A stretch of 63,793 nucleotides of DNA, filler included, from Licmophora abbreviata (Eukaryota), in NCBI GenBank assembly GCA_900291995.1. It is 9 parts of 9 records of this genome, joined end to end, with 100 filler letters (N's around TTAATTAATTAA, not from the genome) between each part and the next. Parts side by side here need not be neighbours in the genome. Positions count along the whole stretch, not along the records: positions 53,013 to 59,982 come from OLMU01000508.1; positions 60,083 to 62,110 come from OLMU01000509.1; 7 more parts are not named here. The stretch is one strand, 5' to 3'. The notes beneath the pieces were generated by a model. It was not told the origin of the DNA. It did not search any database and was given only the letters and a program-made list of their open reading frames with translations. Every line of letters starts with the position of its first letter. Position 1 is the first letter of the stretch. The translations under genes and the position numbers were made by a program. Shown piece after piece: positions 1-63,793 of the stretch.

Positions 1-162
1 GCATCGCGTCCCCATAGATGGACGGTTGATATTGTAGCGTGACTAGCATGAAAGGCGCGCGCAACTTCAACATAGTGGTGACGAAGTCATGCCTATTTGA
101 TCCATCCCTTCAGTTTATACGCTACAAGCAATACGACGGTTGACATCAGCGTGCTATCATAT

Positions 163-1348
163 CTAGCTTGATCGTGCGGCAGCACCTCCACGAGTCACGT
201 TCCCTTCCCGTTTCGCCACATCCGAATGTAAGAACTTAGCTGCTTCCGCCAATGCCTTCACTTTGAATGCACTACGTTCCAACATCTCCTCCTCGTACTG
301 CTCAAGAGCATCGCGCACATCACCCTCCTCCACGCAGCGAATCGATGCATGCAATAGAGCTTGGTTCGCTCCCTGACCCTTGAACGGACTCATTGGATGT
401 GCCGCGTCGCCTAGCAAAGTGACCCGTTGCGTATTTGTGTCAGAAAGAATGTCTCGAGTCAGGATCGATCGGTCGTACAGGGGATACCCAGAAGCAAGGG
501 ACTCCGAATTACCAGACAAGAGTTCTGAGACGGGACTGTGTCACGCGCACACTTGATCAGTGCTTCTCGTTTCAGACATGACGCGTCTTGTCGACTCAAC
601 TCTTCCACATCGCCTTCCGGCATGGGAAAGCTGAGATGCCACATGCAATGAGACGGCGAGTACGGCATTGCATGGAGCCGTGTAGTTCCGTCTGCGGTCT
701 GAAAGACAGTTTCGCCGTCAAGTAGGGCTGAATCCGACGGAATATCAACCCGTGGGCAGATGCCCAACGCGATAATGCAACCCAGATAGCGCAACGGAGT
801 CGTTTCTTCGCCCACTAGAATCCGCCTCACCGTACGTCGAATACCGTCGGCTCCGACAAGAACTTCGGCGCGTCTTTTGAGCCCCTTCGATCCTTGCCAC
901 AACGTTAGCTCCACCCCATTGCCATCTTCTTCGTAGGCCAGCAGCTGACAATCCCATTCCAACTCATCGTCTCCGCCCCAAGTGTCCAGCAGCTCCCGGC
1001 GACGCGATTGCCTTGCAATATGAATGTTTTGCCATTTATTTTTACTATCCGAGTTTCCATTTGTCTTTTGCGACGCTCCCCATTTTCGTAGTCCCCGTTC
1101 GCCCACCACATTGCCGTCCGTAGTGTGCACGACATGCTTCGTGGCGGTAATCCCTTCGCCCGCTAGGTCCACCGAGATTCCAAAGGAACGGAGCTTTGGA
1201 GGCTTGTTGCATTGTCAGACCGTAGCCTTGACGGCTGGGAGAATAAATGATCTCGCTCGTACAATGTGAAAGGAATGGAGCGATGACGACAGGCAATTAC
1301 GAGCGCCAGTCCGCCCAGCCCCCCTCCGACAATTGCCACGTGAGGCAA
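163..1348 (-). pseudogene. FAD-dependent monooxygenase (UbiH/salicylate-hydroxylase/zeaxanthin-epoxidase-like), degraded
   Basis: Motifs VAIVGGGLGG, YERD..RQGYGLTMQQ, LVGADGI and TLLGDAAHPMSPFKGQGANQA are spread over four reading-frame segments. Shifts at ~1235, ~1192 and ~540 leave no room for introns. Substitutions at normally conserved sites (NQALLH for NQALLD). Confidence 0.8.
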
Positions 1349-2006
1349 GTTCAGTGTCTTCGTCTTTGCACCGTTGCTGACTCTACGGTGTCAGCGCGAG
1401 CACGATTCAATACGATACGGTACAGGCGATTCTTCTTGGCCTTCCGTACGAGCTCTCTTGCATCGAAGGCGGGCCTTCTGGAAGGGAGGCCTCCGCAGCT
1501 TTCAGAGATAGACTGGCATGCCGAGTCGCGCCTGCACCGGAATTTGGAAATCAATGTTTCACTGTTGCAGGTGTGTCAATCAGGCCCAAACGTTTTTATT
1601 TAGTATATAGCGTTTTATATAATTCAATGCTCGGTCACACTCAGGGGCAAAGGAGCGTTGGGCGATGACCGCTCATGTGATCACGAACATATCACCTTAC
1701 TTCTATGTGAGACGTCAATGAGACTTTGATCGGCTGGAGTTTGCCGTTCTTCTGAATTCAAGTCTCCATCAGCAAATTGCTGTGCTGCTCATAAATTGCT
1801 TTTGGAGAGTGAAAAGAGTAGAAAAAGAAAGTTGGAAATCTTCGCTGTTCTGACCATCAGTTGGGTTGGCTCCGCGTCCAAACTCGGGTTAGGGTCTTTT
1901 CGAACTTATTGCTATCGGTATTTGCTCTGTGACGGGTTGTTCCACGGGATTCAGCCGCGATTTTGACTCATATATTCTGTGCCACCTCAGGTGATTGACC
2001 CAGGTT

Positions 2007-5000
2007 ATGGATCTGAAAGGGCACGAGTCTTCGTCGTTGACATCCGGGATGAGGCGGAGTCAATCAGTGCAGGATGGCCATAGAAGGAAGAATGCGGTGT
2101 GGGGGCGGACTACCGCACCATCGCACACGGGTGGTGCCAACGCTTCCTGGGAAAGTTCTTCGAATATCAATGGCGCTGATCGACAAAACAGCTCTTCTAA
2201 AAAGGGGCTTCCAGGTGTACCCGAAGCGGTCCACTGTGCGTCGATTGACATGAAGATGAGAAAGTCATTCAGCGATGTGTCTAAGGTAGAACAGCAGGTT
2301 GGGGTCAAAAAGAAGAAAAAGAAAGTGAGAACTTCCAAGATCTATGATGACCCATCTACTGTTGTGGGGTATGCATCTGTGCCCCTACTTGATGTAGATC
2401 GGCTTCCGCGAGGTGGTATTAGCATCGAAACGAAAGCAGTAGGCAGGATTCAGTTCGGCATTCCGCCCGAGACGATCAAGGACAGTATGCTTCTCGGGTT
2501 GGGTATTCCCAGCGTCTACATTGTTCCAGTGGAGCGATTTTGTCGCGAGATCGGGCCTGCGCTGGGCATCAATCTTGCGGAGTTCGAGTTTCCTGCATAT
2601 TTCAACTATTTTGTCCGCCAGAAGAGTTGTACTCTTGTGGTGGACTCGTACGACGCTGAGCAGAACATTCGAGCGGTCTTTGGAGAAACTTTGTTAGGAC
2701 CTGCTCAATTTCGGAACCATGATAGTCCTACTCCCAATGACGATGAAGATTTCGATCCGAGCTTTCCTAAAGAAGCGAGACCCAACTTCTACAAGGAGTT
2801 TTACCACTTTCGCACCTCGGAAGAGTCAAGCAACTTTGAAGAATTGACCATCGACATGTTGTTGGACTTCTGTCATTTTGAAGAATCTGGCCAAAGCGCG
2901 GACACTGTGGGATCTCAAAGGAGACTGGGAGTCCCTCCTGTACCGGAAGGATTTGATTCTGAAGAAGACGAACGCGAAGATGTCGAGCAAAGGCCGGGTT
3001 CGCGTATTCCGGAACCGTCCGCCCTGAATCGCCATGGCAACGGAGTTAACGTTCATTTTCAAATCGACAGGGAAGCCACGGAGAGACGTGGCGACGCAAA
3101 CGACGAGACGCCTAAGCCTATTCAGCGTTCGTTGTCTGATCCTGATCTGAGGAAGGTAGCACTCTGCGAAACTGGTGGGCGCCCTCCTTCACCTCGGCAA
3201 GGCGCAGACAAACGATCGCCAGGGACTGGTGATTCTCCTGGCCGGCGCATGCTAAGACGAGGCAGTATGGAGAGCACTGGATCATTTATCAGCAGAGGAA
3301 CACGCAGTCGCGATGGCGTGTCATGGTCTACCGGTGCGTCCTTTATGTTGTCGGACGATGACGAAGACGATTCAACAAAGAAGCCATGGATATACTCACA
3401 GGCAAAGTGGTTAGGTGAGTCGATCTTTTGTTTTATTTTGAGGCGTTAAGATTGATCAACCGTGTTCTAATGCATCCCATTTTTCTATTTTAAAGGCGAG
3501 GTTGCGACCGTATACCCGCCGTCTTCGTCGGACGAGCATGAGTCGAACCCGTGTACAGCGCGTGTAGAAATATTCAAAATGACTGGAGGAACAGAGTACA
3601 TCGTACATGATATCGATATGAATAATGTCATCGTTGGAAAGGCGAGATTCAGCGGTACCGTCCGTGTCCCAGATGAAATGGCTGTGGAAGGATTTCTCGG
3701 GACGGACACAACAGGGGAACCCGACGAGGAAGGCGTTCTCTTTCTGCCGGGTGATGAGGCCAGCGAAGATGAAGACGCTAGCCATGCGGTGGACTCTCTT
3801 TCCTGTGCGACTTCTCACGACATTGAGGTCGGTGTACCCACACGCCCTGTCATCCCACCAACTTTTCATCCGCCTTCCTTCGGCGTTACCGTTCTTGGCA
3901 ACTCCCATGGCTTTGACAAGAATGGATCCACAAGTGGCTACGTTTTGTGGATCAACGGCCGCGGGGTCATGATCGACCCCCCACCTTATTCATCTGCTAC
4001 CTTAGAGAGAGAAGGCATTCGCCCAACTATGATTGTGGCGATAATTATCACTCATATTCACGCTGACCATGACGCTGGAACATTTCAGAAAGTGATGACA
4101 GGCTCAAGAGTTGCCATAATCACGACGCCGACTATTTACAAGAGTTTCATTCGCAAATATGCAGCCCTCTCTGGTCTAAGTCCAACTCTTTTAAGGCACA
4201 GCCATCGACACAGACCCGCGATTGTTGGACAAGCCCTGAAGTTCCAGGGTGCTACATTCCATTTCACCTACACTCTACACACTATTCCGTGCATTGCTTT
4301 CAAAGTCGAATGGAGGGGACGATCAATGGTATTCACAGGTGATCACCTGAACAGCCCTCCCGTGATTGATAGCCTCGAGCAATCGGTAAGTTTTTGCGGT
4401 ACATCAACCTAATATTTGGTCGCCCTGTTCGACTCTAACGCAGTCCTTTCCATGCAACGTTAGAACGTTCTAACAAGAGAGAGAGCTGACGATCTGAGGC
4501 GGCTTCCTCTTCAAGATTGCGATGCACTCCTTCATGAGGCGGGCGCGCCTCCTATCCACACACCTCTCAAGGTGCTAAACGAGCTACCTCAGAAAGTAAA
4601 GGATCGCCTTTATGTTGTGCATACTTCTGCGCTACCACCCGAAAGTGACCTACGCGTCGCCCGGACGGGAACAGCAGGAACCATTCGTTTAGACGAGTTC
4701 GCCGAAAAGTTTTCGCAGAGCTCGGGGAAATGTCAGGTGGGCAAGGTTTGTGCTTTCGCTCAAAACGTCAACGATATGAAGAGCACGGACGCCTATGAAA
4801 TCAAAGCGAAATCCATGTTTGGGTTGAACGCAGCTTCTCTGGACGACGGGGGCTGTCCCAATTTGTGCGTTCAGGGCAATTACTTAGTCCCTGATCGCGA
4901 CATTGTGAGCAGAGAAACAGAGATAGCAAAGATTCCGCCTCTGGTCTTGCTGCGTCCAGCATGCGTCTCAGACGCGTGGTTTATTCTAAACTTGCTGTCG

Positions 5001-6540
5001 AATGTCCCATTCCTCTCAAGGTACGAAATCGTGAGAGGACATGGTTCTAATATTTTCAAGCTCTCGTCTCACACGCACTATTCCCGTTGTAGTCTTTCGT
5101 ACTCCAGTACAATGGAGGTTCTGGAGATAGCGCAGGTCGAAATGTATTGCGCGACTGAAGTAGTTGTTCCTGCTCACCGTCGGACTGATGTATTGTGTGT
5201 CGTGTGGGAAGGAACCTGTGTCGAGCGAGAGCCAAATGTTCGGGCTGGTCTTCCTTCTCTTGAAGATTGCTTGGGCGAGTCCAACGCTGCGATGGAGACT
5301 CGGGAGATGGGATCCGAGTTTGATCTCAACAACTTCGTTTATTTCGAGTCTGGCAATGGGCTCCTCCAGCAATTCAATCCTACAGTCTGGCATGCTGGGG
5401 ATTGGACAGGGCCCGTGGCTCTCCAGCCAGATACTGAACGCTCTGCGGAGACGTCGAACGGGCAGCCCCCGAACGACATCATTGCACTCTCAACTGAAGG
5501 CGTCAAGGTTATCATGCTTAATATGGTTGACTTGTACAAGATTTTGAAGAAGGGTTCTAAGCTATTCCGAAAGTACATAGTCCTCAAAGAGAAACAAGCT
5601 GCAGAAGAGGCTATCGTTAAAGCTGAGATGCTGCGTAGCGAAATGAATGGCGTTGGGAGCAACGTGCGCTCGGATTCAATTTCGGGAAGTGGTGGCGAGG
5701 ATTGGTCGGCCTACGACAGTGTGCTTGAGGTTCTCAAGTGCAACTCAGCTCTCGCCAGACTTACGGCACACCAGAAGCGCCACCTTGAGTCGCTTGCAGA
5801 AGGACCCCGAATATTCGATCAAGGGGAGACTTTATGGCATGTTGGACAACCAGTGGACTATGCCTTCTTGATTGTAGCCGGTACCGCCGTCTTTGGGTCA
5901 CGAAGCGACACGGACCGTACCCAAGGCAGCCATAGAAGCAGCAGTATTGGTAGTCTTTCTGTGGTAAGTGAACCCGAGAACATTGCATGCTTCTTGCTTG
6001 CAGCCTGAACCTGTTTCTAACATGGCCTTCTTCCTCCCGCAGAAATCAAACGGATCAAATGTCGAGGAGGACAAGCAACTGTTCAACGTTCGACCGGACA
6101 GCGAGTATGCGAGGCTTGAGATAGGACTTCAGCTTCGTGTGGAAGAAATTGAAATGGATATCTACGAGCAGCACGAGGTCATTGAGCCTACGGAAACGCG
6201 GCAAAGAAGTGCACGAGACAGATTTGCGAACAAGGTTCTTGCTCGGTTGTACTCTCGTGGAGCTTACACGCCTGGGCTTGTATTTAGCCGAGGACACCTC
6301 TTGTCTGACACATCGCGAATGGTTAGTGGCAATCTGTCGCACATCCAGGCGGGGCGACGCGGAACCAAAAAAAGTATTGGCTACAGCCTTCCGGGTGATC
6401 GTCACTTCCACAGTTCCAACATGGTGGCGGGCCCAGATGGCTGCAGAGTAATGATCTTCCCTCGTCAAAGTTTGGTTCAGTTCCTTGATGGAAATCCAGG
6501 AGTTCTTTTGAGCCTCCTTGGAACGCAGATCGTTGTCTAG
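2007..6540 (+). CDS. Metallo-beta-lactamase-fold cyclic-nucleotide phosphodiesterase with C-terminal cNMP-binding domains (GbpA/PdeD-like); 5 exons
   Basis: IQFGIPPETIKD, EFEFPAYFNYF, FGVTVLGNSHGFD, THIHADHDAG (HxHxDH) and LLHEAGAPPIHTP, then two cNMP-type segments (FDQGETLWHVGQPVDYAFLIVAG). GT-AG introns 3415-3495, 4386-4463, 5021-5092 and 5964-6042 join the ORFs in frame. Confidence 0.8.
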
Positions 6541-6623
6541 CTCGCTAGTGTCTGTGATGTGTGTGTCCTCGCGGCATGTTCGTAAACAATAACACCTTAT
6601 TCAGAGAATTATTCCAACAAAAA

Positions 6624-9374
6624 CTAATAGCTTAGCATCGACCCGTCACAGGGCGAATGCCCTCTGTATTCTGCCGTGAATGCCGCTTCTCCGCCCGTTA
6701 AACTACGAAGACTGCCTGCGTAACCAAGGATTTCTACCAGCGGAACGTCACCGCGCACTAGGGCTCGCGACGTGGCAGATTCGAACCCGTCGCCAACAAT
6801 TACATCGCCAACCGAACCGCGTCTACCAGTGAGATCTGATAATACAGCTCCTACCAGTTCTCCTGGCAAAGTAATTTCGACGCTCATGGTCGGCTCAAGA
6901 ACTGTACAGCTGCTTCTATTGCAAGCAAGAGTCGAAGAAACTGCATTGGCTGCTGCTGCTCTCAGCGCACCGGGAAGAGCTTGAAGAGCAGGAAGACCTC
7001 CCTCCGCGTCAACGTTGACTATATGACATCGTAAGTTGCTTGTTCGGTAAGACCCTAGCGAACCTCTCTTTAACGCACCTTCACATCCATGAATAAGTGC
7101 TTTGGCAACTTCGTCGTAATGAACGAGATCTTCCTCCTTCGCATTCTCATCGATGTTGAGAAACTCCCTCGCGTCTTCACCTAGAGTGATTGAAGGATCC
7201 GAGATCACAATGCAAGGGGAACTTACATCCGCCGCGCAGCCGACGGGTTCCAACTTCAGATGAACGGCAGCTTGTAATCTAGCCGATCCGATTGTTCGGT
7301 CGTACTCTACAAGACCAGCCGACTCGATTAAAGTCGACACGGTCTCTCGATAGGCGACGGCCGGAGTACCCGTCATCACGCGGATACCGCATTCGCGATA
7401 CACTCGATCAAGAGACACTTCAATATGCAGTTCACCAAGGCCAGATAACAACGTAGCCGACTCCGTTTCCTCCACAACGAGGCTTGGATCTTCGATGGAC
7501 AACAAGCGAAGAGCTTCTGACAGCTTGGACTGCTGGTCGCTGGACTCCGCTTCGAGACGTACGGTGAGCACAGGCTTCGGCGAAGCGACGCCTGCCAAGC
7601 AGAGCATTTCGTCTTTCACATCCTGCATTTTCTTCTTGCCTTTCCTGCCTTTTGAAACCTCTGGAGCCAGAACAATCGTGTCTCCTGTGACAACACTCTT
7701 CAGCCCAATGAGAGCACAGACGTCGCCGGATCCACACGCGCCTCCTTCCAAGTTGTCGAAGCGACCACCAGCGAGCTCCAACATGCCGCCGACGCGCTCT
7801 GTACGCGGCTTCCCAGGAGTCTCGCCCACTGCAGGAGGGGACATGATCTGCAGAGCGGCGCGGTCCTTGATCTTTCCGGAGTACACACGAGCAAAAACGA
7901 CGCGTCCGTCGCCACTTCCACCTCGGCCCTTCATGTGAACGACCTTGAAGGCAAACGCCAGAAGTGACGGGTGAAGAGGATGCCCATACGATATCTTTCG
8001 CGGAGGGCTTTTCCCAATCCCGTTGTTCGACGTGCCGACATCTTCTGGAGCCCACATATGTTCATCGAGTTTGACCAGAGCCGGCGGCATCCGATCCAGC
8101 GGCGACGGAAGCAAATCAGCAATCGCGTCCAGTAAGGGCTCAATGCCTCTCCCTTTGAGAGCAGCTCCAGTCACGACAGGGAGGATTTGACGGGACAGCG
8201 TAGCTCGCCGCAGAGCAGCTCGTACTTCCGCATTCGGTGGTTCTTCCTCGTTGAGAAAGTATTCCTCGATCGCTTCGTCCACGTCTGCCAATCCTTCTAC
8301 TAGTTCAGTCCGAGCAGCGACAGCATCACGAGTAACAGGACAGTCGGCGTCTCTCGGTTCGTGTTCATCAATGTTGAACAGGGATATGACCTCTGGAACA
8401 CACCCCTCGACATTGGAAATGTCGCTCGCGTCCGGCCAGATCACGGCCCTCATATGAACGAGATCAACAAGGCCAACGAACTCTCCAAGGATCGCCTTCA
8501 TGTCGTCCGTTTGACCAGCGACAATATTTCTACCGACCAAGCAGCTACCGGAATCACAGTTTCCCATCGGGGTACGAAACAAGGGCATTTGGATAGGAAT
8601 CGGGTTGCATCCGGGGAGTTTTTGTCTCAGGGAGGCCACAGCACTTCCGAAATTGCAGCCTTCCTTGTCCATTTTGTTAATCATAGCGAGACAAGGGAGG
8701 GGCTCATGAGCGTGCTCGCGATGCGAGCCAAGTGAAGAGCGGCTCGAAGTGTCGTGGTTGTTGAGGGACGGTCTCGTCATGGCACGCCAGACTGTTTCTG
8801 TTTGTGCCTGCACTCCTGCCACAGCGTCGACCACGAGGACAGCCCCATCGAGTACCGCCACGCTCCGATTCACTTCAACACTGAAATCGACATGACCGGG
8901 AGTGTCGATTAGGTGGACCTGTACATTGTCATTCGCCTGATAGTCGTCTCCGGTCAAATTGTTGTGCCATTTCCATTCAAACGAGATAGCCGCACTCTGT
9001 ATTGTAATTCCTCGTTCTCGCTCTGCCGGCAAGTAGTCCGTTACGGTGTTTCCGTCATCGACACACCCCGCACGTCGCACAATCCCCGCCAGAGCCAGCA
9101 TTCGCTCCGTCACAGTAGTTTTGCCCGCGTCGACGTGGGCGAGGATACCGACGTTTCGAAGGTGTTTCAGTCGTCGAATGTCGGCGTTTCGTACGCTCGA
9201 GTTGTAGCTGTTATCGTCGGGCGGATCTTCTTCGTCAAATGCAGGGGCTGCGGCCATAGATGATTTAAAGCGTATAAAGTATTGTGTAGATCCAGAGGCA
9301 GCCAGTGGACTCAGAAAGCGAGACAAGCAACGGCATCTCGCAGCTTGGTCCCTGAGAAGGAACATACGAATCAT
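6624..9374 (-). CDS. GFM2: Mitochondrial elongation factor G2 / ribosome-releasing factor 2
   Basis: AHVDAGKTT, VDDGNTVTDYLPAERERGITIQSAA (EF-G2mt-type), DTPGHVDF, NKMD, LSGLGELHIE and LEPTMSVEI. Arg/Ser-rich N-terminal transit-like peptide. Confidence 0.85.
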   Translation of the reverse strand: MIRMFLLRDQAARCRCLSRFLSPLAASGSTQYFIRFKSSMAAAPAFDEEDPPDDNSYNSSVRNADIRRLKHLRNVGILAHVDAGKTTVTERMLALAGIVRRAGCVDDGNTVTDYLPAERERGITIQSAAISFEWKWHNNLTGDDYQANDNVQVHLIDTPGHVDFSVEVNRSVAVLDGAVLVVDAVAGVQAQTETVWRAMTRPSLNNHDTSSRSSLGSHREHAHEPLPCLAMINKMDKEGCNFGSAVASLRQKLPGCNPIPIQMPLFRTPMGNCDSGSCLVGRNIVAGQTDDMKAILGEFVGLVDLVHMRAVIWPDASDISNVEGCVPEVISLFNIDEHEPRDADCPVTRDAVAARTELVEGLADVDEAIEEYFLNEEEPPNAEVRAALRRATLSRQILPVVTGAALKGRGIEPLLDAIADLLPSPLDRMPPALVKLDEHMWAPEDVGTSNNGIGKSPPRKISYGHPLHPSLLAFAFKVVHMKGRGGSGDGRVVFARVYSGKIKDRAALQIMSPPAVGETPGKPRTERVGGMLELAGGRFDNLEGGACGSGDVCALIGLKSVVTGDTIVLAPEVSKGRKGKKKMQDVKDEMLCLAGVASPKPVLTVRLEAESSDQQSKLSEALRLLSIEDPSLVVEETESATLLSGLGELHIEVSLDRVYRECGIRVMTGTPAVAYRETVSTLIESAGLVEYDRTIGSARLQAAVHLKLEPVGCAADVSSPCIVISDPSITLGEDAREFLNIDENAKEEDLVHYDEVAKALIHGCEGALKRGSLGSYRTSNLRCHIVNVDAEGGLPALQALPGALRAAAANAVSSTLACNRSSCTVLEPTMSVEITLPGELVGAVLSDLTGRRGSVGDVIVGDGFESATSRALVRGDVPLVEILGYAGSLRSLTGGEAAFTAEYRGHSPCDGSMLSY

Positions 9375-9885
9375 ACTAGCGGTGCGAAATATGAGTCACG
9401 AGAGAACTTCTTTCGGACACACTGGAAGCCCGAATCCGTGGTGGATGGAAAACACAACTTTCCCCTTCGTGTCTCTCGGATCTTGGCCGTTAAGTGGTAT
9501 CAGTGCAGTCCATAAGCTACTTCGTATTGAACAGGATCTATTTATGCCTTGTTGGTGCTGTGTTTCTCCTTCGCAATTCGCTATGTGCCCATGGTCGAGT
9601 GTGTGTCGGGATTTGTTGCGTCAGTTTGTGCTGATGAGCGATTCGATTCAAGGAACCTACTCGTAGTGGGTTCTGCGCGCGTTGAGATATTTTCCGTGGC
9701 CAGCATTCACCGATATCACGAGCGAGGACACCTGAGCGGCGGACAGAGCTTGAAACATGCTCCATGCCGAAATAAGACCCTTGAACCCGACGACGACACC
9801 ACAAGACCTACACCTTTACGAACGTTCAATTTCTGCTAACTACATTACTAGTAAGTTTAATGTGGCTTTGATGAAAGCGTACACT

Positions 9886-12094
9886 CTAGCGGCAGTAGTG
9901 CGTTCCATTTCTCTTCTTGCCGGTGTTCATCCATTTGACCAAGTGTACACTCTTGCGGTTGTCGCCCTCTCCGCTGGCACCCCTCCACTGCTTTCGACCC
10001 TGCTTGTCTAGCTTGTTGGCGACCTCGGCAGCGCTGTCGTCCTTCAAGCCAGACTGTGAAGGATCACGCGGGCGGGAGTGGCTACGGGCAAGGCTCGTCT
10101 CCCGACGCCTCTCTTCCACCTTGGCCCGTCTGGCCTTCTTAATTTGTCCCTTACTCTTGCCGGACACATCCTCCATATCTGCATCGTCTCCCTCCTCATC
10201 CGATGTTACACGCCGTCGGCTCAAGGATCGTTCGCGTTTGCGACCGCGCATCATGGTTCGTCCGCGTTCAATCATCAACGAGGCATCCACGCCATAGCTT
10301 TCCATCTTCTCCCTGATGGCCACATCACTGAGCGCGCCACTATCGTGCTTGTCTTTGGATTTACCACGAATAGCACGAGGCATAATGGGGCGGTTCTGTG
10401 TCGTATTGGCACGAGATACTTGCTTCGTGATGCGCCTGCGCTCACGGATTGCGTCCACGGCCGCTTCTTCCTCACTATCCAAATCCGACTCGACCTCTTC
10501 ACCCATGGCAGCTGCCTGCAGCTCTGCGACAATCTGTTCTTCTTCACGCTCCAGCGCTTGCAACTTTGAATCGATATCTGCATCAACATAGTCGGCAATG
10601 TTCTTTCCGTTCATGATTTGCGGGATATCGTCAAACTTCCAAGTATCATCCTCGAGATCGTAAATCTCGCGATAGTCAGGAGCCCACACACCGGGACCGC
10701 CATTTTCCCACATGCGATCACGCGCAGTCTTTTTCACATTCATCATATCCACATCCGTATTAGTGTCGCCGTCCTTGACCGTAGGAGCGTATCCACTGGC
10801 CGTGCGCTTGGGCTTGTGATCATCGCCAGGTCCCAATCGGCCTTCCTCTTGGGCCTGCAGCACTGATTCGGGGATACAAGTGTCGCGTTGGACATTGTCG
10901 CGAGGGACGGGATGAAAGACTTGCAGACGATTCATGACGCCTCCAATCTTCTTGTTGGTCACGCGCGAATCGACGCGTGCCGCCAGAAGCTTATCGCATG
11001 CTGTGTTCTTCACCAACGACACACCCTCTTCCGACACATTGGACATGGTCATGAGAGTACAGTTGGAATCCTTGACGAGAGCTTCCACAAGCTTCTTCTT
11101 GTCTTGTTCCAGCGTCTCCCACGGTTGTTGGTCAATCTTGTTGACGACGACGATTAATTGTTTGTTGGCAAACAGGGGTTGGATACTTCGAAACAAGGAA
11201 CACTGCTGTTCAATAGTGTATCCACACTGTTCCGAAATATCGAGAAAGTACAAGACACTGCAAGTCAAGTGCGCTAGAGCGGTGATGGCTTGCATTTCAA
11301 TCGTATTTCGCTCTTCGAGAGGATGATCGAGGATACCCGGCGTGTCAATGACTTGCCATCGCAGGTAGCGATAATCCGTGTGTCCCACAAAGAGGGACTT
11401 GGTAGTAAAAGCATATGGCTGAACATCTACATTTGCACGCGTGATCTTGTTCATGAAGCTTGACTTGCCGACATTGGGCAATCCGCACATGAGCAAGGTC
11501 CGCGTGTTGGGGTCAAGAGCGGGAAGACGGGACATGTGCTTGCGAACTTCTTCCAAATACGCGAGCGACGCCTTCTGGCGTTTAAGGACGGTACACATGC
11601 GTCCCAAGGCCGCTCGTTTGAGGCACTTACAGCGGTACAAGGAGTCACCGTACTTGACCATGCGAAGCATGTCGCGGGCAATGGCGTCGACCAACGAGCG
11701 GGCCGTGTTGATCTGGCCAAGGGCGAGCTTGTAGTGATCGCGATCGTAAAGAGTATTGCATAAGTCAGCGTAGAATGGATGGATGTCGTTGAGACGAGGA
11801 AAGTCCGTCAATATCTGCGTGAGTCTCTCCGAAATGGTTTGCTGGGTGAACTTGATCTTTCGCATGCTTTGAAATGAGGACAGAGGGAAGTACGCGACGG
11901 TTAGTTTCGACGCGTCTCCCACAGCTTTTGTACTCCTGACTGCTGTTTACTTACTAGAAAGAGCGGATACGCGTAATTTTGTATCCAGGATGGACTACAG
12001 TGGGAGTCCGGCGCTGAGTCCTCATAAGGACAATGTCGACGAGTTCCGGTGCCGTCGGCACGGGAGCCATTTTCTTGAAGTTGTAGATCGGCAT
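9886..12094 (-). CDS. NOG1: Nucleolar GTP-binding protein 1; 2 exons
   Basis: Exon 1 [30 protein letters not shown] joins through intron 11867-11954 to [10 protein letters not shown]. Also [24 protein letters not shown] and C-terminal [16 protein letters not shown]. Confidence 0.95.
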
Positions 12095-12505
12095 GGTGGC
12101 TTGACTGGAAACTATATCAGCCTGTATTCTCTGGGAGAATACAGAGTCAAAAGGCAACTGCTACCAACGACACCTTCGCCACACACTCCAAGTTAACAAC
12201 ACAGTGTGCGTCTCGTCGACAGAGTTTGTTTTTCTCGATTTGTCTCCAATTGTCGCTTCCCGCAATTTTCGGTGGCTCTGAACGGTTCCTGCACATCAGT
12301 ACATTTCTTCGTAGAAACACATGTAGAGGAAGCGTGGGCAGAAGGTCGGACGCATAGATTCTGTCATGCGTCAGTTGAGATACTCTTTTTGCTTTTCTCT
12401 CAATCATAACCATTATGACGATGAGAGACACCAACACTACTCCACCGCACTGTGTCTTCCACCCCGCCGGTTATAGATCTCTCCTTCATTCGCAACGACA
12501 CCACC

Positions 12506-12884
12506 ATGTCTGAAACAGCTTCGTTCGTCGATCCCGTCTTTTTGGCACGCTTTGGCTTGTCGCGAGTCAATGCGATTGACTACTTCTTACACCCGCTGAA
12601 TCCCTTTAGAACTAAGCTCAACACGAGCAACGAAGTGCTTGCCATGCAGGGCATCGGTATTGGTACGCTTATACAGCAAGGAGTCGGTAGTGGGCCGCTG
12701 TCTCCAAGTGTTGCAGAAGAAGAATATGCACTCGGCTTGACGAAATTGACAGGAGAGCAGTACGAACTTATGCCTCCAGTTGACCCCGTCTTCTACACAC
12801 AGCCGTCGCCGCTGTATACCATTCGACACGTGACCCGGTCGAATCCTACAACAGTCAAGGTGCTAGGAGTTTACATATACTGGA
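12506..12884 (+). CDS. MED6: Mediator subunit Med6, 3' end lost in gap
   Basis: FVDPVFLARFGLSRVNAIDYFLHPLNPF..SNEVLAMQ..LTGEQYEL..LYTIRHVTRSNPTTVKVLGVY matches the Med6 pattern. Runs into the N spacer. Confidence 0.8.
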
Positions 12885-12984
12885 NNNNNNNNNNNNNNNN
12901 NNNNNNNNNNNNNNNNNNNNNNNNNNNNTTAATTAATTAANNNNNNNNNNNNNNNNNNNNNNNNNNNNNNNNNNNNNNNNNNNN
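12885..12984. other. Assembly spacer 1 (N44-TTAATTAATTAA-N44)
   Basis: Exact 100-nt pattern with stops in all six frames. Confidence 0.99.
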
Positions 12985-13340
12985 GGCCGCTGCGCCACTG
13001 TAGTTGGCCATGGAACTCGTGTATGCATTCAAAGGGTCGTCGAATTCACTAATGAAGTAGTCCGCAAAAATCTCATTCAAGTCGATATCGTCCCCCAACT
13101 TTTGACAGAAAAAGGGGGTGCGTGAGATGACGCGCAGTCATTGGCAAGCCCCAATCGTCATGGCGGTGAGCAGCTACATACCTGAGAGTGCGTTGGAGCG
13201 AAAAGCGGCTGCTGCACGGCACCTATATTCCCCAATCCCGAAACGACGAGAGCAAGAGTGAGCAATCGCACGAAGTGGACCAAAAGACAACCCAATGATC
13301 ACAAAGTTCAAGTCTCACCATTCTGCGACGATCCCGACAT
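12985..13340 (-). CDS. Aureochrome-2-like bZIP-LOV photoreceptor, N-terminal fragment (3 exons; rest in gap)
   Basis: Exons 13340-13319, 13222-13182 and 13098-12985 with GT-AG introns give MSGSSQNGAVQQPLFAPTHSQLGDDIDLNEIFADYFISEFDDPL... The GDD-IDLNEIFADYF block resembles diatom AUREO2 N-termini as I recall them. bZIP and LOV domains are not visible. Confidence 0.55.
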
Positions 13341-14176
13341 GATCTGGTGAAAATTGAAAAAACGAAACTTTTTCAGTCCACTCAGCGAATCAGGAGCACA
13401 AGCACGTCGACGGCAAGAGGACAAGTAGAACGCCGGTCTGTCTCTCTATCACTCCTGACCAATAGAGGGCAGGATGGATCAACACGAGTATTATGAGTGC
13501 AAAGGGCGCGACAGCCTCAAGTTCGAAAGTCGGCGATCTTGAAGTATCTTAAAAGTCGGGAAGGCAAAGATACACCTCTGGTAGAGAATCGCCGTAGGAT
13601 GTCAGTAGCAATTGACCAATGACTCACGCGACCAACGATGACGTGTAATGCGAACACCGAGACCGGAACTTCAACAAAAGAGCTGGGCAGCTGTGCTCGC
13701 GCTCCGTCCTGGCAATGGGAATCGATCACCTCCCGATTCGTCTTCTGCCGCGACCTCCACGTGACGTTCACTGATACTGCTGTCACAGAAGATCCTCCTG
13801 TAACAACTGGTCGAACTGTCGCCAGGAAATTACGCTCGCGGGCACCAATCCGCCAGATTTCGCAAATTTCACGACTATTTTCAACTTGCGGGCCAAAAAT
13901 GTGGGAAATGGGCTGGGATTGGAGGTCTGTCATCTGTGCGGCGTACCGGTACGCATCAGCCGGAGCGACGGAGAGACGCCGATGGGTCTACTCGTACGAG
14001 GCGGACTGTGTGTGAACTGTGATGATGCGTGATGTGTTGATGTATTAGTCCACAGAAAGGGCACATCGATCTTGGGGCGACGCTGTGATGGTGCTAAGTC
14101 TGTCTGGTCCATGTGCATATACAGCGAGTTTCAGTAGCGGCCTTGACATTAAGCAGTAGCGGTCTGGACTCGAAAA

Positions 14177-16741
14177 ATGGACGAAGAGTCGACTTCGCAT
14201 ACTCGCGAACAAAACGCTTCGCATGACCCCCAAGAGTCTACACGGACATCGACCAGCGCAGACGCGAACCGAAACGATCGCATCGAGCGCGTTGTTGACG
14301 AGGACCGAGACAATGCTACATTCGCTGCACTGGGTGTAGTGGATGCAGGAGAGCTCCAGCCCCCGCCGTTTGCGGCCATGCCACCTGTCGAGGACATTGA
14401 ATGGCGTCACCAGCGCTCACTCCGGCAGTTCTCAATGCCGCGCTCGGATCCAACGGCCTATCATCGATCACCACCCCATTCTCGCTCCGGATTTTCTTCA
14501 ATGCATCAGTCTCAGCTGCGCAAGCAGGCTCACGGCGCAGCTCGCCCCTTTCGATCCCCTCCAGCTGCACCCGGTCGCGTATACTCGTCGCCGGCGTCGG
14601 GCAATAGGCGATCAATATCGCTCGGGCACCTCGGCAGTGCTGTCGCCGCACCTCCCGGTCCTGCCGCAGTAGAAGCTCCGCAATATGCAGCGATCGAAAT
14701 GCCGCGTGCAAATATCCCAAGCCGATCCTCCTCTGTACCTTCTGTCGCTTCTTCGTCCCGAATGGAGATGTCATCGGCATCCGACAACAACCTCAATAGC
14801 GGCTGGTCGGTCGTCAACACCACTTCAGGTGGAGGCGCACCTCCCTGTGAGCGGTCCCTTCATACTGCCGCTATTCTGAACGGGTCCATGTTGGTATTTG
14901 GTGGGTATAATGGAACTACCCGATGCAACGACTTCCATTCCTACTCGTTTGCGGAGAAACGATGGAGCCCCGTCTTGCCATCTGCTACTAGCGGTCGCGC
15001 CCCGAGCCCGCGAGATCGTCACGTGTCTGTCACACACGGTAACTCCTTTTACGTCCAAGGAGGCTTCGACGGGACAAGCCGCGTTTCAGATTTCTTTTCC
15101 TTTGACTTTTCATCCATGGCGTGGCGGGAGATTGTCCCTGTTGGAGGCAGATCGCCTTCGGGACGCCATTCGCATGCAGCCGTTGTGTGGAGAGATTCCA
15201 TGTTTGTGTACGGCGGCTATGACGGTAGCTACAAGACTGACCTTCATGAGTTCGAGTTCAATGCCTCTCGGTGGAGCGCGGTGCCCGCAGCTGGTCGGAG
15301 ACCTCGAGCTCGTTATCGGGCGACATGTGTTGTTCATAAGAACTCCTTGATTGTGTTTGGAGGCCACGACGGCACGCGGCACTTGTCAGACACGCACGTG
15401 TTCGATTTTGAGACACGCATCTGGTCTTCGTTGGTCACCGAGGGGACTCCACCTATTCCGAGAGACTCCCACGTGAGTGTTGTTTTTATGAATTCTATGT
15501 ACATCTTTGGAGGCAGCAGCGGGTCTGCCATGAACGACTTGCACGAATTGCAGATGCCTTCTGATGTGACATCTCCCGCAAAGTGGTAAGTTCGGGGCGT
15601 TCTGGTGTGTGTGGGCAGTGCGGTAAGTTCAGTATAGCTCACCATTTTCGTTCGTGTACAGGCGACCCATTAAGTTCTCCGGAGGAACGGAACCCTTTCA
15701 TCGGTTCTGCCATGTGGCTGTTGTGCATGGCGATGCCATGTATGTCTTTGGTAAGTGTCGATCAATCGACGTGGGCGTTTAACAACCAATGATCCACAAC
15801 TTCATTTGTCTTATGAATCAAGCTGTCTCCGTCCGTCTTTGCAATACAGGAGGTTATGATGGGTCTGAGCGATTAAATGACTTCATTCGGTGAGTGCGCG
15901 GTTGTGATTGCGTATTCAGGCATAGGCTTGTAGTGCTGCCGCAGCCGTACCCTCCTCACAGTCGATTCTTGCTCCTGCTTACTTTCTAATTTTCAAAGCT
16001 TCGATTTTGCCGTGTACGACTTGAGCGTTGAAGTTCCGGTATCGACGATTATTCCTGATCTGCGCGGTATGGTAAACGAAGATACATTGTCCGACGTGAC
16101 GTTCATCGTCGAGGAACAACCTGTGCACGCCCACAAGCTCCTGCTTATGAGGTAAGAGAATCGAGGTGTCCGTCCATTTTTTTGGCATCAAAGGTTGTAC
16201 GTCGCGAGAAAACTTACGCGCCTTTTTGTCATTAACTCGCCGATCAGGTCTTCGTACTTCCGAGCTCTATTTCTTGGGCCCATGCGCGAGTCACAACAAT
16301 CATCGATTCGCATCGAGCAGGTAATTAAGTGGCGTTTCGGTTCTCCACAGCTTGAGTTTTCGAATTGCCTTACTAAGTTATCGTTTGATTAATTTCCTAT
16401 TACAGGTATCACGCCCCATCTTTCTGAAAATCTTGGAATACCTATACACGGATCAGATTGATATTCCGCTGGAGAGCGCCATGGAACTGTTCGAAGCCGC
16501 GGATCTCTTCTGTATCCCTCGACTGAAGACCATGTGTGAAAAACGCATGCTCCAGTCGATCACTGTAGAGAATGCAGCCACTGTCTTCCATGCTGCGGAT
16601 CTACACACCGCTACGGCGCTCCGACAAAAGGCCCTGAAATTTATACTGTCTCACTTCGAAGACATCTCCAAGACAACGAGCTTCGAGGAGATGGGCCGAT
16701 GCAACATGGAGCTAGTCTTCGAGATCTTACGGAATCGTTGA
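14177..16741 (+). CDS. Kelch-repeat + BTB/BACK protein (LZTR1-like); 6 exons
   Basis: Six Kelch repeats (VFGGYNG, VQGGFDG, VYGGYDG, VFGGHDG, IFGGSSG, VFGGYDG), then BTB SDVTFIVEEQPVHAHKLLL..ILEYLYTD. Introns start at 15586, 15751, 15890, 16152 and 16321. Confidence 0.88.
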
Positions 16742-17034
16742 CGCGATGAAAGAACTAGATTGAGCGCGCTGTAACCATATTATGTACTAGGACCGTATTA
16801 ATGGCTTAGCTCCATCACTTCTGCCGCCGAGCACAAGTTAAGTTCGATGGCTCCGTATTTTTTGTGCCGGCCCACCTAATGGGTTATATGCCACCTATAC
16901 AAGAGCCGCCCTCGACATGGACGCGTGGAGCTTCTCAAACACAGCAGGAAATTTACGTTTATCCTACGCAAGCGAGAGTTGCCGCCGGCAGCATGACACG
17001 TGTTGGTTTTGATTTTGGGATGCAATCACACATC

Positions 17035-17134
17035 NNNNNNNNNNNNNNNNNNNNNNNNNNNNNNNNNNNNNNNNNNNNTTAATTAATTAANNNNNNNNNN
17101 NNNNNNNNNNNNNNNNNNNNNNNNNNNNNNNNNN
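17035..17134. other. Assembly spacer 2
   Basis: N44-TTAATTAATTAA-N44. Confidence 0.99.
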
Positions 17135-17217
17135 CGCCACTTCATCAGTCCTCGTCTTTGGGCTGCGTTGGGTAATCTTCGAACTCGTTGAGCACCCGTT
17201 ATCGATTTCGTAACAGA

Positions 17218-19331
17218 ATGAGAGTACTGTCCAATTTGCTGGGTTCGTGGCTACTCTGGACGTGGTCGTTTCCGGCCATTGCGAGTGCCACGGCTGGACC
17301 TATGGGAAACCCCGCGGGTGCAGCATACTACCAGCAACCGCAATATCAGCAGCAACAACAGCAGCAGTGGTACGGAGACGAACAGCAGCGTGGATACGAG
17401 CAGGCACCCGTGCTTCAACAGCAAGAGAAGCAGGAGAAGAACGCCCTTCCTCCTGGATGGAGCGAACACATTGACCCATCGTCGGGGCGTCCCTACTACT
17501 ACAATACCAACGACGGAACGACTACGTGGGATCGACCGAAGGCAGTGACGGTGGAAGACGACGCGATCCCGAAGACAGAGCAAAGGCAACCAGAAGAGCA
17601 ATCGATCCTTGATGAAGAGAAGAGCTTTGTGGGCGACGTGTCGGACCCCTCAATGGAGAAACCGGAGACGAAAGAACCTGAAGCAGACGAAACGCCTACA
17701 GCATATCCGGACTATTCACAGCAGCAGCAGCAGCAAAATCAGGAACCGCAGAGTTATCGAGATGAGGAAGAGCCGAAATCGGAGTCCAACATAGCTGAAC
17801 CTATTAGCGATACCGGGCGGCCGGAACAGCAACCGTGGGGAATGCCTCGTCAAGACGAGCCGCAGCAGTATCGCCAGCCAGAACAACAACAACAACAACA
17901 ACAGATACATGGATGGGGCAGCCCTCAGCAAGGAAGAACAGCAGCATGGAATGATCAGCCCGGTTCAGACCAACCGGCACGGGAAAAGCCGAGCGAGAGT
18001 CAAGATCAGCGGCAGTCGCCTCAGCAAGGCTGGCAAGATGTGGCCCCAAAGCGAGCCGATCAAGCTCCCGTAAACTCTGGAAGTCCCGAAACCAATGGAG
18101 AAGGAATGGTGTCAGGAATGCCACGTGACGGAAAACCGCAATCGTCTATGGAACCGGAGCAGCGCACTTTCGCTCAGCAGCCGGACCAGCCTCAGCGCGA
18201 ACCTGAGCCACATTTGGAACGCCCGCAGTCGCATCAATACGGACAACAGGTTCCTCCGCAACTGCAGCCCCAGCACCACGCGGGGCAACAGTATCAGCAA
18301 CAGCAAAGACCACCTCAGCAGTACGGTGACCAGCAGCAACATCAGCAGTCACAACAAGGAGGCCCGAGCCAACATGCGCCTTGGCAACAACAGCAGCAGT
18401 CGCCGCAGCAGGGCGGATACAACTCGTACGGACAGGCGCAATACGGCCAACAAGGGTATGGACAGCCACCGCCGCAGGGATATGGACAGCCACAGGGTTA
18501 CCCATATGGACAATACGGTGGACCGCCTGGAGCTTACGGTCGCCAGAGACCGCCGCAGTACCAGAACCAACTAGTGAGTCAGGACTCGCAGTCCGGCACG
18601 GCTGTCAAGGAAGCCCTTGGGAGCGCTTGGCAAGGGATCCTCGGTTTCGGGAATCGAACAAAAGAGGCAGTTGGGCAGGCACGCAACTCTGTTGTCTCCA
18701 GTGCGTCGGCAGCGACGCAGACAGTCGCATCGACGAGTGCGGGTGAGTCATCTTGAGTGGGAGGAACGTGCGTTTGGAGATGCTGACGATGACTTGATGA
18801 TTCTCATTACGAATGCTCTCTCTTGTTTTACCTGTAGGCATTTGGGGACAAGCCAAGAATAGCATCGGCTCCGTGTTCGAGGGCGGGGACAAGACGAAGC
18901 CACCTCCATACTCGTTGTCGGAACAGTACGGCGCACCGCCTGCTCCCGGTCACCCGCATCAGGGATACCCTCCGCAGCAGTATGGAGGATACCCACCCCG
19001 CTATGGTCAGCCACAGCAGCGAGAGAATCCGCCATATCCGCACCAACACGACCAGCAGCAGCAGATGCGACAGCCGCCACCACAAACCCAGTACGGAGGA
19101 AGGCCCCAGCAGACATACCCGCCAGGTCAAGGTTACCCGCCGCAAGGAGCCTATGGTCAGGAAAGCAGAGGATATTCTCCCCAACAGCAGCAACAACAGC
19201 AGCAGCAGCAGCCGTTACAGCAAGGGGGGCAGCAACCACCGGGCGGATCGCAGCAAACGCCGCCTGGACAACCTAGACGGTTTGATGGCGAACAAAGCCC
19301 ATCGCAGCACCCCGGCTGGGGAGGCTACTAG
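17218..19331 (+). CDS. WW-domain, Q/P/G/Y-rich low-complexity protein with signal-peptide-like N-terminus; 2 exons
   Basis: WW domain LPPGWSEHIDPSSGRPYYYNTNDGTTTWDRP. Intron 18743-18837. Poly-Q tracts and YGQ/PPQ repeats. Confidence 0.85.
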
Positions 19332-19634
19332 TGCACAGAAACAAACTAAATACACAATATAGGTGTGCCATATGAATTGCTTAGTTAGTTGCAACCGGTA
19401 TATATGCACGGTGTGCTGCTCAAACCGAATAGCGAATAGTATACCGGTATGCGACGCGAAGCGACGTTCAAGAAACGATCACGACGCACGCGAGCTAAAA
19501 ATGATCGAGCTCCATTATCATGAGTTGATGAAAGTGATCGAGGTTCACGTCTTTTGTGCCCATGATGACCTGTATCGGAGCCGCTCGTTTGCCACAATGA
19601 TAACTGCTTCTATCAACGACTGCCTTCCTCCATT

Positions 19635-21599
19635 ATGATAAAACAACAACAGAAGCGGTCTCTTGCGGCGAAAAGTGGGTCAAAGGCTGCGTTGAAACTC
19701 ACTCTGGGCAACATATTATGCTCACTCGTCGCCTTGCAGGTCATTGCCGCATGGGTGGTGTTTCGCAGCTTCGCACGGGACAATCCTTCTGCGTCTGAAA
19801 AAGAAGCGGTCCAGGAAAATTCAAGAATAAGAGGGGCAGTCGTTGAAGCTGTCTCCTTGAGCCCTTCTGACAGACCGGACAGAGACTTGCCTGAGAATGC
19901 AGAATCGATTCGATTGGAGACGGAACTGAAGATCAAGCTCGGGGCAGCGGAAGTTCAAGCTTGTCGTTGGTTCCAGCGTCAAATCAATGGGACTGTCGTT
20001 GTTACTCACCCCGCCAACTGTCACGAAGAAGGAGCTGTGCTCGTGGCGTACAACTCAGCCGACCAAGTCCGATTCTGGTGCGGCGAGAGGCTGGGGGCTC
20101 GAAAGGGCACGTCGACGCCCACAACGCACGGCGCCTCGTGCCATTGGACAGAACCCGCACATTTGTTTCTAAAGACACCGTCCGCGACGGATGCATCTGC
20201 TATGCCGCCGGTGCGCCTCTCGAAATCAGTCCGAGCATCTTTGAAAATCCCGGCCACGCCATTCCCATGCGATGTTCCTTGTGAAACTTTGTTCTCGAAC
20301 CACGGTGTCCTTTCAACCATCTTTGTCCAAGATACTGACTGGACGATTGAGTTCTCGATGGAAAGTTCGAGCTACTATGGCAGGCTAGAGGTTCAGCCCA
20401 ACGAACACTTGTCCAATCACTTTTACGCGACGACTTCATTCCGTTCAGAGATTCCGCTCCCTTACTTTTCATGGGCGGAGTACAATATCACGCAGCCTGC
20501 TGTTGACTTTGACCGAGTCATCCCCGGGGCATCGTTCGTTGCCAAGAACTGCAACAGTAGGAATAATCGAGAGGCGTTGGTAACGGATCTACAGAAGTAT
20601 ATTCGAGTCGATTCCTTGAGCGGGTGTCTGCACAACGCGGAACCGCCCAACGGTCTGACCCTTGGCGACAAGAAAACGTTGCAGCGCCAATACATGCTTC
20701 ATTTGGCATTCGAGAATTCGGAGGTAGACGATTACATTACAGAGAAAATGTGGGGGTCCTTCGAATCTGGTACACTTCCCGTGTACTTCGGCGCTCCCAA
20801 CATTCGAGATCACGTGCCCGCCCATTCCATCATTTCGGTACATGACTTCGCATCTACACAGGAACTTGGCGAGTACTTGCAGTTGGTGATCTCGAACAAG
20901 ACTTTGTACGATTCATACCACGAATGGAGGACAAAACCGCTTCCGGAAGCCTTTGCAGACAAGTATCGCTTCACACACGTCCACTCTACATGCAGAATGT
21001 GCCGGTGGTCATACGCTCGACTGTACGGATTTGGATGGAATGCGACAACACAGTCGGTGGAGGAGGTGGCGCTTCATCGCGATTTACAGCTTGATCCTAC
21101 CAGCCGACGTATTGTTCATCCAGTCCAGGAGTCATGGACGACACATCGAAAGAACGATATCGACACGACGACCCTAGGATTGCCCCCCAACGTGCTTGAG
21201 GCCGGTCCTTGGCTCCGTACAGTCAATGAGCATGATGGCTTAGTGGATATTCAGCTCGAACGAAGGGATTTATCAGTCGAAAGTGATATCTACATATTAC
21301 GTCTAGTAACGAAGATATCTGGGGACGTGATACGAAACAAGCCGAACGAGGTCGTGTGGCAGGATTCGAGCACTCGCATTACGATACTGACGAGCTGGAA
21401 AGCCTCCGTCGATACCAGCGATGGCTGTTTCGTCTTGAAGCTGGACGACATGGTACCGAGCTTTGCACGGATTCGAATCATTGTTGAGAACGTCGACACC
21501 TTCCATCAGACGGGACAAACCGAAACTTACTACTTTGGTAGCCTCGTCGCGAAGGAATTCCATCAGCCTCAGCCATCAGTCTTTCGAGTACGACATTGA
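19635..21599 (+). CDS. Alpha-1,3/4-fucosyltransferase (GT10), type II membrane protein
   Basis: SFVAKNCNSRNNRE and YMLHLAFENSEVDDYITEKMWGSFESGTLPVYFG (GT10 signature). N-terminal TM helix. Confidence 0.9.
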   Translation: MIKQQQKRSLAAKSGSKAALKLTLGNILCSLVALQVIAAWVVFRSFARDNPSASEKEAVQENSRIRGAVVEAVSLSPSDRPDRDLPENAESIRLETELKIKLGAAEVQACRWFQRQINGTVVVTHPANCHEEGAVLVAYNSADQVRFWCGERLGARKGTSTPTTHGASCHWTEPAHLFLKTPSATDASAMPPVRLSKSVRASLKIPATPFPCDVPCETLFSNHGVLSTIFVQDTDWTIEFSMESSSYYGRLEVQPNEHLSNHFYATTSFRSEIPLPYFSWAEYNITQPAVDFDRVIPGASFVAKNCNSRNNREALVTDLQKYIRVDSLSGCLHNAEPPNGLTLGDKKTLQRQYMLHLAFENSEVDDYITEKMWGSFESGTLPVYFGAPNIRDHVPAHSIISVHDFASTQELGEYLQLVISNKTLYDSYHEWRTKPLPEAFADKYRFTHVHSTCRMCRWSYARLYGFGWNATTQSVEEVALHRDLQLDPTSRRIVHPVQESWTTHRKNDIDTTTLGLPPNVLEAGPWLRTVNEHDGLVDIQLERRDLSVESDIYILRLVTKISGDVIRNKPNEVVWQDSSTRITILTSWKASVDTSDGCFVLKLDDMVPSFARIRIIVENVDTFHQTGQTETYYFGSLVAKEFHQPQPSVFRVRH

Positions 21600-21901
21600 A
21601 ATGCGTCCTTTGTCCCCTAGCGCAAATAGGAAGAAGTTACTAGCTGCAATTCGCATCATCTTAGTCAAATTGGCAAAGTTGGAGTAGGAATGCAAGCCGC
21701 GCAATCTTTGCTAAGTTCTTTGGAGTGGTTGGATTGGAGATTGCTTCGAGTCAGTCACGGACACGATTCGCATCGCGCTTTTTCGCAATCGGAACGCGCG
21801 ACCATCGCTCACAAAGAGCCGAGCAGAGAAAAGTGAGACCATGACGATCATAATGTGGCGAGGTTGCGGCGCTACGGTACACCCAAGAGATTCAAGACGA
21901 C

Positions 21902-23182
21902 ATGTCTAATGAAATGGAGGTCAAAGTCTCGAAAAGAGACGTGACAGTCGACGAATACAGAAATATCGAACGATGGTGTCTCGACGCAGTGTCGACCGGG
22001 AGAGAGTTTCTCTTTGATCCAGTGCTGTTCCACAAGAACCTGCATGACGCATCTGTATATTTCCGATTTCCCTCCGAGGTAAGGAGAACGATGCGCGGAC
22101 ACGTTCAATGTAGATGGACACGAGTCTAACGAATGCCGCCTCTTCTGTTACTATCCACAGGCCTTGTACTCGCTACTCCGAAACACGCATTTAGTACATG
22201 TCAAACGTACCACTCACAAAGTTAAGGCTGCAGCGAAACAAGTGGCAGCCAAATACACGAAGGGAGCATCGATAGTGGATCTCGCCAGAGGCAGAAATTA
22301 TCCACCTTACTTGCTTGCTCGAATTCTTGTCACGGCTGTATCTGTGGATTCATCGATGCATTCTAAGAAGCTGACGGAGGCGATGCGAGATCCACTTGCT
22401 CGGCTAGGCAATCGGCAAGTGATTGCTCCCGAATACCAAGCATCAGAAAACGTGGAGACAAGACCGAAACGTAGTATTGCTGGCCCTCTACATATGTTCT
22501 CCAAGCGACCCCCGACATTTCCGTCACCAGAAATAACAACACGACTCGCTTTGGAAGTCATGGAGGCCATCGATGCTGATCCAATGTATGGTCCTCTACA
22601 CGACAAGGAACGAAATGAAATAGGCATCGAGTACGAATTTCTCTTGGAGCAAGTTTTGAAAGCTAAAGGTACGAGTGATAGGGAATCCTCGACGTTCTCG
22701 GCGTGGTTTGGTTTATCAACATGCTCACGCTATCACCATGCGTCGCTCCAGATATTCCGTTCGAGACAGAAGCTGAGCTTCGAGCGCGCGGTACCTCTCG
22801 CACACCGGACGTGCTCTTGACATGTCCAGTCGGCGTGAAACGTCCCAAGCGGAATGGGGACGGAGACGAATGGGCTGTTGTGAGCTGGATCGACTCAAAA
22901 GTAAGATTCTTTCTGTGTGACGTCTTCCTCCCGTTTCGCACTGTCTCACCATTCTGCCTCGACTACTGCAACAAGGCACTGTTCGGAGATTCCAACACAC
23001 ATCAAATGTCAGTCTTGCCACAAGCAGAATCATATGTACATCGCTTTGGACCCGGCATGGTACTGTATTGGTTTGGACACGCGCCGTTGTCTCTGTTGGA
23101 CGATGGCCACGGTGACATTACGATTGCTGGATGGAAGCTACCAGACGAGCTTCTCCTACCGACTGGTGAGATTGTATCTTAG
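21902..23182 (+). CDS. CDIN1: CDIN1/C15orf41-like TPD-domain nuclease; 4 exons
   Basis: GASIVDLA..NYPPYLLAR, DPMYGP..GIEYEFLLE, FETEAELRARGTSRTPDVLL, WIDSKALFGD and YVHRFGPGMVLYWFG. Introns start at 22079, 22669 and 22901. Confidence 0.85.
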
Positions 23183-23620
23183 AAGAACTAGTAAGATTCG
23201 AGATTAAGTCTACGCGTATCTATAAGCCAGCTTCGTTTTCTCTTGTAATCTGTAAAATGCGCAAACTGCCCCCACGCACACTCGACAGTCGATTGGTGGT
23301 ACCTCTACATGTTGCTATTCGAGTAGCGCGTAGCGGTCTTGCTGATCCTCCTGACGTCTCCCCTCTCTCTCGGTCGTGCATTCAAAAGTTCACAAGACAT
23401 TCTCGAGAGTACCAGATGATCGCATTATATGTTGCTAAATGGAGAAAAAAGTGAAGCCGTGATGGTTCTGTGGTCATATGCGATGATTTTATCCCTTTTT
23501 CAGCACTGAATAGGATTATAGCTCCTATTGCTCGTTTTTTGTACGGATGGGCCCGTAGAGCTACTTGGTAGAATTCAAAAGGAATGCAGTTGCTCGATAC
23601 AACAAAATACCGACGCGACC

Positions 23621-24400
23621 ATGATGAACAGGCGAGTGCAATCCGGCCGCAGCATCGGTAGAGTGTTACGATCGCAGCGCCTCCACTCGTTTCAACTATC
23701 TACAGCAACATGCGAAGCATCATCGTCGCTAAGCACCGCGGAGAAGCTCAAACGACCGGCGTTCCAGATGCCACGAATGGCCGGTACAGACGGCCTTCCC
23801 GGTCGCACGACGACACCCACAGTCGATAGTGACGATCGCGCTAGTGACCAGTTAGGTCGACGGCGAGTGTTGAATGTGGGTGGCGTTTCGACTGTCTATC
23901 GACAGTCGGCGACGTCGTCACATCGCCGGTCTCGATCCAGCAAGACATCTCAACACCAAGCTGAAAGCACGATCGGCAGCCTCGCGGTACGTTATCACTC
24001 ATCAACAGCAACATGCAGCTGCGTAGACAGCCCTCTCAATTCTTTTGCTCTGATGATGCGATCAATTTGTGGATCTTTCTCGTCTGCGAAGTCAACAATG
24101 AGTGCTACCGCAAGACATCGGAATCGGCATAGTCTTCTCGGAGTCCGCATGGCCGATGTGAGGGTAACGAATCCTTCGCAGTTGAGACTTCCGGTTGATG
24201 AATCTGCCCAGACTGACGGAGATCTGAGTGAGCATACTGATGGAGAATCGGGTGGCAATATACAAGAACATAAACCGGACGAGACATCAACGAAACGGCA
24301 ATGTTCACGTGCGGATAGTTACGCTCTTATGTCTTTGTCAGTCATCGCGGCGAGCGGAGCCACAATCTACTTTGTCGGCACCGAATTTGTGCTCTCGTGA
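23621..24400 (+). CDS. Hypothetical Ser/Arg-rich protein with C-terminal hydrophobic anchor
   Basis: Open frame of ~260 codons, basic N-terminus, terminal hydrophobic stretch YALMSLSVIAASGATIYFV. No recognised domain. Confidence 0.5.
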   Translation: MMNRRVQSGRSIGRVLRSQRLHSFQLSTATCEASSSLSTAEKLKRPAFQMPRMAGTDGLPGRTTTPTVDSDDRASDQLGRRRVLNVGGVSTVYRQSATSSHRRSRSSKTSQHQAESTIGSLAVRYHSSTATCSCVDSPLNSFALMMRSICGSFSSAKSTMSATARHRNRHSLLGVRMADVRVTNPSQLRLPVDESAQTDGDLSEHTDGESGGNIQEHKPDETSTKRQCSRADSYALMSLSVIAASGATIYFVGTEFVLS

Positions 24401-25324
24401 GCAAGTGGACGGTCACCTTTCTTTCAGTTCGAGCAACGCTGACCCTCCATCGCGACCAAATTGTGAGTACATTGGAGAGTGTCTACTGCAGGGTCGAATC
24501 TTACCTGGAACTCCTTAGCGAGGCCGAGGCCCCCTCCCCTGTGCATACCTGTTGTTCACCTTTCCTTATTGTTAGTTTTCTACAAGTCAGAAATGTATAT
24601 TCTGTCTCATTTTCTGGTATCCATCTTATCATTTCTAGCGTGCAACTGCTAGCTAGCTGCTTGCGTCGCAGATGCAACCCTCTCTTTTTCGAGTTATGGC
24701 ATCGTGCAGCAGAGGCCTTTCCAATATCTACGTTTCAAGCACACTGACCTGTATTATTTACAGAAACAGCTATCACGCTTGCACGTGGGATCGATTAAGG
24801 TCTTCAGATGGAGACATTCGTCTCGGTCCTAGGCGTAGATGGCTCCCCATGCAAGATCCGATCCACCGAGAAAAGTCGCACATATCGTGGACGTCACGAA
24901 ATATCAAAGCGTAGACAATAGCCCTTTGACGGGCTGTACTTCAAAACGTCATTTAAGGTCATTCAGACCATTCTGTTTATATCTCATCTATTTATCTACT
25001 TAAAATTTGGTCATGAGGAAGAAGTCATTAAAAGCCATCTGGTACAGTCCGAAGTCATTTTGTTCATCCCAACGCGTTTTTTTTAATTTGGTCACTCAAT
25101 CATCGCCCTATCGACCTTCATTGTCACTGTCGTATTGTGCACGTCGGGGATCTCATCGAGGTCTTGGTAAGTTCTTTCATTGTAGTCCTTGGTGATTGCA
25201 TTTCAGCTAGGTTCCTAAGCTACCACAGTGTTCCGGAAATACTTCATAACGTGCAATCGTCAAATCGTCAAGCACCCAGCACTGACGCGTTCACGGCGCT
25301 CTTCGTCGCTCTTTGGGCAGCAGA

Positions 25325-26059
25325 ATGCAGCGAATGTCGGACATGCCACCGCTGGAAGATGCGTCGATGTCAAAGAGCGACAGTTTTATAGCGTCACTCC
25401 TTTCATCACAGTCCATGCGAGATGACAACCAAATTACAGGTGGAGGGCCAAGTACTCTCAGTGCATTGGTGAATGATTCCATCGCGACCGATGAGTCCGG
25501 CACCCACCAGCTGCTCTTCTCCAAACGACTTTCAATAGGGAATGACAGCTTTCTCCTAACAAACTTCGAGACTGACAGTAAAATCGAGCTTGATGAGCTT
25601 GTCAATGACCTCAACGATGACAAAGCCAAAGAGCTCGTATCGTCGTCAACATCGGGAGAGAGAAAGGCAAAGCGTCGACGAAGCACCCTTGGATTCCTAG
25701 ACTACATCTTTAACAGGTCCAACTCCCCACTCCAAGAAGAACCTTCAGACGCGAAGCCAAAGCCTATAACCGACGATCCTATCAAAGACGACGATTCAGG
25801 TGACATTGAACCACTAGACGTAAATACTCCAACCGGTGATCCAATGGTGGCTCGCAGGCTTCGACTGGCTTCGTTGGATGGGGCGATGGAGCAGAGCCAA
25901 AAGACTCAGCAAGATATTCACGATTGGGACAGGAAGATGGGTCTCAAACGGTCGCACAGCAAGACCATGCGGCTGTCGACAAGGTCGCGAAAAAAGCTAC
26001 GTCAGCAAGTGAAAAGAGAGATCACTGCAACGCATAAAGGCAGACGCATGTTGTCCTGA
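25325..26059 (+). CDS. Hypothetical protein (disordered, basic C-terminal motif)
   Basis: Long ORF ending in MEQSQKTQQDIHDWDRKMGLKRSHSKTMRLSTRSRKKL, a motif I recall from diatom hypothetical proteins. Confidence 0.7.
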   Translation: MQRMSDMPPLEDASMSKSDSFIASLLSSQSMRDDNQITGGGPSTLSALVNDSIATDESGTHQLLFSKRLSIGNDSFLLTNFETDSKIELDELVNDLNDDKAKELVSSSTSGERKAKRRRSTLGFLDYIFNRSNSPLQEEPSDAKPKPITDDPIKDDDSGDIEPLDVNTPTGDPMVARRLRLASLDGAMEQSQKTQQDIHDWDRKMGLKRSHSKTMRLSTRSRKKLRQQVKREITATHKGRRMLS

Positions 26060-26208
26060 TGTATGAGCTGAGTGTCTTGACTTATAGTTTACATTCGGTA
26101 CATACTTCTGAAAGTTTGCTGCTTGCACATTCGATCGAGTGTCGTATAGTAGGACACGTACGCTCAGTCGTCGTCCTCCAGTGATCTCACGATGAGCAGG
26201 AGCAGACA

Positions 26209-27366
26209 TCATGGTAGAATAGTTCCGTCCTCATTGGCACACCACGTTCGTTGGTGTGACCATACGTGGCGAAGATCCACCGGATATGCATCCAAAGCCA
26301 CCACACCATGAGTAAGGAGCTGGTTTGCAAGCTTGTCCCCACATCCATACATAAATACCATCGCCCCTGGACCGAACAGGCGCGTATACTTCCTCGCCGT
26401 TCTGAGGATACACCCCACAGCGCCGACACTGTCGCTCGGGATAGTCGAAGCCCCGTAAAACATCTTTGCTTCAACCCAATGAATGACGCATTCGGCGCCT
26501 TCTTTGGTATCGTCACTTCTATTTGGTCTGGTTACATGCAATGATACAGGCGACCCGAGCATAAAATCTGGTGTAGGGAGACTAGGACCCTTAGACCGTC
26601 GCCTCTGCTGCTGCTCCGTGATAAAGTCGAGTCCAGTTCGTCGCAGAAACGCTTCCACCGCTCTCTCAAACAGCTCAGCCGACTGGCGGATGTGCCTCTC
26701 TGCTCCCAACCGCAGCTGTTCCATTCCGAGATTCGGATTGAGCAGTTTGATATGATGGCGGCGCAACGACAGCGCTTGTGGAAGCTGCATACCCGAGGAC
26801 TTACACCGTGTCGAAATTGTGCGTTGGCGTTCTTTCAGCTGGGCACAGATCATTCCCCGTTCCCGTTGATTCAAAATTAGAACGCACAACATGTCTTCCT
26901 CTGCTTTGAGAGGCACATGCGGTTCCGATGCCCACACAAGAGTTTGTTGGGGCAAGGTCGACGATTTTCTGTCAGCCTTGCGTCGTCTCCGTAGCCGATT
27001 CCGGGGAATGAGAGGTTGCTTTCTCCTGTGGAGCTTTGGATCTGCGTCTCGCGACTTTTCGTTGTGAAGAGTGGGTCGATTCCTTTCAACTGCTGCAGCT
27101 TCGAGGGCAGAGTGACGAATGAAACGCTCTGCTGCCATTCCATGACGGGGATCCTTCACCATTCCCGAGTTCAAAGGTCGCCGCTTCCGAGATGGTTCCA
27201 AAGAAGAGACGTTTTCCCTACTGTTGGAAGGACAATGGAGTTGCTGATGCTGTGTCCCACGTGACCGCTTCCGGCGACGTCGGCGTTGCTGATGATTTTT
27301 CATACTGCGTGCAGGCGGATTTCTGGTGTCGTTCTTACCACTACTCCCGCGGCCTTCATTGTCCAT
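26209..27366 (-). CDS. Second CDIN1/TPD-like PD-(D/E)xK nuclease-domain protein with basic N-terminal extension
   Basis: SAELFERAVEAFL..FITEQQQ..TPDFML..IHWVEAKMFYGA..KYTRLFGPGAMVFMYG parallels the TPD motif order. Confidence 0.75.
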   Translation of the reverse strand: MDNEGRGSSGKNDTRNPPARSMKNHQQRRRRRKRSRGTQHQQLHCPSNSRENVSSLEPSRKRRPLNSGMVKDPRHGMAAERFIRHSALEAAAVERNRPTLHNEKSRDADPKLHRRKQPLIPRNRLRRRRKADRKSSTLPQQTLVWASEPHVPLKAEEDMLCVLILNQRERGMICAQLKERQRTISTRCKSSGMQLPQALSLRRHHIKLLNPNLGMEQLRLGAERHIRQSAELFERAVEAFLRRTGLDFITEQQQRRRSKGPSLPTPDFMLGSPVSLHVTRPNRSDDTKEGAECVIHWVEAKMFYGASTIPSDSVGAVGCILRTARKYTRLFGPGAMVFMYGCGDKLANQLLTHGVVALDAYPVDLRHVWSHQRTWCANEDGTILP

Positions 27367-27944
27367 AGTGTGATGTTGGAGGTAACCGAGAACGGAGATG
27401 TCAAGAGAAAGATTGCGGCCGTGTGATGGACGACTTGCGGTATCTCATGGTGGCGAATGTGTGCTTGACTCCCCCGCATCTCGCATTTTGATTCTGATTG
27501 TTTCGTCGGTTGTTGATTGTCGCAACGTTGGGGAGTAGTTCCAGTGTATGTACCCGCCTCTGTAGAGAGTCAGTCAAGATCATGGAAACGGAGGCCATTA
27601 TGGTACGTTACCTCCAGTGGCACTTCATAACTAGACCTATCAGCAGTACTGCACGGCTAGTACACTCTTCGTATATACCAGACGGTGCGTGTATCGTTAT
27701 TGTTTTAAGTTTATCCGAGGGCACAAGCGGGGCAAAGCGATCCAGTGCAAGCGCATGAACTTGTCTCGTAAGTTCAATCTGGAACATATGATTTGTACCT
27801 GCACAATCAAAGCATACCGCCTCGATGAGATTCAGTTCGCCTCCTCCTTGAGGATTGACTTTAGTAACGAGCGGTCGTTTCAAGGGACGCTCCCCATGAG
27901 TCTGTCGCTCTCTCGAGCACAACAATAACTCACGGAACGGACAA

Positions 27945-29796
27945 CTAATAGCCGGGCTTGCATTCATGGATCTTGGCTTGGATACTCTGGTTCATTCGCC
28001 GAGCTCCAGCAAATGGCTCCCAACAAATGGACGAAGCAACATATGCACCGGTTGAGGGTGATGAGATCCAAGAAGGAACACGTTCGGTTCGAGAAAAGCC
28101 CTCTACAGTGTGACTGTCAGTCATTAGCTCTTTGTAGAGACGACAGGTGAGATGCTTCTCCTCCTCTACCAAACGACACGCCAAAGCCGTATGGCCTTCC
28201 ATTCCAGCCAAGTCAGAGGGGCAGCATCCGTCTGCGTCTGGTCCGATGAGTCCGAAATGTACGGCATCCGTCCCATCTGACTTGCGATACACGGACGACG
28301 CGATACACGGACGACGTTAGCCACTCCATAGCTGTGTCTTGATTTCGCTGAGCGACCTTATGGAGCGTTCCATGTCCGTTTGAGTTGACAAGAGCGAAAT
28401 CACAACCAACTGAATAGAGCCATTGCATCGTTTCAAGGCTGTTCCCGCCTTGGGCGCACCACAATACTGCGTTGCATCCGAACGAGTTGGTACGATGCAC
28501 GTCACAGCCACGGTCTCGCAGGAATCTAGCGGCGTGGAGGAGAGATATGAGTTTGAACGATTGCAAGTTCTACACGCTCACTGGCATTCTATGGGAGACT
28601 TACTGCATCACTGATAAATGCCCCTGCCACGATGCCCAGCAGAATGCCGTCGTACCGTCGCCGGTTTGGGCGTCGATATCAACGCCGCAAGAATCGATCA
28701 GATACCGAACCGTATCCAGATGTCCATTTCGAGCTGCCCAATGCAACGCCGCTCGTCCTGAAAAAGCACGCTTTCCTCTTTGCCGTTGGTTCGCATCGCA
28801 ATGACATATCTCGACGAGGTATCGTGTCGCATCCAGATGCCCTTTACCAGCCGCCCATAGCAAAAGGGAGGCTCCGTTCCGGTCCAGCGTAGATCGAGGA
28901 TCTACTCCATTTTGGATTGCATGTCTGAGCTGACTCAGATCTCCCTGTCTGACAAACTCAAACACGTCGCTGCCTTTCTTTCGCATGTCACTCACCGCGT
29001 CGGCGCCAACGCTCGCCGGCTCAAAATCCCAATCTTCCGTAGGGCGTGGCGTGTACGGCACAATGGCCAAAACCGATCGTTCCGACGCGGCCGCTGCGGC
29101 GGCGATAGAATGCTCTGAGCCATGTTCTCGCTGCTGATGCCACCAAAGCCCCTTTTCACCCTTGCACCACTTAACACACATGGAACATGGCAATCGACCG
29201 GATTGTCGCAGCCTTTGCGCACGACGTGGCGTGACGATGCAAATGATACCGGCTTCGTTAGATCGAATATCGTGGCTCAATCCGTACCTGCGACACATCT
29301 CTTCTAGTGGATGGCATAGCACATGGGCAAGGTCACTAGGCGACTTGAAGAAGCGAACGAGGCCAAAATCTGACACGGCCTTGAGTAGTTCGGAACGAAC
29401 GCCTTTCTTAACGTGGCTCGGTCTCTTTCTTTTTCTCCCTACGCATTTGCAAAACAAGGATGATGCCGCTCGCACTTCAATGTCATGTGGCTTTCCATTC
29501 ACTGACTCATTATTCTTGTTGGGAAAGGAAACACTTGAAAGGGCGAGATTCCTGAGCAACAGCTCCAGCCGCTCATCACCTGTGTCAGGAGGATCGGCAT
29601 CGTCTTGCGGTTGATCTGATGAATCATGTACTGTCGCCGCCGTACACAGTCCACCACCGCATATCTGAGTCAGTGCCTCATACACGACACCTCCAATCTC
29701 ACGACGAAGCTTCTCGTGCGAGACGTTCATCGCTTTCGATGCGGTATCATATGACACCATCACCACCACCATCTTGGTGTTTTTCGATTCATTCAT
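27945..29796 (-). CDS. C2H2-like zinc finger + ankyrin-repeat protein, frameshifted near the 3' end
   Basis: CSMCVKWCKGEKGLWWHQQREH. Ankyrin repeats LLWAAGKGH, ALHWAARNGH, AFCWASWQGH, TLHKVAQ. Intron 28526-28603. The final repeat (PSDLAGMEGH) is out of frame because of a 16-bp duplication. Confidence 0.8.
28284..28315. repeat. Perfect 16-bp tandem duplication (GCGATACACGGACGAC x2)
   Basis: Directly visible; coincides with the frame change in the ankyrin gene. Confidence 0.95.
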
Positions 29797-30070
29797 TCCA
29801 TTTTTGGTTGGCTTATGTGTCTTGTGCCGGTCGGCGTGGAAATGTGTGTATATGTACATAGATGTTTATATGTACAGTTGATATATACTAGAGAACACTC
29901 GCTATATCATGATACAATCAGTTTGAATTTTTTTAGCCGATATTTCTCCTGCAAACTTGGGATGCTATGCAACTCGATCTCGTCGTCATCTCTCTGTTTT
30001 GCGATGTTGTGCGATGATGTTGAAGAAGTTCTGACTCTGGCAGCGCCTCGCTATCTACAAGGGAAAGAAG

Positions 30071-31816
30071 ATGCGGTCTCCATACAAGAGGCCTCGTGAG
30101 CAGTCTGCGACGGCCCATACAGTTGCGCAGGTAGAGGTGCAACGGATTGTCCGAGGTACGAGAATGCAGTTTTGGCTTCTCCTCGCCCTGTATTTTTTTT
30201 TTTGTCGATGATCTGTCTCTTATCCTTTTGCATTATCAAATGATCTTTCAGATCTTAACCAAGCCGTCACGTCCAAAAGTCGCCTCAAAGTTCTGTCGGA
30301 TTTGTTTCACCTCGTTGGATACGACAACAAAGAATCTCGAGCTTGCTCCCATCCACAGTATCTCGATCATTTCGTCAAATATGGCGCGATCAATGCATTG
30401 TGTCTACAACTCGGCTTTGTGCTCAACAAGCGTGATCCTTGTCTCGAAGATTTGGTATGCCGGGCTATTGGAGTTCTCTATCACTGTTCAGGTGCGGTCC
30501 GTGAAACCTCGTTGCGAGAGATCGGAGCTGATTTATTTGCGTTGTTACAAAAAGCTGTCGATCACGGCTCCGCAAATGTTGCTCGAGAAGTCATGGCCGT
30601 TTGGCATACTTGTACCGAGAGCCACTTTGGTTCCACCCTCCTACTTCGACAGCCGTCTCTTCTGCGTCTCTTGACCGACGCTCTTCAGGACAAAGGTGAC
30701 AGCGGTGACATACAGGCAGAGGCTCTGGGTATATTGAAACACATTACTCATTTTACCGAAGATCATCGGCTACGTATCCTCGAGGAACCTGGTTTGATGT
30801 GCTTGCTGACCAGGATTCCGTTTCAGTCGAGGCCCAACAAGGTGATACAGCAACGATTGTCGGCGATCTTTCGTAATCTAGCCTTGTCTCCGAATACGAG
30901 GCTTGCCATGGCCAATCAGAATACCATCATCTCTGCACTCATCCGTCTCACCAACGATTTCAACCGACGAACCTCTCGGAACGTCATGTCGACATTCAAC
31001 AGTCTGATACTGGAAGCCGAATGCTGCCTTACCTTGCTCCTGCACGGCGACGGAATCCTGCTCAACGTGCTGAGTCGTCTTATCTCGTGCGACCACGAAG
31101 ACGACGAGGTGGTTCGACGCCGGGCTGGCCGCGTGCTACGCTTCATGGCCCGTGAAAGTTGTCTGCCGCTCATGATTGCCCACGAGGAGTTGATGGCGTC
31201 GCTATCGTCTTGCGCACGCTCGGATCCCAGCGACGAAGTTCGGCTGGAGGCGGCGGAAGCATTCGCCAAGTGTGCTACCGTGATTCATGCCCCAATGCCG
31301 CAACACAAAGTCGTACTGACATCGTTTACGCATCTTGCCAGGCGGCATCCGTCGACGTTGCCGGATGAGCTGGTCGCAAGGGTCTTGAACGAGCAAGCCA
31401 GTCGACCGGTCAACCGAGGACCAATGGCAAGTCACGACGGTTTGTTGGCCGCTCTCTCCACAGTCGCTACTTCAGAATCAGCATCCGTGAAAGCAAAGAA
31501 AGACGCAATCAGCGCACTGCACTTCTTGTCATGTGAGAAATCCAATCAGGAAGCAATGGCTACTTCAGCTGTGTTGACAGCTCTCGTCGAAAACGCCGCT
31601 CCCGATGATCACGCTGGAGATGCCGATGCCCTGTGTCTGAGAGATGGATCCGTGAAGACGCTTTTGAATCTCGCGGTGGTCCCATCGAATCGCAAGGCCA
31701 TTGTGACACAGGACGGTCTGCTAAAGATGCTTGTGCATTACGCAGCGTCCACTCGCGACGCATCTGTCAAGTCTGCAATCAAGCAAGCCATTCTGTGGCT
31801 CGTGCCATTATTGTAA
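30071..31816 (+). CDS. Armadillo/HEAT-repeat protein; 2 exons
   Basis: Exon 1 (MRSPYKRP..IVR) spliced via 30156-30251 into the 504-aa ORF. Repeated helical units (AIFRNLA, ALHFLS, TLLNLA..NRKAIV). Confidence 0.75.
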
Positions 31817-31985
31817 GCCCGCGCTTCTTTCTAAGTAGTAGTAGCATTGTTATTAGAGCTAGCTGTCCCGATAGAAATCTGTGGTTCGTTGAGCATAGAA
31901 TGCGACGTTTCGTGAAACTAGCTACCAGCACGGCCATTTCGTCCCCTGTGGTATTACGGATGGATGCTTGACCAGCTCTCGGTCT

Positions 31986-32120
31986 CTACAAGTCGCACGC
32001 GGGGAAGAAGGCTCTCTTGAATGCTCGCCTCTTGAAACACGTGGCGAGACAAGTTTCCTTGGTCTGTTCCATATCGAAATCAATACTGATGGCATCGTCA
32101 CCATCGTAGTCACACTTCTT
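31986..32120 (-). CDS. C-terminal fragment of a small EF-hand-like Cys-containing protein (5' part in gap)
   Basis: KKCDYDGDDAISIDFDMEQTKETCLATCFKRRAFKRAFFPACDL*; DxDxDxxI loop; not in ORF track. Confidence 0.55.
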   Translation of the reverse strand, partial: KKCDYDGDDAISIDFDMEQTKETCLATCFKRRAFKRAFFPACDL

Positions 32121-32220
32121 NNNNNNNNNNNNNNNNNNNNNNNNNNNNNNNNNNNNNNNNNNNNTTAATTAATTAANNNNNNNNNNNNNNNNNNNNNNNN
32201 NNNNNNNNNNNNNNNNNNNN
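32121..32220. other. Assembly spacer 3
   Basis: N44-TTAATTAATTAA-N44. Confidence 0.99.
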
Positions 32221-32348
32221 CACACCACAAAGAAGTTTGGAAGTCCTCGTACTATAACATCTCATCGCACCTCGCATCAATGCGACGAGAGACCCAAGAC
32301 GCGCTTCACTTTTACACACCATCATCTCTGCCCCCATTCAAAGCAAAT

Positions 32349-33725
32349 ATGTCCTCTGGAACGCTCCCAGCGGCTACGTATCACCGGGCTCAATCCCTCG
32401 GTGCTGGAACTTTTGGAAGTGTCGTGGCCGTGTACAATGAAGACGGCGAGGAGTACGCCTTGAAGCTCTTTCTCGACGATGAAGAAGACAGTGACGACGA
32501 CGATGAAATGAGTGGTTTAGACTTGAGTGCCCTTCGTGAGATTTCGATTCTTCGACTGTTGAGAGCAGAAAACGGACATCCCAATATTATTCCCATGGTC
32601 GATGTCAAAGACGCCGAACTAGACGGCGAGGAGGAAGAGGCCTATGGAGCGGGGACTACTGGATGTATGGCCATGGCGATGCCACTCTACAAGCAAGGCA
32701 ATCTTGGCGACGCGATCGATAAGGGTGCGCTCAAAGAAAAGAAGACCAAGGTCGAAATTTCGCATGGCATTCTCAGTGCCGTCTCGTTTTTGCACGACAA
32801 TGGCATAATTCATCGAGACATCAAAGCTGACAATATCATGCTGGAAATGACATTGGAGGGAACTTGGGAACCCGTTCTGATCGATTTCAGCTTGGCTAAA
32901 TTGGTGAATGGAACCATATATGGCTCGGGTATGGCATCCTTTTCGCATATGGAGACAGAAATGTCTCATACGGGAGAGGTCGGGACCGTCACGTATATTG
33001 CGCCGGAAGTAGTAGCTCAGCTTCCGTACGGCCTCGCTTCCGACCTGTGGAGTGTCGGCGTTGTCTTCCTGGAACTTTTGCGGAACCACACATTGGAAGC
33101 GACCAAGAACAAAGAAGCTGAAAAAATGATCCAGGAAGCCAAGGAGAGTCTGCCCGATCAACCTTTTGCCAACATGATCCGTGGCCTTTTGAACACTGAT
33201 CCGGACCAACGTCTGTCGGCGCGAGGAGCACTTCGCTCACCTGTATTCGCTAAATTTGATCTTCCGGAACCTCCAGTGAAACTTCTCGACATTCACGAGG
33301 CGCTTTCTTTTAATACCGACGAAGATTCGGACGAGAACGACCGACCGAACGCGTCTGGTGCTATGACCAAAAGAAAGAAGGACCCAGTACTCGTGAAACG
33401 ACAAAAGATGATACAGAAGGTATGCCATGAACTCGACTGCTCTCATCCGATGACACCCTACGCAGCCATGGTGTACTGCGAACAGATGTTGCAGTTAGAC
33501 GACACTCTGGACAACCTGTCGTCGTCGCAAGCTCTCTTGGATTGCGTAGTGCTCGCAAGCAAGTTTTTCGAGAAGCATCTACCGGACTTGTCGGAATTGG
33601 AAGAGAAGAACTCTGGAATCTTCAAGAGTTGGTCCACCGACGAGTATTTTGATACCGAGGGGACAATATGGATGTTGCTCGACCACAGTCTGTACCCCCG
33701 AGGCATGAAGGATTGGCAGGAATGA
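32349..33725 (+). CDS. CDK-like Ser/Thr kinase with C-terminal cyclin-box-like domain
   Basis: GAGTFG, ALK, GLDLSALREISILRLL, HPNII, HRDIKADN, DFSLAK, HTGEVGTVTYIAPE and DPDQRLSA. C-terminus MTPYAAMVY..CVVLASKFFE..EGTIWMLLDHSL. Alternative upstream ATG at 32280. Confidence 0.85.
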   Translation: MSSGTLPAATYHRAQSLGAGTFGSVVAVYNEDGEEYALKLFLDDEEDSDDDDEMSGLDLSALREISILRLLRAENGHPNIIPMVDVKDAELDGEEEEAYGAGTTGCMAMAMPLYKQGNLGDAIDKGALKEKKTKVEISHGILSAVSFLHDNGIIHRDIKADNIMLEMTLEGTWEPVLIDFSLAKLVNGTIYGSGMASFSHMETEMSHTGEVGTVTYIAPEVVAQLPYGLASDLWSVGVVFLELLRNHTLEATKNKEAEKMIQEAKESLPDQPFANMIRGLLNTDPDQRLSARGALRSPVFAKFDLPEPPVKLLDIHEALSFNTDEDSDENDRPNASGAMTKRKKDPVLVKRQKMIQKVCHELDCSHPMTPYAAMVYCEQMLQLDDTLDNLSSSQALLDCVVLASKFFEKHLPDLSELEEKNSGIFKSWSTDEYFDTEGTIWMLLDHSLYPRGMKDWQE

Positions 33726-34150
33726 AGGCAAGCTCTTTTAGACCCCCTGTGGCGTTACACTACGTGGCTTTTGAGGAACGAGATAGTTGGACGTCCGTTC
33801 TAGTCGGTGATTGCGTCGTTGTCATCTACGAAATCATCAATTACGAAGCTCGTATAAGAATATCCTCTAGACTACAACGTAAGTGATGATGTACAAAGCG
33901 GCCGCGCGAAACCACGTTCGAATTTGAAACATGCCACCACGTGCGCGGTGAGCGCGAAAATGCGGGAAGGTCCGTCCGTCGTGTTTCGACATGCCACGCA
34001 CCGGTGCACCGCCGGCGACATTGATGGGACCACGGTGTCGCTTTGCGCCGGTATGGCAATGGTATCTGGCGTGTCGGGCACTGGGTGTTCTCTACAATAG
34101 TATTGTGTCTCGATCTCTCTTGAACGGGGAAAGCAAACGTATCGGAAGAA

Positions 34151-35013
34151 ATGAATGGAAGAAAGCCCTTCGGATGGCTTAGGGCTGTCGAACGGATCAT
34201 ATTGGCTCTCTTGAAACTCTCTTTTCTGGCCCACTCGGCCTTCGCCTTTTCGTTTTCAGTGGCTCGAAACGTGCCGCGTAAACCACCGTGCACATATTCT
34301 CTGAAACATTCACATATTATATCTAGGATGGCACCATCTGGTAACGACGAGGCCGCGAGACGCATGCAAGAACAGGCGAAAAGGATTCGTGCAGAGATTT
34401 CGGCCCTCGAGGCGGAGAAGGAGAGCGAGGTACAGAAAGAATGGGAAGCGGAATCCCAACTTCGAGATGAAAAGCTGAAGGTGAGGCTTCGATACTCGGC
34501 AGAAGTCCCAATTCTAAAGGGAGATGGAACGACAGTGTTGGAACGAGTCGACTTCCCGCCGCTGATGAAAGATGGTAGGCTCCAAGGTCGATGCTTTAGC
34601 AATGTTGCGAGAGAAGTAACCTGACAGTTTTGTCGTTTCCCGTTGTTTGCTTGTTGTTAGGTGCATCTCGAATTGAAGTCTGCACGGCCGCAGTCCCGCT
34701 AGGATTGGTATTGGGCGAGAGTGACGATTTAGTGGGCGCGGTAATTGTTGACGAAGTAGCTCAGGACAGTAATGGTGAATCGGCTGGAGTCAAGGCTGGC
34801 GACTTGGTGCGGGCATGCACAGCGTGTCAGATGGTGATGGCTACTCCAACCTGGCAAATATTGGCGGGTGGTATCGGTGTGCCAAAGACGAAGCGATTCA
34901 TGTACTTGATCGACGGCCGGCCCTTTGAGGAAGTCTTGGATGCAGTGTCAAGCAATCGCATGGACCCTGAGGCGAGACCAGCCGTTCTAGTATTAGAGAG
35001 GCTCGATGATTGA
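34151..35013 (+). CDS. Probable plastid-targeted PDZ-like domain protein; 2 exons
   Basis: Signal + AFA|F motif, coiled coil, PLGLVL..VDEVAQDSNGESAGVKAGDLVRA; intron 34575-34660. Confidence 0.75.
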
Positions 35014-35257
35014 AAAGCCATAGATCAGTTTTTGTCGAGCCGACTTGCAGGTGGGAAGGGTAGGCTACATATGGCGCGAAGCCTCCCATCGCCCCCGACG
35101 GACGGTCATTGTACGCGCAACTCTAGAGCTATATCAAAAATCGTGATGCAGCAACTTACAAGTATGTCAGACGTTTTTCAACTCATCTTTCGAAAGATCT
35201 ATCGTGAGAGGATACGATAGATCAAAGCTTTGAACTTGTACATTAGCTAGACGAGGC

Positions 35258-35357
35258 NNNNNNNNNNNNNNNNNNNNNNNNNNNNNNNNNNNNNNNNNNN
35301 NTTAATTAATTAANNNNNNNNNNNNNNNNNNNNNNNNNNNNNNNNNNNNNNNNNNNN
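35258..35357. other. Assembly spacer 4
   Basis: N44-TTAATTAATTAA-N44. Confidence 0.99.
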
Positions 35358-35628
35358 GAGCTCCCCATCAATATATCGACTTTGAGAATTCGTCGCGAGA
35401 GCGCGTCTGTCGGCATCCACGCGTGACACCGACGCGACGATCTGATGTGACGATGACAATAACAACTACAAAGCGCTTGTAGTGAGTGTTCCTGCTGCTG
35501 ACGACGCCGTGCTTGTGCATTCGATTGACCGAGCAACGGCGTTCCGTAAGAGGAAGGCTGAACGAGTTGAATTTAGATAACGCTTGGCGCAAAAATAGCA
35601 TACCAAAAGATCCCACAAGATATCGATC

Positions 35629-37226
35629 ATGATGTCGATGGCGTTGCTCGTCCTGCCTTGGACGCACAGCGTCGCCGTTGCGACTTCAGGAGAATTCTAC
35701 AAAAGACCAGCGGCAGACTTGACAAGAGGGGGTGCATCTGCAAAAGGCAGGCGTAGTAGGGACGACGCGAATGCCTATCGCGTTTTGGCCAGCTCGATAC
35801 GGAATAGACTTGGAGAGGAGGAACCTGTCGAGATTGAAGCACTGGAAAGAGCGCTGAAATCGCTGTCATCAGCGCAGAAAACGTTGAAAGGTCTAGATGG
35901 TGCTGCTCATGAGGCGTACCAGCGTACGCATCACGAATCGTCCGTAGACGCTGGCGTTTCTGGGCGTGCACGTCGAAGTGCAACGAGGGCGGGCAGCGCT
36001 GCCGATGCACTCTTCTCAGCAGAATTATGCGAACTTCTCGAAAACGCAAGTCTGCTCGACGAAACGGATGAAAACAGTACTCTTGCTGGTAGACAGATAC
36101 TCCTGACTACCTCTGAGGTTCAGATGACCAGGGATCAAAACGTGTCGGTGCTCGTTCTATTTGAACCATTGTATGACGGCGGTGTGGCCTCGACCACGGG
36201 GGCATCGAGGATCTGGCGCAGTCATCCGGCCGACCCAACAAGAGACGCGGTAGACTCATTGTTGTGGTTGGTGATAAGGTTGCACATGATCTTCCGAAAA
36301 CGATAGCTATCCTCGATGCTGCACCCTTGGCTCTAGAGCTGCACAGCGGACTGGTTGCAAATGAAATGGCATCTGTCCAAGGAACATTGTATCGAGCAGC
36401 AGGGCGATTGCTGAGAGCAATTGAACCCAGTATTCGCACCTATAATGAATCCGCGGTCCATTTTGTGGGGCGCTCGTTGGCTGGTGGCGTGGCTGGTCTT
36501 GCCGCAACGATACTAGACGGGTCGCTTCCCATGCCAGAATCGAAAACATCATCCAAGAAGAAAAAGAAGCGGAAGGCCTTACTAAACGGCACAGACACCG
36601 GCGCTAGTTGCGCGTCAACTCTCGATGGATTCGGCCAAGGGAGGGCTTCTGCTTCAGTCCTCGGTGTGCCTCCTTGTCTCTCCGGAAACGTCAAGGCGTC
36701 ATTCGTGAAGTCGATTATTTTTGGTGACGACGTCGTTTGCAGAACCACACAGGAAAGCTTAAATCATCTATGCTCCCGAACCCAGAAAGCTCTGGGTGGT
36801 GGCTTTCTTGGGAGACGAGTTGGGTGGATGACAGACACACTATCAATTACGGTACGAAAGTGAGAAACGTTGTGCTTTGTCTCCTGTCGCTGCCCTTTGT
36901 TGACCTTGCCGTTGCTCTTCTCTCAGATGTCGAGCCTCAAGAGCCATGCCCATGGCAGTGAAGGAGAGGAGGAGCGCCTTGTTGTACCTGGACAGGCCTT
37001 TCTAATACGACCGCGTCGATTAGGTGGAATGTGCAGCATGCATGAAGTTGGCTCAGCCAAGGGTGGCCGAGAGGCACTGCGGGCGGCAGTTTTGTGGCAG
37101 CTTCACGATGTTCTCCTCAGTAATAGCCTTTGGAAACATCATCAACTGGATTCTTATATTAATGGCTTGGATCGACTACAACTTCGCGGCTTCGATGACG
37201 AGGATGATCCAGGGACTCTATATTAA
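35629..37226 (+). CDS. Class-3 lipase-like alpha/beta hydrolase with signal peptide; 1-nt frameshift at ~36185; 2 exons
   Basis: FVGRSLAGG (nucleophile elbow), GVPPC, IFGDDVVCR and HHQLDSY. Intron 36852-36926. Adding one base at ~36185 joins the 35629 and 36264 ORFs (GxGLDHGGIEDL). Confidence 0.7.
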
Positions 37227-37234
37227 TAGCGCGC

Positions 37235-39428
37235 TTATGCTTCTAAAACATCATTAATGAAATTATTAAGCGTAGCTTCATACGGACTCGTCAACCTAGG
37301 CCTTTTGCGCATCTTTTGCGTTTCTTTTTCTTGGCACTCGTCATCCCGGCTCCACATACAACACACTCGAAACTCTGGATCTTTGTTTTCCTGGAGACAC
37401 TGCCCTTCGTTGTCTCTTGCCGCTCCACACCCATCCCGAAGAAAGTCGAAAAGAAGCAGATGGAAGTTACTACAACAGTTGCCGACCGTGAATCGTGCCA
37501 TCAACTGAGTCTTGAGGGAAGATATGGCGGACATCATGATTTCGTCGGTTGTGACATTGCGTTTGGCGAAATTTGTCGGGAGTCCTGTGCCCTGCCGGAC
37601 GTCTTCGTCGTTTGATACGAATCGATACGTGAACGGAACACTTTGTCGACTCACTGGGTCGGACTGGAATTTTGTCTTGTCACGAAAGATGCTTTCAGAT
37701 TCGGTTGTCAGAACAATGCTTGTTGTGGCGTTCGTCGGCAAGGCTTTCTTTCCAAAAGTGTCTATGATGAGGTGCTTGTTGTTGGTCCATACCTGTCCCA
37801 TCAGTTTCATGTACTGAGAGAATGAAAGACATTCGCTCTCTTGAAGGCACTTGTCAGATGCTGTCGGGAACAAATCACGTCAACATATTTAGCAACGACA
37901 TAGCTTCGCTAACGCCTGTGTCCCAACGTCAGCAATACGCACCTCGAACGGGTAAACCAAAAGATAGCTCGGGGTCAAAATCACCTGGAAACACAGTGTC
38001 CATGAGCTTGTTAAGCGCGACAGCTTTGGATGGTCTGGGGCGAAGACTATAGAATACGGCGGCATGATGAACTTTTGACTGCGCCCCAAAGTAGTAGTAT
38101 GGCCGTGATTCGTCCTCAGGTTCCACTTCAACAATTTTTTCAGCTGCCTTTTCCATGATATAAAGACGCGGGTCGTGATCGTTTGCTTCTCGTATTTCCT
38201 GGATAATGACTTCTGACACATTTCGAAGGTTCGGACGGAGCGTTTCGGGGGTTCTCTGCGGGCGCAGAACAATATCTACAGCCAGGACTCGGTCGTTGAC
38301 ATGGGCATCCGGAAGCAAACCATACCGAAACATTCTTCGAGCCTCACCACGTTCCAGCATGTACGCCTCTTCGATTTCCTTATTGGTCAGGACACACGGG
38401 GACGGCGGCAGGAAGAAACATTGAATATCACGCCTATCGCAGCTGGCGTGCACCCATGGTTTCCGAATCGTCTTGTGCCCAGCAGGAGCGTTATTGACAA
38501 ATAATACAGTTCGATTCGTTGCCATACCAGCAATCAGACCATTTACAGCACCCAGTCTCATGACGGCTCCAAGCCCCAGCTCGCCCATGGGCACAATGAG
38601 GAATTTGGCGTCGGGACATTCGTAGTCAAAGGTCCGGACACTGTGATCGCGAAGCAGCTCTGCACATTGTCCGTTCATTGCTTTTCGCGCCTTCGCTTCC
38701 TTCATGGCGGGCATATGTTGATGAACGTGAAACGCAAGGTACACGAGACGCAGAGTCCAGAAACGTACGCTCTGCGTGTCGCTTCCATCGTCAGTCCAAT
38801 TCAAGAAGCGAGATCTTTCATGACAGATTGTTTGATTCAGAAGCGTATGCAGGGTGCCACCAGATAAAAGGTTCGGAGTATTGAGAATCATCTCCATGGC
38901 ATGGTCCTCTGTCAACAGAGGGTCATCGGCGTTACCGAGTCTTGGACCCGACAACCATTCCTTTGAGTTGTAGGGAAAGCAAGTTTCCATTGACGCTTTC
39001 GGGGGCTCTTCTTCTATCGATATTCCTTTGCTGACTAATGAGGTTGCATTATCACTTGTCTTGGTCGGAATCCGCTCCTTATCTTGAGTCACATCGCTTT
39101 CTTCTCGACTGGTGGCTGGCATGGTAGTGACTTCCTGTTGTTGACGTCTACTCTCGGCACGTCGTCGCTCCTCGATACCAGCACTGCTGTTCGTTCGCAT
39201 AGTGAAAACCTGTGGTAGATCCAACAGGATATCATATGCGGCCGACCGATGCTTAGCGTCATTATTATGAAAAAGAATCACCGAAACAATCGTGACGACA
39301 TACGCAGCGACAAGTGCAGCCGCAAATTTCAGAGCCGACGATCGATTTCTCTTTGTTCGTCGTAACGGCCTTTCTGAACCTCCATTCTCCGAGGCAGAGA
39401 TTGGACTGCGGTTCAATATAGTAGACAT
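37235..39428 (-). CDS. GT23/FUT8-like (alpha-1,6/O-fucosyltransferase superfamily) type II membrane protein; 2 exons
   Basis: N-terminal TM, GLGAVMR, spliced motif LPVRASDKC (cf. FUT8 HVRRTDK), LTTE, VGNCCSNF; intron 37861-37942. Confidence 0.65.
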
Positions 39429-39707
39429 AGTTCTGGAGGCAAGAAGATGATCTGCCTTCGTCTGAAAGCTCTTCAATCATCACTTGAATACGACGCCGCC
39501 GCTGGCATCATGTCATGGTCATTTGTGAGCGCGGCGCTTTTAGATTGAAATACCTCAAGTCGAAGGAGTCGAGTCGACTTCATATTATATCAATCAGGCC
39601 CAATCATCCATAGCGCTCTGGCAAGTTGAAAAGGACGAGAATTGAAGAGCATGCGATTGCGATGACCAAGATTGAAAGAGTTGAGACTCTGTTGGCTCGA
39701 TCTGACC

Positions 39708-41326
39708 ATGACGGTCGCCCACGTGGGCGTGATTGGCAGTTCTGGGGGAGGCGCTGCTACATTGGGCCATACTCAGCCTTCGCAGCTTTTACAGACAATT
39801 CACAATGAGCTGCAAAAAATTGAGAATGGAGCCGTGTTGTCGCATGCCCTCTTTGTATCGCTGCACGGCGGCTCAGGCTTGGATACTGCCCACGGGGAGA
39901 AAGACTTCGCTTCGCTATATTCTGTCGGCTCTCAATCAGCGTCGGTCAATACAGGAGACAACTCGATGATTCACGTGAATCTTGTCGAGACGAACACTTT
40001 GTCGAAAGTCAACCAGACATGCCGCCGAATGGATAGTGCAATCGCAAAGGCTATCCGGAAGAAAAAGATACAAGGCTTAATACTGATCTCTATTGATATC
40101 GATATTCACGCGGATACACTCAAGGCTGCCTCTGATATGAAGATTCCTGTGACAGGAAGCGGAGGCTCCAGTTTGTCGGCTGCTGCTGCGACTTTCGGGA
40201 TACGGCTGGCTGGAAACGCCGGAGGGTCGGTAGCAACCACGTCGTATACTAGAGCCGTCTCCTATGCACATGCACTGGCAACCGCATGGCAGTTTTCTTA
40301 TAGTGTATTCTCTACGAATGCAGCGATGGGCCTCCGACCTCAATGGAAAAGTGTTTTGAACTCGTGCTTGCCTGCATTCTGGGCTATTTGCTTAGCGTGT
40401 CGAGGAGTAGACGTGTTGAATGACTATGGGGTTCTCAACTCAGCCAACCCTCTTCCGCTTCTTCGAACAAATGCCCTACCAACGACCTGCTGTATTGTTA
40501 TGGCCACGTCGTGTGCATCACATCATGGAAGCACTGTCGCCATTGCTGCTAGTATCGCATCCATGGCGTGCTCGCAATCGATTCTTTCCGGATTGATAGC
40601 TGGTTGGATCGTTGCCTTTCTTGTTGGACGAGTTCTCTATCGCTGTGTTGTATGGGGTATCCCGGCGACCATGACGAATCTGCTTGTCGCGGGTGGGGTC
40701 GGTACCACTGTAGCGATTCTCATTGCACCGCTTGTTCCGTTGCTATGCCGGCTGTCGACCTGGGTACGATGGGCCATTCTGAAATCCATGGAGGGCGAAT
40801 ACCAGGGATCGGATTCCTCTTCGGGTGTCTCTTTTGCTATGGGAGCAAAGTGGGTTATTATCATGCGCTCTGCTTGCCTCTCATTCTGCTGGAAATGGAA
40901 CTAGGAGGTGGCAGTCTATGGGGTGCCATGGATGTATGCACACTGGTTGTCGTATCGGCAGGAGTCTGTTCTGCAAATCTGCTGACGTTGCCGTCGACCG
41001 AAAAGTCCGATCGAGATTTATGCGGGCGAGCAGTGTGGATCAACCTTTTGTGTGGCGACTTCGTTGAGGCGGCCTATCCGTACATGGAACAGAGCATGAT
41101 CGTAAATCTGACGGGCTACTTGGCGAGTGGACTGGCAGTAGAAATGCTGACCAAGGACCCTCATCGCGTCTTGAGCTCAGCCTATATGCCTGTTCCTGCT
41201 AGTATTTTGCTTGCCACTGACTCGAAGCGCATGGCACTGGCATGCGCTATAGCATTCGGCGTATCGTTCTCAGGGACGTTTGTGAACAATATTCTCTTTC
41301 GAACGAGCACTACAAAAAAAGCATAA
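39708..41326 (+). CDS. Bacterial-type PTS-EIIC-like polytopic membrane protein with N-terminal soluble domain; 1-nt frameshift at ~40794
   Basis: VGVIGSSGG, IPVTGSGGSS and GGSVATTSYTRAVS, then ~8-10 TM helices with GYYHALCLPLILLEME and INLLCGDFVEAAYPYM. No introns. One extra G in the GGG run (40793-40795) fuses the two ORFs. Confidence 0.7.
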
Positions 41327-41449
41327 GCTTGGAAGCCGATATGACGCTAACGACTTCCATTAGAGCATAATGCAATCTGAAATTCTTATTCACTTGACAT
41401 TTGTACGGTGGAATGGATCAATTGGCTCTAATTCATAATTTGGAATCGA

Positions 41450-42566
41450 TCAGTCGGTCCAATCTATCCGAATAGGTCTACCGAGCAAGTTCTTTCCATT
41501 GAGCGTCGCCCCTTTTTCACATGCCTCTGTATTCCAGAACTCCACAAAACCGCTTCGCCACAGAAAAGAGTATTAGGGAATAGATTAACAGTCAGAAGGC
41601 AGGTCACCATCATGTGGCATTGACAACCCGTGTGCGCACTTACCATCCCTTGAAATCGCCACTATCCTGGTGGTGNNNNNNNNNNNNNNNNNNNNNNNNN
41701 NNNNNNNNNNNNNNNNNNNTTAATTAATTAANNNNNNNNNNNNNNNNNNNNNNNNNNNNNNNNNNNNNNNNNNNNCCATTGGCAAAGAACTTTGTAATTG
41801 TCTCGTCGTCGATATCATAGGACAAGTTGCCAATGAACAGCTTGACACAATTTTCAGGCTTGGCGCTCATAGCTTTTAAACCGGAACCGCCAGCTTGGCC
41901 ACCCGAAACGACCTTCTTCGGTGGAGGCCACACGTCTCCATCGCGGGCGGGAGCAAAATTGATCTTGATTGGTCGACCCATTAATTGCGATCCTGCCATT
42001 TTGACAGCTCCAGCAGCGTTTTCAGGCGTGTCAATCTCGCAGAAGGCCGATCCATAAAACTTTCCCGTCTCCTTGTCGGTGATCCATTTGATGTGAGTGA
42101 GCGTGCCCGGCAAGAACGAACTCAACGAGTCTTCATCTACAGCAAAAGGGAGGTTCCCTAGGAAGAGACGCGTTACACCCTGTGGATTCCCCTTGCACGG
42201 CTTGTTTGTTGCGCGCTGTACATCATGAGTCTCCTCTCCTTGGATTTTAGGCGACTCTTCCTGGACCGATTCCTCTGATCGCTTCTTTTTTGATTTCTGT
42301 GATCCATCGGCGTCATCTTTGGATTTTCGCTTCGACTTCTTAAGCTTGACCATGCCTTCTGCATTCAGTTTGATAAGTCCATCGTCTTCTAGAGACTGCA
42401 CTGCATTCTTGTACTTCTTCTTTGTGGCCTTGTCTGCGTCGTCGATCTGGAGAGACAGAAGCACCATCTTCCGTAGCTTCTTCACTTGAAGCTTTTCCGA
42501 TGCGCCGCGAAGCGTCGACAGAATCGCATTAGTCCAAACCTCGTCTCCAGTATGGTCGCTGCCCAT
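41450..42566 (-). CDS. Double-RRM (nucleolin/GAR2-like) RNA-binding protein spanning spacer 5
   Basis: RNP2 LFLGNL and LFIGNL, RNP1 FYGSAFCEI. After the gap HHQDSGDFKG-(intron)-CGFVEFWN..GRPIRIDWTD* completes RRM2. Confidence 0.88.
41676..41775. other. Assembly spacer 5
   Basis: N44-TTAATTAATTAA-N44. Confidence 0.99.
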
Positions 42567-42788
42567 GGTGGGAACGTTCGTGTCGGTGGATACGTGCCTT
42601 GTGGGGGCGGGTGCCTACTTCATCCAATACACACTTGCAGGCGATCGATGTTGCGACGCCGCCGCCGCCGAGTTTCAAAATGTAAGATCGCGATGCTTTC
42701 GGGTTTTCGCAGCGCGCCAAATCTTGGGTGGCGGAGGGCGCCGTTTAGGTCTGTCCCTGTAACCGTTTTAGTTCGAGTGACGATTGAC

Positions 42789-42828
42789 GAGTCCCGAGTG
42801 AGTCGAGTCAGGTCTGAGTCCTGAGTCA
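42789..42828. promoter_or_regulatory. Cluster of five GAGTC motifs (including TGAGTCA) in a divergent promoter
   Basis: gagtcccgagtgagtcgagtcaggtctgagtcctgagtca between the RRM and SCCPDH starts; function inferred only. Confidence 0.35.
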
Positions 42829-42967
42829 CGCGAGCGCATGAACGGACTACTCGGTTCCTATGATGAGGACGATTGATGCGACGCGACGATGCTGCATCAT
42901 CAGAGACGACACACGACAACGACGCGAGGATTTGAAGGCACACACATTGAATTTTACGAAGTGGACG

Positions 42968-44356
42968 ATGACGCTTGGGAATCGGAGCCCTCAGACGGAC
43001 ATTACGGTGTACGGGGCAACTGGATTTGTGGGCAGACATGTTTGCAAGTACTTGCTGGAGGCGGCCGAGGCTCACGGCTTTGCATTGCGCCTCACCTTGG
43101 CCGGACGAAACTTGAGCAAGTTGGAGGAACGCAAGACTGGCTTGAATATCGGAAATGCAGTCGTCGATATATTTGTGGCAGATTCCAGCGATCTGTCGTC
43201 CTTGCTCGAGATGGCTGAGAGAACACGGGTCGTCCTTGCTTGTGCGGGACCGTTCATCAAGTACGGAACGAATGTGGTAGCGGCATGTGCAGAGACTGGA
43301 GCGGATTACATCGACATTACAGGTGAAGTTACTTGGGCTGGTCGTATGCGGTCGCAGTTTGGCTCTGCTGCCAAGAAGTCTGGCGCGCGAATCATATCCT
43401 TGTGTGGCTTTGATTCTGTACCTAGTGATATTTCCATCTATGCGGCAGTTCAGGCACTTCGCGAGTCTTGTGGCGACGACGTGAAGATCAAGAGTGGGCG
43501 GACATGGCATGCCTGCATGGGAGCTCTGAACGGAGGAACGCTGCATTCAGCGCTGTGCTTTCCAGTTGATCTACGGCACTGTATCATGTCTAGTGATCAA
43601 CCGCGTAAAGTCCCTTTTCTTATTGACGACCCCATGGTACTCACCAATCCAGAAAGAAACCGCCACAATCCAGACCACGGCGAGTGGAAAGATCGCATGG
43701 CGGCCAGCGAGTGGTGGAACCAGTTGCCTAGTGTTGATTCGATTGTACGTGGTGGAGTGAGTATACCTTTCTTCATGGCCCCAGTCAATATAAAGGTCGT
43801 CAACGCAAGTGCTGTCGCCTTGAATTATGGTCCTGCTTTTACCTACGGCGAGCGCTTTCTTCCGCTTGGTTTCCACTGGACTCGAAGGTTTGGTATTCTC
43901 TCCTTTCTTCCTGCGTTGGGCTTCCAGCTTGCTATTTCGGCAAGCTTCGTCGTTTTCAAGATCCCCTATTTTGGCCAGAAGTTGGCTGATTGGATACTGC
44001 CTCCAGGAACAGGACTTCCGGACCCCATCCTCGAAGCTGGTCACGCGGAAGTATACGCGGAGGTCGTCACCCAGCAAGATATCCACGGTACTGTCGATCG
44101 CGCCACAACTTTTGTTGCCTTCGAGGGGGATCCTGGAAATCTGGTAACCGCTCAATGCATTGGCGAATGTGCCCTTGCTTTGGTTCTCAATGGGCAGGAA
44201 CTACCTAATCGGAACGCAGATGGCTTTGGTACGCCTGCCGAGTTGCTCGGAAATGTACTGCTCAAGAGACTTAAGGAAAGCAAGGTTCGGAAGGTACATG
44301 TCACGACCACCGTTCTCCGAAAAGCGCCGGTGAAGGAGAAGCAGATCTACATGTAG
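42968..44356 (+). CDS. Saccharopine dehydrogenase-like oxidoreductase (SCCPDH / trans-acting enoyl reductase family)
   Basis: VYGATGFVG, LAGRN, CAGPFIKYG, DYIDITGE, CGFDSVPSDI, GDPGN, GFGTPA. Confidence 0.9.
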   Translation: MTLGNRSPQTDITVYGATGFVGRHVCKYLLEAAEAHGFALRLTLAGRNLSKLEERKTGLNIGNAVVDIFVADSSDLSSLLEMAERTRVVLACAGPFIKYGTNVVAACAETGADYIDITGEVTWAGRMRSQFGSAAKKSGARIISLCGFDSVPSDISIYAAVQALRESCGDDVKIKSGRTWHACMGALNGGTLHSALCFPVDLRHCIMSSDQPRKVPFLIDDPMVLTNPERNRHNPDHGEWKDRMAASEWWNQLPSVDSIVRGGVSIPFFMAPVNIKVVNASAVALNYGPAFTYGERFLPLGFHWTRRFGILSFLPALGFQLAISASFVVFKIPYFGQKLADWILPPGTGLPDPILEAGHAEVYAEVVTQQDIHGTVDRATTFVAFEGDPGNLVTAQCIGECALALVLNGQELPNRNADGFGTPAELLGNVLLKRLKESKVRKVHVTTTVLRKAPVKEKQIYM

Positions 44357-44428
44357 TTATCAGCACAAAAATATAATAAAATAGCAGACTGGCCTATCGC
44401 CCACGTTTATTTCGTTTCTATTCTACCA

Positions 44429-45127
44429 CTATGGATAGTGCGGTGCACATAGGTATTCTGCCCATCCAGTCTGAGTCAAGGGGTCGCCGCCGCACATCAG
44501 CTGTCGGCTGATGGCTAGGAAAAATTCGAACGAAAATATAGGAACGAAGAGAGCGAGGAGAGCGACTATGACCCAGCGCTTTTCCGTTGTGGTAACAGTT
44601 GCGTCCCTTTTCTGCATTTCGTTGACGGGTTTATCTTCCCTAATGCTAGATCCATCAAGCTTCTCCCGTATTCTTTGACTATAAAGCACGTAGTTCTCTG
44701 CGCGACTCATTTCTTTCCAAGATGCCGCGTCGAACACCACTCTTGCGTCAGGTGTCGTACTCTCTTCCGTTGTCGCTGATGACGTAATTTCGTCTTTGCT
44801 ACTTGAAGTCTTTCCGGTTTCCTTGTTAACCTCCGACTGATCCACAGTGCCGCTAAGGATATCGGGAAGCAGAACAATTGCGACAAGAGCCAACGCCAGT
44901 ATCGCTGCGTTGGCAATATCTTGCGCGCTTCCAAGTGAATCAATCATATCACCCGATCGAAGAGATGCGATCGATAGCTTTCGTCCTACAGGCATGAAAG
45001 CGACAAGGCTGTTCATTTTGGCAGCCATTCCCTGTGGGCGAACAGATACACAGATACGTTGCGCCGCTCCGAGCCTGTACCCATCATCTCCACAAGGTGA
45101 CGACACAAAAGCGGTAAACGGCAACAT
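44429..45127 (-). CDS. Hypothetical membrane protein (2 TM)
   Basis: Hydrophobic helices AILALALVAIVLL and WVIVALLALFVPIFSFEFF; start uncertain. Confidence 0.65.
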   Translation of the reverse strand: MLPFTAFVSSPCGDDGYRLGAAQRICVSVRPQGMAAKMNSLVAFMPVGRKLSIASLRSGDMIDSLGSAQDIANAAILALALVAIVLLPDILSGTVDQSEVNKETGKTSSSKDEITSSATTEESTTPDARVVFDAASWKEMSRAENYVLYSQRIREKLDGSSIREDKPVNEMQKRDATVTTTEKRWVIVALLALFVPIFSFEFFLAISRQLMCGGDPLTQTGWAEYLCAPHYP

Positions 45128-45358
45128 TTGTCCGCCTCCTACAACTCTCTCCTACCCTCGATGCGGCAAAGGTCCATCGCAAGGGACGTGGCAACGGCGA
45201 AATGGACTGCAATGGAGCGAACGGGACAAAATTCGCCCATGGTGGCATCGCTGTCGATCGGTCGCGAGAAAACACGTCACTCCGTCGGATTCATTTGACT
45301 CGACTCGACCTTCTGTGAATTTTCAAAGGAAAGATCGCGCCAATTTCCCGGCCTGTGG

Positions 45359-47239
45359 TCACGACGGTCCTTCCTGGCCGTGATACTCACGCAGACCTCT
45401 TATGATCACGCAGCTAAACGGTAGAAGAGTGAACCACATCTTGAACGAGTCAAACGAACGGAGGCTAGCTTCAAAGCTTGGCCGATGAAAACCGGAGGGG
45501 TCCATCCGCATCGCTCGAATTGTATTCGATCGCTCTCTCGACGTCACGTGCACGCATGTCGCACCCAGTGCCAGTTGGGGAACGACGTTATAACGCAGAA
45601 AGAAGGACATGGCCTCGAAGCCAAGCGTGATGAATTCAGAATGCAAGAACCATAAGAGAATAAGTCCATTCTGTGCCCACGGTGGTAGTTCTCCTGCGCC
45701 GAAGCGTAGAAACCTGGACATGATCAGCAAAGCAACGTAGGGTAGGAGACATCGTGCATATCTCAAGTACGACGTCAATGGTTGGAACATCGTTATCGTT
45801 GATACAGGTTCCAGCGAGGACCAATAAGATGGTTCTTCCATACGATTGCGGAATGTGAAGAAGCCGTACAACTCGTAGCCGTAGTTGAGCCACCCGCTCG
45901 TCTTCGTTCTTGCATCAGCGGCGCTCTCGCCACCACAAGCACAGTCCTAGTAGATGGAGACGAATAATGAGCGAGAAATGCACCAAAAAGGCGAAAGATA
46001 GCTGACGACGGCTGGCTCTTACCATAAGCACCTGGCAAAAGCGCGAAAAGCTGGGGCACGCAAAGAATATCTCCAACACAGCCGCCAGAGCAAGAGCGTA
46101 TGACGCACTCCGCAATAGACTTCGCAAACAACTATCTCGCGCTACGTACGATCGATGATTCGCTGGGTGAGTGATGTCGGTTGCATGATCCAGAGACGCG
46201 GGTGCTTACATCCTACCTTTCGTCAGCTTGTCTTGCCAATCTGGGTCAAAGTATAGGGCCGAAGTCGTCTCTTGATGTCGTCGCTCGGCGAGATTCTGCC
46301 GAATCGCTTCTCGTTGCATCTTTGACCCATCCTGAAAAAGAAAGAAAAGGGATTACATCTTAGAGCTTGCCCTGGAGTATGTGGAAAGGCTACGAAGTAT
46401 GCACGTACCGATCGATCCGCAAAGTGTGTTTTCATGGCAAACTCCACCGCAAGTTCAGAGGACAGTCCATACTCCGAAAAGGATCCTTGAGCAACAAGAA
46501 TATGCCGAGCTAGTTCATCTGCCTCCCTCTTGAACGAGGCCACCGCTCCGTCGACGAGAGCATCCCGCGAGGTACTTCGGTGCGTTGATAGTGCCGCCCT
46601 TGGTACGGTAGACTCCGAAACAATCAGTGGCGCCCACTCTCGTTCTGGCACAATGTCATGCTCGGTGCGGGATCCATTTTCAAGTGCCGTCTCATCAGTA
46701 ATACTCGTCGCCGAGTCCGAATCACAAGCGTCGCTTGCTTCGGCCTCGCCTTTCCGCTGCCGCTTCACGTCTGGTCGATCCGGATCTTTCCGAATGTGGA
46801 GGAGAGTTCTCTTTGGAGAGTTGGATTTCGAGCGGGACGGAGAATATGGCGTACTCTCTTTTTTCTTTCTGGCCTCTCGGACTTTGGATTCCTTTCTGTT
46901 GCGTTTCTTCTCTTTCTTCCGGTCTGACATCGACGCCGATGTCGACTTGCGAATTAGGTTTTCTTCTACATATTTTTGTGACACCAACTTTCGCCATACC
47001 GGCAAAAGCAAGAGCACTCCGATGCCGACTGCCAAAGATAGAAACATTACAGACGATGTCCACGACTGCGATACGTTGCTTTCTGCTTGCGGTTGAAGAC
47101 CCCTTAGTTCGACGAGTGACTCGTGGAGCTCCTCGAGCTCTTCCATATTCCGACTGAGGCTAATGAACTGGTCGTCAGGCGAGACAATCCAATGCTTCTT
47201 CATGCGTCGCTTAAATCTTTCGGACATCTTGAGCGACAT
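45359..47239 (-). CDS. Hypothetical multi-TM protein with Lys/Arg-rich segment; ~4 exons
   Basis: Three GT-AG introns (~46332-46408, ~46142-46216, ~45948-46021) join the 46223-47239, 45915-46127 and 45359-45871 ORFs in frame. Confidence 0.55.
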
Positions 47240-47422
47240 TCTATCAGACGAGACAGAGGCTCCTTATGATTTGCGACTCCTTATCAAGGTTTTGTTGAGC
47301 ATCGTGGCGGCGCAGCGATCCTTCTCGTCACAGACCGTGGTGAATCATGGTTCCCATCGGTTTATGTCAATTTATTTCCAGGCTGCGGCGACACGGCTCA
47401 AACGCGCCATTTTCGAATTCAT

Positions 47423-47437
47423 ATTCCAGAACATTCA
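47423..47437. promoter_or_regulatory. Putative heat-shock element (nTTCnnGAAnnTTCn) in AT-rich divergent promoter
   Basis: TTC-CA-GAA-CA-TTC at 47424-47436, with further GAA/TTC units nearby. Confidence 0.3.
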
Positions 47438-47695
47438 GAAATATTCTTTTTTATTCAATAAGATATTTGTTTTTAAGAAAACGCATTTTGGGTTGGCTTT
47501 TTACCAGCAAACCAATCCAAAAAGCGTGATTTTGTTGTCGAAACACGCTCGTCTTCAGACTGCCCATCGGCGTCTCGTCACGTCTCAATGGGTCGCGGCG
47601 TCTTTGTCATTGTTCGTGAACCATGCCACCACAGATTGCTTCTCGGTTTATCAAGCAGCGGTTAGAACCTTGCGGTATACCCCAGATTCGTCATT

Positions 47696-48936
47696 ATGAA
47701 TCCCAGAGCTGGTCTATTCCTTTCGCTAATATTTACCGCAACGCTGGTCGGCTTGCAGCGTCTCACATTTTCGACGGCACCGTCGGCCGTTGACGAGAGC
47801 GACGGTTGGACAAGAGACGAGACACGTCTTCTTCGTGATAGAAAGTCGTTGGAAGCAGATGGCGGTGCTATCTGGAAACAGATTGTTTTTGGTTTTCGCT
47901 TCGTGACACTGCCTCCTTCGCCTACCCCCTTGACCTTGGCACCCACTCTTACACCACCATCGCCGATGCCCACGGGCGGAGACGACACGACCGAGGGTGA
48001 CGTCCAGAACTGGCTAGATGCTACGGTCACACTTGAAGATGGCATCAAGTATGAGATTGTAGAACAAATCTACCATGATTCGACCGCTTTCACGTATGTA
48101 CCTCTACACCCCTCGATGCTATTTGTACCGCATCATGCGATAGGTTATGGCTCATCTTGCTTACGCTCTTTGTGCTTTCTTGCTTGCTTTGTAGTCAAGG
48201 TCTAACTTATGCGAACGAACTATTGTACGAATCTACTGGACTGCGAGGAGAGTCTTCGGTTCGAATAATTGATCCACAAACGGGCGTTGTTTTGTCCCAA
48301 GCGGACATGCCCCCTCAGTACTTTGGTGAAGGCATGACGCTATACAAGGACACTCTTGTTCAAATAACGTGGACTTCGGGAACCGGCTTCGTCTACAATG
48401 CGGCAGACCTAACAGTCCCACCGACACCATTCACGTACAGGACGACCAACACAAATCAAGGCTGGGGCATCACGTGGTACCCGGACCGCGATGAGTTCAT
48501 TGTATCAGATGGGTCGAACAACTTGATCTTTTGGGATCCAATCACGTACGAGATTATTCGGGCGCTACCAGTCTTTCGACAGACGGGACGTCCCGCCGTC
48601 TATTTGAACGAACTTGAGTTCTGGAGGGGGCGTGTTCTGGCCAATGTGTTTCTGGAAGATGTCTTACTGGTGATTCATCCAGAAACTGGTGTCGTGGAGA
48701 AAGAGTACGGTGAGTCTCTTCGCAATGGAATATACTCGGGCTGCCTCACACTGTAGTCTTACCGTGTCTCACAATCGCTCCATCCACACTCAGACTTTTC
48801 GGCGCTGTATCGCCAAGAAGAAGGTCGCCCCATCAGTGCTGTATTCAACGGAATTTCCGTGTCCGGGGATCCTCAACTTCTCTACGTTACCGGCAAGAGA
48901 TGGAACAGAATGTTTCTCATAAAACTGCTGTTTTGA
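47696..48936 (+). CDS. Glutaminyl-peptide cyclotransferase (plant/bacterial beta-propeller type), secretory pathway; 3 exons
   Basis: HDSTAFTQGL, LYESTGLRG, FGEGMT, QITW, GWGIT, SDGS, LNELE, VFNGI, YVTGKRW; introns 48094-48193 and ~48710-48793. Confidence 0.92.
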
Positions 48937-49093
48937 TAGGACGAGTCTTCTTTGATCATGCAGCATTGTGATGGGCTACAAACATACGTCAAGTGCCTAC
49001 TGTAACTGTAGCGAGAAGCATACGCCACCTTCTAATTGCCAATTCTATACGGCTAGAGTAAAGTTGATACGAAGTAAGTAGTATCTAACCGAT

Positions 49094-50366
49094 CTATGGT
49101 TCATTCGCTCCTCCACCTTGTTGGTTATCATCGGCAAGGTCCTCCCGTAATCGTCGTATCCCTTCCATCGCAACAGCTTTCTTTTTAGCCTTTTGTTCCG
49201 CCATTCGATTCTTGAGATCCTCTAGGTAGTCTGTCTCGAAGTCCTGTGCCGCACGGTTGACCGTCTCCCAGAACTCGTCGACCCCGTCGCCCGTGGCCGC
49301 CGATACGCCACACTTGTGTAGCTGACTATAAAACTCGTCTAACACCAGACTCAGACTCCGTGTCAGTGATCCGTAGTAGCCAGTTGACTCATCCGACGCA
49401 TTCATATCATCCAAAGCCTCCTGAAAGGCATCATAATCCTGCATCCATTCCAGGACAAAGTCATGTGGCACAACATCAATCTTGTTGAACACCACGACAA
49501 GCGGAAGTCGCGTCCGATATAGAATACTACAGGCGTACAGCATGTTGCTCATGAAGGTGTTTGGACTTGAAGCGCATCGCACCGTGTCGACTACAAACGC
49601 CAGTACGGTGGGAAAGGAGCTGGCAAGAGCTTCAGAGATAATTGATCCTGAAGCCGACCAAGTGAAGCTTTCAATTTGTCCCGGCGTGTCGACCAAAATA
49701 TAATCCATGGGCGTCTCGGAATCGGCGCGACGTTCGAGAATACTAATCACTTGATCAAATTTGGTACAAAACAAGTTGAGAGAAGTCATGATTGCTCCAT
49801 TTGGTCCCAGACGATGCTGCTCCATTACTTGCTGCGAATTTGTTTTGTAAGGTCGCGCGGAAGTGTAGAACAATCATTCAGACAAAGAAGCACAAACATC
49901 AAAACAAAACGATATAAGAGGGTCTTCTAGCACTCACCTTGTAATTGACAGTGTCGCGAATGTCAATAGATGCCCCGAATGTTAGCGACAACGTTGCAGG
50001 ATCCAGATTGAGGCAATACCCTGTCTTGGCCGGGACATGGGCGGAATCCTCCTTCTGTTCATCCTCCTGTGATCCGTTCTTTTTGGTATTCTCCTCAATC
50101 TCACCACTATCTTTTAGATCTCTCGAGTCCGCTTGAGCATGCGTTTGCAAGGAGTGTTGCAGCTGAGCTACAAGCTGAGACTTGCCGGCACCTGCCATGC
50201 CGACGACAATCACACAAACGGGGGAAACGAAAGTTGAGCCTGCTTTTCGTCTAGCGCATCTTTCCATGACTGGAAGCACAGCCTTCTCCTCTCCAACTTG
50301 ATTCTTCCCGTCTGACTCCAGCAAGTCATTCTCTGTCAACTCGAATTGCTGCTTCTGTTCCGTCAT
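49094..50366 (-). CDS. GPN1: GPN-loop GTPase 1 (Npa3/XAB1); 2 exons
   Basis: [66 protein letters not shown]; intron 49832-49937. Confidence 0.93.
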
Positions 50367-50513
50367 GGTCGCTGTCGCATCGAACCTAGAATCACAGCAA
50401 CATCGAGGCGTCGTGTTTTGGTTTGTGGTGTGGTCGTGTATGTCGTCGCGCAAGGAATCTGGAATTTCTGTTGCTGCAATGATGAGATGGTTCGACACAT
50501 TCGACAAACGTGA

Positions 50514-50555
50514 GACTCTCGTGACTCGACTGACTCACTCGCGACTCACTCACTC
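50514..50555. promoter_or_regulatory. Cluster of GACTC/ACTC motifs (including TGACTCA) in a divergent promoter
   Basis: gactctcgtgactcgactgactcactcgcgactcactcactc between the GPN1 and metalloprotease starts. Confidence 0.35.
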
Positions 50556-50635
50556 CACGAATCTTTAGAAGAATCTTCAATCTTTGTCACAGACCGTCAC
50601 ACGACCGAGTACAGCGAACCATCACACATTTCGAA

Positions 50636-51850
50636 ATGGTCTCACAAATCGCGAAATCGTCAGAGCATGACGGAAAAGATCAACCAAGATCTTCGCACGA
50701 GTCAAACATGCAGATCGGACGCCCCAATTCATTTACTGTTGCTCCTGCAGAAAGTTCAGAATCCAAGGATGATCAAAGTGTCGAGATCGACGTCGGAGAC
50801 TGGCTTGTTGATCCCCAACGCATCCAAAGCCGTCAAGATTCGAGGTCGTTCTGTGCCAAGCACTGCACGGGTTTTATCCTTCTAGGATGCATTGTAGTTG
50901 GTTCGGTTGTTGGGATTTCAATTTTTCTTACAGGCAGTGCGAACCCCGGGGAATTCTTTGTACAAGAAGATCCTCCAGGCATGACCGATGTCAATCCATG
51001 GCGGGTGAGACCGAAAACTGGCCTACGTATGGCTGTCCTCAACGCACTAGAAGACCAATGGACACCAGCATTCGACCAGTACGTCCAAGAGTGGGACAAT
51101 GGTGAGCCCGACTCGCTTATTCTCTCATCAAGAAAAGTTGCCCATGATGTCGATTGTTCCCCCGTCGACGGCCTCATCAAAGTGTGCAACGGCGACTACG
51201 GAAACACCAACTGGCGTGGAATCAACGTCATGCTTACACAGAATGGGTTCGCTGTGAATAGCGCTGCCAAGCTCAACGATTACCATCTAGACAGAGGGAG
51301 TGAATCCCAACGACTGTACACGATGTGTCACGAAATTGGACACGCTCTGGGTCTTCCCCACACAGACGAGAACTACCACAATCGCAATCGCGGCGACTGT
51401 CTCGACTATACGACTCGTCCTGAGGGAAACTTGCGACCAGGACAATTCAACTTTGATCTATTGGCAGACGTATATGGTATCGTGGGATCGACGCCTGACG
51501 CTCCGTCTGGTTCGTCCGGAGCGCCCGGATCGCGACCGCCGAGAAACGAAGATGAGGACGACAGAGGTCGTCATGTCCGACGCCTCGGCGACCCTAGCAA
51601 GTACCTTCCTTGTGACAACGCTGACGAGTTGTTGACAAACCTAGATCCAACGCCGTCATTCATTTTGAACTCGTACAGAACCGTCGTATCGAAGCTCGAG
51701 CATATGTCATGTGAGGACCTTCATGCCGATCAATCGGGACCGAATGTTCGAATGCTACACCAGCATACAAGAGGCGAAGGCTGTGAAGTGGAGTTAGGGT
51801 ACGACGGGTCTAGCACATACTCGGTGCATATCCACAAGTTGCGCGTGTAA
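50636..51850 (+). CDS. Membrane-anchored metzincin-type zinc metalloprotease
   Basis: HEIGHALGLPH (HExxHxxGxxH); single TM FILLGCIVVGSVVGISIFL. Confidence 0.85.
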   Translation: MVSQIAKSSEHDGKDQPRSSHESNMQIGRPNSFTVAPAESSESKDDQSVEIDVGDWLVDPQRIQSRQDSRSFCAKHCTGFILLGCIVVGSVVGISIFLTGSANPGEFFVQEDPPGMTDVNPWRVRPKTGLRMAVLNALEDQWTPAFDQYVQEWDNGEPDSLILSSRKVAHDVDCSPVDGLIKVCNGDYGNTNWRGINVMLTQNGFAVNSAAKLNDYHLDRGSESQRLYTMCHEIGHALGLPHTDENYHNRNRGDCLDYTTRPEGNLRPGQFNFDLLADVYGIVGSTPDAPSGSSGAPGSRPPRNEDEDDRGRHVRRLGDPSKYLPCDNADELLTNLDPTPSFILNSYRTVVSKLEHMSCEDLHADQSGPNVRMLHQHTRGEGCEVELGYDGSSTYSVHIHKLRV

Positions 51851-52603
51851 ATTGTAGAGCAAGGGTGTGATGTCTTGATGAGGCGAGCTCCTGACTCGTG
51901 GAGTAAGGATTTGTGTACGATGTCTGTGACTGAACGAAATTTAGAATATAGAGAGGCGTCGTGAAACATGATTAGAGAAATAATTCACGATGTTAGCATG
52001 TTCAATATGTACAAGAGGGTTGTCTTTCCTGTCATCGTCGTGAGCTGCACAGCTATCATACGTTGCCATGATAGCCTCCGGGTTGACTCCGCTAGCATCC
52101 TCGGGATGGTCTCTCTCTACTAGCCAGAGAGTATTGCTATTGTATATTCTTTGAGCAGAGGAACAAGTCAGTGCGAAGCTAGCCTGAGCGATTAGGGCTG
52201 GCTATAGTAATACGGTATCTCGACAAGAAGACAATACAATGGTGAAGCAGTATCGTGTTTCTGTTGCGGTGTTCTTATCTTCAGTTCTCTGGGCTGGGCA
52301 GGCGTGATATGTACAAATCCCATCGCTCGACGATATTTTCGTATGCATCTCGCGTTTATATCATCACTTGGAGCGAAAGGGAATGTCGGCATTGGACGTC
52401 ATCAGGACTTTTGATTTTGTTTCCCTGCCAGCTCGTCGGCCGGTGCAAGGATGAGAGACAGAGACGACCAACGATGACGAGAACTACGGCACCGACGAAT
52501 CCTGCTAGCATCGTGGGCCGCGCCGCTTTGGGAAGATAAACCGACAGCTCTGATCGCGTACAAGTCTGTTGAGCAGATTCGCAACCAAAACCTGCTTGGC
52601 ATC

Positions 52604-54859
52604 ATGGTGGATCCGGTGTCGATGCCATTAGACTTGCCGAAGCCGCAGAGAGCGCCACACTCACGTAGGAGAACAACAGGATCCTTGTCTCCAGCTAACG
52701 CAACGAAACCAATCTCTCAGAATGATCCTCCTCAGCCTTCAAGAAGAAAGAGAGCATCAGGTCGCTTTCAATGCGCCCTGGCCATGTCCCGGGCAGAGAC
52801 AGTCCTTGTCTCCGCCACCGGCGACGTGCTTGTTTCTCGATCTCGGTCCTCACCATACGCAATCGTCGAGCATCCGATCATCTCTGGGAAGAGCGCAGCT
52901 TCAAAGGAAGATNNNNNNNNNNNNNNNNNNNNNNNNNNNNNNNNNNNNNNNNNNNNTTAATTAATTAANNNNNNNNNNNNNNNNNNNNNNNNNNNNNNNN
53001 NNNNNNNNNNNNCAACGTGGTGGAGATCGGGCGACAATTCCTTGTGCGGCATGTGTATTCCCGGAGACGACGACCCTCATTCCAGTGGCGGACTACTCGG
53101 TGGTGCGGCGCAAGTCGCAAACGAGATCGTGAAGGCAGAGAGCGAGACCAAACGGGAGGAAGATGAACGCGTTCTTCTTGAACGACAAACTGTGGAAAAG
53201 ATGTATCCTGATCTGCCATCTGATGCGGACGAGGAGTCGATACTGCCTCTTCCGAGCTTTGACTACTCACATTTCACAGAGGGCGGAAATGACATGGAAT
53301 CGATTTCTGCTCCTCGTCGACGGACGCATTCTGGGCAGCTATCACCTCTTCACGAGAATTCAATTTCGCACGGACATATCTTGGATGACGAAACGACTGA
53401 ACGACCAGCAAGGCAGCTCACGCCACCGCTTGTGATGCACGGAGTGCCAACATTCCTACCAGCATTTTCTCAGATAAGAGTGACGAAGGTATCTGCTCAT
53501 CCCCTTGGATCGCACATGCTACTCATTTCCTCTGCAGCGCTATTATTTTCTTGTGGCCTGAACGATAACGGACAGCTAGGACTCGGGCGGAAGACACCAA
53601 TTGATGGCAAAACGAAAGGTTTTGTTACTACACCTACTATCGTCACACCTCTCCTGGAGAACGGAGGGAAAGCTACCGTGTGTGCAGCCGGAGTCAATAA
53701 CTCACTAGTTGTTGTAAAGACAGAAGGTAGACGGGTGGGGAGGTTTCGTCGACTGTCACGGGCGATGACGTCGTCACTGTCCAGTGTTGACACTGTCAAA
53801 GAGAACGGAGAGCCCTATCCGTCTCGTGGTGATGCATCGACGTCGGTTTGGCACCACCAGCTATATGGTTTCGGGGGAAACGAATGTCAGAAACTAGGAC
53901 TCGTGAATACCAAAGAGAGCGCCGAGAATGATGTTCTTCTTCCTCGTCGCGTGGCGCTTCACTGCAACGTTTTCCAGGGAACGGACGACGCCAATGGGAT
54001 TTTTGCGATAGCGGCATCATCGCACCACTCAGCGGCTCTGGTAAGGCTTTCCACTGGCACCACAGAAGTGTACACTTGGGGGAATGCTGGTGATGGTGCC
54101 CTTGGTCATTGCGAGAAAGTGACGTCAGGTATTGTTCCCGTCCCAACCATCGTTCCCTCTTTGTCGACGGAATCGTCTGAAAAGGACCGTCCTGTTCAAC
54201 TTGCTGTTGGACCAGTATCGACCTTTGTTGTAACATCGGCAGGCCGATGCTTGAGCTTTGGTTCGAGCGATGGCCTTCTCGGCCACGGGCGCAATGCAAT
54301 GTATGTGGCTCAACCCAAAGAAATTGTATTTCCGTCATCGGGCCATGGTGGAACGGAGATACGAAGCGTGAGCGTAGGGGCACGCCATGCGGTTGCTATT
54401 GCCGCTGACGGGCGTGCATTCACCTGGGGCGATTCATCGCACGGGAGAACAGGCTTGGGAGGCGGTCGAGCAGAATTCTTGCCGATTACCAATGACCGAG
54501 ATCGCAGTAGAGTACACGCCAATCCAACGATCGAATACACACCTCAGCAAGTCAAGATATCCCGTCCGACTCGTGATATCGATCTCCGGAAAGTCAGCCG
54601 AAGGAGGGTGCTGTCAGACAGTCAGCTAGGCGAAGCTGTGGCATCGTGCCGACTGGACGATGGTCCTCCAAGAGCAGAGCACAAGAGCACGGATCGATTC
54701 GCAACCGCCTGTGCTGGATACGACGGCACGGTCTTCTTGACGGAGTCTGGGTCTGTACTATCTTGTGGAAAAGGTTCTGGTCGTCTTGCCCAGGGCTCAA
54801 AGACGTCAGACTCCTTGCACCCTGCAAAAGTGTTTGGAGGTCTTTACCTATGGAGATAG
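52604..54859 (+). CDS. RCC1/BLIP-II repeat protein spanning spacer 6
   Basis: SCGLNDNGQLGLG, YGFGGNECQKLG, YTWGNAGDGALG and SVGARHAVA..FTWGDSSHGRTGLG. The ORF before the gap (52604-52912) is probably its N-terminus. Confidence 0.8.
52913..53012. other. Assembly spacer 6
   Basis: N44-TTAATTAATTAA-N44. Confidence 0.99.
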
Positions 54860-55021
54860 TACTATGTGCGGTAGATAAGTTGCTAGAATGTGGCTTATGT
54901 CTGGAACGGCTACCGAATGGCTATATTTTACCGAACGGAACTGTTAGGGTTAGAAAATAGAATGTTCGCGACTTCAGTTCTCCATCGCGCATTATAGCGC
55001 GCCAGTGTTGTGTGACGCCGT

Positions 55022-55060
55022 TGATGATGCGCTGTGATGATGTGATGTTGATGTGATGTG
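55022..55060. repeat. Imperfect TGATG microsatellite-like tract
   Basis: tgatgatgcgctgtgatgatgtgatgttgatgtgatgtg upstream of the CRTISO-like gene; similar tract at ~14019-14042. Confidence 0.6.
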
Positions 55061-55174
55061 TCGCTGCATTTGTTTTGGAAATGCAGGTTTGGTTGCCCTA
55101 CCACAGGTAGCTGTCGTCAAACGCAGTGGAAAGGATATCAGTCTTTGGCAAAGATAGCCGCTCTATAGAAGACA

Positions 55175-57315
55175 ATGGCTCGCTTCTTGACCGTAGCGAC
55201 GCTGGGATTGGCCGCAATGCACCGAGCCTGGGGATTTGCTCCGATTGCGCTGTGCGATGACATCCGATGTTCATTTGCCAGATCTTTGTCGCGTCAGATC
55301 CCCCCAAGGCGTGATTTTCAACGTAGTAAAGCTACTCTGTTCTCCTCCCAAGTGGAAGAAGTGGACGTGGTGGTCGTCGGGTCGGGAGTCGGTGGTCTTT
55401 CCTGCGCTGCGCTCTCGGCAAAGTATGGCCTCAAGACGCTTTGCTTGGAGGCACACGACACCGCCGGAGGCTGCGCACACTCCTTTTCTCGGTACACTTC
55501 GGCCTCCAAGACGACCCCGTTCAAATTCGACTCGGGGCCCAGCTTAATCAGCGGCTTGTCGTCAAAAGGAACGAATCCATTGCGACAAGTTCTCGACGCC
55601 ATCGGCACGGCCGACAGCATTGATTGGCACACCTATGTGAGTTTTCTTTCCGACGTGCATGCAACCTGATCGCTGCGAAGGACTCACTGCTCTTTGATCC
55701 ATCCAGGATGGTTGGCTTATTCATGACTATGCTGACGGAAAAACGTTCAAACTCACGACGGGCAGTGGCGGTATGTTGCGTTGAGCTATGTGTCGACGCG
55801 GACGACTATGAACATACAGATCAAGTCCTAACAGTGTGTTCTTATCCACCACCGCAAATGCTTGTATAGGAGATTTCGAGAGGGCACTTGAGGAAAAGGA
55901 GGGGAGGCAATCGCGAGAGGCATTCGAGCGCTTCAAGGATAAGATGCTGGAACCGCGAGGGTTGACGGAAGCGAGTGCTTACATTCCTCCGTTCGCCCTG
56001 CGAGGCGGAGTATCGGCGGTAGCTAGTCTCGCCAGGTACACACTGAAGCTTCTGAGCATTGGTCCAAAAGGCAACCTCCTCACGGGACCGTTCACGGCCG
56101 TAATGGACCTACATGGGGTAAGAGCACGTGGACAGTAAGATGCGCGTTCAATCGATGTGATCTCACGCACTACTGATATTGTTTTGCTCTTAGCTCAAAG
56201 ACCCATTTGTGCGAAAGTGGTTTGATTACATTGCGTTCGCGCTTTCAGGTCTGGACGCAGCGCATACGCAGGCTGCTCCCGTTGCATATATGTTGAGTGA
56301 CTTGCACAAAGCAGGTGCGGTACTCGACTATCCAATGGGTGGCATGGATTCTCTAATACAAGCGCTTGTCGGAGGGATGGAAGGGCACGGCGGGGAGCTC
56401 CGTCTTAACCGTCGCGTGGTGCGCATGTTGATGGAGGAAAAGGACGGATCCGCTCATTGCACCGGTGTTGCCCTCGAGGATGGGACGACGATCAAAGCAA
56501 AGAAGGGTGTCGTCAGTAATGTACCATTATGGAATATGGCTAGGATACTGGAAGACAGCGTCGACGCTGATACATCGGAGAGTAGGATTGAGAAGGCAGT
56601 GAAGAGCATACGTGATAGAGCTGATGAAATGTGCATGACGAGGAGCTTCATGCATCTCCATCTCGGCATTCCAAACGATGGTATTGGGGAACTGGAGTGC
56701 CATCACTCAGTTTTGAATTTCGATGAGGACGTGACGGCCGAACAAAATATGGTTATCATCTCAATACCGACTGTGTTTGACCCGAGTCTGGCCCCAGAGG
56801 GCTATCACATTGTCCATGCATATACCGCAGCCTCTGATAATTTCGATGAGTGGCTACCATTTCTTGAAGGCGGCACCGACGGCGGTAAGGTTGGGTCAAA
56901 TCCGAACTCAGGTGCGGCTTCCAAATACAGTCGCGAAGATGGCTACGAACTTCTCAAAGAGCAGAAGTCTGAAGCACTTTGGCGTGCAGTCGAATGTGTA
57001 ATTCCTGACGTCCGGAAGCGTGCCAAACGAAAAGGCAGCATCGTCATGATCGGTACACCGCTGACCCATCGACGCTACAATCAACGCTTCCGCGGAACAT
57101 ACGGCCCAGCACCATCCGATGGAGCAGACGTATGGGACCTTGTGGGGGCGACAACGAAGGTGAAACGGCTGCTAGCGTGTGGCGATACCTGCTTCCCCGG
57201 GATCGGTCTTCCTGGTGTCGCTGCCTCGGGAACAATTGCAGCGAATACTCTCGTGAACGTTGGGCGGCAGATGAAACTTATCAGCTCTTTGAAACAGGAC
57301 GGCTCGCTACAGTAG
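55175..57315 (+). CDS. Plastid-targeted carotenoid isomerase (CRTISO)/phytoene-desaturase-family FAD oxidoreductase; 4 exons
   Basis: AWG|FAP presequence, VVGSGVGGL, EAHDTAGGCAH, FDSGPSL, YPMGG, SFMHLHLGI, GTPLTH..RGTYGP, CGDTCFPGIGLPGVAASG; introns start at 55637, ~55771 and 56118. Confidence 0.9.
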
Positions 57316-57391
57316 TAGATAGATGGAACGTCTAAGATCTAGTGCAGGTGCAATCATCCAAGACTCCACCGCCAATATTACAATGGAAATT

Positions 57392-58180
57392 TCACACGTT
57401 GCTCTTCATTCCGTTCGCGATACATCGATTGACAACACCAAGAAGGTGTTTGTTCTCTAGCGCGGCGCAGACTCTTTCCTTGTCTGCGAGCTGCTTGTTG
57501 ACGGCATGTTCGCTGGCGTGAGTTCCCGACTGGATCTTTACCGTAACTTTGAAGCGAGGAGGCATGGAGCGAAGCAACTTGACTCGAATACACAATCCAA
57601 TAAGCGTGGCCATGCTACAATGAGGGATAGTCGGTGTGAAACGCACTTCGACAGTAGAGAGCGCCGACCGACCCTTGTTGTCGTTCACCGTGATGTGGTC
57701 CTCGTTTACGACATTCAACTGCTCCAAGGTGAGCGGATGCTCCGGATCCTGAATATTTCGAATGATATCGAAGATTTCGTCAGTAGTTACATCTTCATGT
57801 GACTGGTGCTGCGGGGGCTTTGCCGCCCGATCTTGCAGGGCAGCATCAGTGACAAAGCTCGGTCGACTAAGAGCTTGCCCGCGAGACGACGGTATCACCA
57901 TTCCGGCTTTTCGTAGCAAAGAAACGCCATCTGGATTGACAGCGGCCACATCTGTCAGTGCATGAAATACTGCGCGGTCTTCTGCTGTCTGCATCGGGCT
58001 GAAACCACCACTTGGGACAACGCCGGTCGACACGAATGCGTCCTTGTCGCCGCTGCAGTACGCGAAGTTGAACCTTTCAAGCTCCTCAAATCCAAGCGAC
58101 TTTTTTCCACCGCGCGTCCGCTTCTTCTGCACGGCATGTACGACCGGGTTGGCATTTTCCTTTACAGAACCTTCTAGCAT
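57392..58180 (-). CDS. CIAO2B: Cytosolic Fe-S assembly component CIA2/MIP18 (FAM96B-like)
   Basis: [70 protein letters not shown]. Confidence 0.9.
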
Positions 58181-58480
58181 CGTCGTATCCGCTCCTCCCA
58201 GTAATGATACGTCGACCAGCGGGGCTTGATTGTTGTGATCTGATGAAGTTTTGATGATTTTCCCTCGCGCGCTGCCGCGGGCCTCATACACTCTCTGTAT
58301 CAGCTGCGCGATCACAGAAGTTACAGCTCTCACCAAAATGGCGCTACAGAGCTACTATCCATTCTCTCTCTCCGTATCTGGTACCGGTACGGGGAAAGGT
58401 CTACAAACAAATAAAGACATGGCCTTTACACCAGTATGCAATACATCTCTCAGAAAGGTTAGGAAACACTACTTGTATCT

Positions 58481-61400
58481 CTAGCGAGCGAATCTGCTTG
58501 TGGTCCGCGAGCTAGGTCCAAGGCCTCCGCCGAGAGACGCGGGGTCCGGGTCTCCGCCGGGCGGACCGCCAATGCCCATGAGACTAATGGCTTCAATGTC
58601 GACATCTTGAGAAGGATTGTTTTGAAAGAGATTGAGATTGTTGAGCATGCCGGAGACGACGTCCATGTCAGCGACGCCGGTGTTGTCTTCATCTCCATCG
58701 TCAACGAGCGCAAACAAACGACCACGACGACTACTCTTCCGAGACTCGCCGGGAAAGGACGCACCCAGAGTAGAGCCGCCAATCGCGCTAAACTCTGACG
58801 GACCTGTTTCCTGTCGTTGGGGGCGAGGGGATAGACCTTCGATCGGGGCGGTGTATCCACTGGGAGATATCACAGGAGGGTTCGTCGTGCCGTTCCTATC
58901 CGAGGGGTAGCCGCCCGGCGGGACGGCGGGTATAACCGATGGAGTCGGCGACATCACAGCAACGCCCATTCCCTGGATCATGCTGATAACTGATCTTTCG
59001 TTGAGAGTAAATCGTGAGTGGCCTGCATCGTTCTGCATGACGACGAAAAGGCTCGCCGTGGGGCACAACACCGAGGTCCCGGGGCTCCGGCGAGACGCAA
59101 ACGAATGCTGCCTACCAGGAAGCACCTCGGCAAATCTGACATACGCACCATGTCGACTATTCAGGCGAGGGTCGAGCATGGTAAGATCGTTGATGGTTGG
59201 AGGACGATTCAACTCGCGGAAGCAATCGCTATGAAGAACCAAAACGCATGACACTGGAAGGCGTTTCGCGTCCGCTGCCTCCAACAAGTCGATCAGCTTG
59301 CGGACGTAGAGAGAAGACATCATGTAATCAACCGGCGGGAACACCGACAGAGATGTCCCACGAGCTAGAAAAGCAGTCTCACCGCCTCCGTTTTCCTTGC
59401 CAAACGGCGGCAGGCCACCAAAGACCGAGTCGGTGTCAGGGAAACGCCCGCAGAACACATTGCTACCAAAGGTAGAAAAAGGATCTGACCAGAGCTCGGC
59501 GGACACGTTTGCCTCCCTTGCGAAAGATCCCTGAGCGGTGGACAAGAGACCATAGTCCATCGTTGTCCCTGCTGCAAGCGCTCCCATAATGTCATGACGC
59601 ATTTTGGCACTGAAGATCGATGTGAGGATCTTCCCGGGTGTACCTGTGTAGCGTTCTCTCAGTCTGGCGAAGGTCGATGGAGGCATATTGACCTGAGCAC
59701 GATTGGCCCAGTTGACAACGACAACCTGTCCAAGCCCATTCCCCGCCATTTCAGATACCGTCAATCCAAGCATAGAGTCTGTCCATTCAGGAGGAAGCTG
59801 TGCGTTCAATCTTCCGACGATTTCGATCAGAGACTTCGACTGACTGAGGCACAAGCGAGCGAGAGCCGCTCCAGCTTCTTTCAGTGCCTCCATGCTCACC
59901 ATGCTTGCGTTGTTTGCATGTCCCGCCCCCTTCCGACTCTCGGCAATGAGCTGCCGCTGAAAGAAAGAAGTGAGGAGATCGGNNNNNNNNNNNNNNNNNN
60001 NNNNNNNNNNNNNNNNNNNNNNNNNNTTAATTAATTAANNNNNNNNNNNNNNNNNNNNNNNNNNNNNNNNNNNNNNNNNNNNCAACGAACGGAGAACTAT
60101 CGTGTGCCGCACGAACGACCCATCGACACAAAACAGCCTTTAGCCACGTGTCCGCGACGACTCGAAGAGGGTCAGAGGAGTCCGGTTGGCTACGGGCTTG
60201 AGCACATCGTTGTATAATCTCGGAAAGTTTCTCCTGTCTGTACAGCGACACGGCGGGAACCTCGACAGGCAAGGAGATGGGTAGCATGCCACCATTCACT
60301 ACGCGACCGATATCAGCCGGCACAGAATAGAGGAGACGATCCTGTGGAAGACTCTCCAGGGAGGAAACAGAGCTTCTTTCATCGGAGTGGCCAACACGCG
60401 CTATTCTCGTTGATGAGCCGGATCCACTAGGTGTCATCGCCAATCCTCGCTCCTCTTCGGATGTAGCCCTGGAAGGCGACTGAGCCACCGAGCTGTGAGA
60501 AGAATTCGGGGCGAGAGACGGCGCACTACGTGCCGATGGAGTTGTGCTCTTCGCTTCCCAGCCTCTTGTCTTCGTGAAAGATCCGCCACGGCTGGAACCT
60601 GGAGTGCCGGGACTGCGGGCCGACTTCAGCGCTGGACTCTCAATCGGAGGAGATCCGTCACGTGCTAGCTGAGCAGATTTCTTCGTAGGTTTGCTCCTTG
60701 ATCGCCTGGAGTTCCCCAAAGGTGAGGACACCTGTTTCTCAGCTGCTTCAAGCTTATCCAACTGCAGGCGTTCCGCCTCCCGCTTCTGTCGTTCCTTCTC
60801 GTCTTTCTCCTTCCGTTTCTTGAACACTTGCTCTCGCTCCGCCGCTTCACGATGCCGCTGCTCCCTTGCTCGCTCCTCGCGTTCTTTTCGCTCATTTTCT
60901 TCCTGGAGTTTTCGCTTACGCTCCCGTTCATTGTCTTCCTGTTGCACTTTTTCTCGTTTCTCTTGCTCTTCTTTCAATCGCAGCTGGCGCTCGCGTTCTT
61001 TCTTCTTCTTTTTCTTCGCTCGTTTGGAGCTAGCAACGGCCTCGTCTTTCTGCGCTTTCGTTTCTTCTTGTTCGAGCTCCTTTAGAAGCGCTTCCTCGGC
61101 AGCGCGTGCTTGTGCCTCTGCGGACTCTTTGCTGGCTTTCGGTTTCTTCTTTTTCTTCCCCGAAGGCGACGGTTTTGTGTTTCCGTTTTCGTCGTGCAGA
61201 GCAGAGTTTGATTTGTCACTATCGCTCTCGTCGGTCTCGTCGTCAGTACTCAAGCTCATCAAACCATCCCGTTGCATTTGTTTAATGCGAAGACTGATCA
61301 ACAAACGGGCGCGTTGGACTTTCTTTCTATCTCGAGAGCAGCGCGGGATGCTAGCTTTATACTCCGTCACCATCTCCACAGCTGTGTCGATCATATCTTG

Positions 61401-62110
61401 TTCGACAAGAATAGACAGCGCAGTGTCACCCTTCTTTGTCGTGACAGTATGGTCCGCTCCGTGTCGAAGGAGCAACTCGACCGTTTCAGGGAGTCCCTTT
61501 GTCGCGGCCTGCAGCAGAGCACTTAGCGTCGGATCATCTTCTTCCGTCGGCGCGCCTGCCTCGAGCAAAAGTCGGACCGCGTCATCGTGACCCTTGTACG
61601 CGGCAATGCTAAGTGGGGACCATCCCGTATCCGTACACTTGCAAGGATCGGCACCCGCATCCAACAGTGCCTCAACAGCTTTCGCCTGTCCGTGATTCGC
61701 TGCAGTCAACAATGGTGTCTCTCGCCACTTGTTCAATGCATGCACATCCGCGCCAGCACTTAGCAACTGCTTCGCCGCTGAAAGATGACCCGACTTTGAT
61801 CCAGCGCACGCCTTGTGTAGCGGCGTGCTACTATCCTCCGTAACGCAAACGTTCACGGGAGCACTTTCTTTCAGAAGCAAAGCAACAATATCCTCATACC
61901 CCTGAAGAAAAGGGTAAACAACTCAACATTGTGAGCTGCACTTCGTTATATGCACGGCGCCTATTGCATCTGCATCTGCATATCGCGACATACCTTATGA
62001 GCCGCAAAAGTCAGCGCACTCCATCCAGCTTCGCTGCACAGACTTGGATCAGCTCCATGTCTCAGTAGCGCTTCGACAGCCGTCGTGTGACCATTGTTTG
62101 CTGCAATAAG
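58481..62110 (-). CDS. Ankyrin-repeat / coiled-coil / PCIF1(CAPAM)-like methyltransferase-domain protein, spans spacer 7, 5' end in spacer 8
   Basis: Ankyrin repeats (TPLHKAC, TPLLTAANHG, SPLSIAAYKGH), E/K/R coiled coil, then RWVVR..; ELWSDPF..FCGRFPDTDSVFGG..PF..SLSVFPPV..PVSCVLVL..LFVVMQNDAG in PCIF1 order. Frame is open on both sides of the gap. Intron ~61902-61993. Confidence 0.72.
59983..60082. other. Assembly spacer 7
   Basis: N44-TTAATTAATTAA-N44. Confidence 0.99.
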
Positions 62111-62210
62111 NNNNNNNNNNNNNNNNNNNNNNNNNNNNNNNNNNNNNNNNNNNNTTAATTAATTAANNNNNNNNNNNNNNNNNNNNNNNNNNNNNNNNNN
62201 NNNNNNNNNN
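62111..62210. other. Assembly spacer 8
   Basis: N44-TTAATTAATTAA-N44. Confidence 0.99.
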
Positions 62211-62243
62211 ATCTCAGTCGTTGTCGCTTCATTGTCAACCACG

Positions 62244-63539
62244 ATGATGGTGTCGAAGATCTCGGGCAAGGCGTTCCTGCGCTTGGTCGCCTCCTTGTTG
62301 ACTCTACCATTGTGTGCTACCCTTGCACCCCAATGTGTTCTTTCAAAGAATCCAGCAAGCCTTGCGACCTCTTTTCCGCTGTTGCCACGACATCATCACA
62401 GTCATCATCCATGTCGTCGTTCATTTTCATTTCGCAAATGTACTGAGCTTCGTCTTGCGGACTTGGTCAGAAGGAACGAAGATTCTCACGACTCTGCTTT
62501 CAAGAAGTATGCGCTGCAGCAGCGTTACAACCGCAGCGCTGTCATCTTTGGATTCGTCTCGCTGCTCCTGTTCGGCATACAGGACAAGACCAACGCTGCC
62601 AAACTAGCCAGCAAAGTTGGAGGCGCCGCGGGATATGGGTTGGCTGCGGTGGTATCCTTCATTTTGGGGGGTGCGACGGAAGATGAGCGTTTGAGAAGTG
62701 ACACGTACAAGCGACTCAATGTCGGCTTGTTGCTCTTTTCAGGGATTGGATTCGTGGCGCTTCCCGCGGAAGCGGCCTTTCATCCCAAGTTTTCCGGATG
62801 CCTTGCGACGATGGCAGTCATGACTGCCTCGAAGTGGTTTAGTTTTCAAACAGCGTTGTTTGGATGGAGACGAGGTGTAATGTCAGAAGTATCGCCCGAG
62901 CTGATGGCGCCAGCATCTCTCTTGTGGAGGGAGTTTGTGGAAGGTACCAAGACAACAATCTGCGGCCTCTTCGAAACGAGCAAGAAGGCTCGTGCCTATC
63001 GAAACTATGTCCTACTGGTAGTCCTGGGTGCATTTTCTGCCATGATACAAGGGTTTTTCAACATGGAGGTGAGTGCAAATGAAGGACGCGGGGCCTGTGC
63101 GCTGGCTGACTGTGAGCTTTCCACTCATCGACCCTCGATGCGAATAGTACAACGCTCCACTCTTCCATGTGACGCTCCAGTGGTCCGCAGTGTCTCGTTT
63201 GTGCCTCTTGTCGACCATGATTTACTCGCTCAAAGATGCGGCAGAACGCGAGAGACTGACAGGGACCACGTTCATCAAGATGAACTTTTCGGTCGGACTT
63301 TGGGCAATGTTTGGTGAGGGTAGAGCATGTCCGTGTCGACCGACCTCAATGATGTGGTTGGAATGCTAATGTCGTGTGTTGCCGTTCTATACAATATAGT
63401 TGGTATAGGACAGGGAACATCAGTTGCCGGCTTCTCCATATCACGTACTCCAATGTTGCTTTTCTCGATTCCGTTTCTGCTAGAAGCGGGAAAGTACCAA
63501 AGAAAAAAGATGGAAGTGTACAAGAAGAAGGTGGAGTGA
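62244..63539 (+). CDS. Probable plastid-targeted multi-TM hypothetical protein; 3 exons
   Basis: Signal + transit-like N-terminus, several TM helices, motifs RLRSDTYKRLN and LKDAAERERLTGTTFIKMN; introns ~63069-63147 and ~63314-63398. Confidence 0.7.
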
Positions 63540-63793
63540 CCAGACTACGGACACTCGTGTTTTTCACTGCGTCGGTGCGACAGCCTCCCAATACCATGAG
63601 AATTGCCCGATTCGAATGAAAATGCCCTCGTGATTGCCTACTGCGATAACCATGCATGTCCCACCACACGGCCGACATTGCAGACAGTTTCCACTCCGAA
63701 TGTTCACTTAAGACACAGTCCGCCCTACTGATGAGTGAGACAGCTCGTCGTACCGGTGCCATTTTTCGACAATCAGTTAACGATTCCAGCGTC

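Follow-up and report, generated by a model that had tools for sequence, protein, structure and literature searches.

The sugar phosphotransferase system (PTS) and its EIIC permeases are, to our knowledge, textbook examples of machinery confined to prokaryotes, and we know of no EI/HPr relay in eukaryotes. In organisms without EI and HPr, EIIC-type proteins are thought to act as PTS-independent secondary carriers; the cases known to us are prokaryotic and have no fused N-terminal glycine-rich domain. The gene considered here lies in a stretch of 63,793 nucleotides, filler included, from the diatom Licmophora abbreviata (GCA_900291995.1), which we call the window. Its product belongs to a two-domain family that has no name so far, here termed Rossmann-EIIC, in which an N-terminal Rossmann-like domain is followed by a C-terminal EIIC-fold permease. 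The family is old, conserved and algal, and it is uncharacterised: full-text literature searches found no paper on it, and in PMC9033121 "PTS" denotes prenyltransferases. Overall, the observations are best explained by a transporter that combines a cytosolic Rossmann-like domain with an EIIC-fold permease, a reading that we consider probable.

As in the preliminary description, the gene is intronless and joins a soluble N-terminal domain to a polytopic membrane domain within ~539 codons (Table 1). All six motifs quoted there were found in the two overlapping ORFs, with GVIGSSGG, IPVTGSGGSS and GGSVATTSYTRAVS in the first and GYYHALCLPLILLEME, GAMDVCTLVVVSAGV and INLLCGDFVEAAYPYM in the second. 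The conserved reading follows frame 0 to ~40795 and frame 2 from 40796, ending with the stop codon at 41324-41326. In an alignment to 28 full-length homologues, 39708-40796 and 40796-41323 meet end to end with no residue lost (..KSMEG / RIPGIGF..), and base 40796 ends the Gly codon 40794-40796 and also opens the Arg codon 40796-40798; thus, one base is absent in or just after the GGG run at 40793-40795. An intron cannot account for the shift, since the only nearby GT..AG pair (40764/40805) encloses 42 nt and keeps the frame, and since no residue is absent in the alignment. Judged from the alignments, conservation on both sides of the slip is strict and far above chance: the gene keeps 109/109 of the columns that are at least 90 % conserved among the 28 homologues and, in an alignment of 21 bacterial and eukaryotic members, 33/33 of the columns invariant across domains and 29/35 of those nearly invariant. 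Read as assembled, frame 0 ends at 40904, without the last third of the protein and its GDFVE motif. Parts of the stretch occur in seven public sequencing runs, no RNA run among them. In four metagenome runs with ~99 %-identical pieces no contig crosses the region 40717-40816, and two pattern scans of metagenome contigs, in which the slip site could carry either no additional base or one, gave 0 matches.

Table 1. Positions of the gene, its domains and motifs, and its surroundings, counted along the window.
Feature	Position	Strand	Remarks
Whole gene	39708..41326	+	~539 codons, intronless; from ORFs and abutting alignment pieces
ORF, frame 0, 398 aa	39708..40904	+	
ORF, frame 2, 224 aa	40652..41326	+	Overlaps the frame-0 ORF
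Frame slip, 1 base short of the conserved frame	40793..40796	+	GGG run, then C
N-terminal soluble domain, residues 1-200	39708..40307	+	Predicted three-layer alpha/beta Rossmann-like fold
Glycine-rich loop 1, GSSGGG	39735..39752	+	Immediately follows strand 1; S/G invariant or nearly so in bacteria and eukaryotes
Glycine-rich loop 2, IPVTGSGGSS	40143..40172	+	Consensus IP[VI][TV]G[ST]GG[TS]S; conserved columns in both alignments
Glycine-rich loop 3 and next helix, AGNAGGSVATTSYTRAVS	40209..40262	+	Conserved columns in both alignments
Polytopic membrane domain, predicted PTS EIIC fold, ~340 residues	40308..41323	+	From the model of homologue P0002 and profile comparison
GYYH motif; His codon 40862-40864	40853..40864	+	Aligned counterpart of the histidines of GLHH in E. 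coli PtsG; Y and H invariant
GDFVE motif, then AAYPYM; Glu codon 41066-41068	41054..41068	+	Aligns with the Glu of GITE(P) in PtsG
Neighbour gene, fucosyltransferase-like type II membrane protein	37235..39428	-	Two long ORFs in different frames
Spacer N44+TTAATTAATTAA+N44	35258..35357		Left end of the gene's contig
Spacer N44+TTAATTAATTAA+N44	41676..41775		Right end of the gene's contig

In regard to the membrane domain, model and profile comparisons identify it as a remote homologue of PTS EIIC with the predicted EIIC fold, in agreement with the initial impression of an EIIC-like domain. Because the window protein cannot be read straight through, the closest full-length homologue, P0002 (58 % identical), was modelled with AlphaFold2, whose training set contains EIIC structures (pLDDT 90, pTM 0.87). 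The absence of an EIIC-like fold had been named beforehand as evidence to the contrary; the best 8 PDB matches of the model in Foldseek were all EIIC chains (probability 1.0). VIA-align placed P0002 residues ~202-546 on PtsG 8qsr with Z 17.0 (rmsd 5.0, 324 residues), followed by ChbC 3qnq (Z 16.0), MalT 6bvg (Z 15.7) and 9lgt (Z 15.3). These four alignments cover 320-325 residues with rmsd 5.0-5.3 and ~10-16 % identity, and the next non-EIIC structures (Z<=9.7) match the N-terminal domain. Likewise, hhalign comparison of the family profile (43 sequences) with 15 E. coli K-12 PF02378 proteins gave a probability of 98.5 % (E 3e-15) over 311 columns that span the whole membrane domain, with 96.5 % / 7.7e-10 for the Glc subgroup, 96.2 % / 2.3e-9 for the Fru/Mtl subgroup and 3.9 % (E 0.011) for PtsG alone. 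Language-model look-alikes outside the family's own clusters were PF02378 clusters (0.85-0.87). The EIIC-type His and Glu motifs, GYYH and GDFVE, are conserved: the family pattern G.F.E..YP is aligned with GITEP..F.FM of PtsG in the comparison with the 15 EIICs, and its residues G, E, Y and P do not vary across the 21-member alignment. In PtsG itself, we take GLHH and GITE to be the functional motifs.

PF02378 had no match in the two window pieces (E<=1) or in 7 eukaryote-type homologues (E<=10), for all of which Pfam and NCBIfam gave nothing meaningful, and the family profile matched 0 PDB sequences at E<=10. In bacterial-type members PF02378 stays under its curated cut-off (24.3 bits vs 30.7, E 1.9e-5), and sub-threshold matches were also found for TIGR01995 (45.7 bits vs 614.7, E 3.4e-12) and TIGR01996 (E 8.1e-9); such matches to EIIC models are limited to unnamed bacterial-type members.

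The N-terminal domain opens directly with strand 1, with no N-terminal extension read ahead of it. Its AlphaFold2 model, built from this stretch with the homologue alignment, has pLDDT 90.8 and pTM 0.89, with a lower pLDDT at loop 1 (69 for the block 11-20). A structure search with the domain yielded a flat list with Z 8-9.5, which includes one half of uroporphyrinogen III synthase, periplasmic-binding/LacI subdomains and flavodoxin-like folds; EIIB was absent among the 50 matches listed. Pfam Peripla_BP_4 was detected in 3/15 homologues scanned (E 8e-4 to 0.13). No Cys or His of the domain is invariant or nearly so in the 21-member alignment, and its profile reached hhalign probabilities of at most 0.2 % with the EIIB and EIIA portions of 15 E. 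coli PTS proteins and of 0.16 % with 12 PF02302 stretches, 2 of them in the wrong frame. The lack of a conserved Cys or His and of profile similarity argues, at the level of sequence, against a fused phospho-accepting EIIB. Two kinase candidates were rejected as well, PfkA (1.3 %, E 0.04), where the placement of IPVTGSGG on the GGDGS loop was non-significant, and YegS (DAGK_cat; hhalign probability 0.7 %). A PFK/NAD-kinase-like GGDG motif in this domain is unsupported.

Potential partners were searched in the gene surroundings. In the vicinity of 80 bacterial loci, no EIIA, EIIB, HPr or EI was found among the scanned ones of the 14 commonest neighbour clusters, and none of the 22 long ORFs scanned in the window was EI or HPr. 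In 10/80 bacterial loci the transporter gene is directly followed by one for a TIM-barrel protein weakly similar to HxlA/NanE/HisA/ThiE, and in 9/80 a Cof-type HAD phosphatase is encoded downstream. A four-gene island composed of the transporter, TIM barrel, HAD and DeoR is present in three E. coli genomes out of 5426 complete ones. Since the TIM-barrel neighbour is missing in 70/80 loci, the link to sugar phosphates is not general. The TIM-barrel protein has 702 relatives, and the 120 on the list are all bacterial or without a name. No TIM-barrel, HAD or DeoR partner was found on the contig of the diatom gene.

Sequence relatives of the gene comprise 160 proteins at E<=1e-3, the best being 57-58 % identical over 99 % of the query. 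The search for orthologues proposed in the preliminary description was fruitful: the best relatives with names are all from diatoms, namely Fragilaria crotonensis, Seminavis robusta, Mayamaea, Fragilariopsis and Grammatophora oceanica, and that of Seminavis robusta is annotated as "phosphotransferase system component". Profile search against 1.84 billion representatives recovered 549 clusters at E<=1e-3. Further named members come from Sporolactobacillus, Rubrobacter, Phaeothamnion, Amorphochlora, Namystynia and, within the Suessiales dinoflagellates, eight genera. Among eukaryotes the family thus extends over diatoms, Suessiales dinoflagellates, Phaeothamnion, a chlorarachniophyte and a diplonemid. 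Bacterial copies are rare, with 377 confirmed stretches in 185,579 species (one genome each), located by two peptide patterns of which one is loop 2. According to the alignments, the diatom protein is collinear over its full length with bacterial orphan proteins, and 33 columns are invariant in the collinear alignment of 15 bacterial or bacterial-type and 6 eukaryotic-type rows. The label "PTS sugar transporter", quoted in the preliminary description, is indeed the NCBI name of the full-length bacterial homologues, and the presumed fructose type is echoed by some JGI rows named "fructose-specific phosphotransferase system IIC component". Best matches in a widespread family of eukaryotic transporters had been named as a refuting outcome, and this is in part what is seen, as the best matches are algal and the family is widespread.

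The family tree was computed with a quick method, is unrooted and contains 43 rows: 8 named bacterial, 11 named eukaryotic and 24 metagenome or transcriptome proteins of unknown host. Its rows were hand-picked from the 115 left once 285 full-length proteins had been filtered at 62 % identity, with the addition of 8 translated bacterial loci, the window gene, P0017, P0029, P0039 and P0085; P0512 (Cladocopium, branch length 10) was part of a 44-row tree and was dropped for the final one. With bacterial homologues included, as had been advised, a single branch splits the named bacteria from the named eukaryotes, and one change is needed between the 8 and 11 rows (SH-aLRT 99). The window gene falls in clades of 10 rows (SH-aLRT 97) and of 17 rows (100), in both of which every named row is eukaryotic; it is placed inside the diatom clade of a family spanning several algal lineages. 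Its identity is 26-29 % with the bacterial proteins and up to 60 % with diatom-type proteins. Tree and best relatives therefore agree with the earlier assignment of the gene to a eukaryotic genome. The accompanying view of a bacterial-type gene, horizontally acquired, is not supported in that form: the best relatives are diatom proteins and the bacterial ones reach only 26-29 %. The tree does contain one change between bacteria and eukaryotes.

The tree is consistent with one inter-domain transfer in the family, which could have gone either way, as an unrooted tree does not give the direction. Identity among the named bacterial rows, which represent four phyla, is 43-67 %, compared to 28-72 % among the named eukaryotic rows. 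Given this shallowness of the bacterial rows beside the eukaryotic ones, and the lack of a root, bacteria may conceivably have obtained their copies from an alga instead of having supplied them. In our model, a single ancient exchange with bacteria would stand at the origin of the algal family, which would then have been inherited vertically in diatoms and have spread from alga to alga.

The window contains 8 spacers of the form N44+TTAATTAATTAA+N44, which represent contigs joined by a six-frame stop linker, and the contig that carries the gene spans 35358..41675 (6.3 kb). The genes for NOG1, Kelch, WW, ankyrin, RCC1, protein kinase and GT10 proteins are on other joined contigs of the window. 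The earlier statement that the gene shares a gap-free segment with intron-containing eukaryotic genes accordingly fails for the clearly eukaryotic genes, and holds insofar as the neighbour gene on the same contig is probably intron-bearing. Its two ORFs are probably joined by an intron, for which 37942..37861 (82 nt, GT-AG), connecting both in frame, is the best candidate beside 54 alternative frame-keeping GT..AG pairs in a permissive scan. The neighbour has no Pfam match, and its look-alike clusters by language-model features (9/9 among the matches listed) are 90-100 % eukaryotic, with a best score of 0.94. As a candidate for another gene with introns, the same contig also carries lipase-3-like ORFs at 35599-37226 with two frame changes, which 45 and 24 frame-keeping GT..AG pairs fit. 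GC content here is ~0.47-0.50, like the remainder of the window.

Several other explanations of the locus can be considered in the light of these data. The 6.3-kb contig could be bacterial contamination wrongly joined with eukaryotic contigs, since the joins are artificial, the gene is therefore not physically linked to those for NOG1, Kelch and kinase, and bacterial members of the family exist. This is nevertheless highly improbable: the gene shares 41-56 % identity with named diatom proteins, against 26-29 % with bacterial ones, it is nested among named eukaryotes with SH-aLRT 97-100, its orthologues in named diatoms sit on scaffolds 74 to 885 kb long, its neighbour resembles only eukaryote-dominated clusters and is split in two frames as by an intron, and its GC content matches the rest of the window. 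We give equally little credence to a recent transfer from a bacterium specific to the Licmophora lineage, as the preliminary description proposed, which the intronless structure and the same architecture in bacterial homologues would favour; the distance to the nearest bacterial proteins relative to the diatom-type ones, the position deep in the diatom clade and the single branch between named eukaryotes and named bacteria all oppose it. A pseudogene at 39708..41326 is less remote, if still unlikely. In that case the deletion would be real and the protein would stop at 398 residues with a wrong-frame tail, truncated before the C-terminal third of the EIIC domain. The slip is present in the assembly as given, its site is only GGG and no long homopolymer, and it is uncontradicted by the four metagenome runs, whose contigs leave 40717-40816 uncovered. 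On the other hand, 176 codons past the slip remain open, the retention of every conserved column (109/109 and 33/33) would be unexpected after long decay, and the window consists of joined draft-quality contigs, in which consensus indels occur. We infer that an assembly or strain-mixture error is the more likely source of the one-base slip than an old lesion.

As to function, the Rossmann-EIIC transporter would be an elevator-type carrier that takes a sugar, or a solute resembling one, across a cellular membrane with no need for the EI/HPr/EIIA/EIIB relay. Its fused N-terminal domain would be placed where EIIB would dock and could serve as a phosphate- or nucleotide-binding module with a regulatory or coupling role. 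Alternatively, that domain could itself be the phosphoryl donor, its three glycine-rich loops binding phosphate and ATP, pyrophosphate or polyphosphate being used to phosphorylate the sugar in the EIIC site. Such a mechanism, to which we assign a rather low probability, would amount to PEP-independent group translocation by one polypeptide that replaces EI, HPr, EIIA and EIIB, and it would explain both the working of the family in eukaryotic algae and the sugar-phosphate-type TIM-barrel enzyme and sugar-phosphate phosphatase found after some bacterial copies. Slightly more doubtful again is a receptor or transceptor, whose EIIC domain would bind extracellular sugar while the N-terminal domain relays the signal. 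The likeness of that domain to single lobes of sugar-binding LacI/periplasmic-binding proteins (Z ~9) points in this direction, together with the Peripla_BP_4 matches (E 8e-4 to 0.13 in 3/15 homologues scanned) and with the failure of our searches to find an energy-coupling partner. However, the protein retains the EIIC His and Glu motifs that serve sugar binding and translocation, the structure matches of the N-terminal domain form a flat, generic list, and all characterised EIIC domains known to us are transporters.

An EIIC-fold permease family conserved across diatoms, and present also in dinoflagellates and other algae, concerns organisms that include major marine primary producers. If the Rossmann-EIIC protein is truly a carrier of sugars or related solutes, it would constitute an unrecognised route for the uptake, release or sensing of organic carbon, with a bearing on mixotrophy and on the exchange between algae and bacteria. 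The glycine-rich fused domain is uncharacterised in bacteria too, having no Pfam or NCBIfam model and no PDB relative by sequence, and understanding it would reveal how an EIIC is driven without a phosphorelay. As a marker, the family could furthermore cleanly record one transfer between domains as well as a link from diatoms to dinoflagellates.

Compared to the PTS EIIC permease domains of the glucose/fructose/lactose superfamily (PF02378; E. coli PtsG 8qsr, B. cereus MalT 5iws/6bvg, ChbC 3qnq), the diatom protein has the same predicted fold over ~320 residues, and GYYH and GDFVE are the counterparts of the GLHH His and the GITE Glu. The family is about equally far from the Glc and Fru/Mtl subgroups. 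It differs from PTS EIIC in its sub-cut-off or absent model matches, in having no recognised EIIB or EIIA, fused or adjoining, and, for the diatom gene, in its eukaryotic host. The bacterial orphans, such as RYL97418.1 of Sporolactobacillus and WP_080030396.1 of E. coli DSM 103246, are closer: they have ~515-535 aa and the same two domains, are collinear with the diatom protein from end to end and share the 33 invariant columns, among which are positions of the three glycine-rich loops, of YH, of LP..L.E.E and of G.F.E..YP. Like the diatom proteins, they lack a Pfam or NCBIfam model. Named bacterial rows are 25-35 % identical to the named eukaryotic ones, and the loops differ in detail, loop 1 being GSSGGN..NLGG in bacteria and GSSGGG.ATLGHT in diatoms, and loop 3 SGTTGTTNRTRA in bacteria and GNAGGSVATTSYTRA in diatoms. 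Some bacterial copies belong to the transporter/TIM-barrel/HAD/DeoR island, whereas the contig of the diatom gene carries none such. With the PTS-independent EIIC carriers, the diatom protein has in common an EIIC-fold permease without a recognisable phosphorelay.

The membrane domain of the window gene is EIIC-like, as the preliminary description had proposed from short motifs, each of which is present in one or the other of the two open frames of the gene. Neither Pfam nor NCBIfam had a meaningful match to the two pieces of the window protein or to any of seven eukaryote-type homologues, a few bacterial-type members had sub-threshold EIIC matches in these libraries, and no PDB sequence was found with the profile of the family, here called Rossmann-EIIC. 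The AlphaFold2 model of P0002, the closest full-length homologue (58 % identical), was built with an alignment of 28 full-length homologues (A1) and reached a pLDDT of 90 and a pTM of 0.87. The best eight PDB matches of this model in Foldseek were all EIIC chains. VIA-align placed it on PtsG (8qsr, Z 17.0), ChbC (3qnq, 16.0), MalT (6bvg, 15.7) and 9lgt (15.3), with 320-325 residues matched at an rmsd of ~5 across P0002 residues ~202-546; the next, non-EIIC rows had Z ≤9.7 and were confined to the N-terminal domain (N-domain). Independent evidence at the sequence level came from hhalign, in which 43 family sequences were compared with E. coli K-12 proteins holding PF02378 (15 in all); the probability was 98.5 % against all 15 EIICs (E 3e-15, 311 columns), 96.5 % against the Glc subgroup and 96.2 % against the Fru/Mtl subgroup.

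In regard to the N-domain, the first 200 residues of the window protein were modelled with a pLDDT of 90.8 as a three-layer alpha/beta domain, the hallmark of which is three conserved glycine-rich loops (GSSGGG, IPVTGSGGSS and GNAGGSVATT). Its search against 48,161 chains returned a flat list at Z 8-9.5, holding uroporphyrinogen III synthase halves, single lobes of periplasmic-binding/LacI proteins and flavodoxin-like domains, and the domain as modelled is a generic Rossmann-like fold. EIIB features are lacking; no conserved Cys or His was found in the N-domain in A2, an alignment of 15 bacterial or bacterial-type and 6 eukaryotic-type rows, and the domain profile had no significant match to EIIB/EIIA, PfkA or YegS.

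The window gene comprises ~539 codons and is intact apart from one frame slip (coordinates of all features are listed in the table). In A1, the pieces 39708-40796 and 40796-41323 abut with no residue lost (..KSMEG / RIPGIGF..), and in the DNA the Gly codon 40794-40796 and the Arg codon 40796-40798 overlap by one base, so that one base must be lacking within the GGG run 40793-40795 or after it. An intron was rejected as the cause, because the only GT..AG pair nearby spans 42 nt. All 109 columns conserved in at least 90 % of the 28 homologues are kept by the window gene, as are all 33 columns invariant in 21 bacterial and eukaryotic members. Since conservation downstream of the slip is perfect and the sequence is a draft of joined pieces, an artefact or a strain variant is the probable explanation, and a real, recent lesion is rather unlikely. 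Parts of the gene are covered by metagenome contigs ~99 % identical to the window; none of these covers 40717-40816, and pattern scans of metagenome contigs for the slip site gave no match.

Marine metagenome contigs from four runs (X1, X2, X3 and X5) of two studies match parts of 39500-41500, mostly at ≥99 % identity and in some pieces at 95-99 %. They are short and often broken, and none runs across 40717-40816. The organism or a near relative therefore occurs in the sea.

Features of the window and of a bacterial locus
Feature	Position	Strand	Description
Spacers	12885-12984, 17035-17134, 32121-32220, 35258-35357, 41676-41775, 52913-53012, 59983-60082, 62111-62210		44 N + TTAATTAATTAA + 44 N
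Contig of the window gene	35358..41675
Window gene, ORF 1	39708..40904	+	frame 0, 398 aa
Window gene, ORF 2	40652..41326	+	frame 2, 224 aa
G.YH motif, window copy	40853-40864
G(D/T)F(V/I)E..YP.M motif, window copy	41054-41068
Neighbouring gene	37235-39428	-	fucosyltransferase-like type II membrane protein, two open frames
Probable intron of neighbouring gene	37942..37861	-	82 nt, GT-AG
Lipase-like region	35599-37226	+	three successive ORFs in different frames
E. coli DSM 103246 island	L097, 7010-11090		Rossmann-EIIC, 278-aa TIM barrel, Cof-type HAD-IIB, DeoR/GlpR; also L005, L058, L076, L078 (bacterial loci)

The eight spacers of the window are identical, and TTAATTAATTAA with its flanking N is a six-frame stop linker joining contigs; order and neighbourhood across spacers therefore do not represent physical linkage. 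This corrects the earlier placement of the gene on the same gap-free segment as intron-containing eukaryotic genes, as those of plainly eukaryotic type (NOG1, Kelch, WW, ankyrin, RCC1, protein kinase and GT10) are carried by different contigs of the window. GC content is even throughout the window. On the gene's own contig, the neighbouring gene has open frames of 515 and 214 codons, in different frames and 49 nt apart, which are probably joined in frame by the intron proposed from sequence, beside which 54 other frame-keeping GT..AG pairs fit in a permissive scan. Its product has an N-terminal membrane anchor and no Pfam match, and all nine look-alike clusters listed from language-model features (best score 0.94) are 90-100 % eukaryotic, several being fucosyltransferase-like. 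The lipase-like region of the same contig carries a class-3-lipase-like G.S.(A)GG stretch (Pfam Lipase_3, E 0.012) and is probably a single gene with introns, for which many GT..AG pairs fit.

With the N-terminal two thirds of the window protein as query, 160 proteins matched at E≤1e-3, the best with 57-58 % identity, 99 % query cover and lengths of 530-610 aa. The named best matches are diatoms, namely Fragilaria crotonensis, Seminavis robusta (annotated 'phosphotransferase system component'), Mayamaea pseudoterrestris, Fragilariopsis cylindrus and Grammatophora oceanica; a further named match is the eukprot entry 'Skav', which we take to be Symbiodinium kawagutii. The A1 profile found 549 clusters at E≤1e-3 (208 at E≤1e-30) among 1.84 billion representatives, naming the chlorarachniophyte Amorphochlora amoebiformis, the diplonemid Namystynia karyoxenos (transcriptome), Phaeothamnion confervicola and a Suessiales dinoflagellate cluster (P0029, P0039) with Durusdinium, Polarella, Symbiodinium, Cladocopium, Pelagodinium, Ansanella and Effrenium. 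Bacterial members from Sporolactobacillus and Rubrobacter are both labelled 'PTS sugar transporter', and the Sporolactobacillus protein as query gave 899 matches, mostly Bacillales and also Yersinia and Salmonella, that carry either this label or 'fructose-specific phosphotransferase system IIC component', which bears out the likeness to such proteins stated in the preliminary description. Bacterial and algal proteins are collinear end to end in A2. With 377 loci confirmed out of 386 pattern matches in 185,579 prokaryotic species (one genome each), bacteria carry the family only rarely.

A 124-row FastTree and two IQ-TREE quick trees were concordant. In the final 43-row tree (IQ-TREE quick, unrooted, 24 rows without assigned host), a single bacteria/eukaryote change, on a branch with an SH-aLRT of 99, accounts for the named rows, of which 8 are bacterial and 11 eukaryotic. 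Two clades that hold the window gene, one of 10 rows (97) and one of 17 (100), have only eukaryotes among their named members; the row nearest to the gene is the metagenome protein P0001 (60 % identity). The identity of the window gene is 41-56 % to named diatoms, 33-36 % to Amorphochlora, Namystynia and Phaeothamnion, and 26-29 % to bacteria; identities are 43-67 % among named bacteria of four phyla and 28-72 % among named eukaryotes. The Suessiales and 'Skav' sequences nest beside Fragilaria inside the diatom clade (SH-aLRT 97 and 100), P0029/P0039 being 53 % identical to the window gene, which suggests a diatom-to-dinoflagellate transfer. P0512 (Cladocopium goreaui, 502 aa, source name PI4P 5-kinase) falls in P0039's 90 % cluster, yet has a branch length of 10; a chimeric gene model or wrong clustering is the probable cause.

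In our reading of these sequence relationships, the gene passed between the domains once, long ago, and vertical descent in diatoms came next, together with the link from diatoms to dinoflagellates. The unrooted tree does not show the direction of the exchange; a transfer from bacteria to algae would be more economical, because to our knowledge EIIC is otherwise prokaryotic in every case.

Neighbours were clustered for 80 bacterial loci and cluster representatives scanned. A 278-aa TIM-barrel protein, weakly resembling HxlA, NanE, HisA and ThiE, lies directly downstream of the transporter in 10 loci and a Cof-type HAD phosphatase downstream in 9, often with a DeoR or GntR regulator next, linking some bacterial members to sugar-phosphate chemistry. 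The TIM-barrel proteins of Yersinia, Chloroflexota, Varibaculum and Tissierella are 62-67 % identical (alignment A3). In E. coli, a four-gene island, annotated PTS sugar transporter / histidine biosynthesis protein / Cof-type HAD-IIB hydrolase / DeoR, is accessory (3 of 5426 complete genomes); in other phyla, the TIM-barrel gene directly follows the transporter, with a GntR/DeoR regulator next in three of four loci. Surroundings were unrelated in 70 of the 80 loci, and of the 14 commonest neighbour clusters, none of those scanned was EIIA, EIIB, HPr or EI.

The protein is probably an elevator-type carrier of a sugar or sugar-like solute working without the EI/HPr relay. The fused N-domain, probably placed at the cytosolic face in the EIIB docking position, would bind a phosphate-bearing ligand and regulate or energise transport; that it is itself the phosphoryl donor is the boldest reading and an unlikely one. 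Full-text searches listed no paper that deals with this family or with algal EIIC-like proteins, and in PMC9033121 'PTS' stands for prenyltransferases. The EIIC likeness is already present in database annotation (the Seminavis entry, NCBI and JGI names); new in an EIIC-superfamily permease is the fused domain, and unexpected is the host range. The sugar-site motifs are conserved, as in hhalign the GLHH of PtsG corresponds to the invariant G.YH of the family, and GITEP..F.FM to G(D/T)F(V/I)E..YP.M.

Follow-up and report, generated by a model that had tools for sequence, protein, structure and literature searches.

To our knowledge, cap-adjacent m6Am has a single writer, PCIF1, and work on this enzyme has been confined almost entirely to animals. 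PCIF1/CAPAM is a cap-specific mRNA (2'-O-methyladenosine-N6)-methyltransferase with solved human (6IRV/6IRW) and zebrafish (6IRX-6IS0) structures, and the N-terminal WW domain of PCIF1 binds the phosphorylated CTD of Pol II. A second point of comparison comes from the MT-A70 clade of methyltransferases, in which METTL14, an EPPL pseudo-methyltransferase, forms an obligate heterodimer with its active paralogue METTL3 (motif DPPW) and acts as an RNA-binding scaffold.

Passages of PMC8287941 describe the NPPF loop of PCIF1 as the catalytic loop and give D/N-P-P-F/W/Y as the motif of all characterized m6A/m6Am RNA methyltransferases, and a portion of PMC9178792 reports that N553A alone leaves human PCIF1 inactive in vitro. 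The residues with which the human enzyme contacts the cap, as named in an excerpt of PMC13290413, are R235, E558, W588, P591, and P592. Drosophila Pcif1 is presented in part of PMC10158991 as catalytic-dead yet able to regulate gene expression, with only the Phe of NPPF changed, to His, according to a section of PMC9479742. In addition, DIRS1 polyproteins contain PCIF1-derived domains that are probably inactive, as stated in an excerpt of PMC4738411.

We analyzed a window of 63,793 nucleotides, the whole stretch of DNA under study, from the diatom Licmophora abbreviata (assembly GCA_900291995.1), in which nine contigs are joined by eight spacers, each of the form N44-TTAATTAATTAA-N44. A single nuclear diatom gene lies on the minus strand of positions 58481-62110, represented by its 3' three quarters, with a gap of about 30 nt and its 5' end lost. 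We think it likely, if well short of certain, that the core of the encoded protein would be a non-catalytic binding or scaffold module. Like METTL14, the diatom protein has a degenerate x-P-P-hydrophobic motif within an intact methyltransferase fold; unlike it, the diatom protein falls outside the MT-A70 clade and has no known active partner. With Drosophila Pcif1 it would share the status of an evolutionarily retained PCIF1 homologue with a damaged NPPF and a non-catalytic gene-regulatory role, whereas in the fly protein the WW domain and binding to the Pol II CTD are retained, and in the diatom family both the Asn and the aromatic residue are replaced and the N-terminal modules are of other kinds altogether. 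The DIRS1 domains are similarly PCIF1-derived and predicted to be inactive, but the diatom protein is encoded outside any retroelement polyprotein, by a conserved cellular multi-domain gene.

Layout of the locus and homology of its core

The features of the locus are collected in Table 1. Two minus-strand ORFs flank the seventh spacer: P0001, on contig 8 (60083-62110), is open at both contig edges, and P0002 (58484-59980, 499 aa) is left open by the edge of contig 7 (53013-59982). The ankyrin repeats of the original prediction were confirmed by Pfam matches in P0001 (Ank, E 1.1e-26; Ank_2, E 2.2e-26), and tblastn placed 82-86% identity to homologues P0021, P0039, and P0043 at 61922/61904-61263; compared with the PDB, this part returned generic ankyrin and DARPin matches only. 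An upstream exon matches P0012 residues 429-467 and P0029 residues 475-513 at 87-90% identity (tblastn), and its junction with P0001 (GCT CAT AAG/gtatgt...ttcttcag/GGG TAT GAG) joins WSALTFAAHK to GYEDIVALLL, which matches the unbroken WSALTFAAHKGYDDIVTLLL of P0012. Because this exon is open at the edge of contig 8, the 5' part of the gene is absent from the window. By homology, that part would encode further ankyrin repeats and a MATH domain; when the window was searched by tblastn with nine full-length homologues, neither a MATH segment nor an N-terminal ankyrin segment turned up elsewhere.

Table 1. Features of the gene, from its 5' to its 3' side, by position in the window
Positions	Strand	Feature	Evidence
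61994..62110	-	Upstream exon, 39 codons, ankyrin repeat	Ank families, E 4e-6 to 1.5e-4
61902..61993	-	GT...AG intron, 92 nt	Splice context; tblastn segments abut
61278..61901	-	Ankyrin repeats and C-terminal capping helix, P0001 residues 8 to ~215	Pfam
60723..61160	-	Strongly charged segment rich in Glu/Lys/Arg and including poly-Lys runs, P0001 residues 255-400	Composition
60288..60722	-	Ser/Pro/Gly/Arg-rich linker, poorly conserved, P0001 residues 401-545	Composition
60084..60275	-	First helices of PCIF1-like helical domain, P0001 residues ~550-613, ending RWVVRAAHDSSPFV at contig edge	Homology and model
59981..60083	.	Assembly break: artificial spacer and 1+2 leftover partial-codon bases	Spacer, homologues
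58946..59980	-	Rest of helical domain and Rossmann-type methyltransferase-fold domain, PCIF1/CAPAM type, P0002 residues 1-345	PF12237, profile, model
59330..59341	-	Motif IV equivalent, FPPV replacing catalytic NPPF	Alignment
58571..58729	-	Conserved motif within the disordered C-terminal tail, P0002 residues 418-470: RRGRLFALVDDG...VVSGMLNNLNLFQ...DVDIEAISLMGIG	Family alignment
58481..58483	-	Stop codon TAG	Sequence

Downstream of the ankyrin repeats, where a coiled coil had been proposed, a charged Glu/Lys/Arg segment is the better description. Its 146 aa are 59% E+K+R and 9.6% LIVMFWY, a composition that suggests a single charged helix or spacer with NLS-like basic runs, and probably not a classical coiled coil. 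Across 37 homologues, the counterpart of the linker that follows reaches a mean pairwise identity of 19%.

Several comparisons of sequence and predicted structure support the C-terminal part as a true PCIF1/CAPAM homologue, composed of a helical domain and a methyltransferase fold. The Pfam family PF12237 (PCIF1_WW) gave a match to residues 118-249 of P0002 (E 1.5e-6) whose 28.3 bits fall slightly short of the gathering score of 31.1; 15 of the 35 scanned family members passed that score (up to 55.9 bits). A profile of 61 sequences, two of them the canonical-like outgroups P0086 and P0092, reached zebrafish CAPAM (6irx_A, E 5.7e-20) and human PCIF1 (6irv_A, E 3e-16) among PDB sequences; a single-sequence phmmer search of the same sequences with P0002 did not find PCIF1 and gave only a chance match (E 0.88). 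The five PCIF1 blocks of the original prediction, in order, proved real, since the profile aligned all of them with human PCIF1 and set NPPF opposite the family's 'lpPl'. The shared blocks include E-x-[FW]-[AS]-x-P, F-x-D-x-D-x-x-F-G-[GS], G-S before strand 4, P-L-S-F, and L-Q-N. All 30 Atlas feature matches were to PF12237 clusters.

Structural comparison agreed with the Pfam and profile results. The AlphaFold2 model of P0002 had pLDDT above 90 over residues 1-345, and a Foldseek search with it gave six matches at E <= 0.001, all of them CAPAM/PCIF1 (E 5.8e-15 to 7.9e-13), the next match standing at E 3e-3. Using the model of a complete orthologue, P0003, VIA-align superposed the whole crystallized core of the CAPAM structures (Z 24.8-30.4, 353-362 aligned residues), with the next fold at Z 7.8; identity to solved CAPAM was 15-19%. 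On human PCIF1 residues 189-668, P0003 residues 62-477 aligned at Z 29.9 (rmsd 3.9 A, 362 residues), and this span bears out the suggestion that the end of the upstream ORF resembles the PCIF1 helical domain: it corresponds to the first helices. The product of 60084-60275 is 52% identical to P0003 residues 66-128, and the P0003 helices at 72-93 and 106-122 were modeled with pLDDT above 90.

Catalytic motif and pocket residues

The FPPV motif, whose predicted coordinates proved exact, lies opposite the catalytic NPPF (human N553-F556), and its alteration extends to the family. The Asn position is filled in 203 of 221 aligned domain rows, with L in 111, M in 30, F in 21, V in 19, I in 9, T in 5, H in 3, and one row each for S, A, Y, C, and N; the outgroups P0092 and P0086 account for the one N and all three H. 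Neither N nor D occupies this position in any of 199 family rows, which include near-identical cluster members and so represent fewer than 199 independent lineages. Both functional side chains of [DN]PP[FYW] are missing in every family row, the family form being hydrophobic-x-P-hydrophobic. Given that FPPV stands in place of NPPF here and that no relative examined has the motif intact, we propose a non-catalytic scaffold; by analogy with the N553A mutant of PCIF1, the core is probably inactive.

As judged from alignment and model, the PCIF1-like core retains its fold along with many residues that line the pocket. E161 (95%), D183 (98%), F186 (99%), G187/G188 (96%), Q315 (100%), and N316 (89%), all near the presumed cofactor site, are near-invariant and common with PCIF1; S243-F244 and H291 are further family-invariant residues in the blocks common with PCIF1. 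For the residues that contact the cap, with the register taken from sequence alignment and not from superposed coordinates, the position opposite W588 holds F in 154 and L in 46 of 201 rows, and 157 of 202 rows have one Pro (P260). Opposite C557/E558 is a near-invariant D/E followed by N/S, and R235 falls outside the aligned profile region. In the substrate-binding loop, human H616 and Y618 find conserved counterparts in H291 and the aromatic residue 293, with F or Y opposite Y618 in 203 of 206 rows.

The near-invariance of the presumed cofactor region means that cofactor binding, and hence some catalysis, may persist. We weighed whether the core could be an active SAM-dependent enzyme of altered substrate or chemistry, working on another RNA atom or base, a protein, or a small molecule through a remodeled motif IV. 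We regard this as unlikely, if the most serious of the alternatives. It would account for the conservation of the cofactor residues E161, D183, F186, G187, G188, Q315, and N316, for the retention of H291 and aromatic 293, for the Asp/Glu found directly after motif IV in 200 of 205 rows, and for a fold that is predicted with very high confidence. However, it would have to operate without the side chains of [DN]PP[FYW] that recur in the characterized RNA methyltransferases described above, in a family of proteins changed at the very position where one substitution inactivates human PCIF1. It also sits poorly with rates of change along the protein: among 37 full-length homologues, mean pairwise identity is 90% for MATH and 88% for the ankyrin region vs 44% for the PCIF1-like core, and the much faster evolution of the core fits relaxed catalytic constraint.

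A related reading, to which we give slightly less weight still, is that the core would go on binding SAM and an RNA 5' end, either methylating a non-adenine target or sensing SAM or cap state, while the MATH-ankyrin module, near-invariant at about 90% identity in three diatom classes, would bring it to a conserved nuclear partner. Such a protein would belong to a diatom-specific 5'-end or transcription-coupled pathway without an animal or plant counterpart.

A diatom family with MATH and ankyrin modules

The gene belongs to a family with members in diatoms of three classes, known so far from diatoms only. In its full form, a MATH domain is followed by about ten ankyrin repeats, then by a charged Glu/Lys/Arg helix that includes basic runs, a linker that is Ser-rich and disordered, the PCIF1/CAPAM-type core, and finally a disordered tail bearing a conserved acidic-hydrophobic motif. 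The tail motif and the colinear ankyrin repeats, charged region, and core are all present in the L. abbreviata gene, which had 176 longer relatives at E <= 1e-5 (best identity 57%) and, in the family comparison, was 55% identical to a homologue over 652 alignment columns. With the outgroup P0092 as the query in a search for canonical diatom PCIF1, we obtained 13 relatives, none of them labeled with a taxon. Public labels of family members read 'ankyrin repeat protein', 'MATH domain-containing protein', or 'ankyrin 3, node of Ranvier', so the PCIF1 relationship is easily missed, and in the literature on PCIF1 together with diatoms, stramenopiles, ankyrin, MT-A70, kinetoplastids, or diatom genera we found no description of the family.

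The original prediction held that ankyrin repeats replace the WW domain of PCIF1. The missing WW domain stood up: none was found in 37 scanned homologues (eight of which had a MATH match, two of them partial), nor in P0001, P0002, or the upstream exon, and because the gene is cut at its 5' end, the absence of WW rests on the homologues. The replacement by ankyrin repeats needs amending, however, in that complete homologues place a MATH domain before them. Unlike PCIF1/CAPAM, then, the diatom proteins combine N-terminal MATH, ankyrin, and charged-helix modules with a conserved motif in a disordered C-terminal tail.

Within that tail, mean pairwise identity is 71% in the motif vs 28% in its flanks, with near-invariant columns at R421, F423, L425, G444, F452, D461-I465, and G469. 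The tail had pLDDT below 50 in the AlphaFold2 models of both P0002 and P0003, which left it unplaced. A predicted complex of the P0012 tail motif (1515-1576) with that protein's own MATH-ankyrin module (200-680) scored 0.00 in both runs, in which the alignment went unused, and so counts as evidence neither way. The protein ends in ...SRFAR, similar to the family consensus ...GRFG.

For the family we favor the scaffold reading set out at the beginning. A core without the Asn and the aromatic residue of NPPF would no longer make m6Am and would act as a non-catalytic binding or scaffold module, and it may still hold an RNA 5' end or a nucleotide. The MATH-ankyrin module is nearly frozen compared with the faster-evolving predicted pseudo-enzyme, which points to a conserved protein partner to which it would tie the core, probably in the nucleus. 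From homology, motif loss, and conservation, a scaffold or RNA-end-binding role appears most likely. Diatoms are a second lineage, alongside flies and DIRS1 elements, in which the entire CAPAM fold has outlasted the catalytic motif, and the fold occurs in a new domain context, with MATH, ankyrin repeats, and a charged helix where WW would be. The family could serve as a natural experiment on roles of the PCIF1 fold other than methylation, and diatom biology would gain a candidate for a conserved, probably nuclear regulator.

Two reading frames across an assembly break

The proposal that the two ORFs flanking the seventh spacer are one gene split by a small gap is supported by homologues, from which the adjacency of the contigs is also deduced. 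In tblastn, all nine full-length homologues were colinear with 62110-61994, 61904-60084, and 59980-58571, leaving 10-16 homologue residues unmatched at the break. In P0004, for example, residues 2-632 align with P0001 and the sequence from residue 644 onward aligns with P0002. The 1+2 partial-codon bases at the facing contig edges fit a single frame, and the codons absent between them should number about 10-11 (~30 nt), where the family consensus reads DPxIPSWxDxxx. The complete architecture is encoded by MMETSP transcripts of other diatoms (labeled 'type:complete').

Since the window is made of concatenated contigs with artificial spacers, we also considered that the contigs might be non-neighbors, or might derive from two different paralogues or haplotypes, in which case the fusion would be an artifact of contig order. 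Reads and contigs offer this view some room: five of nine sequencing runs contained part of the window (share <=0.16), all of them marine metagenome DNA from three studies, and no read or contig spanning the break was found. In metagenome contigs, three identical matches of 161-268 nt on 58481-59982 (58792-58952, 59578-59793, and 59582-59849) did not bridge it, with none at a contig edge and none with loose ends. Nevertheless, we hold the artifact to be very improbable. Besides having compatible partial codons and colinear homologues, the two ORFs share a strand, are correctly ordered, and open toward each other; homologues rank alike for both halves, P0004 being the best of the nine for each; and the break, placed on the P0003 model, falls within a folded domain that only the two pieces together complete. 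An origin of the pieces in two alleles would leave the gene architecture unchanged.

Least probable of all is that the locus is the inactive PCIF1-like domain of a DIRS1-type retrotransposon, for which such domains in DIRS1 polyproteins are the precedent, or a decaying pseudogene, given that reverse transcriptase, RNase H, and tyrosine recombinase domains are absent from P0001, P0002, and 37 scanned homologues, and that the reading frames of P0001 and P0002 are intact across 1,112 codons, family-specific residues are strongly conserved, and the same MATH-ankyrin-PCIF1-like architecture recurs in three diatom classes and in complete MMETSP transcripts.

A gene probably split between two contigs

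Sixteen runs of 44 N form eight spacers in the 63,793-base window, each of the form N44-TTAATTAATTAA-N44, and the window is therefore nine contigs laid end to end rather than continuous sequence. For any feature that crosses one of these artificial spacers, the adjacency of the contigs needs outside evidence. The gene examined here is such a feature: it extends through all of contig 8 (60083-62110) and across spacer 7 into the last part of contig 7 (53013-59982), within a window whose G+C content is about 50% throughout.

Coordinates of spacers, exons, and motifs in the window
Feature	Positions	Strand	Basis
Spacers (N runs)	12885-12984, 17035-17134, 32121-32220, 35258-35357, 41676-41775, 52913-53012, 59983-60082, 62111-62210		sequence
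Ankyrin-repeat exon of contig 8, open from the upper edge	62110-61994	-	ORF
GT...AG intron, 92 nt	61993-61902	-	sequence
Second exon of contig 8, no stop up to the lower edge	61901-60084	-	ORF
Contig 7 frame (P0002), open at the upper edge; TAG stop at 58483-58481	59980-58481	-	ORF
FPPV, opposite catalytic NPPF (window reads SLSVFPPV)	59341-59330	-	profile alignment
Near-invariant C-terminal motif RRGRLFxLVDDG...VSGMLxNL...FQ...DVDIEAISLMGIG in the disordered tail	58571-58729	-	consensus
Downstream 319-codon frame	57392-58351	-	Pfam match

Joining the two contig 8 exons gives WSALTFAAHK/GYEDIVALLL (splice junction at the slash), where the homologue P0012 has WSALTFAAHKGYDDIVTLLL at the same place, and the tblastn segments of the homologues abut at this intron. 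At the facing edges of contigs 7 and 8 the leftover bases number one and two, which is compatible with a single frame. We searched the 499-residue contig 7 product (P0002) against 1.84 billion representative proteins and recovered 93 relatives at E <= 1e-3, of which 59 reached E <= 1e-30; many of these relatives are 1,000-1,900 residues long and match at their C-terminus. In the homologue P0004 (1,153 aa), residues 2-632 align to the contig 8 product with 55% identity, the alignment ending RWIVRAAHGSAPFL, and the match to P0002 runs from residue 644 on. P0003, a complete orthologue, follows the same pattern, its contig 8 match ending at 128 and its P0002 match beginning at 139.

In tblastn, each of the nine full-length homologues matched 62110-61994, 61904-60084, and 59980-58571 in colinear order, with 10-16 homologue residues unaccounted for at the break, and the consensus of the diatom family that spans it reads ...YRWxxRAxHxxxxxxDPxIPSWxDxxxLxxFFQRQ.... 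In the AlphaFold2 model of P0003, order extends from about residue 68 to 488. Since residues 62-477 of this model superpose on human PCIF1 residues 189-668, the last ~60 residues of the contig 8 frame correspond to the first helices of the domain that continues on contig 7. Matching public contigs did not bridge the break; they were 161-268 nt long, and none reached a contig edge. From the homologues we conclude that the two frames belong to a single gene and that some 10-11 of its codons fell into the assembly gap, in agreement with the original prediction of a single gene split by a small gap.

About 130 nt from the stop codon of this gene lies a downstream frame of 319 codons on the same strand. 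Its C-terminal part matches FeS_assembly_P (PF01883, E 4.7e-10), and we take its product to be a MIP18/CIA2-like cytosolic iron-sulfur assembly protein.

Homology of the core to PCIF1/CAPAM

The original prediction had recognized five PCIF1 blocks, in order, in the C-terminal frame. The PCIF1_WW model of Pfam (PF12237) matches P0002 with E 1.5e-6 and 28.3 bits, the curated gathering score being slightly higher at 31.1; among 35 scanned members of the diatom family, 28 match at E <= 1e-3 and 15 pass the score of 31.1. A single-sequence phmmer search of P0002 against PDB sequences missed PCIF1. With a 61-sequence profile, which took in the outgroups P0086 and P0092, both zebrafish CAPAM (E 5.7e-20) and human PCIF1 (E 3e-16) were matched, and the profile alignment places all five blocks as proposed. 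P0002 also aligns pairwise with P0092, a canonical-type relative carrying NPPY, at E 2e-16 over 194 residues.

In the AlphaFold2 model of P0002, pLDDT exceeds 90 over residues 1-345. Foldseek matched this model to six CAPAM entries (E 5.8e-15 to 7.9e-13), and its next match was at 3e-3. VIA-align superposed the P0003 model on CAPAM with Z 24.8-30.4 and rmsd 3.6-3.9 A over 353-362 residues, the next fold being KsgA (Z 7.8), and all 30 feature matches in the ESM Atlas were PF12237 clusters. Given these sequence and structure matches, we regard the diatom domain as securely homologous to the entire core of the CAPAM crystal structures, including its helical domain.

Of the three top PF12237 clusters in the Atlas, those nearest to P0002 residues 1-345, two are labelled mostly Nucleocytoviricota and one mostly Chlorophyta; giant viruses thus appear to carry PCIF1-like genes. 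The outgroup P0086, a metagenome-derived protein of 742 aa, combines a RanBP2-type zinc finger and a DCD (development and cell death) domain with PF12237 (104.7 bits). It has HPPA where NPPF is expected and is a non-canonical PCIF1 relative.

Catalytic motif and pocket residues

The NPPF loop is described as the catalytic loop of CAPAM (PMC8287941), and the single change N553A in PCIF1 is reported to abolish activity in vitro (PMC9178792). Our profile alignment sets human SGSFEANPPF opposite ggSvvvlpPl in the diatom family. Aligning all fetched proteins to an HMM made from the core gave 221 domain rows. The Asn position is occupied in 203 of them: L 111, M 30, F 21, V 19, I 9, T 5, H 3, and a single S, A, Y, C, and N. 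The sole N belongs to P0092 and the three H to the P0086 cluster. Asn or Asp occupies this position in none of the 199 diatom family rows, which include near-identical cluster members and hence represent fewer independent lineages. The aromatic position of the family holds L 90, P 40, F 28, and M 12, the second Pro is retained in 187 rows, and in 200 of 205 an acidic residue (D or E) comes next. The altered motif that had been predicted for the window gene extends across the aligned family rows. Because NPPF is altered family-wide and PCIF1 N553A is inactive, adenine-N6 methylation would likely have been lost from the diatom core.

Several other positions are near-invariant in the family: QRQxI, in the first helix on contig 7; G36, C43, D67, R109, R271, and H291; E161, opposite the E of human ECFASP; D183-x-x-F186-G187-G188, opposite human DTDGYFGS; and S243-F244 (PLSF) and Q315-N316 (LQND). 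We also compared the cap- and substrate-loop residues of PCIF1 named in PMC13290413, with PCIF1 numbering offset by hand from the profile alignment and checked at N553, W588, P591/P592, F479, P494, P612, and N638. Opposite W588 the diatom rows have F (154) or L (46 of 201), and Pro lies near P591/P592 in 157 of 202. His is found opposite H616 in 197 of 206 rows, and F or Y opposite Y618 in 203 of 206. From these alignments, the PCIF1-like pocket appears to be remodelled, not erased. For that reason we retain, as an unlikely alternative, a core in which SAM binding is preserved and the substrate is a different one. We favor the reading that the family is a diatom-wide, PCIF1-derived pseudo-methyltransferase, and consider it probable.

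Fly Pcif1, in which the Phe of NPPF is His (PMC9479742), is reported to be catalytic-dead and yet to regulate gene expression (PMC10158991). Both it and the diatom family retain a motif-damaged PCIF1 fold, although the diatoms lose both functional side chains, and their domain context differs from that of fly Pcif1 and of the other motif-damaged PCIF1 folds. The diatom family is a third case of such a retained fold. Given that pseudo-methyltransferases are already known, it is no surprise in principle; it is nonetheless a clean case open to testing, conserved in a group of ecological importance, and its almost invariant MATH-ankyrin module is intriguing.

Domain architecture, conservation, and distribution

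The contig 8 product contains ankyrin repeats (Ank E 1.1e-26), as the original prediction had it, of the generic consensus-like type. What the prediction called a coiled coil is better described as a charged segment of 146 residues (59% Glu+Lys+Arg, 9.6% hydrophobic, poly-Lys runs included), a composition that suggests a single charged helix or spacer with nuclear-localisation-like runs rather than a heptad coiled coil. A Ser-rich linker lies between this segment and the PCIF1-like core. The tail after the core has pLDDT below 50 and is placed nowhere on the core by AlphaFold2, and its near-invariant motif had no Pfam match.

Pfam scans of the 35 family members found ankyrin repeats in 26, an N-terminal MATH match in 8 (two of them partial), and a WW domain in none. 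The nine members without ankyrins are 789-911 aa long and begin in or after the charged region, which we read as a sign of truncated prediction. Another search, of longer proteins only, returned 176 relatives at E <= 1e-5; among the 120 listed, nearly all have ankyrin families, most also have PF12237, and the longer ones (~1,380-1,800 aa) carry MATH too. Together, these scans and this search give a full architecture of MATH, ankyrin repeats, charged helix, linker, PCIF1-like core, and tail. The original prediction is confirmed in what it observed and supported in its interpretation, with two additions: a MATH domain in the complete protein, besides the ankyrins that were proposed to stand in place of WW, and a charged Glu/Lys/Arg segment where a coiled coil had been described. 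Owing to the contig end, the window gene is without its first ~430 codons, and tblastn found no MATH or N-terminal ankyrin segment elsewhere in the window. The gene is not a DIRS1 element: Pfam scans of the window proteins and the homologues showed neither RT nor RNase H nor recombinase domains.

We computed mean pairwise identity over 37 full-length members, taking P0012 residues 204-675 as the MATH-ankyrin region, whose window counterpart is the ankyrin part at 61278-62110. Identity was 90% for the MATH domain (minimum 81%) and 88% for the ankyrin region (minimum 81%), against 44% for the PCIF1-like core (minimum 29%); the charged helix, C-terminal motif, and linker averaged 50%, 71%, and 19%. 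This pattern was unexpected: the N-terminal protein-binding modules are nearly frozen while the PCIF1-like, probable pseudo-enzyme core drifts. This contrast fits relaxed catalytic constraint on the core combined with an invariant partner for MATH-ankyrin, and the near-frozen module itself suggests that such a binding partner exists.

All family members with an organism name are diatoms: Nitzschia inconspicua, Nitzschia sp. Nitz4, Cylindrotheca closterium, Cylindrotheca fusiformis, Seminavis robusta, Stauroneis constricta, two Bacillariaceae MAG entries, Attheya septentrionalis, and Detonula confervacea, spanning the classes Bacillariophyceae, Biddulphiophyceae, and Thalassiosirophyceae. Several MMETSP transcripts are labelled 'type:complete', so the whole architecture is carried on one mRNA in other diatoms. 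Our searches of the PCIF1 and diatom literature, and wider ones, found no paper describing the family; the evolutionary analysis of Boulias et al. (2019), which lies outside these searches, may bear on it. Database pipelines already attach both Pfam domains, as in a JGI record entitled 'Ankyrin repeats (3 copies)/Phosphorylated CTD interacting factor 1 WW domain', and the ankyrin-PCIF1 combination is therefore publicly visible, if uncharacterised.

The best relative of P0002 is 57% identical to it, and the window's species is therefore absent from the protein collection searched. Short contigs identical to window positions 58792-58952 and 59578-59849 occur in marine metagenome runs from three studies; several marine samples therefore contain, at low depth, this organism or one very closely related to it.
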